A stretch of DNA of 64,000 nucleotides from the human T2T-CHM13v2.0 reference genome, Homo sapiens. Positions 1 through 64,000 of the stretch are shown piece by piece. The stretch's first letter is position 1. The number at the start of each line of letters is the position of its first letter. The position numbers were made by a program, and so were the translations under genes. The stretch is taken from assembly GCF_009914755.1 (NCBI RefSeq), contig NC_060930.1; one strand, 5' to 3'. The notes beneath the pieces were generated by a model that did no database searches, was not told the DNA's origin, and worked only from the letters and a program-made list of their open reading frames with translations.

Positions 1-333
1 TTAAATAGTTTCTTCTAATTCTATGAAGAATGTCAATGGTAGTTTAATGAGAATAGCATTGAATCTATACATTTCTTTGGGCAGTATGGACATTTTCATG
101 ATATTGATTCTTCCTATGAAGCATGGAATGTTTCCATCTGTTTGTGTATTCTCTGATTTCCTTGACCAGTGGTCTGTAGTTCTTGAAGAGGTTCCTCACT
201 TTCCTTGTTGCTGTATTCCTAGGTATTTTATTCTCTTTGTGGCAATTGTGAATGGGAGTCATTCATGATTTGGCTCTCTGCTTGTCTGTTTTTGGTGTAT
301 AGGAATGCTTGTGATTTCTGTATATTGATTTTG
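1..333 (-). mobile_element. L1 (older L1PA) ORF2 segment, inverted 5' part of a twin-primed insertion; runs off the window start
   Basis: Minus-strand translation 65-262 resembles the L1 ORF2 region; orientation flips at ...ttgattt(tg)cacagcaaa. Confidence 0.9.
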
Positions 334-1300
334 CACAGCAAAATAAATTATCAGAGGAAACAGACAACCTATAGAATGGGAGAAAGTTTTTGAAATCTAT
401 CCATCTGACAAAGGTCTAATATCCAGAATGTACAAGGAACTTAAGCAAATTTACAAGAGAAAACAAATCAACCCCATTAAAAAGTGGGCAAAGGACATTA
501 ACAGACACTTCTCAAAAGGAGACATACATGCAGCCAAGAAACATATGACAAAAAGCTCAACATCACTGATCATTAGAGAAATGCAAATCAAAACCACAGT
601 GAGATGCCATGTCACACAGTCAGAATGGCAATTATTAAAAAGTCAAGAAACAACAGATGCTGGCAAGGTTGCAGAGAAATAGGAACACTTTTACACTGTT
701 GGTGGGAATGTAAATTAGTTCAACCATTGTGGAAGACAGTGTGGTGATTCCTCAAAGATTTAGAACTGGAAATACCATCTGATCCAGCAATCACATTGTT
801 GGGTGTATACCCAAATGAATGTAAATCATTCTATTGTAAATATACAAGCACATATATGTTCATTGCAGCACTATTCACAATAGCAAAGACATGAAATCAA
901 CCCAAAGGCCCATCAATGATAGACTGCATAAAGAAAATGTGGCACATATACACCATGGAATACTGTACAGCCATAAAAAGGAACAGGATCATGTTCTTTG
1001 CAGGGACATGGATGAAGCTAGAAGCCATTATCCTCAGAAAACTAAAGCAGGAACAGAAAACCAAACACTGCATGTTCCCAATAGGTGGGAGCTGAATAAG
1101 TACGCATGGACACAGGGAGGGGAACAACACACACTGGGGCTTGTGTGGGGAGTGCATCAGGAAAAATAGCTAATTCATGCCAGGCTTAATACCTAGGAGG
1201 TGAGGGATAGGTGCAGCAAACCACCATGGCACACATTTACCTATGTAACGAACCTGCACATCCTGCACATGTACCGTGGAACTTAAAAGTAAAAACAAAA
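332..1300 (+). mobile_element. L1PA (roughly L1PA8-16 age) ORF2 3' end, 3'UTR and A-rich tail
   Basis: ORF 428-682 [29 protein letters not shown] matches the ORF2 C-terminus; 3'UTR ends aacctgcacatcctgcacatgtacc...gaacttaaaagtaaaaacaaaa. Confidence 0.93.
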
Positions 1301-1379
1301 TCCACAGAGAAAAATGTCTTTCATTATAATCTCAAAGGATTACTTGACTCCTCCAAACAAATAAACTAGTGATTTGTGA

Positions 1380-1600
1380 CAGTAGGTGCAAGTTAACATC
1401 CTTTGGCCAAATCTATCCTTCAGATATGTTTTCTTTGGTTACAAAGTGTTTTAAGAGTTTTGCATTTATATACATTTTGTCTGACAATGCATTGTTCAAT
1501 TTAGCACAGCCCTTCACACTTTCTAGCTTTCAACGTCTGGCTTACTTTACACAAGAAAGTTCCCTGCCTCATTCCAGAGGCATTTGATTTGTAATTCCTG
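1380..1600 (+). mobile_element. Degraded hAT-Charlie MITE (MER102-like)
   Basis: ggccaaatctatccttcagatatgttttctttgg start and ggcatttgatttgtaattcctg end resemble recalled MER102 termini. Confidence 0.45.
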
Positions 1601-2527
1601 GGCAAGTGAATACTATGGGGATGGGGAGACAAGGAAATGTCCATAAGAACCTGGGGACAGGGTAAAGGAGACAAAAGTTTCAAAACAGAGTAGATAATTC
1701 AATGGTAAAATTAGGCAACTAAAACTCATAATTGGAATTATCACAGACTCTAAGCTAGGTTAGCCACCTTTTTACTTTCAGTGCTAACCCCTGCTAATCT
1801 TTTGGGGGTGTTAGCTGATGCTATATATCAAATCCAGTTGAGCTCATTAAATATAATTACACATAGAGAACATTTACTGCAGTCATGCAAATTATAAAGA
1901 TATACACACACCTGTGTTCTATAAATGATTTGTTTTATCTATAATATGGTGAAATTATGGTACATTGTAATGAAGAAATGCAAGGCTTTCCCTAATACTT
2001 TAGTCTCAGTTTTCGAACTAAAAAACCACTCTAGCTCTATCATACTTTTAATGTAATACTGTCAGTGATGTTGTATTTTAATATTTGCCACCTAGATAAA
2101 TGAAAATGGCTACAAATTATTATTTTAAATTGTCACAGATGTTTTCTGATTTATCTTTGGAGAAAGTTAATTTTTGTTTTTGGAAAAATTATTGTCTTTA
2201 TTATGCAGAATTACAGCCAAAATTCTTTTCTAAAATGGAAGCATTTAAATTAGTGAGGAGATAGATCACTTTGCATAATATATATTGTTATCTTCTTTCT
2301 TGCCGGGGTTTTATTTTAACAGATTATATCTAATTGGAAAAATCTGAACCAGATCCTGGAGGAGTCAGTGAGCAGGAGAAGGGCCTAAGCTGTACAAATG
2401 AGGAGCCAGGTCAACAGCCAATAGAAATGCCAGATAGCAACAACTTGTGTAAGGCCACGGACCATGGATAGGCAATACACAGCTTTTTGGTTTATTTTTG
2501 TCAGTGTAACACATTGCTACCATGCCA

Positions 2528-2566
<39 letters not shown>

Positions 2567-2705
2567 ACGTGTATATATGTGTGTATATATGTGTATGTGT
2601 GTGTGTATATATATACACACATATATACACACACATATATATGCACATATATAAATTGCTACAATGCCATATATATGCATATAAGTGTATATGTATACAC
2701 ACATG
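2528..2705. repeat. Compound (TG)n/(TA)n/(CA)n microsatellite
   Basis: Pure TG run at about 2534-2564, followed by alternating purine-pyrimidine sequence. Confidence 0.97.
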
Positions 2706-3124
2706 TTTACTTAAAGTAATTAAGACAGGGATATACATTCTTGGTGAAAACCCTACAAGTATGCATCCAGTAATTTCAGACTAGTTAACTTAGACCAATT
2801 TGTAAAATAAAATTTTGTTTTGAGAGTAAAATATGATTTTTCTTTTCTTGCAAAGTGTCGAAGCAAAGACTATGGATTGGAAATGCTCCACTCTTTGCTT
2901 AGAAGAGCAACCTATATAGGGTTTTGGGTGCTTGAGTTATGGAAAATTAGAGGCTATGTTCATTTTCATTTGTTCTTATGAGGAAAAATAAAGGGGAGAA
3001 TTTTGAGACTGGATTTTAGCAAGATGTGTCTGTGGCTAAAAGTTTATCGAGATGGTACTTGAATGGATAAGAGAATTTCACTGGGCATGGGGCAACTTTC
3101 TAGGGGCCTTAACAAACCATTTGT

Positions 3125-3520
3125 TCAGGGATTCACAAGACTGAAATCAAGATATCAGCCAGCTATATGCTCATCTGGACACAACTAGAGAAAGGACACT
3201 TCCAAGCTCCCTCAAGTTGGCATTATTCAGTTTCTTGTTTTTGTTGTACTAATGTCCCTGTTTTCTTTGTGGCTGTCAGAGACTGCTGTCAACTCCTAGG
3301 AGATGCCCTTAGGGCCCTTGTCACATGGTCTTTCTACAGGCAGTTCACAGTGTGGAAACTGGCTTCTTCAAGGCCAGCAAGAGAAAATTTCTTGTGCTGA
3401 ATTTCTTTCTTCAGGAAGAACCTAGTCTCTTTTAATGGTTCATCTAATGATTTCGTGCCCACCCAGGATAATCTGTCTTCTGAGTGGCTGAAAATCAACT
3501 AATTTGGAACCTATGGCCTT
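3125..3520 (-). mobile_element. MLT1-family MaLR LTR fragment
   Basis: Motifs cacaagactgaaatcaag, cttccaagctc and cccacccaggataatct are typical of reverse-strand MLT1. Confidence 0.7.
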
Positions 3521-3921
3521 CTAACTGACAAGTCAGTCTAACTTAGTAAGTCAAAAGAAAAAAATGGTTAATGAAATACAATGAACAATACAACTTTTTT
3601 GTTCTAACCCTTCAAAATACTTTTAAAAATAATATAAAGAGTATTTCTACTATAGCTATCACTCAAGTGTTACAGTGGGATATAATAATTATCATGCTAA
3701 TCAATTTACTTCTAAAAGGGGGAACATTCCACTTAAACTTGAATTGAATGGCAACATACTTATACATTGTATTTATGCAATGTAAAAATTAAAGCCACTA
3801 CTTAATGGTTACTAATCAGTGACCAATAAAATAGTATTCAGGGCAAAGAAACTGAATTAAGTAAAAACATATGACCGTTAGTGACTCAAAAAGATAATAT
3901 TCATCAGTTACGTAACCATGT

Positions 3922-4618
<697 letters not shown>

Positions 4619-4964
4619 CATGTACGTAATAAATGCAGAGGAGAATGTTAGGGTAAGGAGCTTGTATAATTTTGCCTTGCCTGTCTCAACAGTTGAGACA
4701 TTTTTGAAAGTGTTTCTAACCTTGACGCTATTTTATAAAGATATATTTTCTTTTCTAGATTTCAATTTTTTCTTTTATTTCCTTGAGTATACTTTATTCC
4801 TCAAACTCTGTAACAATTCCTATGTTCCAGGATTCCAGTCTCTGATTTCCCCTTTTGCCTTCAACTGTTTTACTGGCAATTCCACCTATTTCTACATCTC
4901 CATTTGCCCAATCAATTACTCATTATCTCACCAGTTCACCTCTTCACCAGATCTGCTCGTGTCA

Positions 4965-5211
4965 TGAGGCACTGTAAGCTTTGAGACCCACACTACTGGG
5001 GGCACTCAACCAGATTTAGTGCATATGTAAGATTAAATGACAAAGAGGAATTGAGCTTGCAGATAGAGTTAAAATTACTAATCAAATGAAATGACCTTAA
5101 TATAGGGATACTATTCTGGATTATGTGGGTGGGCCCAATGTAAACACAAGGGGCTTTAAGGTATAAGAGGAAGATGAAGGAAGAGAGATAAATTGATACA
5201 GAGAACTATAG
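4965..5211 (+). mobile_element. MLT1 (D/E-like) LTR, 5' half
   Basis: ttgcagat...gacctta...ctggattatgtgggtgggcccaatgtaa; continues at 6965. Confidence 0.75.
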
Positions 5212-6838
5212 AGAAGGAATCAGAGCAAGATGGCTGGATAGGAGCCTGCAGCTATCATCTCCCCAGCGAGAACACCAAATCGAACAACTATCTACACAAG
5301 AAAGCACCTTCATGAGAACCACAAATCAGCTTGGGTACCAAGTTGGTTACAGTGGAACAGAGCAACAAGAAGGCTTCTGGGGTCCCTGATTCCAGGCCCT
5401 GGCTCCTGGATGGCAGTTTTGCACTTACCCTGAGCCAGAGGGGAGCCTACTGTCCTGAAAGGAGAGGCTTGAGACTGGCCACATTCACCAAAGCAGATTG
5501 AAGACCCCTTAGGCCTTGAGTGAACATCAGTGGTGGCTCCTGAATGACAAATGAGTCAATGAAGAAATTAAGAAATTAATTTATTGAAACAAATGAAAAT
5601 ATAAACATGACTTACTGATACCTATGTAATACAGTGAAAGCATCAGTAAGAGGAAAGTTTATAGCAATAAGCACCTACATCAAAAAAGCAGAAAAACGTC
5701 AAATAAACAGAGTAATGCTGCATATTACACAACTTAAATAGCAAGAGCAACCTAAACCCAAAATTAATATAGCAAAAAATATAATGAAGATCAGAGCAGA
5801 AATAAATGAAATTGAAATAAAAAAACACTTAAATGAAAAGTGGTTACTTTGAAAAGATAAAATTGACAAACCTTTAGCTTGACTAAGAAAAAAAGAGAAC
5901 TAAATAAAATCAAAGATGAAAAAGGAGGGATTACAATTGATTCCACAGAAATTCAAAGGATCATTAGTGACTATGAGCAACTATTTGCCAATACATTGGA
6001 AAACCTAGAAGAAATGGATAAATTCTTAGACACATACAGCTTACCAAAAGTGAACTCTCATACACTGCTGGTGGGAATGTAAATTAGTAAAACCATTATG
6101 GAGAAGAGTTTGGAGGTTCTTAAAAAAAACTAAGATCCGTATGATCCAGCAATCCCACTACTAAGTATACACTCAAAAGAAAGGAAATCATTATATTGAA
6201 GAGATAACTGCACTCCCGTGTTTATTGCAGCACTATTCACAATAGCCAAGATTTGGAAGGAAGCTAAGTGTTCATCAGCAGATGAGTGGATAAAGAAAAT
6301 GTGGTACATATACATAGTGTAGTACTATTCGGCCATAAAAAAGAATGAGATCCTGTCATATGCAACAACATGGATAGAACTGAAGGTCCTTATATTAAGT
6401 GAAATAAGCCAGGTACAGCAATACAAACCTCACATGTTCTCACTTATTTGTGGGAGTTAAAAAATTCTAAGCAATTGAAATCATGGAGATGAAGAGTAGA
6501 ATGATGATTACTATAGGCTGGGAAGGGTAGTGAGGAGATGGGAAGGTAGGGGACAGTTGGAATGGTTAATGGGTACAAAAATATAGTTAGAAAGAATAAG
6601 ATCTAGCATTTGATAGCACAACAGAATGACTACAGTCAACAATAATTTGTTGTGCATTTTAAAATGATGAAAAGATTATTGCATTTTTTGTAACACGAAG
6701 AAAGGATAAATGCTTGAGGTAATGGATACCACATTTATGATGTGATTATTACACATTGTATGCCTGTACCGAAATATGTACCCCATAAATATATACAATT
6801 ACTCTGTACCCACAAAAATTAAAAAAATAAAAAATAAA
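5212..6838 (+). mobile_element. L1MA (L1MA3-like) element with intact 5' and 3' ends and three large internal deletions
   Basis: 5' end gagcaagatggctggatag; ORF2 piece 5536-6055 ([44 protein letters not shown]); ORF2 end and L1MA 3'UTR ending cccacaaaaattaaaaaaataaaaaataaa. Confidence 0.88.
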
Positions 6839-6952
6839 GTTAGATTGTGGTGATGGTGTCACAACCACGTGGATATACAAAACACAAGGAATCATATAGT
6901 TAAATGTGTGAATTATATGGTATATAACTGATAATAAAGCTCTTTTAAAAAA
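6839..6952 (+). mobile_element. Older L1 (L1MB/ME-like) extreme 3' tail fragment
   Basis: ttagattgtggtgatggtgtcacaac...tgtgaattatatggtat...aataaagct. Confidence 0.7.
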
Positions 6953-6964
6953 TCTTTTGATAAA

Positions 6965-7234
6965 ATAGAGCTATAGTGAGACTCAATGTTGTGGGCTTTG
7001 AAGAAGGAAGGTGTGTCTATGTGCTAAGGAATGTACTCATTCTCCAGAAGCTAGAAAAGTCAAGGAAAGATTCTTTACTAGAGTCTCCAGGAGGCAACCT
7101 AGTCTGCTGATACCTTGACTTTAGCCCAGTGATACTTGTGCTAGACTTCTGAAAAACAAAACTGTAAGGTAATTGTGTTGTTTTAAGCTACTAAGTTCGT
7201 GGTCATTTATTATGGCACAATAGAAGACTAATAA
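6965..7234 (+). mobile_element. MLT1 (D/E-like) LTR, 3' half
   Basis: ggctttgaaga...agaagctagaaaagtcaaggaa...tgtgttgttttaagctactaagtt...actaata. Confidence 0.8.
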
Positions 7235-9750
7235 ACTCCCCTTGCGGTTCTGCCCTTTTTGCTCCCATTGATCCTTCCTGGCTCTGGCCAACGTTGGTTT
7301 CTCTTCCATGTTTCCCTCCAGTTATTCTTCCAGTTATTGTCTACAATTATTGCTTCCAGTTATTCTTGTCTACAATCAGCAAACTTACCTTCTCTAATTC
7401 TTTTCTTTATTTCATCTCCTTATTTTAAATGATTCTGAATTACCAATGCTTAGGTTAAACCAAAGACTAATTACTGACTATATAAGCTTTTTACAACAAT
7501 TCTTTCATGTGACTGAATATGCATCCAGATTTCAGAATAACTGCTCTGTCTGAAAACTGGGTCTCCCCTCAATACTATTTTTAAAGTCTTCTTCCTTTGG
7601 AAGCTCTTTCTGAAGTAACAGGAGCTGTTAATATTTTGGTAATTAAGTATTGCTGCTTCCAAAACATTTTAAAAAATAATTTCTTCAGTGAAGCTGATGT
7701 CAGTATGCTTTATGTCTTTTTTTCCTCTTTACTCTTTTGCTGTCTTCTATTTCTAGGTCCTTACCTAAATTAATATCAATTTTGAAACCTATAATTTTCT
7801 TTTCATTCTAACTCCTGGCATAATTCTAAGATACTTCAATATTACCACCTGAGGAATATATTATTCTCCCTTTATTAATCAAGGCTGCCAGGGAATGATT
7901 CTCAAACAGGGAAGGGAAGAGTATATCGAGATTAATCATTGTAGACATTGCTTCGTGGTCCTCTGGGCAGCCAAAGTGGTGGAAAAAAATGATTGTTCTG
8001 TATTTTTGATCACCATTTCCTTCCTATCAATTATGTGCTCTTTATCTTTTGCCATGATTTTGTTATTTCACCCTTCATCCTGAAAACAGTATGTTCTTTA
8101 GATCACTGGCATTCCCTGTTCCATAGACCACGTGTGTATTCTCAGAAGGTTCAGTAACTCATGGAGTGGCATTACATTTTATTTCATCTAAAGTTTCTTT
8201 TTTGGTGTAGTCAAAGGCATATTCTACATTTCTATAGGAGCTGCCGTTCAGATTCAGAGAAGCGATTGCCCAAGTTGAGGTAAGATTCAGCAATTCCAGG
8301 AGAAAGCAGGTCAGGGAAGAGGGACATAGTCCATAGGTTTCTGAGCACTGTTGCTGCACATGTTGGTTTAACAACATGCAACCTCCAAAGTCTCATTCAT
8401 GGTCAGCTGGGTCAATAGTTGCTGCAATGAAAATCTTCCATCTCTATTATTTCCAGATTTTTCTCCATTTACCTAAAGAAATTTTCCATTAGTTCACAAA
8501 GGTGGCCAGCTTTTCTGGATATGACTTAAACACACTTTGACAATCCAAATTAAAAAAAAATGCTCTTGACCTCTAAGCTTTCTTTACGTGTGGCTCCATG
8601 CTTGCCATCTCTTTTTAGGCTAGGCTTTCCATCTATCCTCCACTTCTATTCATTTATTTTAAAGATATTTAAATAATTTGTCATAATACAGAACTGTTGT
8701 GTCAGCCTGGGGCTTGTGTTCTTAACTGACATCTTTTTATTTATTCAACTTTGCTCTGTATCTTAAGAACAAGAAAATGTTTTTGTTTGTGGTATGTGGA
8801 TGACACTTTGTTTATGCAAGAGTTTCCTAATTGTGAAAGCTTTCTCTTCTCATTTAATTTTTTGTTTTATTGTGACAAGGCTTGGACACCTTCTATTACT
8901 GGGACATCATTTTCTCAGAATTCCAAGGAACATTAACTGAGAAGATGATGTAACACAAAAAATGATCTTTTAAAAATATATTAGATAAAGATTGAAAAAC
9001 TAGTCATAGATTGTTCAGTCATCCAGGGCTGTACAGATATGAGACCAATGTGAAACTATAAGGTGATTGTATGAATTAGTAAAACAGTACACTGACCTTG
9101 AGGGTTAAGTCAAAAGGAGTGTAAAGGAGATGGATAAATCTCAACCACACAAAGATTTTGAGCCAAGCCATACTAATTAAAATAGTTGCTACTAGAGAGA
9201 ATATGAAACACTGTATGAGACATATGGAGTGAGCAGTTTCTCCATGAAATTAACTGAAAGCTCTTTGGTGAGAAAAGCTGATTCTAGATATGTAAAGCTG
9301 TTTTGCAGATGTTATATTAAAATTCTAGCATCCCCATTTGAGCAGCTGCTAATTTGCCTTTGACATAATAAATGCAGTCCTTCAAAACTTATATTCAACT
9401 TATAGGTGCTGCTGACAAGTACAATTACCCACAAGTTGTTAGGATTCTTAGTTCCCATAAATGGGCATTGACAGTGTTGCAAGTTAGTTTTGCAGTGTTT
9501 CAGACCCGGAGATATTATGTTTGGTGTGCAAAATTTATATTGAATGCTTTGCAAGTGAATTTGCTAAGCGTTAGTTCCATGCCATGAAACTCACCAGGTT
9601 TCCATGCAACACAGAAGTATAAAGAAATTATTAATGTATTGGCCAACAATAATAAAGATTAACAACAACAAACAACAAAAAAACAATGAGTTCACTAAGA
9701 AGATCAGGTAATAGGAAATATTAACACAATTATAATTTACAGATATTTTC

Positions 9751-10317
9751 TTTTTTATGTTTATCTTTTAAACTTATTATTGTTATCGTTTCCTTCAGTA
9801 CACACTAGTTTGGTGAGACTTGGAGAAAGGCCAGGAATAAGCCCCAATTCAAGAAACAATTCCAGGATTAACAGATACGTGGATAATAGAGAATTGACAA
9901 AAGATCATGCCTATTTTACCAATGAGAAACTGGTTGGTTAACTTGGGTTGCAAACTGAAAACAGATTTATACTAAAATGGCAGGTGTCTCCAGATCTTAA
10001 ATGCAGATCTCTATCTCTGAGCTAATCTGCCTCTAATCTTCAGTGGCATTCCTCTGAATTTTTCTCCCTCAAATAATCTATACATTATTAAATTTTGTTT
10101 ATACTGCCATTTTAAGAAACACGTTTTAAAACTTTAAACATGGGAAATTTTTTCTTTCTTTTTTTTATTATACTTTAAGTTGTAGGGTACATGTGCACAT
10201 TGTACAGGTTTGTTACATATGTATCCATGTGCCATGTTGGTGTGCTGCACCCATTAACTCATCACTTATATTAGGTATGTCTCCTAATGCTATCCCTCCC
10301 CCATCCCCCCACCCCAC
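9751..10317 (-). mobile_element. 5'-truncated L1PA (L1PA3-5-like, 10148-10317) carrying a 3'-transduced non-L1 segment (about 9757-10147)
   Basis: Perfect 17-bp direct repeat aatttacagatattttc at 9734-9750 and 10318-10334; two T-tracts (9751-9756 and 10148-10166); L1 3'UTR sequence. Confidence 0.9.
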
Positions 10318-11376
10318 AATTTACAGATATTTTCAAGGAAAATATCATGTTTTCTCCCTATAGTTAGTATTTTTTACTTACAATCCTGACATATGTAACA
10401 TAGTTGTTAAGAAACATGTTCACACCCAGGTTAACATTTACTATTCTGTTATTTTCTAATTATATTTGTCTTTTCCTACAACTTCTCATATTAATGAATT
10501 AAGAAAACAAATTTCTATCTGTAGCAATTACATAAATTTCCTGTAAATAAGTGCTAGTAAAAAGTAAAAACAAAAATAGGGAAAATCATGGAATAATAAA
10601 GTAACTGTCTTGTGGATACCAGATTTTCATTAAGCCTATTTCAGCAAAAAGGGACTACTAATGGGGTTTTTTCATGGTTGTAAAATATTTAGTCAACATT
10701 GAGGAAAATACTCTTCCAAAACTAGGTTTTCTTATATCCTAGATATACTACTCTTTTGTTTGAGATACAACATTAAAGAAAAACAAAACAAAAAACTTAT
10801 AAACAGTTTTAGGAGGTATAATTGGTATTCAAGGATAATATGAAATTGGCCTATTTGATCTGCCAAGTAGGCCAAGTGAATCAAGTGAATTGCCCATATT
10901 ACTACCCAACATGGGTCAAGTGAGAGCTTGCTTTATTGTTTTCTATATGTGGTTCTCAATATAATGTTTCTGACTATAGCAGCTTTGAGGACAATATAAT
11001 TATCTCATCCTTTGGGAGATAGTGCCTACAAGAAAAAGTGTAATCCAGATATGTGATTACTATATATATATATTTTTTCTTTTGCAATTACCTGTGGAAG
11101 CATTTGTTTTAGAAAAAAAGAGCTCACCAGGAGCTCATGAATTTAGATTTTTAATATCTAATGTTGAAAGTTCTTTAATAATTTCGTTTACCTGGTATCT
11201 ACATGTATTGGCATCTAAACTGTCTTAAACATTTTTAGGTCCATTTTTATTAAGGGAAGCTCAAAGTGTAGATATTACTGAGATTAATATAGTCCTTTAA
11301 AATGCTGTCATAGGAAGATATTACAGAAAATAAGCACATACCATTTCATGCTCTTTAAACAGGCACAATTTTAGGG

Positions 11377-11378
<2 letters not shown>

Positions 11379-11410
<32 letters not shown>
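11379..11410. repeat. (TG)/(TA)n microsatellite
   Basis: atgtgtgtatatatatatatatatatatat. Confidence 0.9.
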
Positions 11411-11708
11411 GACTTATGCTAAGCTCCATGAATACAGGTACTTTGCCCTTGTGCTCACCACTGAATACTTAGAGCTTATAGAACTTGACAAATTTAGATT
11501 TTCTGACATGGCATTGGTTTTCATTGAATTTTTAGGAAATGCATTCACCATCTCAAGACTTTTTGTCATGCGTTTTGGAAACTCCGTCCAGCATAAATAC
11601 AAATTAACATTTCACTGAAGTATTTGTTTTATTGTCTTAATTAGACTCTGCCACAAGGGAAGCCTTTTATTTGAAGATGCTCCTAAAGGAGTGGATGGTT
11701 TTCCTGTT

Positions 11709-12250
11709 TGTCGTAGTTAATATTTAGCGTCAACTTGATTGAAGAATGCAAAGTATTGTTCCTGGGTGTGTCTGTGAAGGTGTTGCCAAAGGAGATTAAC
11801 ACTTGAGTCAGTGGACTGGGAGAAGAAGACCCACTCTCAATCTGGGTGGGCACCATCTAATCAGCTGCCAGTGTGGCTAAAATAAAAGACAGAGGAACAT
11901 GGAAGGACTAGACTTGCTGAGTCCTCCAGTCTTCATCTTTCTTCTGTGCTGGATGCTTCCTGCCCTCAAACACTGGACTCCAAGTTCTTCAGCTTTTGGA
12001 CTCTTGGACTTACACCACTGATTTTCCAAGGGCTCTTGGGTCTGTGGCCACAGATTGAGGGCTGCACCATTGCCTTCCCTACTTTTGAGGTTTTGGGACT
12101 TGGACTGGCTTCCTTGCTCCTCAGCTTGCAGACAGCCTATTGTGGGACTTCACTTTGTGATTGTGTGAGTCAGTACTCCTTAATAAACTCCCATTCATAC
12201 ATACATCTATACTATTAGTTCTGTCTCTCTAAAGAACCTTGACTAATACA
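11709..12250 (+). mobile_element. MLT2A (ERVL) solo LTR
   Basis: tgtcgtagttaatatt...gtcaacttgattg...gactaataca; flanks ctgtt/ccatt compatible with an ancestral ccgtt TSD. Confidence 0.92.
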
Positions 12251-12525
12251 CCATTTTATGGACCGCTGGGTATCACTCTGATAATGCTTATTCTCAGCTC
12301 TTATTACTATATAAAGCTCATTACGCACATACTCGTTTTCATGTAAATCTTTTTTTTTGCAGTTATGCCATGTGATTATAAAAAATGCCTCCTCTAAGAA
12401 ATATTATCTAGTTATTATCTACTATTTACCAGTGCTTCATCCCAACACCTGTCATGATTTATGGGACTTCTATAGCTATGAAGATTAATCTTGTAACTTT
12501 CATGCCACATATCCCTAACTTTCAA

Positions 12526-12833
<308 letters not shown>

Positions 12834-13969
12834 TAACTTTTTCAACTTTAACAAACTTCACTTCCACAAAATTCTGCCTCCTGTGTTCATGTTTACGTGC
12901 CAGTCTTTGACACCATCCAGGATTTCATCGATTTTTGAAATTATAAACTATAGCACTCATAGAACTTCTTACATAGTGTAGAGGTTGCAATTTTCTAATT
13001 ACTCAATTAAATTACTATAAAATCTTAGAAAGGATGAAAATTCATAATGATACTAAAAACAAAGACTGGTGGAGGTAATCAAAGACACAGATGAAAGGAG
13101 AGGGAATGTATCATGAAGTTAAAACTGGAGTGAGAACACCCTACCCATACTTCCCAGTTAGCAAGCCTAGCTTTTATCTTATGAAGAAAATGCCAACTGC
13201 TAAAAGGCAAAAAGACACATTACACTTTTTCACATGTGAGCAGATAGAAGTAGAAATGAGTAGGCCTATTATTTCCAGAAGGATCTGTGTGTTTTAATTC
13301 TGAATACCATTAAAAATAGAAAACAGATATTTTATACCATTTTTCCTGTTTACAGCAGCATTTATGTCCAAAAGTTTGTCCTTCTTGAATCTTATATTCA
13401 TTGTCTTTAATGATGCAGAATGTTTTCCTTTTTGGCTGTACATGTACTCTGTTTTTCATTTTTGAGCATGTGGAAATCTAAGACTGTCTTCACCATAAAG
13501 AGAAGGTGCCTTTTTTTCATTCCTTTTACTATCTGTGCTGGAATTTTCCTCTACTCTTAACCACTTGAAGTACTAATTGATGTGTAAAGTGTCTAACCCC
13601 ATTTCTGGAATACAGCTTCTTGTGTATACTAAGTAAGCCTCTTTGTATGATATGGCACCTCCTTAACTTCTCCCTGGTATGAATAGATTGTTTTTTCCAT
13701 AAGAGTTTTAAGCAGTCTGAATTTGCTATTTTATGTTTTATAATGTGCTTACTAGAAGGAACAGTAAAATTACCACCCCTAACTACACTATTCAACTCCT
13801 GTAACTTTTACCATTTGACTTGAGTCTTCATCCACATGAAAGGACTGAGAATTGCAGTCCTAAAAAAGTTAATGAAAAGAATGGGGGTATGAACTTGCTC
13901 TAGCTATGCTAGAAATCACTTTTACACAGTCTCTGCTCTCCCCTCAGGCAGTCAGTGGTCCAGGTCTGT

Positions 13970-14180
13970 GAAGCAATAAGAGTATAACATAACGGTTAAT
14001 GGTACAGGCTTCTGAGTATGATTATTGTGCTATTGCATATGAGTCCTAATAGAACTAGTGACCTAATTACTTGATTTATGAACTTGCCTGAGTCTCTGAA
14101 TCCATTAGACCTTTTCATTGCCTAATGCATGAAATGTCTATGATAATATACATAAGAATATAAGATAGTGTATGTATTGC
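13970..14180 (+). mobile_element. Possible degraded MIR
   Basis: ataacggttaatggtacaggcttctgag resembles the MIR 5' end; weak. Confidence 0.35.
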
Positions 14181-14369
14181 ACTTTGGCCATTAGGCCAAG
14201 GATGTACACTTGACCTGTGGTGGGATTATAAGAATCTTCGAGAATATTAGACTTAGTTATCAATGACATGGTAGTTTTTCTCCACTGTGGCAAGAACTGT
14301 AACATGGAAACTATGGTATAATCGTACCATAATTTGTATGTAATGCATACAAAAATAAAATTAGAGAAA

Positions 14370-14602
14370 AGAGAGAAGATCTAGTGTTCAAAAAATCAGT
14401 AGAATGACTACAGTAAATAATAATCTATTATACATTTTAAAATAGCTTGTAGAGAATAATTTGAGTGTTTTCACTGTAAAGATAAATGTGTAAGGTGGTG
14501 GATATTCCCAACTACCCTGTTTATTACACATTATATAAATGTATCAAAATATCACATGAATTCCCCAAATTTGCACAATAACTATTATATATCAATACAA
14601 AA
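14370..14602 (+). mobile_element. L1MA 3'UTR fragment
   Basis: gatctagtgtt...gactacagtaaataataatctatt...gtatcaaaatatcacatg. Confidence 0.8.
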
Positions 14603-14631
14603 GAATAGGTTAAGATAGTTGATGATGACAG

Positions 14632-14818
14632 ATCTCAAAATAGTGATAACCTCTGGGGAAGTACTAACTGGGAATGAGCACAAGGTAACATTCTTGAGTT
14701 CTAGAAATGTTCTGTGCCTTAACTTGTAGTTGTTTCATGGGTTTGTGTATGTGTGCAAATAAAATGACATTGAGTTGTACACTTGATATAAACTATATTA
14801 TTTTTATCTACTTAAAAA
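14632..14818 (+). mobile_element. L1ME/MC 3'UTR fragment
   Basis: aatagtgataacctctgggg...gaaatgttctgtgcctt...ttgagttgtacactt. Confidence 0.65.
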
Positions 14819-15234
14819 GAGGATAATCAGATGTGCAGAGCGAAGACAACATAAGAGACTGAAAAAGCATCTCGACAGTTTTCTAGGTCCTGGCTCCAGT
14901 CACCCTGTGATCCCTGGCAGATCTCCATCTTTGGGTTCTGTGAGATAGATGTGTTTTTTAATGACAAATTTATCCTAGTTCTATTACAATTATATGTGGA
15001 AAACTAGCTCCAATTTGCTTCTATCCCTTGAGAACAATCCATGGTAACTAACACATCTATCTTTTTTGTGCATCTGAGTTCTAGACACACAATTCTTTTT
15101 ATATTACCCTGTGTTCTTGTATTCCTCTGAATATTTGCTTGCAATGCAAAATGAACAACCAAAGAGTACTATCTAATGCTCTTTATTCATTTATATACTC
15201 ATTGAAATTGTATTTCCTTTGTTGTTTAGATGAA

Positions 15235-15497
15235 CTAGCTCACTCATGAAGTCTTCCTCACCCAGGAAGTTTTCCCTAGTTCCTCAGTTGAATTAACTGC
15301 CCTTCCGCTATGTACCCATGGACGTATGTACCTACTCTGTGGAAGTTATTTAATTTTGTGTCACATTGTAATTACTTAGACTTGCTAGTTTCTGACTCCT
15401 TGAAGGACAGGACCATTTATTTTTATTTGATGTTCCCTTTGAACCTAATACATTTGCATATAATATGTATTCAATAAAACATATATGCGAATGGTTA
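15235..15497 (+). mobile_element. L2 3' end
   Basis: ccaggaagttttccct...ctccttgaaggacaggacc...tcaataaa. Confidence 0.7.
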
Positions 15498-17184
15498 TAT
15501 AAGAAAATCCATTGGCACAACCCTTTAATCATCACTTTCATCACATCTAGTAAGAGTTAGTTGAAGCCTAACTATCTTTTGTGTGTGTGCGTGTGTGTGT
15601 GCACACAATAGTATATCACAGAAGAGCAAGTAAATATCTGTAGTTGAGTGATGAGGAAAAAAGCAAGTTAAAAATCAAAGCAGCAAGTTTCATTCAAGCA
15701 ACTGTAAGTGGTATTCCAGGAACATAAAGCATAAAGTTTGATGAGGGTAGTAATGATAGATGAGGAGGGCAAAATAGCCATGAGCCAGGTAAAAGGGGGC
15801 CTTTTATAACGCAGTAAAGAGAAAACAAATTGCCAAATTTATGGAATGTAAATTAAGTCATTTGCAGGTATATTTACTTTTCCAGGTTACTGAAAGAACA
15901 TTGAGTGAATGTGGCTGTAATTTTAAAGATAATGCCTTAATGGCCAGAAAGACTAATTTGGTTCTGTGGCATCTAGATAAGGTGATCTACTTTTAGTAGC
16001 ACAGATTGATTCAAAATTAAAGAGGCTTTTAAACACTCTGAATTAATTGCTTTAATTTTTTATGTCTGAGTATAGATGTGCTATATCCACTGTTGAATTT
16101 CAGTCCCTGGTCATCATCCTCTGGGCAGGAACCCTAAGTTCAAAGGTACTCAACTGGACAGAAAGAACTATTTTTCGTGTAATGCATAATTATGATAATT
16201 ATGTAAATGTATGCGTTCCTAAAAGTTTAGTAAGCTGCAAAATAAGACAGGATTATGCAATGGCAAGTTTATTTACTTGTCTTTCTACTTTATTAATCTT
16301 TCTTATCTAAATGAAAATATACAGAGAAAACTGCTGCTCCTTGTTTCTCCTCAAAGTTGTGTTGAAAGCAAACTTTTCATTAGAAATGCTGAAGTTATTT
16401 TATTTCTCATTGAGGATAATGAATACAGAACTTAAACGGTTACTGCATAGTGTAAAATAAGAATAACTTAGCATAATATAAAGTTTTGTCATTTTTATGA
16501 CTTCTGGGCCATTGATATTAAGATATTACTGCTGAAACAGTGACTCTGCCTTGGAGCTAAAGGACCTGGGTTCATGACTGAAGAGGTTGGAAGGTCAGAA
16601 TAGTCTATTATATATAGTTTTTTTCCTGTTTACTTCTCAGGAAACTTTTTAAACTTTAAATGGTCTGTCAAACATGTATATTTTGTGATCATCACATTTA
16701 AAATGTGTAAGATAATACATCCGTAGAGTACATTTTATAGTTGATCCCTAAAGTAAATTTTACATATCAACTAATAGTATGACAAATAATACAGACAACT
16801 ATATAGGTATCTGTAAATATATGCATATTTATAAAATATTTATAAATTCATAAAAATTATATATATACACATTCCAGACAGAAACCCATGAAAATTCTGA
16901 GATTTTAGTATTTTGAATACATCTATAGTATCATCAATATCACTATATTTTATGAACTTTTTCTATTTTCTATATCGTGAATTAAAAAATAGTGTTATTT
17001 CTCATTTTGACTTAGCTTGTCAAGCAAGAGGTAAGATTCAGCTGTTTTATAAAACCAGGTACACATTAATTAATGAAATTTGAAATTTATTTCTATACAT
17101 TCTTAAATAAAGATTGCATGTATGCCAAAAGTGTTGCCTACATTTGTATGTGTATTTGTGTGTTTGGGGGCTTTTTCTTTTTTT

Positions 17185-17480
17185 TTTGCAGGTGGTAGAA
17201 AACTGACTCAAAATAGCTTAAGAAAAAAATGAGACTGCATAGGCTAAGGGCAGGGATACAGGTGTGATGCATGGATGTCTGGACCCAGAGATTTTAGTGC
17301 CTTCTGGGAGCTCTGTGGTTAATATTTTATTTTATGTGAGTGTTGAAGTCATTTTTCATTACTGCCAAGGATTTCCTTTACTTGGCATGAAGCAAAACCT
17401 GCCAAAATGTCAGATACTCAAACATCAGAATGCTCACTGTCTGATAGAAACATGGTGTCTCTGGTCCAAGTTAAAAGTTT
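17185..17480 (-). mobile_element. Old MLT1 (J/K-like) LTR fragment
   Basis: ttgcaggtggtagaaaactgactcaaaatagcttaag. Confidence 0.45.
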
Positions 17481-17494
17481 ATCTTGGAAAGGGA

Positions 17495-20415
17495 AATCAT
17501 CAGAGTTGAGTAAGGAAAGCATAAGCTACCTAGGCAATCAATATAGAAAGAAGTTTAATTTAGGAAGGTAGAGGTTTATAAAACCTTTGCAATTCAGGAA
17601 AAAAATTAGAAAACCGAATTTTAGGAAATTTAGAAGAGCCAGAATCATAGAAAATCTATTACCTGTGATTTCTGCTTCCTGTAAGCACTTAATTGGATTC
17701 TTCTCAGAAAGATGTCCAGAAATTGCTGGCAAAAATCTATGTCTGCTCTCTCTCAATACCAATGCACCTACATGTGGCTGTCTCCAGGTAATAACAATGC
17801 ATCTTTGCCTTCTACTCTCCGAATAATTTGCAAATATCCCTCTTTGTCAAAATACAACTGAGGTTCCACTGGCAAGGGGATTTAGAAATTGCAGTTTTCA
17901 GGTTTTGTGCCCCTGTAATACAGAAAATTTAGAATGGTGGGGCATTATTGAATATCAGCAAACAATCTCAAGCACAAGCCTTATCTTTCAATATTCGGCA
18001 TCTAAAAACACAGTTCCTATAATATTTTCAACTAAAATATATTAGTGATAACAAGATGTAAATACTCCTTGTATAGAAAAAGATAAATTCCACCTTCTTC
18101 CCAAAGTGTGGAGACACAATGCCTTTTGTTCTCCCTGATTAATTCCTGGATGATTTTGACTTCTTATTCAGTCACAATCACTCTTTGGTCTCATGTAAAT
18201 TGATGACAATTTATTAACCATAACCAGTTTATGTTAAAATAAATATGAAAGGAAGGTGAGAGTGAAAATAAAATCAATTAATGTATTTAGAAATAATCTA
18301 TATGACAAGTTACAGAATAAAATATATGCATAGTTTTTCATTACTGTATTAGTCCATTCTCATGCTGCTGTAAAGAACTGCCCAAGACGGGGTAATTTGT
18401 AAAGGAAAGCTGTTTAATTGACTTACCCTTCCACATTGTTGGAGAGACCTCAAGAAACCTACAATCATGGCAGAAGGCAAAAGAGAAACAGGCACCTTCT
18501 TCACAGGGCAGCAGGACAGAGTGAATACAAGCAGGGGAAATGCCACATGCTTATAAAACCATCCTATCTCATGAGACTCACTCACTATCACGAGAACAGC
18601 CCAGGGGAAACTACCCCCAAGATTCAATTACCTCCACCTGGTCCCTCCCTTGACATGTGGGGATTATGGGGATTACAATTCAAGATGAGATTTTGGGTGG
18701 GGACACAGCCAAACATATCACTCCTGTTTCTGAAATGAGGCATAAGACTATAGTTGGCATTTATAATATCCTTCCTCTAATAAACATTTCTTCTTCCCTT
18801 TGCCCTTAGCTAGAAACTAAGCTGGTTGTGGTGGTTTATCTTGATAAGGTAACTCAAAATTCATTTGTAAAATATCTGATCAACTAGAAGTCTTTCTTCT
18901 ACATCACACTGAAGAAATTCTGGTATATCAGCTTACTTTAATAATGTACCACTGGCAATACATTAACCAACCAAGCAAATTGTGAATGCTATTCTCAGCT
19001 GCTCAAGCATATCTATTACATTCGGACTCTCTAGGAAATGTTCTTTCTCATAACTAATAAATTTGTAAAGGAATTTCTTTTACCTTGATCTAATACCTTT
19101 AAAATCTGTCTCTTCCCAAGGTTTATGTAAATAGATATTGAAAAATCTTTCAATTTATGCACCTCCTCCTGGGACATACTTAAACTTGCCCTCTTGAGTT
19201 GGCTAGAATTTGACTCTATAGTTAAAAGGAATTAGCTTCCTTATGAGGCAGTTCACTCAGATGAGATAATTATAGGGTCCTCAGAAGGTGAAGTCAGTGA
19301 AAGAAAGCATACTTATTATGTCAGGGCAGTCTCAGTAAGATTTTAGACTGTAAAGTGTTCATATTAATGAGAATCTGATCAACTGTTTTAATTTCAACAC
19401 TGAGGGAACCATTCTTTCTTAATTAATGTCTCAACATTAATGATACATGCTTAATGAGGCTGTGAATTTAGCCTACGTTGTAATTCAGCAACTCACAGGA
19501 TCAACTTTTGTGTCTGGTTTTCAGAAACACTTGCCTGCTACTACATGAGGAAAGTGATTATTTCAGGGCAGTCTTAGGAACTCTCTGGTTGTCAGGCCAT
19601 ACCTTCACCTGAGAACTTCAGCTCTAGACTTAAATTTCTTCTACAAACTTTCCATTACAGTGTGACTCAGCAATCCTGTATCTACAATCCTTATTTTCAT
19701 TATTTCCATCATAATGTTCTATTGCAGCAGTCTTTCAACACCATTTTAATTACCAGTTTATATCAAACAATGGCCAGTCTAAATTTAAACTTTTGTTTTT
19801 GCCACCACATACCAATGTTTCACATCTACTGATAATGAGGTCATTGCTACTTTCAAATATAACTAGGTCAGATAACTAGCCCCAGATTCTTATATCTATA
19901 GTTGTTTCTTTCAAATAATTTCTGGTAGCAAGTGTTGATTGGGTTGGGTTCAGTTTTGAAACTAAAGTCATTTTAGTTATATAGAATGAAATGATGTTTA
20001 GTACAGGGTGTAAGAAGCTTCTAGACAGTTTGTAGCCTGGGAAGCAAATGTGAGGAAGACCATTTAAAAAAAATTTGGTTGTTTTTAGGTAATAGAAAAA
20101 TTGTCAGCAATGGTCATAGCTTCCATCAACAATGATGCTATTACTTCTCAAGAGACACCCAAAACCTTCAAAAGAAAGAAAGAAAAAAAAGAACACTATC
20201 CATTTCTGTTTATTGCTGCCAATTTTTTTTTTTGGTCTTCTATCTTCCACAAATAGTCCTAGTGCTTCTCCTGGTGAAATATATCGGGACTCTAGTCACA
20301 GGAGAGTCTAGGAAAGTGTAGCTTCAAGCTTTTACATTCTTGTGAGCCAAAGATGATCTATGAAAGATGAAGATAGTACTGAGTATTAACAAGCAATATG
20401 CAGAGTATCAGAAAT
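17495..20415 (-). mobile_element. Possible ancient ERVL-class provirus remnant: LTR-like segments at about 17495-17975 and 19932-20415 flanking degraded internal sequence
   Basis: The two segments share layout (cagagttgag.../gggttcag... starts; ggggatttagaaattgcagttttcag / ggagagtctaggaaagtgtagcttcaag); gctggttgtggtggtttatcttgataaggtaactcaaaattcatt resembles ERVL-int. Confidence 0.4.
18345..18720 (-). mobile_element. THE1 (THE1D-like) solo LTR
   Basis: tgtattagtccattctcatgctgct...aagaactgccc...gggacacagccaaacatatca. Confidence 0.93.
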
Positions 20416-20429
20416 GTTCTGTTTTTCCT

Positions 20430-21130
20430 TGTACCTATAAAAATAACATAGAAGACATCATTATTGATAGAACATTGAAAGCCTTAGCTCTAAGTTCAAC
20501 AACAACAAAAAGATGCAAGCAATCATCATGCCCATTCATCATTTTACTAAGTTCTAGCTAGAAAACAAAGCAAGAAAAAATATCAATTTTTTGCCTACAA
20601 AAAAGGAAAGGAAGAAACTTATGCATGCTTTAATAGACTATATGTGTCTGTAAATAATACAAAATAATTTATAGTTAAATGCTTAAAATTCTTTTAGTGC
20701 TTAGCAAGGTAGAGGATACAAAACAAATATACAAGAATCAATAACATTTTCTTAAATTCACAAGAAAGTAGCTTAAGATATTGAAGATACTATTTATAAG
20801 ACTATCAAACTACAAAGTAGATAGGAAAAAATCTAGCAAAATATTTAAGATATTTTTGAAAACTTTAGGGCATTATTGAAAGATATTACAGGATATCTAT
20901 GCAAATTATGCATGACTTAAAACTATGATTATATATATATTTGGATTTGTGTCTAATATTTTATTTACAATTTTTGTATTGATATCTAAAAGTGAGATTT
21001 GTTTTAGATGTTGGCATCAATGTCTTGAGATTCATAAAATTAAGTCCTCTTTTTTTCTATATTCTCTAACAATTTAAATGGAACTAGAATCTATTTCTTC
21101 AAATTTCTCAGAAAAATTCTTTTTAAACCA
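20430..21130. mobile_element. Highly degraded old L1 fragments in both orientations
   Basis: A-rich ORF2-like motifs (ttagcaaggtagaggatacaaaa) followed by T-rich reverse motifs. Confidence 0.5.
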
Positions 21131-21144
21131 TGGAATGCTAGCAA

Positions 21145-21295
21145 ATGTAAAGGCAAACTCAAACACCTGCAGGGGTTAGACAAAGAATCAACATGCACCT
21201 TAATTTGAGATTAAAGAAGTATTTTCAGCATAACATAGGCCAACTTAAAGGTGTATGGGCTTGATGTAGCCTATGGGCAGCCACTGTAGAACCCT
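21145..21295 (-). mobile_element. Degraded hAT MITE (MER102-like)
   Basis: ggcaaactcaaacacctgcagggg is the reverse of the terminus seen near 1590. Confidence 0.4.
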
Positions 21296-21307
21296 ATACA
21301 ATAAGCC

Positions 21308-21358
21308 TTTTTTTAAAAAAATTATTTTACCTTAAGTTCTGTGATACATGTGCAGAAC
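21308..21358 (-). mobile_element. About 50-bp L1PA 3' terminus
   Basis: attttaccttaagttctgtgatacatgtgcagaac. Confidence 0.7.
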
Positions 21359-21369
21359 AAAGAAGAGTT

Positions 21370-21870
21370 TTATGTAACACACAAAATGGACAGAGGCTTA
21401 GTATCCAAAAATTATGAAAACTATTACAAATCCATAAGAAAAAATATAAAGTATAATAGAAAATCAGGCAAAAGAGATGAACAGGCACTATCCAAAATAA
21501 GATATCCAATGGCTAAATGTAAGAAAAAAATTTAGTACTATTAACAAGGTGAATACAAACAAAATAAAAATGAACTGCCATTATACAAACTCCAGATTTT
21601 TTTTTTTGTAAAACAACAATAAACCTAACATTAGCAAGAGTTGACAAATACGTAAAGCAAGTTGAATACAAATATACTGCTGAGTGGAGTGTAAATAGGA
21701 ACCACCACTTTGGAAAAAGCGTGTGCTTTTACTTTCTAGAGTTGAAGAAGCACGTGCACTATAATCCAAAGACTGCATTTCAGTTAAAGTACCCTGGAGA
21801 ACTCTCATACCTATGCAGAAAGACACAGGTAAGATGTTGAGAGCTATGCTGTGATGTTTTAGTTCCCACA
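21370..21870 (+). mobile_element. Old L1ME ORF2 3' fragment
   Basis: gcttagtatccaaaat...gagtggagtgtaaat...accactttggaaaa. Confidence 0.6.
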
Positions 21871-23265
21871 TATATTTTATAAGTATTATTTTTATCTACT
21901 CAGTATCTCATAAAAATATTCTTTAAAAATTCTTGGGGGCTATCTTTCGTTGTGCTTTCTTCAGATCAGTGATAGTGGTTAGAAAATAAGATGAGTTTTA
22001 TTCACATCAAGATTGGAAGGAACACTTTCCAGACTAGTGAGTGTTGTTCTAAAGCATACGATTAAGGCAGAAAAAAAAAAGAATAGAAATGAAACTACCC
22101 TTACTTTACAATGAAATGGTAAAAGTTAGAAGTGAGTGCAGAAGAAAGAATCGTGGAAACATAAAATAGTCCATAAATGAGGAATATCAATATGCATATG
22201 ATAATGATCCACACCAAGTATGTCAAACTGTGGTATTAATTCTATACCACACCAGCTATGTAATTAATTTGTATACCTGACTGAAACTCTTGAGAAGGAT
22301 ATTGAGATGTGTAGTTCCTCAGCACAATAGATGCTGTTGAATTCTTAATATAGTCTATGGATTCAGTAGGATAGAATGATGGCAAAAGTGCTTCACAAAT
22401 TTGTCTGTATATTGTTTATATACTTGCTTAAAATTATCCAAAATTTTTACAAAAGCATCCTCTAAGCCACTTTAAATTGAAAAACTACATAATTGCACAA
22501 TTTACAGAATTCATGAAAGTAATTCAATTACTGAGGAATAATACAACAGTTCTAAGGCAACCATTCTCTTGAAATCCTGATAGGTATATACAATTTGATG
22601 TATTGTACTATGGCTTTTAAGATAATAGATGCAACAGGGAGTTGCACAGGGTTCTACCTTACATTGATACTCAATATAGGCTGAAGGCATTAGACCAAGA
22701 GCAAATCAATAAAAGTGATTTTTGCCTGCAAACAATACCATAGGTTCAGGTACCCATCTCTCTGTTGATTTATAGTTCGAATCAGAAATAAAATTATGTT
22801 TTATTAATAGTATTCACTAAATATTGCTTTTCTCACTTTACAGTTTTAAGAATTTGAAATGTATTTTATGAATACAAAGAATTTATCTCAGACACTTGAA
22901 AAGGGGTGGGGGTTAGGTTTATATACCCTTGAAAGTTGAGGAGTTGCTGGTCTTTTACCTTAACATGGAAGTAAATTGGTAGTCTAAATGCAAGTTGGGA
23001 CAAAATTATTCTTAAACGTTGATTTTGTTGTGCTCCAGTGTACAGATGTATGAGTAATGGAGCCCCTAGAAATCAACTTAATGTAGGATTACACACTATG
23101 ATTTTTTCCTTTAAAAATGTGACTGACTTTGCTTATCGTCATCAAATAAGCATTTTCTTTAAAGAAACAAGACAGGTGGGGGCCTGTGAAGTATTTTCCT
23201 ATTTATCAAACTCCTATACCTTTCTTAGACTTTTACTTATCTTTTAAAATTATTATTATAAATAT

Positions 23266-26200
23266 ACTTTATTTTTGGAACAGTTTTAGATAAACAGAAA
23301 ATTCAGCAAACAATACAGAGTTTCTATATATACCCCCACATATAGTTTCGCCGTATTAACGTCTTACGTTACCATGGTGCATTTGGTACAATTAATGAAT
23401 TAATATGAGCGCATTATTTTCAACTAAAGTTCATGATTCATTCAGATTTCCTTAGTTTTGATGTTCTGTCCTTTTTCTGCTAAGGGGTTCTATCCATGAT
23501 ACCACGATGCAGTTAATAATTATGGCTCCTTAGATTCCTCTTGGTTGTGACAGTTTCTTTGTTTTTGGTGACTTAACAGATTTGAGAATTACTGATCAAG
23601 TTTATTACAGGAGTGAAATTTGTCTGATGCTTATTCTCATTGTTAAACTGATGTCATGGGCTTTTGAGATTACCAAGGTAAGGTGCCATTTTCAAACATT
23701 ATACATGACTTCTAATGTTGACCACACTGTACCTTTTCTAAGGAAGACACTACATACAACCTATACTTAAGAAGTGATGAATTATGCCCCTCTTTTAAGG
23801 GTGGAGTATCTAAATAATTAATTTGAGGTTTTTCTGCATGGGATATTTGCCTCTTCTCCCTCATTTATTAATATAGTGAGTCAGTCATTGATATTAGCAT
23901 GGACTCATGAACATTTATTTTATACTTTGGGTTCTAATTTAATGCTGTTTTATTTTGTTGCTCAATTTTTTTCAGCTTCCATTTGAGCTTTTTCAGTTGA
24001 ATTCTATACTACTTTGATAAGCCCTCATCACTTTTCTAAGGCTCACTACCTTCTGGAATGAAATGATGCTCCAGGCTCATCTTGTGTATTCCTTGTCCCA
24101 ATCTCAGAATCAGCTATTTCTCCAAAGAGCCACGATTGTTTTCATTAGAGAATAATATTAGAAACCAAGATTTGGGAGCTAGATGTGCTCCTTATTACTG
24201 GGTGTCATTTCTTTTATGCCCACTTATCTGCCAGAGCAAAAATGTGAATATACTAATATACTAACCCTTGTATACACACAGAGAGATATATGTGTGTATA
24301 AATATATTTATATAGCCATTTGTATCTATAATAAATAAAACATTAAATCTCATTGATGTCCGAAACTTTAATTCATTACCACATGAATCATTCTAGCCTC
24401 CTCTGTTTGCTTACCTGTATAGTTCCATTTCAACAGTGAGAAACCTGGTTCCTACCATCTGCTGATCATTTACTTGTTTAATTACACTATAAATTTATAG
24501 AAGCATCAGAATTGTTATGCCAAACTCCCATAAGAAATAATTTTATCAACTAGAATACTGTGCTTATGTGCAATTCCTTTTACTTTTAGTCTATAGATTC
24601 CATTAATTTCAAAGTTACTTAGGTTATTATCTTATTCCTTATCCCCTTCAGTGAGGTTTTTAAATACATTTTTAATATAGTTAGACTCTCTTGTCACAAT
24701 CTGCATATTTTTCCTTAGAGCGCTCATCTTCCTAAATGAACATAAAAATACACTTTGTGCTATAAACGTCTATAGGTTTTGACAGATGCAAAATGTCATG
24801 TATTCACCATATCAGTATTATACAGAATGTTTCACTGCCCTAAAAATTCTGTGTATTCACTTCCCCTATCATCCTGAAAACCTGGCAAATGATTATATTT
24901 TTGCTCTTTCTAGAAATTTGCCTTTTTCAGGATGTCATATAATTGTAATCATAAAGGATATTGTCTCCTCAGACTGATTTCTGTCACTTAGCAATGTGCT
25001 TTCAGGATTTCTCTATGTCTTTTTTGTGGCTTCATAGCTCATCTTATCACTAAATAATATTTCATTGTGTAAATATACCACAGTTGTTTATCCAGTCACC
25101 TATTTAAGGACACCTTAGTTGCTTTCAGTTTTTGGTGATTATGAACAAGGAGTTATAAACAATTTCTGGAGGTTTTGTGTAGATATAATTTTTCAACTCA
25201 GGTAAATTCCTAGAAGAGTGATTATTGGATCATATGGTAGGACTATGTCTAGCTTATGCCAAACTATCTTCCAAAGTGGCTGTATCATTTTAATTCCTAC
25301 CAGCAATGAGTGAGATTCCTGTTGCTCCACATCCTCATCATATCTAAGTGTAGTTTTGATGTTTGTTTGTCCCAGTGGATTGTGTTTCATGGTGTCTTTC
25401 AGTATGCTTTGTAATTTTTTGTTGAAAGATGAGCATAATGTAACATGCCTTGGAAGGTGAACAAACCTTTAGTGTGAGGATTTAAATTAATCGGCTAGGC
25501 ACTGTGCTGAGTGATTGTTTGCTGTAGCTGTAGATGACAGAAGCTTTGGGTTTTTCAGATGTCCTGTCTTTTTTTTTTTTTTTTAACACTTTTTAGTTTT
25601 CTTAAGTAGTCTTTCTTAAACAGTCTATGTTTTGTATCTCTATCAACTATAATCCACTGCTTTTATAGAGGAACTTTGTTGATGTAGTGGCAAGATATAG
25701 GGTAAAGGAACATTCTATAACATTATAATTAAATCTCAGTCTTTTGATGAGCCTGAGCTCCTGGGCTCTGACTTTCAGAAGTATTTTGTAGTGTGTCCCC
25801 ATCCCATCAGGTGAGTCAAGGAGGCTAGAAGGACCTGGATTTGGCTGATTGCCCTTTCCTTAAGTTGTATAAGGCTCTGGTGGAGTTATTTCTTTTCAAC
25901 AGCAGGACTGTTTTGGGGGATGTTCTGGGAAATTTTGAAATGGTTACATTACTCTTTCTTCTGCTGGAAACAGGAGGATATTTTTCTCAGATCCTTACCG
26001 TGATAACCTGTTTCCTAGAGGTAAAACTCATGAATGCATTGCATCCCCTTTAAGGACTGAGCCCCTACGAGTTTCTTGCTCTCAAGCTCCTCATTTCTTA
26101 ACCTCCAGCAATTCACTAACATTGCCATTTCAGTGTTCCTACCTGTCAATTATTCTATGGGCTTCTGCTTCAAGTTAAGTTGATCTTGACTCTAATTTTC

Positions 26201-26338
26201 TATATTTGCCTATCTCTTCAGATTTTGGGGTGGCACTTTTCCCTGTTATTTCAATTCTCTGATCTGATGGGTTTAATAAAAGTCATTGATTTTCAGTTTG
26301 TTCAACCTTTTTTTTTGTTGGAACTGAAACCAGAAGTC
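23266..26338 (-). mobile_element. L1MC/MD element: long 3'UTR and ORF2 end joined at about 25345 to the 5'UTR
   Basis: 3'UTR ttttggaacagttttagataaacagaaaa...; ORF 25193-25390 (QPLWK...LPYDPIITLLGIY); 5' terminus gacttctggtttcagttcc on the minus strand. Confidence 0.75.
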
Positions 26339-26422
26339 TTCTGCTTAATTTCCTTTGATAGCATCATGTCACAATGCCACTTCTAGCTATACATACTGTC
26401 AAAATTAGAGATTTGTTAGTAA

Positions 26423-26785
<363 letters not shown>

Positions 26786-27784
26786 ATAGCGATAATTTCA
26801 TTTACTAAAAGTAAAATAGCTTCAAAGAGAGAAAGTTTTCATTCTGTTAAGTTATGCTATCTTCTAAAGGGAAAGTTCTTTAAAGTTGATTCTTAATGCG
26901 AAATATTTGAGTTTGATTCAATTTCTTACAGTTATGAAATTATATTTTCTCTACTAGCTCAAATCTTAGTTATGACATTTAAAATTCACATTAATATTAT
27001 TTTAATTGAGAGTTCTGACAACTTTGAAAAATGTCTGATAATATTGGTTAAAAAATTGAAAACAGAAGAATACTATATATACCAACAATGATGAATAGTT
27101 ATCAAAATAACTAATTTTGTATTGAACTTTATTGGTGTGCATTTTTAGATTCATACGCTAAGTGAGTCATCCACACCTTGTTTAGAATCACATCTATTAC
27201 TGTTTGTTGGGTAAGATATTAATTTATTTAGTTTTTCTCTAACTACTTTAGTGATCTTAACACATCTGTTTCTTCCTTTATAACCGAGGAAGCTACAGAT
27301 AAACAGAATATAAACCTAGGCTAAGGTTTAAGGTAAGCAACATTTTATAGTTTTTAAAACAATATATTTAACCTTCTCTTTCTAAATAGCAAATAGAAAG
27401 CTAACCCCAAGAGTCATCACTTTGAATCAGCCTGAGAAGTTTCATTTTGCAATGGAAGAAATTAAACAGTTTTGAAAGCTTATTCTCTTTTGATTTCTAA
27501 GTGCTAACGCGTGTTAGTACATTTATTATACAAACCACTGATAGAGATATTGTTATTTAAAAATGGAGGGAAAAATGATTGGAACTTGACTATATCTACA
27601 CAACTAATCAGTGACAGAATATAAATTCAATTTTTCTTTTCCAGAGTCGCTTCTCTCAAGCTCCTCATTGTAATAATTTCTATCTATAAATATGTCTAAG
27701 ATTTTAAAAAGAAATAATTGTTGAATTTTCAGTTGAAATTTTGGCATGTATTAAACAAAGATGATCACATACATTTCATTTTTA

Positions 27785-28450
27785 ATCTGCTCATTTATTA
27801 AAAAGTATTATGCTCCAACAAAGTGTAAACATGTATTAAGCATTGGTGAGTCAACTCTGTATGAGAGAGCAAGGGTACTGTCCTCATGAGTAAAGTTCAA
27901 TGAGATAGAAATTGATATTAGTTGAATTAATGCACAACAAATACTTGCAAAGTAAAATAAAATTATTATAAATTTTCCACAAAAACTGAATGAGAGAAAA
28001 TCATGGTGGTGTAAAAAAAATACAGATGGTAAATTAATATTTGCATGGCCAATATATACAAACTCAGTTATAACATGAACATGTTTGGAGGATCTAATGT
28101 AAGGCGTGGGTGGTGATGGGTGTGTTAATTAATTTGTGATAATTATTACATAATATGTATTTCAAATCAGCACATGGTACACCTTGAATACATTCAATCT
28201 GTGCTAATTAAATATTTTTAAATAAAAAGGAAAAAGTATACATATATAAATTAAAAGATTTTCATGGAATGGTGAAAGTCATGGAAGACTTCTTCAAGGA
28301 ACTAACGTTAGAAGATGAATAATGGGTAGAAGACAACTTTATTTAAAAGAAAGAATATATGTGAAGACTGTGTCCAGAAATAAACATAACTAGGGAACAG
28401 ACAGCAGGCCACAGTGATACTTGGGTATAGTGAGAAGGGCAATGGATGCT
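27785..28450 (-). mobile_element. L2 remnant interrupted by an L1M 3' fragment
   Basis: ctcatttattaaaaagtatt...ctgtcctcatgag; gtcatggaagacttcttcaagga. Confidence 0.45.
28040..28235 (+). mobile_element. L1MA9/MB-like 3' end
   Basis: ggaggatctaatgta...ggtgatgggtgtgttaattaattt...gtacaccttgaata. Confidence 0.7.
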
Positions 28451-28489
28451 TGTGAGTTCTTTTAATATCCAGTTTTTAAATTATTTGCA

Positions 28490-29412
28490 ATGACTAATTC
28501 AACAGTATCCTGTATTACCTAATGTAATTAAACCAGATATTAGAAACAGTTAGAAAGCAGGAAGCAAAACCATTTGCAGGCAATATATTAGTACAGTATG
28601 CTTAAAATGTTTACAGAATCAGTGATAAAATTAACTCAAACAAGAGAATTAAATAAGGGTATAGATTATAAACTTAGTATGAAGAATGAATAGCCTTCAT
28701 ATACACAAACAATAACCAGAAAATGCAATGTTCAAATAGCTCTGTTTAATATAGGAAAAAAATCCTAGAATACATATGAATAAACTTAAGAAAAACTATT
28801 TAAAATCAATAAGGGAAAATGTTAAAACATGCTTGAAAGCCACAGACATACACTTGAACAATTCTAAAGGCATCCCTTGTTCTTAGACATGATGACCCAA
28901 CATCATATAGATTTCAATTCTCCCTAAATATTAAATATTTCATGCTATTCCACAAAAATTATCTATTAAATTTCTGTGCGGAAACTGTAGTTGATACCTC
29001 ACTTCATATGGTAAAATATTCAGAAGTCAGTAAAATACTGAAAATAAAACCCGTAACTGGGAAATTGCACAAATTCAGAATTAAAACTGCTATGTGTAGG
29101 TACATGAATAGAAAGATAGTCCAGTAGAAATACCCTTAAATATTTATTAGATTGTAAAGAGACACCTCAAATCACTGGGGCATCTTTTTAATAAATATTG
29201 TTGTTGGCTTACTGATTGAATATCCATTGGAATAAAAATTTGATTAACCTCTTACAAGAAATATTTCCAAATGGATTAGAGATCTACATGTAATAACACT
29301 ATGTAAGTACTAGAAGAAGACAGAAGTGAATTATTCTATAACATAAAGGACAAGGTTTTTAAACTATGGCCCAAAACCTAGATGCAATCAAAGAAAAGAC
29401 AGACAAATTCAA

Positions 29413-29456
<44 letters not shown>

Positions 29457-29975
29457 CAAAACAAAACAAGCAAAATCACAATCAAATGGTAAACTGAGAG
29501 AAAAAAATTGCAACATATATTGCAAGTGGCTAAAATCTCTGTGATATAAAAAAGTTGAGAAAAAGGAGACTATAGCCCACCAGGAAAAATAAGTAAAAAA
29601 ATAAAAACATACCGTTCATTTAATAACAGAAAAAAATTGCTTTAAACATTTAAAAGTGCTTCCCACTCGTAAGACAGAAACTCAACTAACAGTTTAGTAA
29701 ATATTAAAACTCATAACAATTTATTCTTTTGACTGAGCTGAGTAGACATTCTATAGCATTGCTGTTGGGAATGTAAATTGATAACAAATTATTGCAATCC
29801 TTATGTAGGAGTATTTTCCAACCTCAAAAATGAAATGTTTACATGTGCTTATATTTTAGATCAGCAAGCCCACCTCGTGAAATTTAACCTGAAGATATAA
29901 TTCCAACAATTATACGCATACACGAAAATACACACGTACATAGTTATTCATTGCAACATTATTTGTATTTGTGAA
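28490..29975 (+). mobile_element. Old L1ME ORF2 remnant
   Basis: Collinear degraded ORF2 motifs (ttatttgcaatgac, ttccaaatggattagagatcta, ttgctgttgggaatgtaaattg). Confidence 0.65.
29415..29454. repeat. (AC)20 microsatellite
   Basis: Perfect run. Confidence 0.98.
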
Positions 29976-30102
29976 GAAGAGCAAAGAAATAAAAACAATA
30001 GAAGGCAAAATGATCAGGGAAAGTGACAACAATGTATAAAATATATCAATAAAATTATGTAATGTCAATAGTGATGAAGTAGTGTTAACTGTCAGAGAAA
30101 GT

Positions 30103-30630
30103 TGAGAGACTGAACATACAAACAGACAATGTCTGGATCATGCAGAACTCTGACCTACAATCTGCAACAACCTTCCAAGGACACCAACCTCTTTATCTAC
30201 AATAAACAACCCAGGAAACCAGCCTTATAAGTCAGACTTGAAGGCAGACTACCATTTCTAGTGACAATTCAGGAAACTAAGAAATTCTTAGTTTTGAACA
30301 ATCAGTTCAAAATGGCCAGGACTTGATTAATAACTAACAACTTCACTATTTTTTGTTCCCAGTTCCAAGTGAAGACAAATCAGATAAAGCCAAATATGCA
30401 TCCCTAATTAATCACATAAGACATCCCACTTCTGGTTAGCTTGCCTAAAACATCCCTGGGCCAACACCCTTCAATCGGGGTTTACTTCAAGTCTTTCCTC
30501 TTTCCCAGTACAAAGCTTTTTCACTCCTCTGCCTGTTTTGGAATCTCTGCCAAAATGCAAGTGATGGTGTCTGGCTGCTATAGAATAAATAATCTTTGTT
30601 TTTCTCATTTGACTAGTCTTTATTTCCACA
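30103..30630 (+). mobile_element. Solo LTR (MER89/MER90-like, ERV1 class)
   Basis: TG...CA termini (tgagagactgaa...tttccaca); agaactctgacctacaa, ggccaggacttgattaataact; AATAAA near the 3' end. Confidence 0.65.
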
Positions 30631-30699
30631 GTGCTAAAACCCATGCATTTAATATTGGGAGTTGTTATACCAGAAAATAAACTAGAAGTATTAGTTACT

Positions 30700-31334
30700 T
30701 CAGAACATGAAAGAGTGTAGGATAGGGTAAAATTGAATATGTAATTGAGGATTTCAATCTTCAAATTCCTCCCTTAAGCATTCATACAGAAAACAAGATT
30801 GATAGAAAACACTGAGATTTAATAGTGAAATAACCAATATTCTTTTCTAGCTCTGTTTCTGGAACACCAGCAACTAGGCTTATACTACTCAGCTAGAGAG
30901 ATTGCTGTATTATGGATTGGAATCCAACAACCTCAAAAGAAAAAGTTCAGAATATGAAAACTTTGAGATCCATAACTGCCAAGCCTCTATGCGATCAGCC
31001 TAGAGTAAAGCTTTGAGTTGGGCAAGCACTGTTTCTACAACCAGAACATCCAAGCAAAATTTTAGTGCCACTGTCTCAAAGATGAATGGACAAGTATCGC
31101 TAGCAATTTGAGGAAGGTTTTCAACATGAAATATGGATACAAACATACAAAAAACTAAAACGAATTCACAGGCAGAAGAATCCACAGAAAAAAACAACTA
31201 ACAACAATCTAGGTAATAACTTCCGAGAAATAAAAGCTATTACACATGTGAAACAAGATCAAGATATTTTAAAAAATGCATGTTCTTGGCAATAAAAGAA
31301 ATATGTTAGTAGAAATAAACATTGCAATATATAG
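30700..31334 (+). mobile_element. Old L1ME 5'/ORF1 remnant; appears to continue at about 37640-39220
   Basis: Degraded A-rich ORF1-like sequence on both sides of the large L1. Confidence 0.45.
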
Positions 31335-34300
31335 AGTCTTTTTTTTTTCAAGACGGCTGACTAGGAACATTGGATGCTAGTTCTCAGAATGAAAATCAAA
31401 GTTGAAGGTGAATGATCATGATCTGAATAGAAGGCTGAGGTGAGAGAGACAGGAGCTGTCAGAGAGCCCATGGGAATAAAGCTGGGATGCAGAAAAGGAA
31501 AGCAGCAAGAGTCTGGCAGAGATTAATCCCCGATCAACTCAGAGTCCCAAGGGAAGGGTGTATGAGGGATATGTCTCTGCTTTCCTCTGCCCTGCCACAA
31601 ACTACTGGCTGCCAAATTGTCAGTGAGCCCATCTGCCATTGCAAATCCAGGCAAGCTGTTGGTGGCGATTTGGGAACTTCTCAAGAAAAGAGCACTGGGT
31701 GGCCAGCTCCTACAGGGGTACCCCGTGCCTGAACTGAGATGACAGGTGCCATACTGGTGTCATACTGGTCGTGCATCCATTGTGGGCCACTGGCCTCACT
31801 GGGTTACCTTAGCCCTTGCATCACAACATCATCAAATCCTCCACAAACATACCACAGACCTGCTCTGACTTGGCAATTACAGGGGACTGGCATGTGCCTG
31901 GGTATCTGTGGAATCCCCAGAGATCTAGTCTTTGGCAGGGGTCACCACATGGGAAGGAAGGAGAGCAGCCTGCTAAAGCCCCACCTTGGGACAAAGGAAA
32001 TGCAGGTGCAGTGCTAATTGCTGAAGTCAGTGGTGTGGGTGGTCAGAAACAAACCTGGAAAAGGAGTAATCTCCCGCACCCCCTATCCACTGTTGTGGAT
32101 GCAACAGAGGATTTCTCTGCTGGGGGCTGGCACGAGTGCACTTTCCAGTACCTTTCATGGTGGCTGAAACCTTGTTGAAAGTGAGACCACATCACCTAGG
32201 CTTGCACAAAGGGCGAGACCCATCTTCCCCTCCCTAGAAGAGTGGCAGTGTCCCAGCAATGGAGGGCAAAGAAGCCACAGGCTCTGGAGCTGGTAGGAGG
32301 TAGCAGGGATGTTGTTCTGCTAGGAGCCCTTTGTGGCAGCTACTAGAGGAGCATTTCTGTACATCTTAGTTGCTTGCATTGCAGCTGGGAGCCAAAAGAC
32401 ACTGTCGATAGAAACTGAAGATTGTAGAACCTGCCTGCAATGAGGGCGTGATAGGGAAGTGGATCACGTTCCTACCTGCCTAGGACAAGGAGCTGGTACA
32501 GGGACTCTGCACCCCGCCCCCATCCCTCAACCCCCATCAGGTAAGTGCCTTCAGTCATCATCAGTCTACCCAAAGGCTAGTTGGCGCTTTCTCTTAAGCG
32601 CCTCCTACTGGACTGGAGACTGAACTGCACCACCAAGTGAAAACCTTGCTGTCAGAAGGGGTTAGTGCTAGTGTTTGAGAGAAGCTTCCTGAGATCTCAC
32701 TCCTAGCCCCACAGAAGATAGTGTGTTGGCTCATATGCCCAATACACCGTGATAGCAAGCAGCATTTGAAAAAGCCACTGAACCAAACTAAACTTCATAA
32801 GCAAATGAGAAATCGTCTTTTCCAGACAAGACTATAAAGAGTCTTGTTTAAAAAAGACTTTAAACCAACAACGCTGAAAATGGAAAAGAATGCATTACAG
32901 AATGATAGAGGATTCAATTCACCCAGAAGACTTAACTATCATTAATATATGTGCACCCACCATTGAAATACCCAGGTTCATAAAACAGGTACTTCTAGAC
33001 CTTTAAAAATACTTAGCCATACGATAATGGTAGAGACCTCAACACCCTACTGGCAACATTAGACAGATCATTGAGGCAGAAAATTAACAAATTCTGGGCT
33101 TAAATTTTATGCTTGACCAATTAGATCTAATAGACATCTACAAAATACTCCACCCATCAACTATAGAATGTACAGTCTTTTCATCTTCACATGGAGCATT
33201 CTCTTAGATTGACCACATGCTTGGCCATAGAGTAGTCTCAATAAATTTCAAAAAAATTGAAATCCTACCAACTGTACTCTTGAACCACAGTGGGGTAAAA
33301 ATAGAAATCTGTAGCAAAAGGATGTCTCAAAACCTCACAATTACAATGAAAGTAAACAACTTGTTCCTAATTGATTCTTAGGTAAACAACAAAATTAAGG
33401 CAGAATAAAAACTCTTTGAAATAAATGAAAACAGAGACTTAACATACCAAAAGCTCTGGGATGCAGCAAAAGCAGTGTTATGAGGAAAGTTTATAGCGTT
33501 AATCATACCTCTGAAAGTTAGAAAAATCTCAGTAAATGACCTAATATTTAATTAGGTCAACAAACTAATTCCAAAGCTAGCAGAAGAAAGAAATAACTAT
33601 AATCAGAGCAGAACTGAATAAAATTGAGAACAAAAAATTCATGCAAAGAATCAACCAAACCGTAAGTTGGCTCTTTTAAATGATAATATCAATAGACTGA
33701 TAGCTAAATTAAAGAAAACAAGATCAAAACAACCACATTTAGAAACAACAGTGACATAAGCAACCCACAGAAATACAAAATATCTCCAGAGACTGTTATG
33801 AACACTTCTATGCACACAAACTAGAAACTCTACAGAAAATGAATAAATTCCTGGAAACATACAACCTCCAAATATTTAATCAGAAAGAAATTGGAATCCT
33901 GAACAGACCAATATTGATTGCTGAAATTGAATCAGTAACAAAAAACATACCAAATCAAAAAAGCTCCAGGCAAGATAGATTCACAGCCAAATCCTATCAG
34001 ACATACTAAAAAGAGTGGATACCAATTATACTAAAATAATACCAATAATCAAGGCAGATGGACTCCTCCCAAATTCATTCTGTGAAGCCAGTATCACCCT
34101 GATACCAAAACCTGGTAAAGACACAGCGAAAAAAGAAAACTACAGGCCAATATCCTTGACGAACATAGATGTAAAAATCCTCAACAAAATACCAGAAAAC
34201 AAAATCCAGCAGCACATCAAAAAGTAAATTCACCATGATCAAGTAGGCTTCATTATTGAGATGCAAAAATGGTTCAACATATGCAAATCAATAAATGTGA

Positions 34301-35234
34301 TTTACTACCTAAACAGAATTAAAAACAAAAACCATATGATCACCTCAATTGATGTGGAAAAGGCTTTCAGTAAAATGCAACATTGCTTCTTGATAAAAAT
34401 CCTGAACAAACTAGGAATCAAAGGAACATACCACAAAATAATAAGTCATCTATGGCAAATTCAGAGCCAACATCATACTGAATGGGCAAAGCTGGAAGCA
34501 TTCTCCTTGAGAACTGTAACACGATAAGGATGACCAGTCTTATCAGTCCTATTCAGCATGGTACTGGAAGTTTTAGCTAGCAACCAGGCAAGTGAAAAAA
34601 AATAAAAGGCATCCATTAGAAAAAGAAGAAGTCAAACTGTCTCTTTTTGCTGATGATATAATTCTGTTACCTAGAAAACTCCACAGACCCTGCAAAAAGA
34701 CTCCTGAAACTGATAAAATACCTCAGTAAAGTTTCAGGATACAAATCAAAGAACAAAAATTCGCATTTTATACAATATTATTGTTCAAGCTAAGAGCCAA
34801 ATCAAGAATGTAATCCCATTTACAATAGCCACCAAATATTAAAAATGCCTAGGAAAATATTTACCCAAGAAGGAAAGACCTCTACCAGGAGAACTACAAA
34901 ACACTGATGAAATAAACTGTAGATGATGCAACCAAATGAAAAAAAAATCTCATGCTCATGGATGGAATAATGAATATTGTTAAAATGACTATATGGCCCA
35001 AAGCAATCTATAGATTCAATGCAATTCCTATCAAATTAACAAAGTCATTTTTTCACAGAATTAGATAATTCAATTCTAAAATATATATGGAACAAAAAAA
35101 AAGAGGCCCAAGTAGTCCAGAGCATCCTAAGCAAAATTAAGAACCTGGAGGCATCACATTACCTCACTTCAAACTATACTACAAGGCTATAGTAACCAAA
35201 ACAGCATGGTGACGGTGGAAAAATAGACATATAG

Positions 35235-35617
35235 TCATATGTTTGGCTATGTCCCCACCAAAATCTCATCTTGAATTATAATCCCCATAATCTCCATGTG
35301 TCAAGGGAGGGAACCGGTGGGAGGTGATTGGATCATGGGAGGCGGTTTTCTCCATACTGTTCTTGTGGTAGTGGTATAGTGAGTGAGTTCTCATGAAATC
35401 TGATGGTGTTATAAAACAGTTTTCCCTGCTCTTGTTAGCTCTCTTTCCTGCCACCATGTGAAGAAAGTCTTTGCTTCCCCTTTGCCTTCTGCCATGATTT
35501 TAAATTTCCTGATGCATCCCTAGCCATGCAGAACTGTGAGTCAATTAAACCTCTTTTCTTTATAAATTACCCATTCTCAGGCAGTTCTTTATAGCAGTGT
35601 AAAAAGGGACTAATTCA
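35235..35617 (+). mobile_element. THE1 (D-like) solo LTR nested in L1 ORF2
   Basis: atatgtttggctatgtccccaccaaaatctcatcttgaatt...gggactaattca; L1 resumes collinearly. Confidence 0.92.
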
Positions 35618-36011
35618 CGTACATCAATGGAACAAAACAGAACCCATTATGAAAGCCACATACCTACAACCTACTGACCTTTGACAAAGCTGACAAAGAC
35701 AAACAATGGGGAAAAGACACTCTATTCAAATGGTGCTGGGGAAATTGGATAGATATATGCAGAACAATGAAACTGGACACATACCCCTCAAAATATGTAA
35801 AAATTTTTCAAGATGAATTAAAGATTTAAATGTAAGACTTGAAACTATAAAAATCCTTGAAGAAAGCCTTGGTAAAACTCTTCTGGATGTTGGCCTAGGC
35901 AAAAAATTTATAACTAAGACCTCAAAAGCAATTGGAACAAAAATAAAAATAGACAAATAAGAAGTAAAGAGCTTCTGCATAGCCAAATAAACTATCAACA
36001 CGGTAGACAAT

Positions 36012-36414
36012 TGTATTAGTCCACTTGTATTGCCATAAATGAATACCTGAGGCTGGGTAATTTATAAGTAAAAGAGGTTTATTTGGCTCACAGTTCTGCA
36101 GGCTGTACAGGCATGGCAACAGCATATACTTCTGGTGAGGCCTCAGGAAGCTTTTGGTGAAGCTTCCTGGTGATAGAAAGTGAAGAGGGGGCGGGCATGC
36201 CACATGGTGACAGACGGAGCAAGAGAGAGAGCAGGGAGGTCCCAGACTCTTTTTTCACAATCATATCTCATGGTAACTCATTATCACAGAGGGCACCACG
36301 CTATTATGAGAGATCCACCCCCGTGACCCAAACAACTCCCACTAGGCCCCACCTTCAACACTGGGTCACATTTCAACATGAAATTTGGAAGGGAAAAACA
36401 TTCAAACTATATCA
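36012..36414 (-). mobile_element. MST (MSTB-like) solo LTR nested in L1 ORF2
   Basis: tgtattagtcc...aaactatatca; TSD acaat/acaac. Confidence 0.92.
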
Positions 36415-36537
36415 ACAACCTACAGGACGGGAGAAAACATTTGCAAACCATGCATCCAATAAAGGACTAATATCCAGAGTCTGTAAGGAACTTAAGCAAT
36501 CAACAAGCAAAAAACAACCACATTAAAAAATGGGCAA

Positions 36538-36900
<363 letters not shown>

Positions 36901-37718
36901 TCAGTATCAGAAGAAAATATAAATTAAAACCACAATGAGATACCATCGCATACCAATCAGAATAAGTATTACTAAAAATGTGAAACGTAATAGATATTGG
37001 TGAAGATATGGAGAAGAGAATGCTCATATATTATTGGTGGGAATGTAAATTAGTTTAACCCCTTTGGAAAGCAGTATGGAGATTTCTCAAGAAACTAAAA
37101 ACAGAACTACCATTTGACCCAGCAGTCTGACTACTGGGTATTTACCCAAAGGAAAAGAAATCATTTTATCAAAAAGACACCTGCCCTCACATGTTTATTG
37201 CAGCACAGTTCACAATAACAAGGTCATGGAATCAACCTAAGTGTCCAATAGTAGTAGATTGGATAAAGAAACTGTAGTACATATACAACATGTAATACTA
37301 TGCAGCCATAAAATATGAAATCATGTCCTTCGCAGGAACATGGATGGAGCCGGAAGCCATTATCCTAAATGAAGTCACTCAGAAACAGAAAATCAAATAC
37401 AGCATAGTCTCACTTATAAGTAGGAGCTAAACGATGGGTACACATGGGACATTCTGAAAATAGTAGACTTTGGCGACTCCAAAAGGTAGGGGTGTAGGAT
37501 AAGGGAAAAATTGCCTGTTGTGCATAATGTTCACTATTTGGGTGATGGTTCACCAGGAACCCAAACCTCACCATTACACAGTATATACTCCTTACAGAAA
37601 CCTACATATGTACCCTCTGAATCTAAAATAAAATAACAAAAAGAATGTTTAGGTTTTAGACTGAAGAACATATTTCAGATAGCAACTACAACTTAATTGG
37701 AAGTACTGTTTAACTGAT

Positions 37719-38393
<675 letters not shown>

Positions 38394-39952
38394 TTGATGC
38401 AACACCTGAATAATGTGAGTTACAGAATGTTAGAATGATTGAAATAATACAAGAAGTGTTCTCCAAACTAAAGGATTTTGGATTGAAAGTGCCCATGTAG
38501 AACCCTACACAGTGATATCATAAAAAATATACCACGGTGTATATTGTGACTTTTTTAGATTTTAGGAACAATGAAAAGTACCTAATATTCAGAGAGAGAG
38601 CGAGCGAGAGAGAGGAAAATGAGAAGCAGGAAGCAAACAAGTTGCATACAAATATTTGGAAATGAAAATGACAACACCATTGGAATCTAGATGATAGTGG
38701 GGCAAAACCTGCAATGTTATGAGGGTAAATTTGTACCCTCATTATAATATTATACCAAGGCAAATTATTAATCAAGTGTTTGGAGAAAATAAATACTTTG
38801 TCAGATATGCAAAGTCTCAAAAAAATTAACTCCTGGTCACTTTTCCTCAGGAAGTACCAGAGTATGGGCCTTGTTCATGGATAGAAAAAGGTAGAATATT
38901 GTTAAAAATATTCTTCTTCTTAACTAAAATGCGGTAAATATTTACTTTCAAATCCTTATGATATATTTCATGGAACTTCAGAAGCTAATCCTTAAATAAA
39001 TGGAACGTGTAAATAGACAAAATCTCTGAGATAAAAAATTAAGAGAGGGTATGCTATAACAAATATAAAAATTTGTCATAATGAAAGATGATTTAAATAC
39101 TACAACATTGCTATAGAAATATATAAGCAAGCCAATGGAATGATGTAGATATCTCAGGAACAGAGCTCTATATATATTGAACTTAGAATATGATAAATCT
39201 TGCATTAGGTGTTAGTAGGAAAAATGGCGCAGGTGACACAGAGAACGTCAAAATTCTTTGCTTGCATATCCCCTCAAGTACATTTTAAAAATATAACCTC
39301 TGTATCATTCTGATTTAGAAAACTTGTAACTTCTATATACTTAAATATTGAGAGCTTAATAACTATGCCAGATTATTATATACTGCAGCAAGTTTGTAAA
39401 ATATGCCCAATGGGATGTAAATATCTACAAATGATGTCTAGCAGCATCCACTTAGTACATTCATGAACATGCTCTTTTAACATTCTAAAATGTTACATCT
39501 TCCAGTTTTTGAAATAACATTTCTATTCCACTTTCCTTGCAGAATTTTCTCCAAATTTAATACATTTTATGCTTAAAAGTTACATATTTATTTTTCTTCA
39601 GTGAAATACATATAATATTGACATTTTAACATGTTTTATTTATGCTGTTACAAATCTAAGTGTTCAAATATTCTCTAGATTTTAACTCACTTTTATTAAC
39701 TTCTCATTGAAATATTGCACAAGTCCATGTGTAAATATTCACAAATAATAAATGTATATTGGAAACATTTTCCCATTATGAAATCATGTTCACAGATCAA
39801 GAAAGTGAATGTGATCAGCAATCAAAAAATATCTCTCTCCCTCTTAATGCTTCTCCTAAAAATGACATTATTCTGATTCCTAATATTTAAGATTAGCTTT
39901 GCCAACTTTTGCCTTCATATAAATGGAATCATTTGTTACTAATAAGTGCTTA

Positions 39953-40258
<306 letters not shown>

Positions 40259-40379
40259 AAGTGCTTATTGCTGCCTGGCTTCTTTTGCTCGATATTGTGC
40301 TTGTGAGAGACGTTCCCATTGTTGCATGTAGCAACTAGCCATTTTTTCTCAATGCTATGCTTGACTATGTGCCTGTAGC

Positions 40380-43300
40380 ATGATTGAGTTATCTGCTCTT
40401 CCTCTGCTTTGCTCCCTCTATTACGGTGTAGCCCTCTAGGGTTTCCAATGGAGTTAATGAGGTCTTTATCAGGGTGCCTCTCTTTGATGGGCCTTGAACT
40501 CCAAGTTTTGTCTTCTTGGCACTATAAAATGCAGAAAATATCCATTCGATTACCGGGAGTTTTGCCTAGCTTTTTATCTTTTATCCTGTGCAGTTCAAGA
40601 ATAAGGCAATTGCCCTAAGGTAAAAGCCAATATAATGTTAAGTTTCTTTTTCTGTGCCACATTTCTGAAAAGAATATAACTGCTTGACCACCCCTCTTTT
40701 CTCCAAGTTCCAACTGTTGTTGTATCCATAGTTTTTATTTTCCTTTTCCTCCAGCTCTATAAAATTGATAAAATGCCTGCTAATTTCTCAGCATGTATTA
40801 GTGGTGGTTCCTAGTGGGACTATCTTTAAAGACATATAACAAGAATAAGTAAGTGGCCTGAGGGAAGAAGAACCTGCAGAATTTGCACACTTCCCTGTAC
40901 CCTTTCTCCTCAGGATATTGACTCCTTGAGTGCTGTTTCCTTTGGGACCTCTCTATTATTTTCTAATAATTTTGTTGTGGTGGTGATGGCTCTTTGTTTT
41001 TTTGCATTTTATCTAGCTATTCCAGTGTTTCTCAGCGGTAGATTTGACTATTACAATTACTTTATCATTGCCCTGTAGATAATTTTACTATCATTTAAGT
41101 GAACTTTTTATTAAAGCATAACATCCAAATAGAAAATTCCAAAAATACAGCCAGATAGACCCACGTATTTTTTAAAGTGAACATACCCTTGTACTAAGAA
41201 CCCAGATTTTCAAAAACATAATAATATACTAACACCCGTGTCCCTGCTCAAATAACTCTCTACAACCACCCAAGGGTATCTATTCTAACTTCTAGCACCC
41301 TAAATTCATTTTCATTGTTGTTGACCATCATAAATAAGAAACATCCATGAACTTTTCTTTTGTGATAGTCTCACTTTGCTTAACATTGTTTTTCAGACAC
41401 TTGTGGTATTTTTGACAATGTTGACATCCCTTATTTTGTTAAGGTGGTGAATTGATTGATTTACCAGTTATACCACCTCTGCATTCCTAGAATAACACTT
41501 GGTTATTATATTTGGCCATAATATGTTATCTAGTAGTGATTTTCTGATATTGTTTTAATAATTTTGTATCTATGATAATGAGCATTTTTTGTATTCATGC
41601 TTAATGTAACATTTCATATTTCAAATTTCAATTTTTTAGTTTATGTATACATTTTACTACGTGTTTTCTATTTGAACTGCCTCTATTATATTCTTTTCAT
41701 TAGTTCTTTCTTTCCTTTTTCATGAGTCATGTATACTTATTGCATTTTCTCCTTTATTAAAGTTTAGTTTTACATTATTTTCCTACTTGTTTAATGACTA
41801 CCATAGGATTTACAACGCATATCTGTGTGGTTTATTATCATTTGAAAAAATGAACACCTTTTTTTCTCTCCCCCAATAATAGGGACTTTAAAACAATTTA
41901 TTATCATCCATGTACCTCACTATTGCCTTTTGTTTTATTGTTTTGTGCATTTTAATTCTATGTATGTATGAAATACCACAAGAAAATAGTATTATAATTT
42001 TCTCTCTCTCATACACACACTCCCACATGCTCACCAGTTCTCCTGCTCTTTATAGCTTCTTTCTTTTCCTTGTTTCCATCTGAAATTATTCTCAACCTAC
42101 TGAAAGAATACTATTTGATCTTTTTTAAGGCACATCTAGTGGTGATGAATTCTTCCAGGTTTTATTTGTTTGAAAATATTTTTATTTTCTAAGTTGGTAA
42201 TAATTTTTCAGCATATGTCTTGATTCTGTTGAGATGCTGTTATCTGTATATTTCAACTTTTGTAGTTCTATTGAGTATAATGTAGCTTTATTCTTTAGAC
42301 ACTTTTAAGATTTTCTCTGGTGTTGAGGTTCAGCCATTTTACTGAAGTAACTAGGTTTGGTTTCTTTTGTGTGTTTTTTTTTCCTTAGGGTTTTCAGAGC
42401 ATCTTGAATATATGTGCTATTATTTTTCATCAACTCTTTCCATTGAATTCTCTTCCTTCTTTTTTCTTTTGCTCTTCTAAAACTCCATCTGAATATGAAA
42501 TCTTTTTACCATGTCCCTTATGACCCTTGTTCTTTTATATAATTTTCATTTTCTTCTCTATGCTTTAGTTCACATATTTTCTCTTGGCTTATTTATATTG
42601 TTCACCAATCCTGTTTCCTATGATTTCAAATCTCTTATTATGCACATTGGTTTTTTATTTCTGTTATTGAATTTTGAAGTCTAGATTTCCCATTTGATTC
42701 TTTTTTTTTCAGTTATAATTTTTAGGTAAAAATTCTTTATCTTTTAATATATTCTTTCATCTTTTATTAAAATCTAAATCATAATTATTTTAAAGTCCTG
42801 TGAACATACTCCAATAACTGAATCACATGTAGGTTGTCTTCTACTTTCTATTTTCTTGGTGTTTTCAGTTATATTTTCCTATCTTTTGACAAGTATGTTT
42901 GTTGATTGAATCATGGGCATTGCGTGTAAAGATTTTAGGTGTTCTTGATGATATGTCCTTCCTTCAAATAAAATTTGCCTTTTCCTCTGGTAGGAATATA
43001 AAATGGGTGTCATTAATCTGATCAGAAACTTAGCTGAGTCAAATTGTTTTTGCAGATTTACTATTACTCCATCTACCTCTGGTTTCCTCCCATTTTAAAA
43101 CAAAATACCCAAGTGTGTAATTGAGAGACCAGTTCTCATGGGCATTCATCCTATTGGTATGACTTGAACTAAAATTCTTTTCTGTTTAACACATCAAAAC
43201 AGTAAAATCTCAACTGTACTCATGTAACTTTTCTTCTTAGCTTTTTTCTTCCTTACTTATGCAGCTTCTGAATCCTTCATACATCTCCATTAAAAAACCT

Positions 43301-43900
43301 GTTTCATTCAAACTCAGTTCTCTGGCCATTGCTTCTTGTTAAGACCTGATGTCTTAAGTCTCTAGTTTTGTTCCTCAACTCCTGAAAAACCACAAAAGCT
43401 CTTCTGATTTCTCTGTCCTCAGCAGTGTTCCTCTGTCCAGGAAATACTAAGGTTTTCAGCCTCTTGTCTTGCATCTAGTAGGAGAAAATACCAAAGGGAA
43501 AATGCAACTGCCCTATGTCAGCTCATTTCTTCCCAGCTCTTCCTTCTCTAGAATGTGACTCTTTTATTCCCGATTGCTTCATTAGTTATCTGATAACTTC
43601 AGACAAATGTTTATTACTATTATTGTTGTTGTTGTTGTTTAACATACTTTGTCTAGTTCTTAGATGGAACATTGGTCTTTTGCAGGCTACTTCATCATAC
43701 CTGAAGGTGGATATCTAACTTCATATTTTGTAGGGTAACTATGATGGGTGTAAAATTATAAGCTTTTATAAGGGTATAAAATTATAGCTTTATAAGCTAT
43801 TTTCTTTAAACACTTTAAAGATAACATTCCAATTTCTGCAGGAACCCATTGTTTCTGTGGAAAATCATCTGTAATTCTAATTTTTACTTGCTAAATTTGA
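40380..43900 (-). mobile_element. Cluster of highly degraded L1ME/HAL1-like fragments
   Basis: T-rich, collinear old-L1 motifs (gtggtgatgaattcttccaggttttatttgtttgaaaat; aacactttaaagataacattcca). Confidence 0.55.
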
Positions 43901-44518
43901 AGGTAACCATTCTTTATTTCTTTGCTTTCTTTCAAAGCAGTTCACCAAAGTGAAACCAAATAATCTCTTCTTATATCAAATTGACTATAACTATAGGCAC
44001 ACAGTCACACTAATCTGTAGATGAGGATAACACGTAGTTTTTAAGATAGTTTTATTGCATTTCTCTTCTTTATTCTACACAGTGAGAATGGATTTTAATA
44101 TATAAAGATTTATTTCTTATTCAAAATATCATTAAATAAATAAATGCTTATAAAGTTGAGAGGGGAAAAGAGAAAATTAAAGAAATATATTAATTTTTTG
44201 AGGTGAATACTATAACATACCATATGTTTATATAAAAAAGTTGTTAAATGAATTATTTTAAAAATAAAATTCCACAATATTAAGTGATTTTTCAACAGAG
44301 AAATAATCCATAGCATGAATGCATCTATAGTATGCAATATATACATATACATATATATTTACAATTTTACTACTATATGGTAAAAATGAAGATTGAGGAA
44401 GCAGAGAGAAGAATTATGAGAATCTGATTTTTTTTTTCTGTGCATATATCAGCACTGTGACAGTGGAGATCAAGTGCAGTAGATGGGACTGAAATATATT
44501 GGGAGGTTTTATCTGCAG

Positions 44519-44792
44519 CAATGCTTTTCAAAATATCTGTGATGCGGGACCATTTTAAAAAAATCATCAATCATTTAAGGCAGTATTTTTTAAGATAAAA
44601 GTAAATTACTAAGAAAGGAAATGACAAAGAAAGCAAAAAATATAATCTCATTTGTTATTATTAGGTTCAACTGACATAAAATCATTTTGTTAAATGCTAT
44701 AGACATTTTTAAATATTTGCTCTGTATTTCTCTTCTTTTCTCAACCAAAATTGCTACCAAATATTTTGTGGACCACACATTTAGTAGTGCTG
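44519..44792. mobile_element. hAT-Charlie MITE
   Basis: Ends caatgcttttcaaa / ggaccacacatttagtagtgctg; 8-bp flanks atctgcag / atctagag fit the NTCTAGAN Charlie target. Confidence 0.65.
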
Positions 44793-45208
44793 ATCTAGAG
44801 TATGTGAAGAATGAAATAGGAAAGGACATATTACTTTTAGGCTGTTACTTTTGTACTAATATTAACACAATTCTATGTTAGTACTTCTATAGTATTGGTA
44901 TTGGCTTTATAGCTTGAACAACTGAATGAGTGTTTTAAGCATTTATTAATATTGATAAGGCTTCAAAATAATTATTTTGACAAGCAACAAATTCAGTTTA
45001 GTATGTAGCACATTAGGTTTGAAATGCTCTTGAGCATTCAAGATTAATATTTTATGTAGACACTTACCTTGTAAATCTCTCCCAGTTTCTTTGAAACTGA
45101 GATTATGTGGGATTTTATTTCTTCTTTTAATAATTTTGAATAGTATACGTTTAAAGTCATTGTATAACTGAAAATATTATTGTGTATTTCTCCTGCTTGA
45201 AAGTGAAC

Positions 45209-46681
45209 CTTTTTTAATTTCTAATTTCAATTTTTGTTGGTACATAGTAGGTGTATATGTTTGTGAAGTACATGAGATATTTTGATACAGGTGTACAAGA
45301 TGAAATAAGCACAACATAGAGAATGGAGTAGCCATTCCCTCAAGCACTTATCCTTCGAATTACAAACAATCCAATTATACTTATTTAGTTATTTAAAAAT
45401 ATACAATTAAATTATTATTGACTATAGTCACCCTGTTGTGCTATCAAATAGTAGGTCTTATTCCTTTTTTCTAAATATATGTTGTACCCATTAACCATTC
45501 CCACCTCCTCCCACCCCGCAACTACCCTTCCTAGCCTCTCTGTCTCCATGAGTCTGATTGTTTTAAAATTTAAATCCCACAAATATGTGAGAACATGTGA
45601 TATTTGTCTTTCTATGCCTGGCTTATTTCACTTAGCATAATTACCTTCAGTTTCATCCATGTTGTTGCAAATGACAGGGTCTCATTCTTTTTTAATGTCT
45701 GAATAGTACTCCATTGTGTATATGTACTACATTTTCCTTTTCCATTCATCTGTTGATGGACATTTAGGTAGCTTTCAAATTTTGGCTGTTGTGAACAGTG
45801 CTGCAACAAACATGGGAAAGAAGGTATCTCTTTGATATACTAAGTTTCTTTTGTTTGGGTATATAACCATCAGAGGGATTGCTGGATGATATAGTAGCTC
45901 AATTTTTATTTTTTTGAGGAATCTCCAAACCGTTTTCTATAGTGATTTTACTAATATACATTCCCACCAATACTGTACAAGGGTTCTCTTTTCTCCACAT
46001 CCTCTCCAGCTATTATGAGTGGGGTTACTATTTAAATTTCTTTTTCAGATTGTTAACTGTTGGCATATAGAAAGGCTACTTATTTTTGTATGTTGACTTT
46101 GTATCCTGCAACTTTACTGAATTTGTTTATCAGTTCCCATAGTTTTCTGGTGGAGTCTTTAGGTTTTTTCAAATATAAGAACATATCGTCTGCAAACAAG
46201 GAGAGTTTAACTTCTTCCTTTTCACTTTGGATGTCCTTATTTCTTACTCTTGTCCTTTTGCTCTCACTAGGACTTCCAGTACTATGTTGAATAACAGTGC
46301 TGAAAGTGTGAATCCTTGTGGTATTCCAAATCTTAGAGGAAAGTCTTTAAGATTTTTCCCATTCGGTATGATACTAGCTGTGGGTTGTCATATATGGCTT
46401 TTATAATGTTGAGGTATGTTCCTTCTATTCCCGGTTTTTTGACCATTTTTTTTTTTCATGAAGGGATGTTGAATTTTATCAATGCTTTTTCAGCATCAAT
46501 TGAAATGATAGTAATGTTTTTGTCTTTCATTCATTTCATTCTGTTAATATGATGTATCATATTCTGTTAATATGATGTATCATATTCTGTTAATATGATG
46601 TATCACACTGATTGATTTGTATATGTTGGGCCATCCTTGCCTCCCAGGGATAAATCCAATTTGGTCGTGATGAATGATCTT
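45209..46681 (-). mobile_element. L1MA1/2-like, 5'-truncated, with an internal ORF2 deletion at about 46010
   Basis: 3'UTR ggtacatagtaggtgtatat...ttacaaacaatccaattatac; ORF2 motifs on both sides of the join. Confidence 0.88.
46538..46606. repeat. 23-bp tandem repeat x3 (attctgttaatatgatgtatcat)
   Basis: Three copies, identical except the last base of the third. Confidence 0.97.
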
Positions 46682-46770
46682 TTTTTAAATATATATATAA
46701 CTTTTATTTTAGGTTTGGGGGTACACATGCAGGTTTGTTTTATAGGTAAACTGTGTGTCACGAGGGTTTG
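46682..46770 (-). mobile_element. About 90-bp L1PA15/16-like 3' end
   Basis: aacttttattttaggtttgggggtacacatgcaggtttg; TSD tgatctt at 46675-46681 and 46771-46777. Confidence 0.8.
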
Positions 46771-47499
46771 TGATCTTGTTTTGTCAAAAGTTAGGTTAAA
46801 ATTAATTGTGTTTTCAAGCTCTTGCTCATTTTCTTTTAAAATCCAGTATGGTCATTTCAGCACCAAATTTATACTTGTTTCTTTGTAAACATAGTCTTTA
46901 GTTTTCTACATATCTCTTAAAGATTTTGTAACTTTTAAATTTTCTTTTGCTTTTCTAAAGCTTTATGAGAATGTGGATAAGTATTCCTGTTTACTAAAAT
47001 TTATTCTGCATAGCAATCGGAGAGCACTTACAATTTATTCAGTTTTAGAAAATGTTCTTTATTTCTGTGGTTATTTTCCCCACCAAACTCCAAACTCTCT
47101 GCTTACTCTTTTTGAGAAAGTATTGGAAATATTGAATTTTATTTCATGTACTTGAATCTTTATTCATCTTGATACCTTTAAGATAGAAATGAATCTCTTT
47201 TTTTGATCTTCTGGCTCCATAATTGGCTCTTCATCAATATTCACTCAGCAAATCAATCCCTACATTGCTTTTACTTATATCTCAGTAATCAAAAGTTGTC
47301 TTTAAAAATATATCTGTTTAGTTATATTTTATGCATGCACATTTTTCTGCATTTTCTCTCAGGATAATGACTGTATTTGTTCTAATGGTGGGATGTTAAT
47401 TCTTGTTGAATTTGTTGCCTCACTGTCTTGGTAATTTTAGTTTTCTCATCACCTTTTATTTGAGAAAACCCATTTGGCCTTTTTAAAAATAAATATATA

Positions 47500-48850
47500 G
47501 CCTACCTTAATGAATAACAACCAGCCATCTTGCTTCTCCTACTCCATTGTAAATTTTACTTCTTTGATTTGTTGATAAGTATTACTGTTAAACTCAAGTA
47601 TGTTGGGAGAATAAGAGGATATACTAATCTAAGTGTTGTCAATTTAATACTAAATTAATTATCCAGGTAAATGTCAAAGGAATTCCAACTACTTGTATCA
47701 GTAATGCTATGATTCAACACTATATTCTTTTCTGTACAATACACACTTAGTCTTTGTAGTGCAAATAAACTTATTGTCCATCATTAGTTTTTTTTTTTGT
47801 ATTTTTGTTGATTTTTCTCTAATCATTTTTGTTGTCTGAAGCTTGTCTTCTAGCGCATTCTTCAAAAAATATTCATGGGAACAACATTTCCTACTTTCTT
47901 TCATATTGATAACACTTCATCTGTGACCTTTACTTTCGAAGATCTGTTGGTAAATCTAATATCTTTAGTTCATATTTTCTTTACATGGATGTCTTAGATA
48001 TTTCACTACACATTCCACTAGCCTAAATAATTGAAGTTTCAAAGTCTGATGATGTGTTTTGCTGTCCCATACTATGTCCTTTGAGTTGGTATTTTTTTTT
48101 TTGCTTGACTCAAGATCTTTTATTTAATGTCTATTAATTTTGTGAGAATATGTTTCAGTGTAGATAATCCAGTTAATTTTCTAAAGGAACATGATATTTC
48201 CTTCCAATAAGTCATTTTAATTATTTCTGCTTAATTAAGAATGTTTCCTAGAACTCTAATTTTTAGTAGCTTTTCCTCTACTCTTGCTTTGATTTTCTTC
48301 ATTAAAGACCCCTATTAAGTACATGATGGATCTTCTTTGTCATCTGAATGCTTCACTTTTCCTTTGTATGTCTTTCTGAAATTATTTTCTTCCTTTTTTT
48401 TAAAGGGGTTATTAAGGTATAATCACATAGAAGAACAAATATATCATAGATGTAAAACTAGATAAATTGTCATGATCTGAACATACCTATGTATCTCACA
48501 CACAGGTCAAAAAATAGAACGCTAACACTACCATAGAAGTCGTTTCCTACCTTTTTTACATCTCTGTTGCCCCAGAGAGCTAACTGCTGTCATGACTGAT
48601 AACAACTTGGTTGTGTCTCTTCTGAGTTTTTCATAAATAGAATCTCTACATAGACACCGAGGCCATTTTCTTTTTTTTTTAAGTGTTTTATGACGTAAAA
48701 TTTTAAATTATATCCTGGCATGTCAGCACCTTCAGGATCTTTACTATTTATATCATTACCAAAACTATGCTTTTTTTCTCTATCTTGTTTGTTCTCCACT
48801 TGAAGTTTTATTTGTGTTGAGGTCCACTATAAAAAATACCCTGAATGTAT
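47500..48850 (-). mobile_element. Old L1ME fragments
   Basis: T-rich degraded ORF1-region and 3'UTR motifs (ggtcaaaaaatagaac). Confidence 0.5.
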
Positions 48851-49577
48851 GTTTTTAAATAGATTGTAAAATAATCGATACAATTTGTATTATTTGAATT
48901 AGTTTAGTTGTTTCAAATTGTAAGTATAATGAAGGGGATTTTTTTCTGATATGAAATAAAATTAACTTATTCTTCCTAACAATACCTCTTATGATATAGA
49001 GTTTGTTGTATGTATGAGTTTGAAATCTCAGATAAAACTAAATATGATCTCATTGTAGTTGAATAATGAAACTTGTTTTTGGAAGATGTAATTAATGAAA
49101 CCATTATTAACATAATGTTATAAATTGATATTAGATAAAATATCAATTTATAACATCAACTAAGAAACCTGTTTATGTTTAACACCAAACAACAATTACC
49201 ATAAAACCTGTGGAAATTTTTTTCACTTCTTTTTGATAAGATTTAATATAATAATTTTCTCTTACCTTATGAGTTATGACATGTGAAAATATTTTATGAA
49301 TGGCAAATATTTATACAAATATTAATTATTATGGCTACATTTAAACTATAATGAATTATGAATTGATTTTATATAGGTAAGCTAAATAAAATTAGCTGAT
49401 GTGTATTTCTAAGTGAAAATTTTCCTTACTGGAAAATTAAATTTTCAAGTATAATTTCCCTATATGTAACACATTCAATACAAATTAGCGTATGTTTAAG
49501 GAGTTGTCTAATAAAAATTCAGTTTTTATTCCTTCACAGCTAATGAGGACTGCAAGCCTGAGTAATAAGTTGACAAT

Positions 49578-49910
49578 GTATGTTCATTCAACAAACATTT
49601 TTGGACAGTTTCCCCATTACAAGAATTATTTTAGAAATTCAAACAGAAAAAAGACATATATTGCAATTTAGTTTTGGAAGGATATATATGGACATGGTAG
49701 GAACAGTAATGACCATGCTACTATGAGCATTTCATTAGGCTAGGATTCTTATATCATTTAATTCTTGCAATCATCTATGATGAAAAGTTTAAGTATTTTA
49801 TTGGTGAAGAAACTGATGCTCAGACAGTTTTTTGACTAACCCAAAGTTTGACATACAGTAAGCACAAACTGAAGTTGGAATTTGTGCTTTTCTTTTTTTA
49901 ATCCTTGAGT
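49578..49910 (-). mobile_element. L2 3' end followed by MIR
   Basis: ttcattcaacaaacattt; atttaattcttgcaatcatctatga...gaagaaactgatgctcaga. Confidence 0.6.
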
Positions 49911-51467
49911 TCTTTATATCACATCCCACATTTGTTGGCAGATAAATTTTAGTGTACTTATGTGAGAGTGTTTTCTAAATATATAATTAATTACAAGTTG
50001 GGAGTTGTTTTTTTTTAAGTTCCAAGGTTAACTGATAACCTTTAAGAACCACCATGCATTGGGACTCAGAGAAAATGTTAGTCTGTCTGCATTTTCATAG
50101 AATTAGTATGGTTAATAAATCCTGGCAAATCATTCATAAGTGATTAAGTTACAATGCAGTATTTGACAGCATTATGATTTTGTTTTTAGTTACCTATTTC
50201 CATTCTGTATTAAAATGTGCTAGTGCATTTTTAAAGAACAATACATTTTCCTATTTCTGCTTATACATGAGCATTTTATAGCCAAATCAAATAACTCCAA
50301 TTATTTCTAATGGCAATGTTAGGACTTAAATGATGAGAATCATTTGTTAGATTAAAGTGAATTTACTTCAGATTCCAATTATTTCTAGTGGTCGTAAATC
50401 TTTCAGTTTACCTTAAGGGCTCAAGAAACTCCTTCAATGTTTTTGTAAAGGAAAATTGTGCCTTAATGGGAAATGTTATTCTAGATGGGATCCTGCAGCA
50501 ATCATGATGTGCTATCATTACAGAGATTGATTCTGCTGGAAAGATATAATTCCTAAAGTATCTTTGATGTAACCTTATGTTCCACGTTACAAAAGGAGAT
50601 AAATTAGCCTTTCTAAGCCGTGACAAATATATGATCATCTGAAATCCAAGATTAAGTCTAAATAGGTTAAAAACAGAAAATACTAGCACATTAAGATCTC
50701 TTCTTACAGTTTAAAATTGTGGCAGAGTGTCCAAACATATGGATACTTCTTGGTCCATTATCAGAGTCAAAACTATGAAATAGGAGGCCTCCAGATATTA
50801 TCTTATTAATTTGCCTTTTTGTAGGGGAATTATTTTATTTTTCAGATATCTTAATTTTTTAGAACCAAAGCCCACATTTTTAAAGAAAAATATATAACTA
50901 TGTTTCTCAAGAGTAATGTATGGATGCCATTTAAATAAAAGCTACTCTATTCTGAGAGTTTTTAAATTATTTTTATTGTAATATTTTTAAATTTATAAAA
51001 ACATAGGCTGTAAATTCTTACAGCTATAAACTATACAACCAAAGGCAAATTTGTAAATTGAATACAAGAAAAACAAAAAACCATTCTAATCAAAAGGATT
51101 AATTTTATGTAATGCCATTTGCTGAAATTGCATTGTTGCTCAGTGTTCCTTAGGTACCAATGCTATTGCACAGGTCCTTGTGAGCTTAACATGTCTATAT
51201 TACCTCACAAGATCTGAAAAGTGAATTATTCTACCATTTTCCCCTAGTTGAACTACTGTAAGACATTTACTTATACATTGCGTTCTGATATAATTTGGTC
51301 TTTACATAGCAGTGATGAATATGGTATACACATAATTCTGTTTTTATTTCTATTATTTTACTACAATTAAAGTCATCATTTGGCACCAAAAAATATAAGC
51401 AAAAACATATTAGTAGGCATTGAAACTGAATAGCAAGTAATGAGTATTATCCAAATTGTTTTAAAAT

Positions 51468-51625
51468 TATTTATTTACTTATATTTAATTCACAATAATT
51501 GTATATATTTGTGGGCATGATGTTATGTTTTGTTCTACATACATTGTAGAAAGAGTCAATCAAACTAATATATCTATCACCTCACCAACATTATTTCTTT
51601 GTGGTGAAAATGTTAAAAATACAAA
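51468..51625 (-). mobile_element. L1MA 3' end fragment
   Basis: cacaataattgtatatatttgtggg...tatctatcacctca...ttgtggtgaaaatgttaaaa. Confidence 0.7.
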
Positions 51626-52354
51626 TATTTTAAAATTAAATTTGGCTTTTCTAGTAGTTTATTGTTATTATAATAATAAAACAAACAAACAATAAAACCA
51701 AGAGATGCTGACCTAGGTTAACAGGCATGGAAGAGTAGAGATGACATATCAAACAACTTATCAGCCTAAGGGAACTAGTGTATTTCAAATGAATTTAAGA
51801 GACATGACCCTCTAATCATCTTGGCAATATATCTCTGGTCCTCCATGATTAATTCTGAGGTTCCTTCTAGATTAATTAATATCTTAATTTTCAGAATATT
51901 TCTGTACTCTTTAAGCTGCAAACATCAGGCACATCAACTGTGTATATGCTATCCTTGAAATTTATACTCTAAAAAGCAATTCCAGGTATCAATACAATGG
52001 GGGAATTTAATTGTCCTTCCTAGGTGGGTTATTTTAATTTCCACAAAATGTATTCTTTATCTGTACATTTTGGAAGCTATATGTATTACAAATATCTTCT
52101 ATCAGTTCATGATTCTTTGTCAATTTCTTTGTGGTATCTTTTGAAAAATATACTTTTAAATTTAAAATTATTTAAATTTAAATTTTTCATTTACAAAATT
52201 TTAGTCAATTTGACCAATTGTGTGTGTGTGTCCTATTTAATATATCCTTCCCTACTTCCTGTTCAAAAATTTTTTTTACATTTATGACAGATTAAAGATT
52301 TATTTTCACATTAAGTTCTTAATCCATTTGTAAATAATTTTTATTTGAGGAATC

Positions 52355-52749
52355 TGTTATGGGCTGAATTGTTGCCCCACAAAATTTATATGTTGAAACC
52401 TTAACCCCCATTACCTCAGAATATGATTATCTTTGGAGATAAGGTTTTCAAAGAGGTAATTAATTTAAGATCATTAGGGTGGGTCCTAATCCAATATGAC
52501 CAGTGACCTTAAAAAAAGAGGACATTCAGATAGAAACATCAGGGATGAGCACACACAAGGGAAAGACCATGCCAGGACACTGTGAGAAGGTGACCACCTG
52601 CTAGCTAAGGGGAGGGGTTTCAAAAGAAACCAAACCTGCTGACACCTCAGTTTGGTCTTTTAGCTTTCCAAGTTCTGAAAAATAAATTTCTGCTGTTTAA
52701 GCCTCACAGTCTGTGGTATTTCATTAAGCAGCTATGGCAAACTAATAGA
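52355..52749 (+). mobile_element. MLT1A/B solo LTR
   Basis: tgttatgggctgaatt...cctaatccaatatgac...gaaaccaaacctgctgacacct...gcaaactaataga. Confidence 0.9.
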
Positions 52750-53029
52750 CTATCACATTTTGTTTTCCACAAATGCAAGCAACCATTACAGGGGCATTTT
52801 TTAGTCTCTTCTCTTCCCACTGCTCTGCAGTACAACTTCTGTTCATGTATCAAGTTTGCATTTACGCGTGGATCTTTTTTTTAGGATCTCTATTCCATTT
52901 GATTACTCAGTCTGGCCCATTCTACACTATTGTATCTACTGCAGCTTGAAAATATAACTTGATAGAGCAAATACACTTACATATCATTACCTTAATCACC
53001 ATGATTCCTTTTAAATTTAATATTTTTTT

Positions 53030-53870
53030 GAATTCATAGCCCAAGGTCTTATTAAGGCAAGGAAAACAACAGACTCTCAAGAACTACAAATAGTGAAGTG
53101 CCAAGAATGAACAAATAAATTTGAGAAGAAAAGTTAAAGTAATTGAAATGTTAGAAATGAAAACTATAATGGATTAAATTATTTAAAAAACCTCATTGGG
53201 TGGCTTAAACAATGAAAATACAGGTGAATGGACAATGTGGTAAGCTGTTAGATGTATCTAAAGTAATTCAACATGCCACACAGAAAGATGGAAAAATTTA
53301 TATGAAAGAAATGGTAAGAGCTACATGAGAGAATATTAAAGTTTAACAGGTGTCATAGAATCACAGACAGAGAAACAGAAAATGGGTGCCTAATATTTGA
53401 AAGAAAATTGCTACAAGTTTTTCGTAGATAAGATATAAATTCACAGGTCCAGGATTTGTTAGATATCACTAGAAGCACTAAGAAAAATCAATCTGAGCCC
53501 AAACATGTTAGAGTATAAATATAGAACACAAAGGTAGAAAGAAAATGAAAATCTTTTATGCAGTCAGAAGAAAGGAAAAAAAAAAGAATGACAATTAGAC
53601 AATAATAGAATTCTCAATTGCAGCAATAGAGGGCAGAAGAAAAATCTTCAAATTGTTGAGAAAAAAGTTATTAACAATCTACCTTTAGATTCCTACATAT
53701 AGTACCTTTCAAGGAAAATTATGAATAAAACTGTCACCAAAATGGCCAGCACAAAGGTAATCCTTTAGGATACATTTCAAAAAGAAGAAAAATAATCTGA
53801 GATTAAAGCTCTGTGTTACCAGAAAGAATGATCAGCAAATCATATGATAAATGGGTATGTGAGCAGCTGA
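53030..53870 (+). mobile_element. Old L1ME/HAL1 ORF1 remnant
   Basis: A-rich with ORF1-like motifs (aaaatcttcaaattgttgag, acctttcaagg). Confidence 0.5.
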
Positions 53871-56800
53871 CTATGTGATCTTCCTCTGTAGGAGTCCTGC
53901 AGCCCTAAATTTGGTGAGCTTTCCTCCAGACAAGTTTGCTGCTGCTTCTGCCTGTCTCCAGCGGCACCTACTGTCTGGAAACAGCCTCAGGACTCTTCAA
54001 CTTTCTGCCTCAATAAAGGCATCTGGTTTCAATCAGTGCTCAGACACACCTGAGGGCAGCTTTGCCTGTGGCACCCACCCACAGGGAACCACAGTCTTCC
54101 CATTTGCCTCTTGCTCCTGGCTTCCAGCTTTGTTCCTAGGGTAGCATGTTTGTTTTGTTTTCTTTGAGTGTGTCTGTGTGTGTTTGAGGGGCATATTTAT
54201 GTCGGGGTGGGTGGGGCGTGATGTGGTGTTATGATTACCTAAGGGTCTTCCTCTACTCTCATGTGGGCTAAAACTGGATGTTCTGCCCGTATATGTACTA
54301 GGGGGGCACCAAGAGCATCTGATTGGCCATGATGCTGGTCGCAGCCATTTAATACTTTCTTATCCTCTATAGATGACAAATGCAGCTTTTGTAGCTGTGA
54401 AGATACAATATATCTGAGGCAAAGCAGGGTTGACTTGTTTTGTTTCATAGAAGTAGGGACATTTCATTCTCCTCATTTTTAAATGTCATGAAAATCTTTG
54501 CAAACATAAAAAACCTTGCAAACAACAATATGTAACAGAAACAAAAACAATGACCAACAGTAGTTTAGAAAGTTATAAAGAAACAGAGGCTTTTTTTTGT
54601 CTTAATAACAATTCTCAAGGACTGCTAATTACCTCTTACATTGTTTTCCTGATTTCTTTGACCTGAATTTTGTTGTAGCATTTATTGCTAGAGTAAAGCA
54701 ATGTTTTTTGCCCCTCCATCTATTCCATTTACTTTAGTTTATTACTTGCCGTTTTTAGTTATTAGATTAGAAGGGTCTGCTTAGTTCACATGTGTCTGTC
54801 TCTTTATATCTTTATCCATCTGGCAGTGGTAACTTAAAAGATTTTGAACTTTGGAACCTTATTAGAAGAGATATACTAAATATTTATATGCATGAATACA
54901 CTAAAAAGTTTAATTCATTATGACACATGTAGTTAATAAATAATAATTTCTAAAATTCTCTTCCTATATTTTTAGAATAATAATAATGAACAAAACTGCT
55001 GTTTTGCTTTCCCCATTTAGAATGACTGCTCCCACGTAGAACTCCAGGTGGCCTTGTCCCTGTGGCATGTTAATTATTATGTAAGAATTGCTATGTTACA
55101 TTTCTCCAAAAGAAAGTTATGGTCTGAGGACCATAAATGAGTGCACTAGGGTCTAAGATATTCCAGGAACTTTACAACTTGTCCTCTTATTTTTGATTTA
55201 GAAGGTCAGTTTTATGTATTCTGGGATCACCAGTGAACTAAGTTCTTTTGATTTTTTTTCATAAGTTTTGCTGATTTGTGTATATTTATTTGACGTTGTA
55301 TTCTCCAGTATGGAAATATTTTCCTAATATCAGTATATATTTTTGTGTGAGAACTACTGAAATGTGACAAATATAAATCATTGCTTTTTGTGGGACAATC
55401 TTATTTTACCAAAGTAACTAGCTATAGTAATTTCATCTGCAGCAAGTCAGAATTTTGTTTATATGAACTTGCTCGCTAAAGGCTACGAGAGTGGCCTAGA
55501 ATAGCTTTTGCTATTATACTTACCATGAATACTGTAGCATGAGCCTTTCTGCCAAATTTCTTGTCTTTTAGAAGCATTGGTTAAGAAGCTTTGGTGAGGA
55601 GTGGCTTTACTGTTTTCATATTGTAAGTCACATGAATCACTCTCCTGTTTACAAATTATGAAGTATATGAAGTACAAAAGCTCATTAATACAAGTGTTTT
55701 GTTTTGTTTTGGTTTATATTGCCATTTATGATTTGATTTTCTAAAGAAATTTTAGGTTTGCAGCAAAATTGATCAGAAAGGGTTCCTATTTACCTGCTGC
55801 TGTCATACATACACAACCCCCCAATATCAACATCTCCCACCAGAGTGGTACATGTGTTGTAAATGATAAACATACACTGACGCATCATCATCTCCCAAAG
55901 TTTGTAGTTTACATTAGGATTTACTGTTTTAGTAGTGTACATTCTGTGGCTTTGGACAAATGTATAATGAATAATATCATAGAGAGTATTTTCACTGCCC
56001 TAAAAATCCTCTATGCTCTGCCTATTGAGTCTCTTCCCACCCCAAGTCCCTGGCAATCATTGATCTTTTTACTGTTTCATTGTTTTGTCTTTTCCAGAAT
56101 GTCATACATTTAGAATTACAGCACTTAGCCTTTTCAGATTTTCTTCTTGCACTTAGTATTATTTATTTAAGTTTCCTTTATGCTTTCTCATAGACATTTC
56201 TTTTTGGAAGTGAATAAATAGTATTTCATTGTCTGGGTGTATAAGGTTTTTTGGTCCATTTACCTACTGAAAAACATCTCTGTTACTTCTAAGCTGCAGC
56301 AATTGAATGAATGAGGGTGCTATAAATATCCAAGTGCAGGTTTTTGTGCAGACATAAGCTTTCAACTCCTTTGGAGAGTGATTGTTGGATTATGTGGACA
56401 GAGTACGTTCAGTTTGTGAAAAACTGACAAATTGTCTGCAAAGTGGTTGTACAATTTTATATTCACATCAGCAGTGAATTTGCCTGTTGCTCCACATCCT
56501 CACCAGCGTTTGATGTCAACAGTGTCCCAGATTTTGGCCACTATAATAGATATATAGTATTATCTCATCATTCTTAATTTGAGTCCCTGATAACAAATGA
56601 TGTGGAGTATCTTCACATGCTTATTTTCCATCAGTGTATCACTTTTGTAAGGTGTCTATTTAGGTCTTATGCACATGAAAATAATCAGGTTTTTTATTTT
56701 CTTATTGTTGAGTTTTAAAAGATTGTCGTATGTTTTGAGTGACAGTCCTTTGAGTGACAGATGTGTCTTTGCAAATATTTTATCCCTGTCTGTGGCTTAT

Positions 56801-57037
56801 CTTCTCATTCTCTTGAATATGTCATTTGCAAAGAAGTTTTTAATTTTAATAAAGTCCAGGTTATCAATCATGTTTTCCAATGGGTCATGCTTTTAGTCAG
56901 TATCTAAAAAGTCATCTTCATAACCAAGTTCTTTCATATGTTTTCCTATGCAATTTTCCAGTTTTATAGTTTTACATTTTACATTTAAGTCTATGATCCA
57001 TTTTTAATTCGTTTGTGTGACAAGTAAAAAGTCAGTC

Positions 57038-57106
57038 TATATATGTATGTGTATATGTGTGTGTGTATATATATATACATAGCATATATATATATATACA
57101 CACACA

Positions 57107-57151
<45 letters not shown>
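57038..57151. repeat. Compound microsatellite ending in pure (AT)21
   Basis: Uninterrupted AT run at 57109-57150. Confidence 0.97.
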
Positions 57152-57152
<1 letters not shown>

Positions 57153-58190
57153 CATATGGATGTCTAGTTGTTCCAGAAACATTTGTTGAAAAGACTATTT
57201 TTTTCTCCATTGTATTGCCTTTGCTTCCTTGTTAAGGATTAATTGACTATATGTGGTTCTAGTTCTAGGCTGTCTATTCTGTAAATTGTTCTATTTGCCA
57301 ATTCTTTTGTCAATACTACACCATCTTGGTTATTGTAGCTTTACCGTTAGTGTTAAGGTCAACTAGTGTCAGTCCTCCGACTTTGCTGTTCTCTTCACTG
57401 TTGTGTTGGCTATTCTGAGTCTTTTGCCTCTCCACACAAATTTTAGAATGCATTTGTTAATATCCACAAAATAACTTGGGATTTTGTTTGAGATTGCATT
57501 GATCTATAAATTATAAAGAAATGACATTTTGACAATATTGCATCTTCCTATCCATGAACATGGAATATCTCTCCATTCTTCTTTGATTTCTTTCATTAGA
57601 GGTTTGTTGTTTTTATCATTCAGATCTAATGCATGTTTTGTCATATCAGATTTATATTAAATATTTCATTTTAGGAGTTGTTAATGTAAATGGTATTGTG
57701 TTTTTAATTTTTAACCCATTGGTATATTGCTGGTCTGTAGGAAAGTGATTGATGTTTATATATTAATCTCATTTCTCATAACTTTAATCACCTGTTAGTC
57801 TTAGAATATTTTTATTGATTTTTTTCAGATATGCTGTATAGATGACCATGTCATCTTGGAGCAACTATAGCTTTATTTCTTCCTTTCCAATGTGTTAATT
57901 TTTATATCCTTTTATTTTCTTATTGCATCAGGTAGGACTCCCAATACAACGTTGAAAAGCAGTAATGAAGAGAGATCTTCTTCCTTATTACTAATCCTGG
58001 CAAGAAAACTTCTAGTGTCTCACCACTAAGCATTTTGTTAGCTGTAGTTTTTTTTTTTTTTAATCAAGTTAAGGAAGTTTCCCTCTATTCCTAATTTGTT
58101 CAGTGTTATTATTTTTTTTATCCTGAATGGATGCTGAATTTTGTCAAATGCTTTTTCTGGATCACTTGAAAACATTATGTGATTTTTCTT

Positions 58191-58491
<301 letters not shown>

Positions 58492-59799
58492 TGATGTTTC
58501 TTCTTTAGTGTGTTGATTACAATAGTTGATTTTGGAATATTGAATCAAACTTGCATGTATGAGATAAATCTCCACTTGGTTGTGGTGTGTAATTCTTTGA
58601 ATATATTATTAGATTTTATTTGCTAATATATGGTTGAGGATTTTTGCATCTATGAGAGATATTAGTCTATAATTTTTATCTTTTTTTTTTCTTCTATGTT
58701 TTTGTCTGGTTTTAGTATTGGGGTAATGCCAGCTTCATAGAATGAATTAGGAAGTATTCCTTCTGCTTCTGCTTCTATATTCTGGAAGAGATTAGTGTCC
58801 ATGGGACATGAGATTAATGTCCATGGGATTTTTACTGATGCCCCCTCTTTCCTTTGTCTCTCTTTTTTCCTCAGTTAGCCTTGCTAGAGGCTTAGTGATT
58901 TTATTGATCTTGTCAAAGAACTAGTTTTTGGTTTTGTTAATTTTCTCTATCAATTTTCTGTTTTCAGTTTCATTAACTTATCCTTTATTTGTTGTTATTT
59001 CTCTTCTCTTCTTACTTTGGACTTTATTTGCTATCCTTTTTCTAGTTGCCTAAGGTGAAAGCTTAGATTATTGATTTTAGATCTTTCTTCTTTTCTAATG
59101 AATGCATTCAGTGTGATAAATTTCTAAGCACTGGTTTTGTGGCAGTTTGTGTTACTTTTGGCGGACTATCCTTGAGGAATATTACCTTGATTCTAAAAAG
59201 TTCATTTGCAAAGTTAAGCCTATTTTTCAGCAGTTGCAGATTTGCATGTCTATACTTATGTGATAACTACTGCTAGAAACAGTGATAACAATCACGTTGA
59301 GTTACAAATTAAGAAAATAGTTTAAGACATGTCTAACATGATGATTCAGCTTATACTAACACTTGCAAATTAAACAAGATTATACTGTAGATGCTACTGT
59401 CAATTGCTAATTTTTTCACAGGAGTTCTTATTTGTTTGCTGGCTATGGAACCAGATCAAAGTGGATTTCTGCTACTCTTAAGAGTTATACAGTCCAAACA
59501 TGCAAGGGTAAGGGTATTTATGTATAAATGTGCTTCTCTGATTTTTATGAAGTTTCAGAAGAATCCTTTCTCGAGCATTCTGACATCACCTACTGAAGTG
59601 ACACCATTTTTTTATGGAAGAGTGGTGTGTCTACGCCAAATTTTATAAAATACATTCTCACCTTCTTAAAATCATACGGAAGAGGAAGTGAGCATAGCCT
59701 GGCGGGGAACAGGGACAGCTTCTGCTTTTCTCCTTTAACACATACTCCTGGTGTGTGATTGCATCAATATTATTTTTTAAAGGCAAAATGTTGGCATAA

Positions 59800-59970
59800 A
59801 GGTTTAAAGAATCACCTGGGGAGTTTGTGAAAATACTGTTTTTTTTTTTTTTTTTTTTTTTTCGGCCCAGCTCCAGGTCAATTAAATGAAAATCTCTATG
59901 GGTGAGGACTTAGGAGTCATTACATACAAACTCCAGAGTAATTCTAAAGTGCAGTTAGTTGAAGAGCACT
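59800..59970. mobile_element. MER5-like hAT MITE containing a T24 run (59839-59862)
   Basis: agaatcacctggggagtttgtgaaaatac...aatctct...aattctaaagtgcag...gttgaagagcact. Confidence 0.7.
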
Positions 59971-61677
59971 TCATTATAAGAATTAGTATAAAAGTAGCAG
60001 TCTGTTTAAAACTCAGTTGAAATTCTTGGTTAGTTTTTTGAGATGCTTATAAAGATTATTAAAAATTTGGACATATTTATATGCTGCTTTCCTACCAATC
60101 GATGACATAGGTCTCCCCAATTTTTTCCTGTCCTGCCCTCAAACTTACTCCACCTGATGTAAGAAACTGACTCTGCTTCTCCAAAAAAAAAAAAAATAGT
60201 ATATGATCCAAGGAATATTCTGGTTCGTATAGTGCTATGGGTCTTTTGAGTTCTTTTGGCTTGTAACCTTAAGTGATTTAATGTGAAGTTAACACATTAG
60301 TCTGTCCAGGGTAAATGGAAGTAAAATGGAAGTAGTGCTTATTGGTTGCAAGTGTAATTACTAATGAGCACAGGTAAATCTGGCAGAGATTGAAAAACAC
60401 ATTTTTATTCTCTAACTTATAAAATTATTCTAAAGTTACTTGGAGTATTTCTTTGTACAGAATTTACTACTGTTAATTTCATATATGCTGGGTATTTCTC
60501 ATATTATTTCCTATCACAGCAAGTAATGTGTAATGTCTATTTAAAGTGACAATATAAAAATATGAGGAAAGTAAGTCTCACAAGCATAGCAGATCTTGGC
60601 ATGAAAATTATAACATCTTCATTGACAAGAGATGTGACTGACTAGTCAAAGAGGATGCCAATTTTAATATGAAACGAAATGAAACGAAAGTCTAAAAGAA
60701 AGTATAAAGGACATAATATATAGATGAGGTTTTATCTCATTAAGAAATGTCTATCTTTTATTCTTAGCAAAAGAGATGATTGTTCTACTGGGCCTATTTT
60801 GAATTATTGATTTTATTCATTACAGGTTTTCTTGTGTTTATCTTTCACCCTCAATTAAGGTTTAAGCCTCTGAAAAACTCTTCAAAGCTTATTGCTGTTG
60901 TTTGAGAACATTTTTCCCCAGGTATATTTTCTTTACTTTGAAACATTTTTTTTTCTATGACTTCTGAATATAAAGCAAAAGTAAATGGGCACACAAGAGA
61001 AAATATGAATACTGGACTAATTATATACCTGTGTATTTTGTGAAGCTGACACTATTCAATAACCTAAAACCTAATGAACTTTTCCCATGATTGAAACTTT
61101 CAATTATTCACTCATGGTTACATTGGTACTTAAACATTTCAGTTATTGCCACAGCTTATTAGAATGTAAATGAAGACCAAAGATTGAATTAGCAAATCAG
61201 GACCTGATTAAGTCAGGATTAGTTTACACAGATTTTCTTGCAGATGTCAGTTTCTCCTCTCAGGCACTAACGATATACATCACATCAAAGCAACTCTATT
61301 ATTCACAAAATCTTCATCTGGGCTTTTAGCAGTACTAGATGTGCATGTACACGGATTCATAATACGGACAGTTCTGCCAGTTGCTACTAGTCAACAAGAG
61401 ATTCAAAGTTTGTATAAATAATGTTCCTGGAATAAAGGCTTGTTAATGTTTGATTGCAGTTTCATTGTTTCTAACACTTCTCATTAGTACTGTCACATTT
61501 GCTTCCCAGAATAAACTCGCCACACTGCAGTTCACCAAACTGGGTTGTATGACTATATTGGAGAGAACTTAATGAATTGGTCAAGCTCTTTCAGATGACT
61601 AGCCTAGGTTAATTAACTTTTCCAAGTAAAACAAACATTTAAAACTAAAAACAGTATTTTTAATTAGTATCTTTGTA

Positions 61678-64000
<2,323 letters not shown>

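What the first reader, a model, noticed from the sequence alone, without database searches (positions are those of the whole stretch)
9734..10334. L1-mediated 3' transduction: about 390 bp of foreign DNA inserted with a 170-bp L1 stub
Seen: a perfect 17-bp repeat (aatttacagatattttc, 9734-9750 and 10318-10334) brackets more than the L1. On the minus strand the order is TSD, about 150 bp of L1PA 3'UTR, A-tail (10148-10166), about 390 bp of non-L1 sequence, a second short A-rich tail, TSD. The reconstructed empty site reads TT|GAAAA, a variant of the L1 endonuclease TT|AAAA target. Established: this is the structure left when an L1 reads through its own poly-A signal. Inference: the apparently unique 9757-10147 segment was copied from another locus and tags the source L1 and any siblings. 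Repeat masking alone would probably leave it looking like native unique DNA. It contains a MIR-core-like motif (attttaccaatgagaaactg) and no canonical AATAAA near the second tail.
Basis: partly seen in the sequence, partly recalled or inferred. Interest (0 to 1): 0.8.

Follow-up and report, generated by a model that had tools for sequence, protein, structure and literature searches.

The report
Old L1 insertion carrying chr4 DNA
A short LINE-1 tail and about 390 bases copied from an unrelated place on chromosome 4 were pasted into chromosome 6 in one ancient retrotransposition event, an ordinary and well-known kind of event, though the LINE-1 that now sits beside the chromosome 4 original is a look-alike bystander and not the parent.

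Summary
A perfect 17-bp direct repeat (9734-9750, 10318-10334) brackets, on the minus strand, a 151-bp L1 3'UTR stub, a 19-nt A-rich tail, about 390 bp of non-L1 DNA and a 4-6 nt A tail.

The non-L1 segment has exactly one other copy in this genome, chr4:108532039-108532424. It is 95.6% identical, with 17 mismatches in 390. The chr4 copy has no A tail. It ends 11 nt after the first canonical AATAAA downstream of the junction. So chr4 is the parent and chr6 is the retrocopy.

An L1 lies 176 bp from the chr4 copy in the expected orientation, but it is not the source:
- It is a 1.4-kb 5'-truncated insertion with its own 16-bp TSD.
- The 176 bp of unique DNA between it and the parent copy is absent from chr6.
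- It differs from the chr6 stub at 7 subfamily-diagnostic columns.

Best reading (about 0.8): a classical L1 3' transduction whose source L1 is no longer at the parent site. Main rival (about 0.12): reverse-transcriptase template switching from a chr4 polyadenylated RNA onto an L1 RNA tail.

This is an ordinary instance of a well-described process. Interest is low.

The parts
10318..10334 (.). Target-site duplication, the copy 5' of the element in its sense (minus) orientation
   Evidence: Perfect 17-mer found twice in the window. None of 100 shuffles reached two matches.
10167..10317 (-). 5'-truncated L1 3'UTR stub (151 bp) of the older 'type A'
   Evidence: 39 other genomic L1 3' ends match at 93-95%. 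Only 88.7-89.0% identical to the chr4 neighbour L1. Carries the panel-A state at 7 diagnostic columns.
10148..10166 (-). Internal A-rich tail of the L1 (A8 G A3 G A6 T on the minus strand). Its boundary with the segment is uncertain by 1-3 nt.
   Evidence: Read directly from the sequence. The alignment to chr4 loses homology here.
9757..10147 (-). Transduced (retrocopied) non-L1 segment; parent is chr4:108532039-108532424
   Evidence: Exactly two copies in the genome. 373 matches, 17 mismatches and 4 gap columns against chr4. 33.8% G+C.
9751..9756 (-). Terminal short A run. About 4 A are untemplated; the last two also match chr4.
   Evidence: chr6 reads CATAAAAAA|GAAAA where chr4 reads CATAATTAG.
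9734..9750 (.). Target-site duplication, the copy 3' of the element in its sense orientation

Best explanation
This is one ancient, fixed L1 retrotransposition event of the 3'-transduction type.

**Proposed sequence of events.**
1. An L1 of an older primate type sat, in some ancestral allele, immediately 5' of chr4:~108532424 on the minus strand.
2. Its transcript read through the L1's own weak poly-A signal.
3. The transcript ended at the first canonical AATAAA 386 nt downstream.
4. The L1 machinery nicked chr6 at TT|GAAAA and primed on the short A tail.
5. It copied the 386-nt flank, the source L1's genomic A-tail and 151 nt of L1 3'UTR, then stopped (5' truncation).
6. A 17-bp TSD resulted.

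**What is shown.** The structure, the single chr4 parent, the direction chr4 to chr6, and use of the chr4 poly-A site.

**What is inferred.** That a source L1 once lay at the chr4 junction. It is not there in this genome, so chr4 today would be the empty (or lost-allele) site.

**The chr4 neighbour.** The truncated L1 176 bp away on chr4 is a bystander.

**Function.** No function is implied. The insertion lies in a window with no annotated gene.
For: 1. A 17-bp perfect TSD flanks the composite and nothing smaller. No TSD pair flanks the stub alone or the segment alone.
2. The order is L1 3' end, A-tail, unique DNA, A-tail, all in one orientation.
3. The segment has a single paralogue, at 95.6% identity. 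Homology stops at both ends of the segment and the flanks are unrelated.
4. On chr4 minus sense, the first canonical AATAAA/ATTAAA after the junction is at chr4:108532048-108532053, 11 nt before homology ends. chr4 has no A tail there.
5. The chr4 junction reads CCTATTT|AATTCCC. This keeps the TT|AA core of an L1 endonuclease site (read directly).
6. The sense strand of the segment is antisense to TET2. The TET2 catalytic exons lie 40 kb further along on the + strand. So TET2 pre-mRNA cannot have been the template.
7. Absence of a donor L1 at the reference source locus is usual. Passages read in PMC4862182 say that most validated primate transductions had no full-length donor at the source locus. 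[quoted passage not shown]
8. Known L1 chimeras made by template switching or ligation carry the L1 at the 3' side, the reverse of this order (PMC11838501, passages).
Against: - No source L1 is present at the chr4 junction in this genome. The only L1 3' end within chr4:108524000-108542000 is the unrelated neighbour. The local database used there held only L1 3' portions.
- No sibling insertions carry the same tag.
- The terminal A tail is very short, about 4 untemplated A.
- The presumed source target site, TTT|AATT, is a weak match to TT|AAAA.
- The A/T-rich junction would serve equally well as microhomology for a template switch.
- Orthologous loci in other primates could not be examined.
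Confidence: 0.8

Rival explanations
1. Template-switch chimeric retrocopy. L1 ORF2p primed in trans on a polyadenylated minus-strand RNA from chr4 (antisense to TET2) and copied its last 386 nt. It then jumped onto the poly-A tail of an L1 RNA and copied 151 nt of that. No L1 ever sat at the chr4 junction.
For: - It gives exactly the same structure.
- It needs no lost source L1, and none is seen at chr4.
- The chr4 bases just 5' of the junction are AA (CCTATTTAA|TTCCC). These could pair the nascent cDNA with a poly-A template.
- There are no siblings.
Against: - Described L1 chimeras have the L1 as the 3' part, where reverse transcription starts, in line with cis preference (PMC11838501, passages). 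This one would be the reverse order and would need trans mobilisation as well as a switch.
- The junction has no splice-acceptor AG.
- No other retrocopy of such an RNA exists. The 176 bp upstream of the junction is single-copy.
- Ending at the first canonical AATAAA after the junction is specifically what read-through from an L1 at that junction predicts.
Confidence: 0.12
2. The truncated L1 that now lies 176 bp from the chr4 parent copy is the source. The 176 bp would have been lost by an internal deletion or an intramolecular jump, and the two L1 sequences would have drifted or been converted since.
For: - The orientation is right and it is close.
- Both A-tails carry G interruptions.
- The Hoyt et al. 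preprint states that truncated elements can transduce and that 231 of 700 offspring did not match their parent's subfamily (passages).
Against: - The chr4 L1 is a complete insertion unit of about 1.4 kb with its own perfect 16-bp TSD, so it has no promoter.
- It is 88.7-89.0% identical to the chr6 stub, against 95.6% for the adjoining segment (Fisher p = 0.006).
- 7 of the differing columns are fixed differences between the two L1 types. No rare state is shared.
- Its type is the one carried by present-day copies with open ORF2 frames, and the chr6 stub's type is not.
- The 176 bp is unique DNA that is absent from chr6.
Confidence: 0.03
3. Two independent insertions (an L1 stub and a separate retrocopy) that happen to abut, or a DNA-level duplication.
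For: None specific.
Against: - The only TSD pair flanks the composite. The sequences next to the internal A-tail and next to the stub's 5' end do not match each other.
- Homology to chr4 ends exactly at an A-tail on one side and at a poly-A site plus A run on the other. This is the signature of RNA-mediated copying, not of segmental duplication.
Confidence: 0.03

Closest known systems
L1 3' transduction (read-through of the L1 poly-A signal; Moran 1999, Goodier 2000 and Pickeral 2000 are recalled, not read here; described in passages read in PMC9311842 and in the Hoyt et al. preprint 10.1101/2021.07.12.451456)
   Same: - TSD-flanked composite of L1 3' end, internal A-tail, unique flank and terminal A-tail.
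- Unique parent copy on another chromosome, ending at a downstream poly-A signal.
- Severe 5' truncation.
- Endonuclease-like target site.
   Different: The source L1 is not at the parent locus in this genome, and no siblings exist. The nearby L1 at the parent locus is unrelated.
Source-locus 'class 2' of Tica et al. 2016 (PMC4862182, passages read)
   Same: The parent locus has only a small truncated L1 near the transduced sequence, unrelated to the transduction.
   Different: That class was defined on polymorphic, recent insertions found from short reads. This is an old fixed event, and here the neighbour L1 was shown to be unrelated by its own TSD and by its subfamily states.
Chimeric retrocopies made by L1 reverse-transcriptase template switching or RNA ligation (U6/L1 and others; PMC11838501, passages read)
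   Same: Two RNA-derived parts in one orientation inside one TSD pair.
   Different: In those, the L1 is the 3' part and the other RNA is 5'. Here the L1 is the 5' part, with its A-tail at the junction.
Orphan 3' transduction (Solyom 2012; seen only as a reference-list entry in PMC4862182)
   Same: Unique DNA moved by L1, with the source L1 absent from the reference.
   Different: Orphans lack any L1 sequence. This insertion keeps 151 bp of it.

Membership tests
L1 3' transduction | One target-site duplication flanks the L1 part plus the non-L1 part | tested here: met
   17-bp perfect repeat at 9734-9750 and 10318-10334. None of 100 shuffles reached two matches. No alternative TSD flanks either part alone.
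L1 3' transduction | L1 3' end with its A-tail lies 5' of the non-L1 part, in the same orientation, and a second A-tail follows the non-L1 part | tested here: met
   Read. The stub matches 39 other L1 3' ends at 93-95%. The second tail is weak, about 4 untemplated A.
L1 3' transduction | The non-L1 part is a copy of unique DNA elsewhere that ends at a poly-A signal | tested here: met
   Single paralogue at chr4:108532039-108532424, 95.6% identical. The first canonical AATAAA after the junction lies 11 nt before the end of homology.
L1 3' transduction | L1 endonuclease-type target site | tested here: met
   TT|GAAAA on the sense strand, one base off TT|AAAA. The consensus itself is recalled.
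L1 3' transduction | A source L1 directly 5' of the parent copy | tested here: inconclusive
   Not present in this one genome. The junction reads CCTATTTAA|TTCCC. The only L1 3' end within chr4:108524000-108542000 is an unrelated truncated copy 176 bp away. An ancestral or unfixed allele cannot be examined with these tools. Passages in PMC4862182 show that donors are often missing at reference source loci.
L1 3' transduction | Insertion absent (single 17-mer) at the orthologous site of outgroup species | not testable with these tools
   No other primate genome is held.
Template-switch / ligation L1 chimera | L1 forms the 3' part, where reverse transcription starts, and the other RNA forms the 5' part | tested here: not met
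   The order here is the reverse. The feature is taken from passages in PMC11838501.
Processed retrocopy of a cellular mRNA or lncRNA | The parent sequence is an exon or 3' end of a known transcript on the same strand | not testable with these tools
   No annotation of the chr4 locus is available here. The segment is antisense to the TET2 exons found on the + strand, and there is no AG at the 5' boundary.

The most novel reading that the evidence does not exclude
The insertion is an 'inverse' L1 chimera. A polyadenylated antisense RNA from the TET2 region was mobilised in trans. Reverse transcriptase then jumped from it onto the poly-A tail of an L1 RNA, giving an L1-5'/cellular-RNA-3' chimera that mimics 3' transduction. 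If such mimics are common, some catalogued 'transductions' whose parent and offspring subfamilies disagree would be misclassified.
Probability: 0.1. Interest if true: 0.35.

Novelty: new member of a known kind. Interest (0 to 1): 0.18.

Why it matters
The event itself matters little. It is one more old, fixed L1 3' transduction in a gene-poor stretch, with no sign of function.

It has two small uses:
- It shows that about 365 bp which the mask leaves looking like native chr6 DNA (9757-10122) is a retrocopy of DNA from the TET2 region of chr4.
- It is a clean cautionary case for pipelines that pair a transduced sequence with the nearest L1 at the parent locus. The nearest L1 here has the right orientation and lies only 176 bp away, yet it is demonstrably not the parent. 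The Hoyt et al. preprint reports that 231 of 700 high-confidence transductions disagree with their assigned parent in subfamily. Some of these could be bystanders of this kind.

Tried and rejected
**chr4 neighbour L1 as the source.** Rejected.

**Dating the chr4 neighbour L1 against the copy event by divergence.** Unresolved.
- The neighbour L1 differs from the 70%-or-more majority of 14 long type-B copies at 29 of 1367 sites.
- At non-CpG sites this is 27 of 1347 (2.0%). The segment gives 14 of 390 pairwise, or 1.8% per lineage. The binomial test gives p = 0.87.
Only the order of the two L1 types is supported.

**Naming the two L1 subfamilies.** Not done. No repeat library is held, and my recollection of the subfamily consensus sequences proved unreliable against the data.

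**The 176-bp chr4 spacer as a later repeat insertion.** Rejected. It is single-copy.

**Splicing as the cause of the missing 176 bp.** Rejected. There is no GT/AG at the boundaries.

**Papers not held (recalled only).**
- Szak 2003.
- Khan 2006 under the id I tried.
- The journal version of Hoyt 2022 under the id I tried.

**Hoyt preprint supplements.** Closed, so I could not see whether this locus is in their Table S13.

**MIR-like motif.** Not tested.
Full report
**What is in the window.**

The + strand of 9500-10600 shows the 17-mer AATTTACAGATATTTTC at 9734-9750 and again at 10318-10334. The repeat finder reports it as a 100% pair. A pattern scan of the whole 64-kb window allowing 2 mismatches finds only these two copies. 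None of 100 dinucleotide shuffles gave two matches.

Read on the minus strand, the interval holds:
- the TSD;
- 151 bp of L1 3'UTR (10317-10167);
- an A-rich run with two G and a terminal T (10166-10148);
- about 390 bp of 33.8% G+C non-L1 DNA (10147-9757);
- a short A run (9756-9751);
- the TSD again.

The reconstructed target on that strand is CCTT|GAAAATATC. The stub is L1: of 1674 first-look candidates, 40 were scored, and besides the stub itself 39 genomic L1 3' ends match it at 93-95%.

**Where the non-L1 segment came from.**

Searching the window's own genome with 9757-10147 gave 2 candidates, and both were scored. One is the window itself. The other is chr4:108532039-108532424, at 95% over bases 1-390. 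A pairwise alignment of the two loci on the element's sense strand gives 373 matches, 17 mismatches and 4 gap columns in the shared part (95.6%). Similarity is lost outside it.

The direction of copying is clear:
- On chr4 the homology ends at CATAA|TTAG with no A run, while chr6 continues CATAAAAAA and then the TSD.
- On chr4 a canonical AATAAA (chr4:108532048-108532053, minus strand) sits 11 nt before that end.
- A scan of the chr4 minus strand, from the neighbour L1's tail downward, shows this is the first AATAAA or ATTAAA after the junction.
- In chr6 the hexamer is disrupted by a 4-base insertion and a substitution.

By my own arithmetic from the 10 transitions and 7 transversions listed, the Kimura distance is about 4.5%. 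With recalled primate neutral rates this puts the event very roughly 10-25 million years ago. I could not check this against other primates.

**The chr4 L1 is a decoy.**

On chr4 a minus-oriented L1 begins 176 bp from the parent copy, on exactly the side where a source element should be. Taken at face value this would 'confirm' the source. It does not, for five reasons.

1. The 176 bp between the L1 tail and the parent copy is unique DNA (1 candidate, 1 match, itself) and is absent from chr6.
2. The chr4 L1 is flanked by its own perfect 16-bp TSD: TCAGCAGTCCTTTTTC at L002 2056-2071 and at chr4:108534018-108534033. It is therefore a self-contained, about 1.4-kb, 5'-truncated insertion without promoter or complete ORFs.
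3. The two L1 3' ends are only 88.7-89.0% identical, against 95.6% for the adjoining segment (17/155 against 17/390; Fisher p = 0.006).
4. They belong to different L1 types.
   - I took the 29 fetched best relatives of each as panels A (chr6 stub) and B (chr4 L1). In each search 40 were scored, 30 loci were fetched, and the query itself was excluded.
   - The chr6 stub is a median 93.4% identical to panel A and 89.4% to panel B. The chr4 L1 is 91.4% to A and 98.0% to B.
   - Of 20 differing alignment columns, 7 are fixed differences between the panels, 4 are private to chr6, 3 are private to chr4 (two of these are tail columns) and 6 are mixed. No state shared by the two is rare in either panel.
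   - A tree separates the two groups.
5. The polarity of the types is set by data. I sampled 12 L1 copies with 1283-aa open ORF2 frames. Eleven gave a full 3'-end alignment. At all 7 diagnostic columns they carry the panel-B/chr4 state. They are a median 94.2% identical to the chr4 L1 and 87.4% to the chr6 stub.

Panel-A copies are also more decayed outside the region used to select them. The median of private sites is 3.4% (11 of 29 copies long enough), against 1.5% for panel B (17 of 29). So the chr6 stub comes from an older L1 type than the chr4 neighbour.

I could not order the chr4 L1's insertion and the copying event by divergence alone. At non-CpG sites the chr4 L1 has 27/1347 = 2.0% private sites. 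The segment has 14/390, or 1.8% per lineage (p = 0.87). The conclusion does not depend on that order.

Within chr4:108524000-108542000 no other L1 3' end was found. The local database there held only L1 3' portions plus flanks. Four further intervals of about 250-320 bp, each hit by about 20 loci, are probably Alu; this was not verified.

**Mechanism.**

The structure is the textbook product of L1 3' transduction: read-through of the L1's own signal, polyadenylation at the next signal, target-primed reverse transcription, and 5' truncation.

For that reading the source L1 must have abutted chr4:108532424/5, where today the sequence reads CCTATTT|AATTCCC. This keeps a TT|AA core. Its absence is expected rather than troubling. 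Passages read in Tica et al. 2016 (PMC4862182) report that only 3 of 6 human calls had a full-length reference L1 at the source. [quoted passage not shown] The chr4 locus is a worked example of the 'unrelated' case.

The segment's sense strand is antisense to TET2. Tet_JBP-matching exons lie at chr4:108572693-108587165 on the + strand. One of them translates to a PDB match named Methylcytosine dioxygenase TET2, E = 3.4e-38. Host-gene pre-mRNA is therefore excluded as template. From recalled gene structure the parent site is probably inside a 5' intron of TET2. That was not tested.

**The rival that cannot be excluded.**

A reverse-transcriptase template switch would leave the same sequence. 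In that case reverse transcription would start on a chr4 polyadenylated RNA and jump onto the A-tail of an L1 RNA. The AA just 5' of the chr4 junction could serve as microhomology.

Against it:
- Described L1 chimeras carry the L1 as the 3' part (PMC11838501, passages).
- It needs trans mobilisation plus a switch.
- There is no splice acceptor at the boundary.
- Ending at the first canonical signal after the junction is what read-through from that junction predicts.

I put it at about 0.12. The remaining possibilities are the neighbour L1 as the source, and two independent insertions or a DNA-level duplication. Each is given about 0.03.

**Novelty and interest.**

L1 3' transduction is long established. 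It has been catalogued genome-wide in this very assembly: 183 highest-confidence L1 3' events (Hoyt et al. preprint, passages). The preprint's supplements are closed, so I do not know whether this locus is listed.

This is at most a new member of a known kind. The one point of wider use is methodological. The same preprint notes that 231 of 700 transduced loci disagree in subfamily with their assigned parents, and attributes this to later mutation or conversion. This locus shows that a nearby L1 in the right orientation at the parent site can simply be a bystander.

I searched the library for the topic. I make no claim that this particular insertion is unpublished.

Noticed in passing
window 9742-9753 and 10335-10346 (empty site: 10326-10346 joined to the flank): The chr6 target site is a near-perfect palindrome, GATATTTTC-AAG-GAAAATATC (repeat finder pair I11, 12 nt, 92%). 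The first-strand nick falls at the edge of the 3-nt centre, so both strands present the same TT|GAAAA-type site.
   Followed up: no
L002 2072-3386 and L003 1-1018 (chr4:108532610-108534017), TSDs at L002 2056-2071 and L003 1019-1034: A 1.4-kb 5'-truncated L1 of the younger type with a perfect 16-bp TSD (TCAGCAGTCCTTTTTC). Its target is also TT|GAAAA-like. It lies 176 bp from the parent copy of the transduced segment.
   Followed up: yes
chr4:108532039-108532424 relative to chr4:108572693-108587165: The parent of the transduced segment lies about 40 kb before the + strand exons that match Tet_JBP and PDB TET2, and is antisense to them. It is probably inside a 5' intron of TET2, but that rests on recalled gene structure.
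   Followed up: partly
G000:C13:87095066-87095368 (minus strand): The best Tet_JBP match in the genome (91.8 bits) is a single stretch on chr13 covering model positions 11-108, with one TAG inside. It looks like a processed TET pseudogene.
   Followed up: no
window 9640-9690: AATAAAG is followed by an AAC/A-rich run (aacaacaacaaacaacaaaaaaac) just before the TSD. This could be the decayed tail of an older + strand retroposon.
   Followed up: no
The motif is also present in the chr4 parent. Not tested against any repeat library.
   Followed up: no
chr4:108524778-108525475 and 108540250-108541291: Four intervals of about 250-320 bp, each matched by the flanks of about 20 unrelated fetched loci. 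Probably Alu elements; not verified.
   Followed up: no
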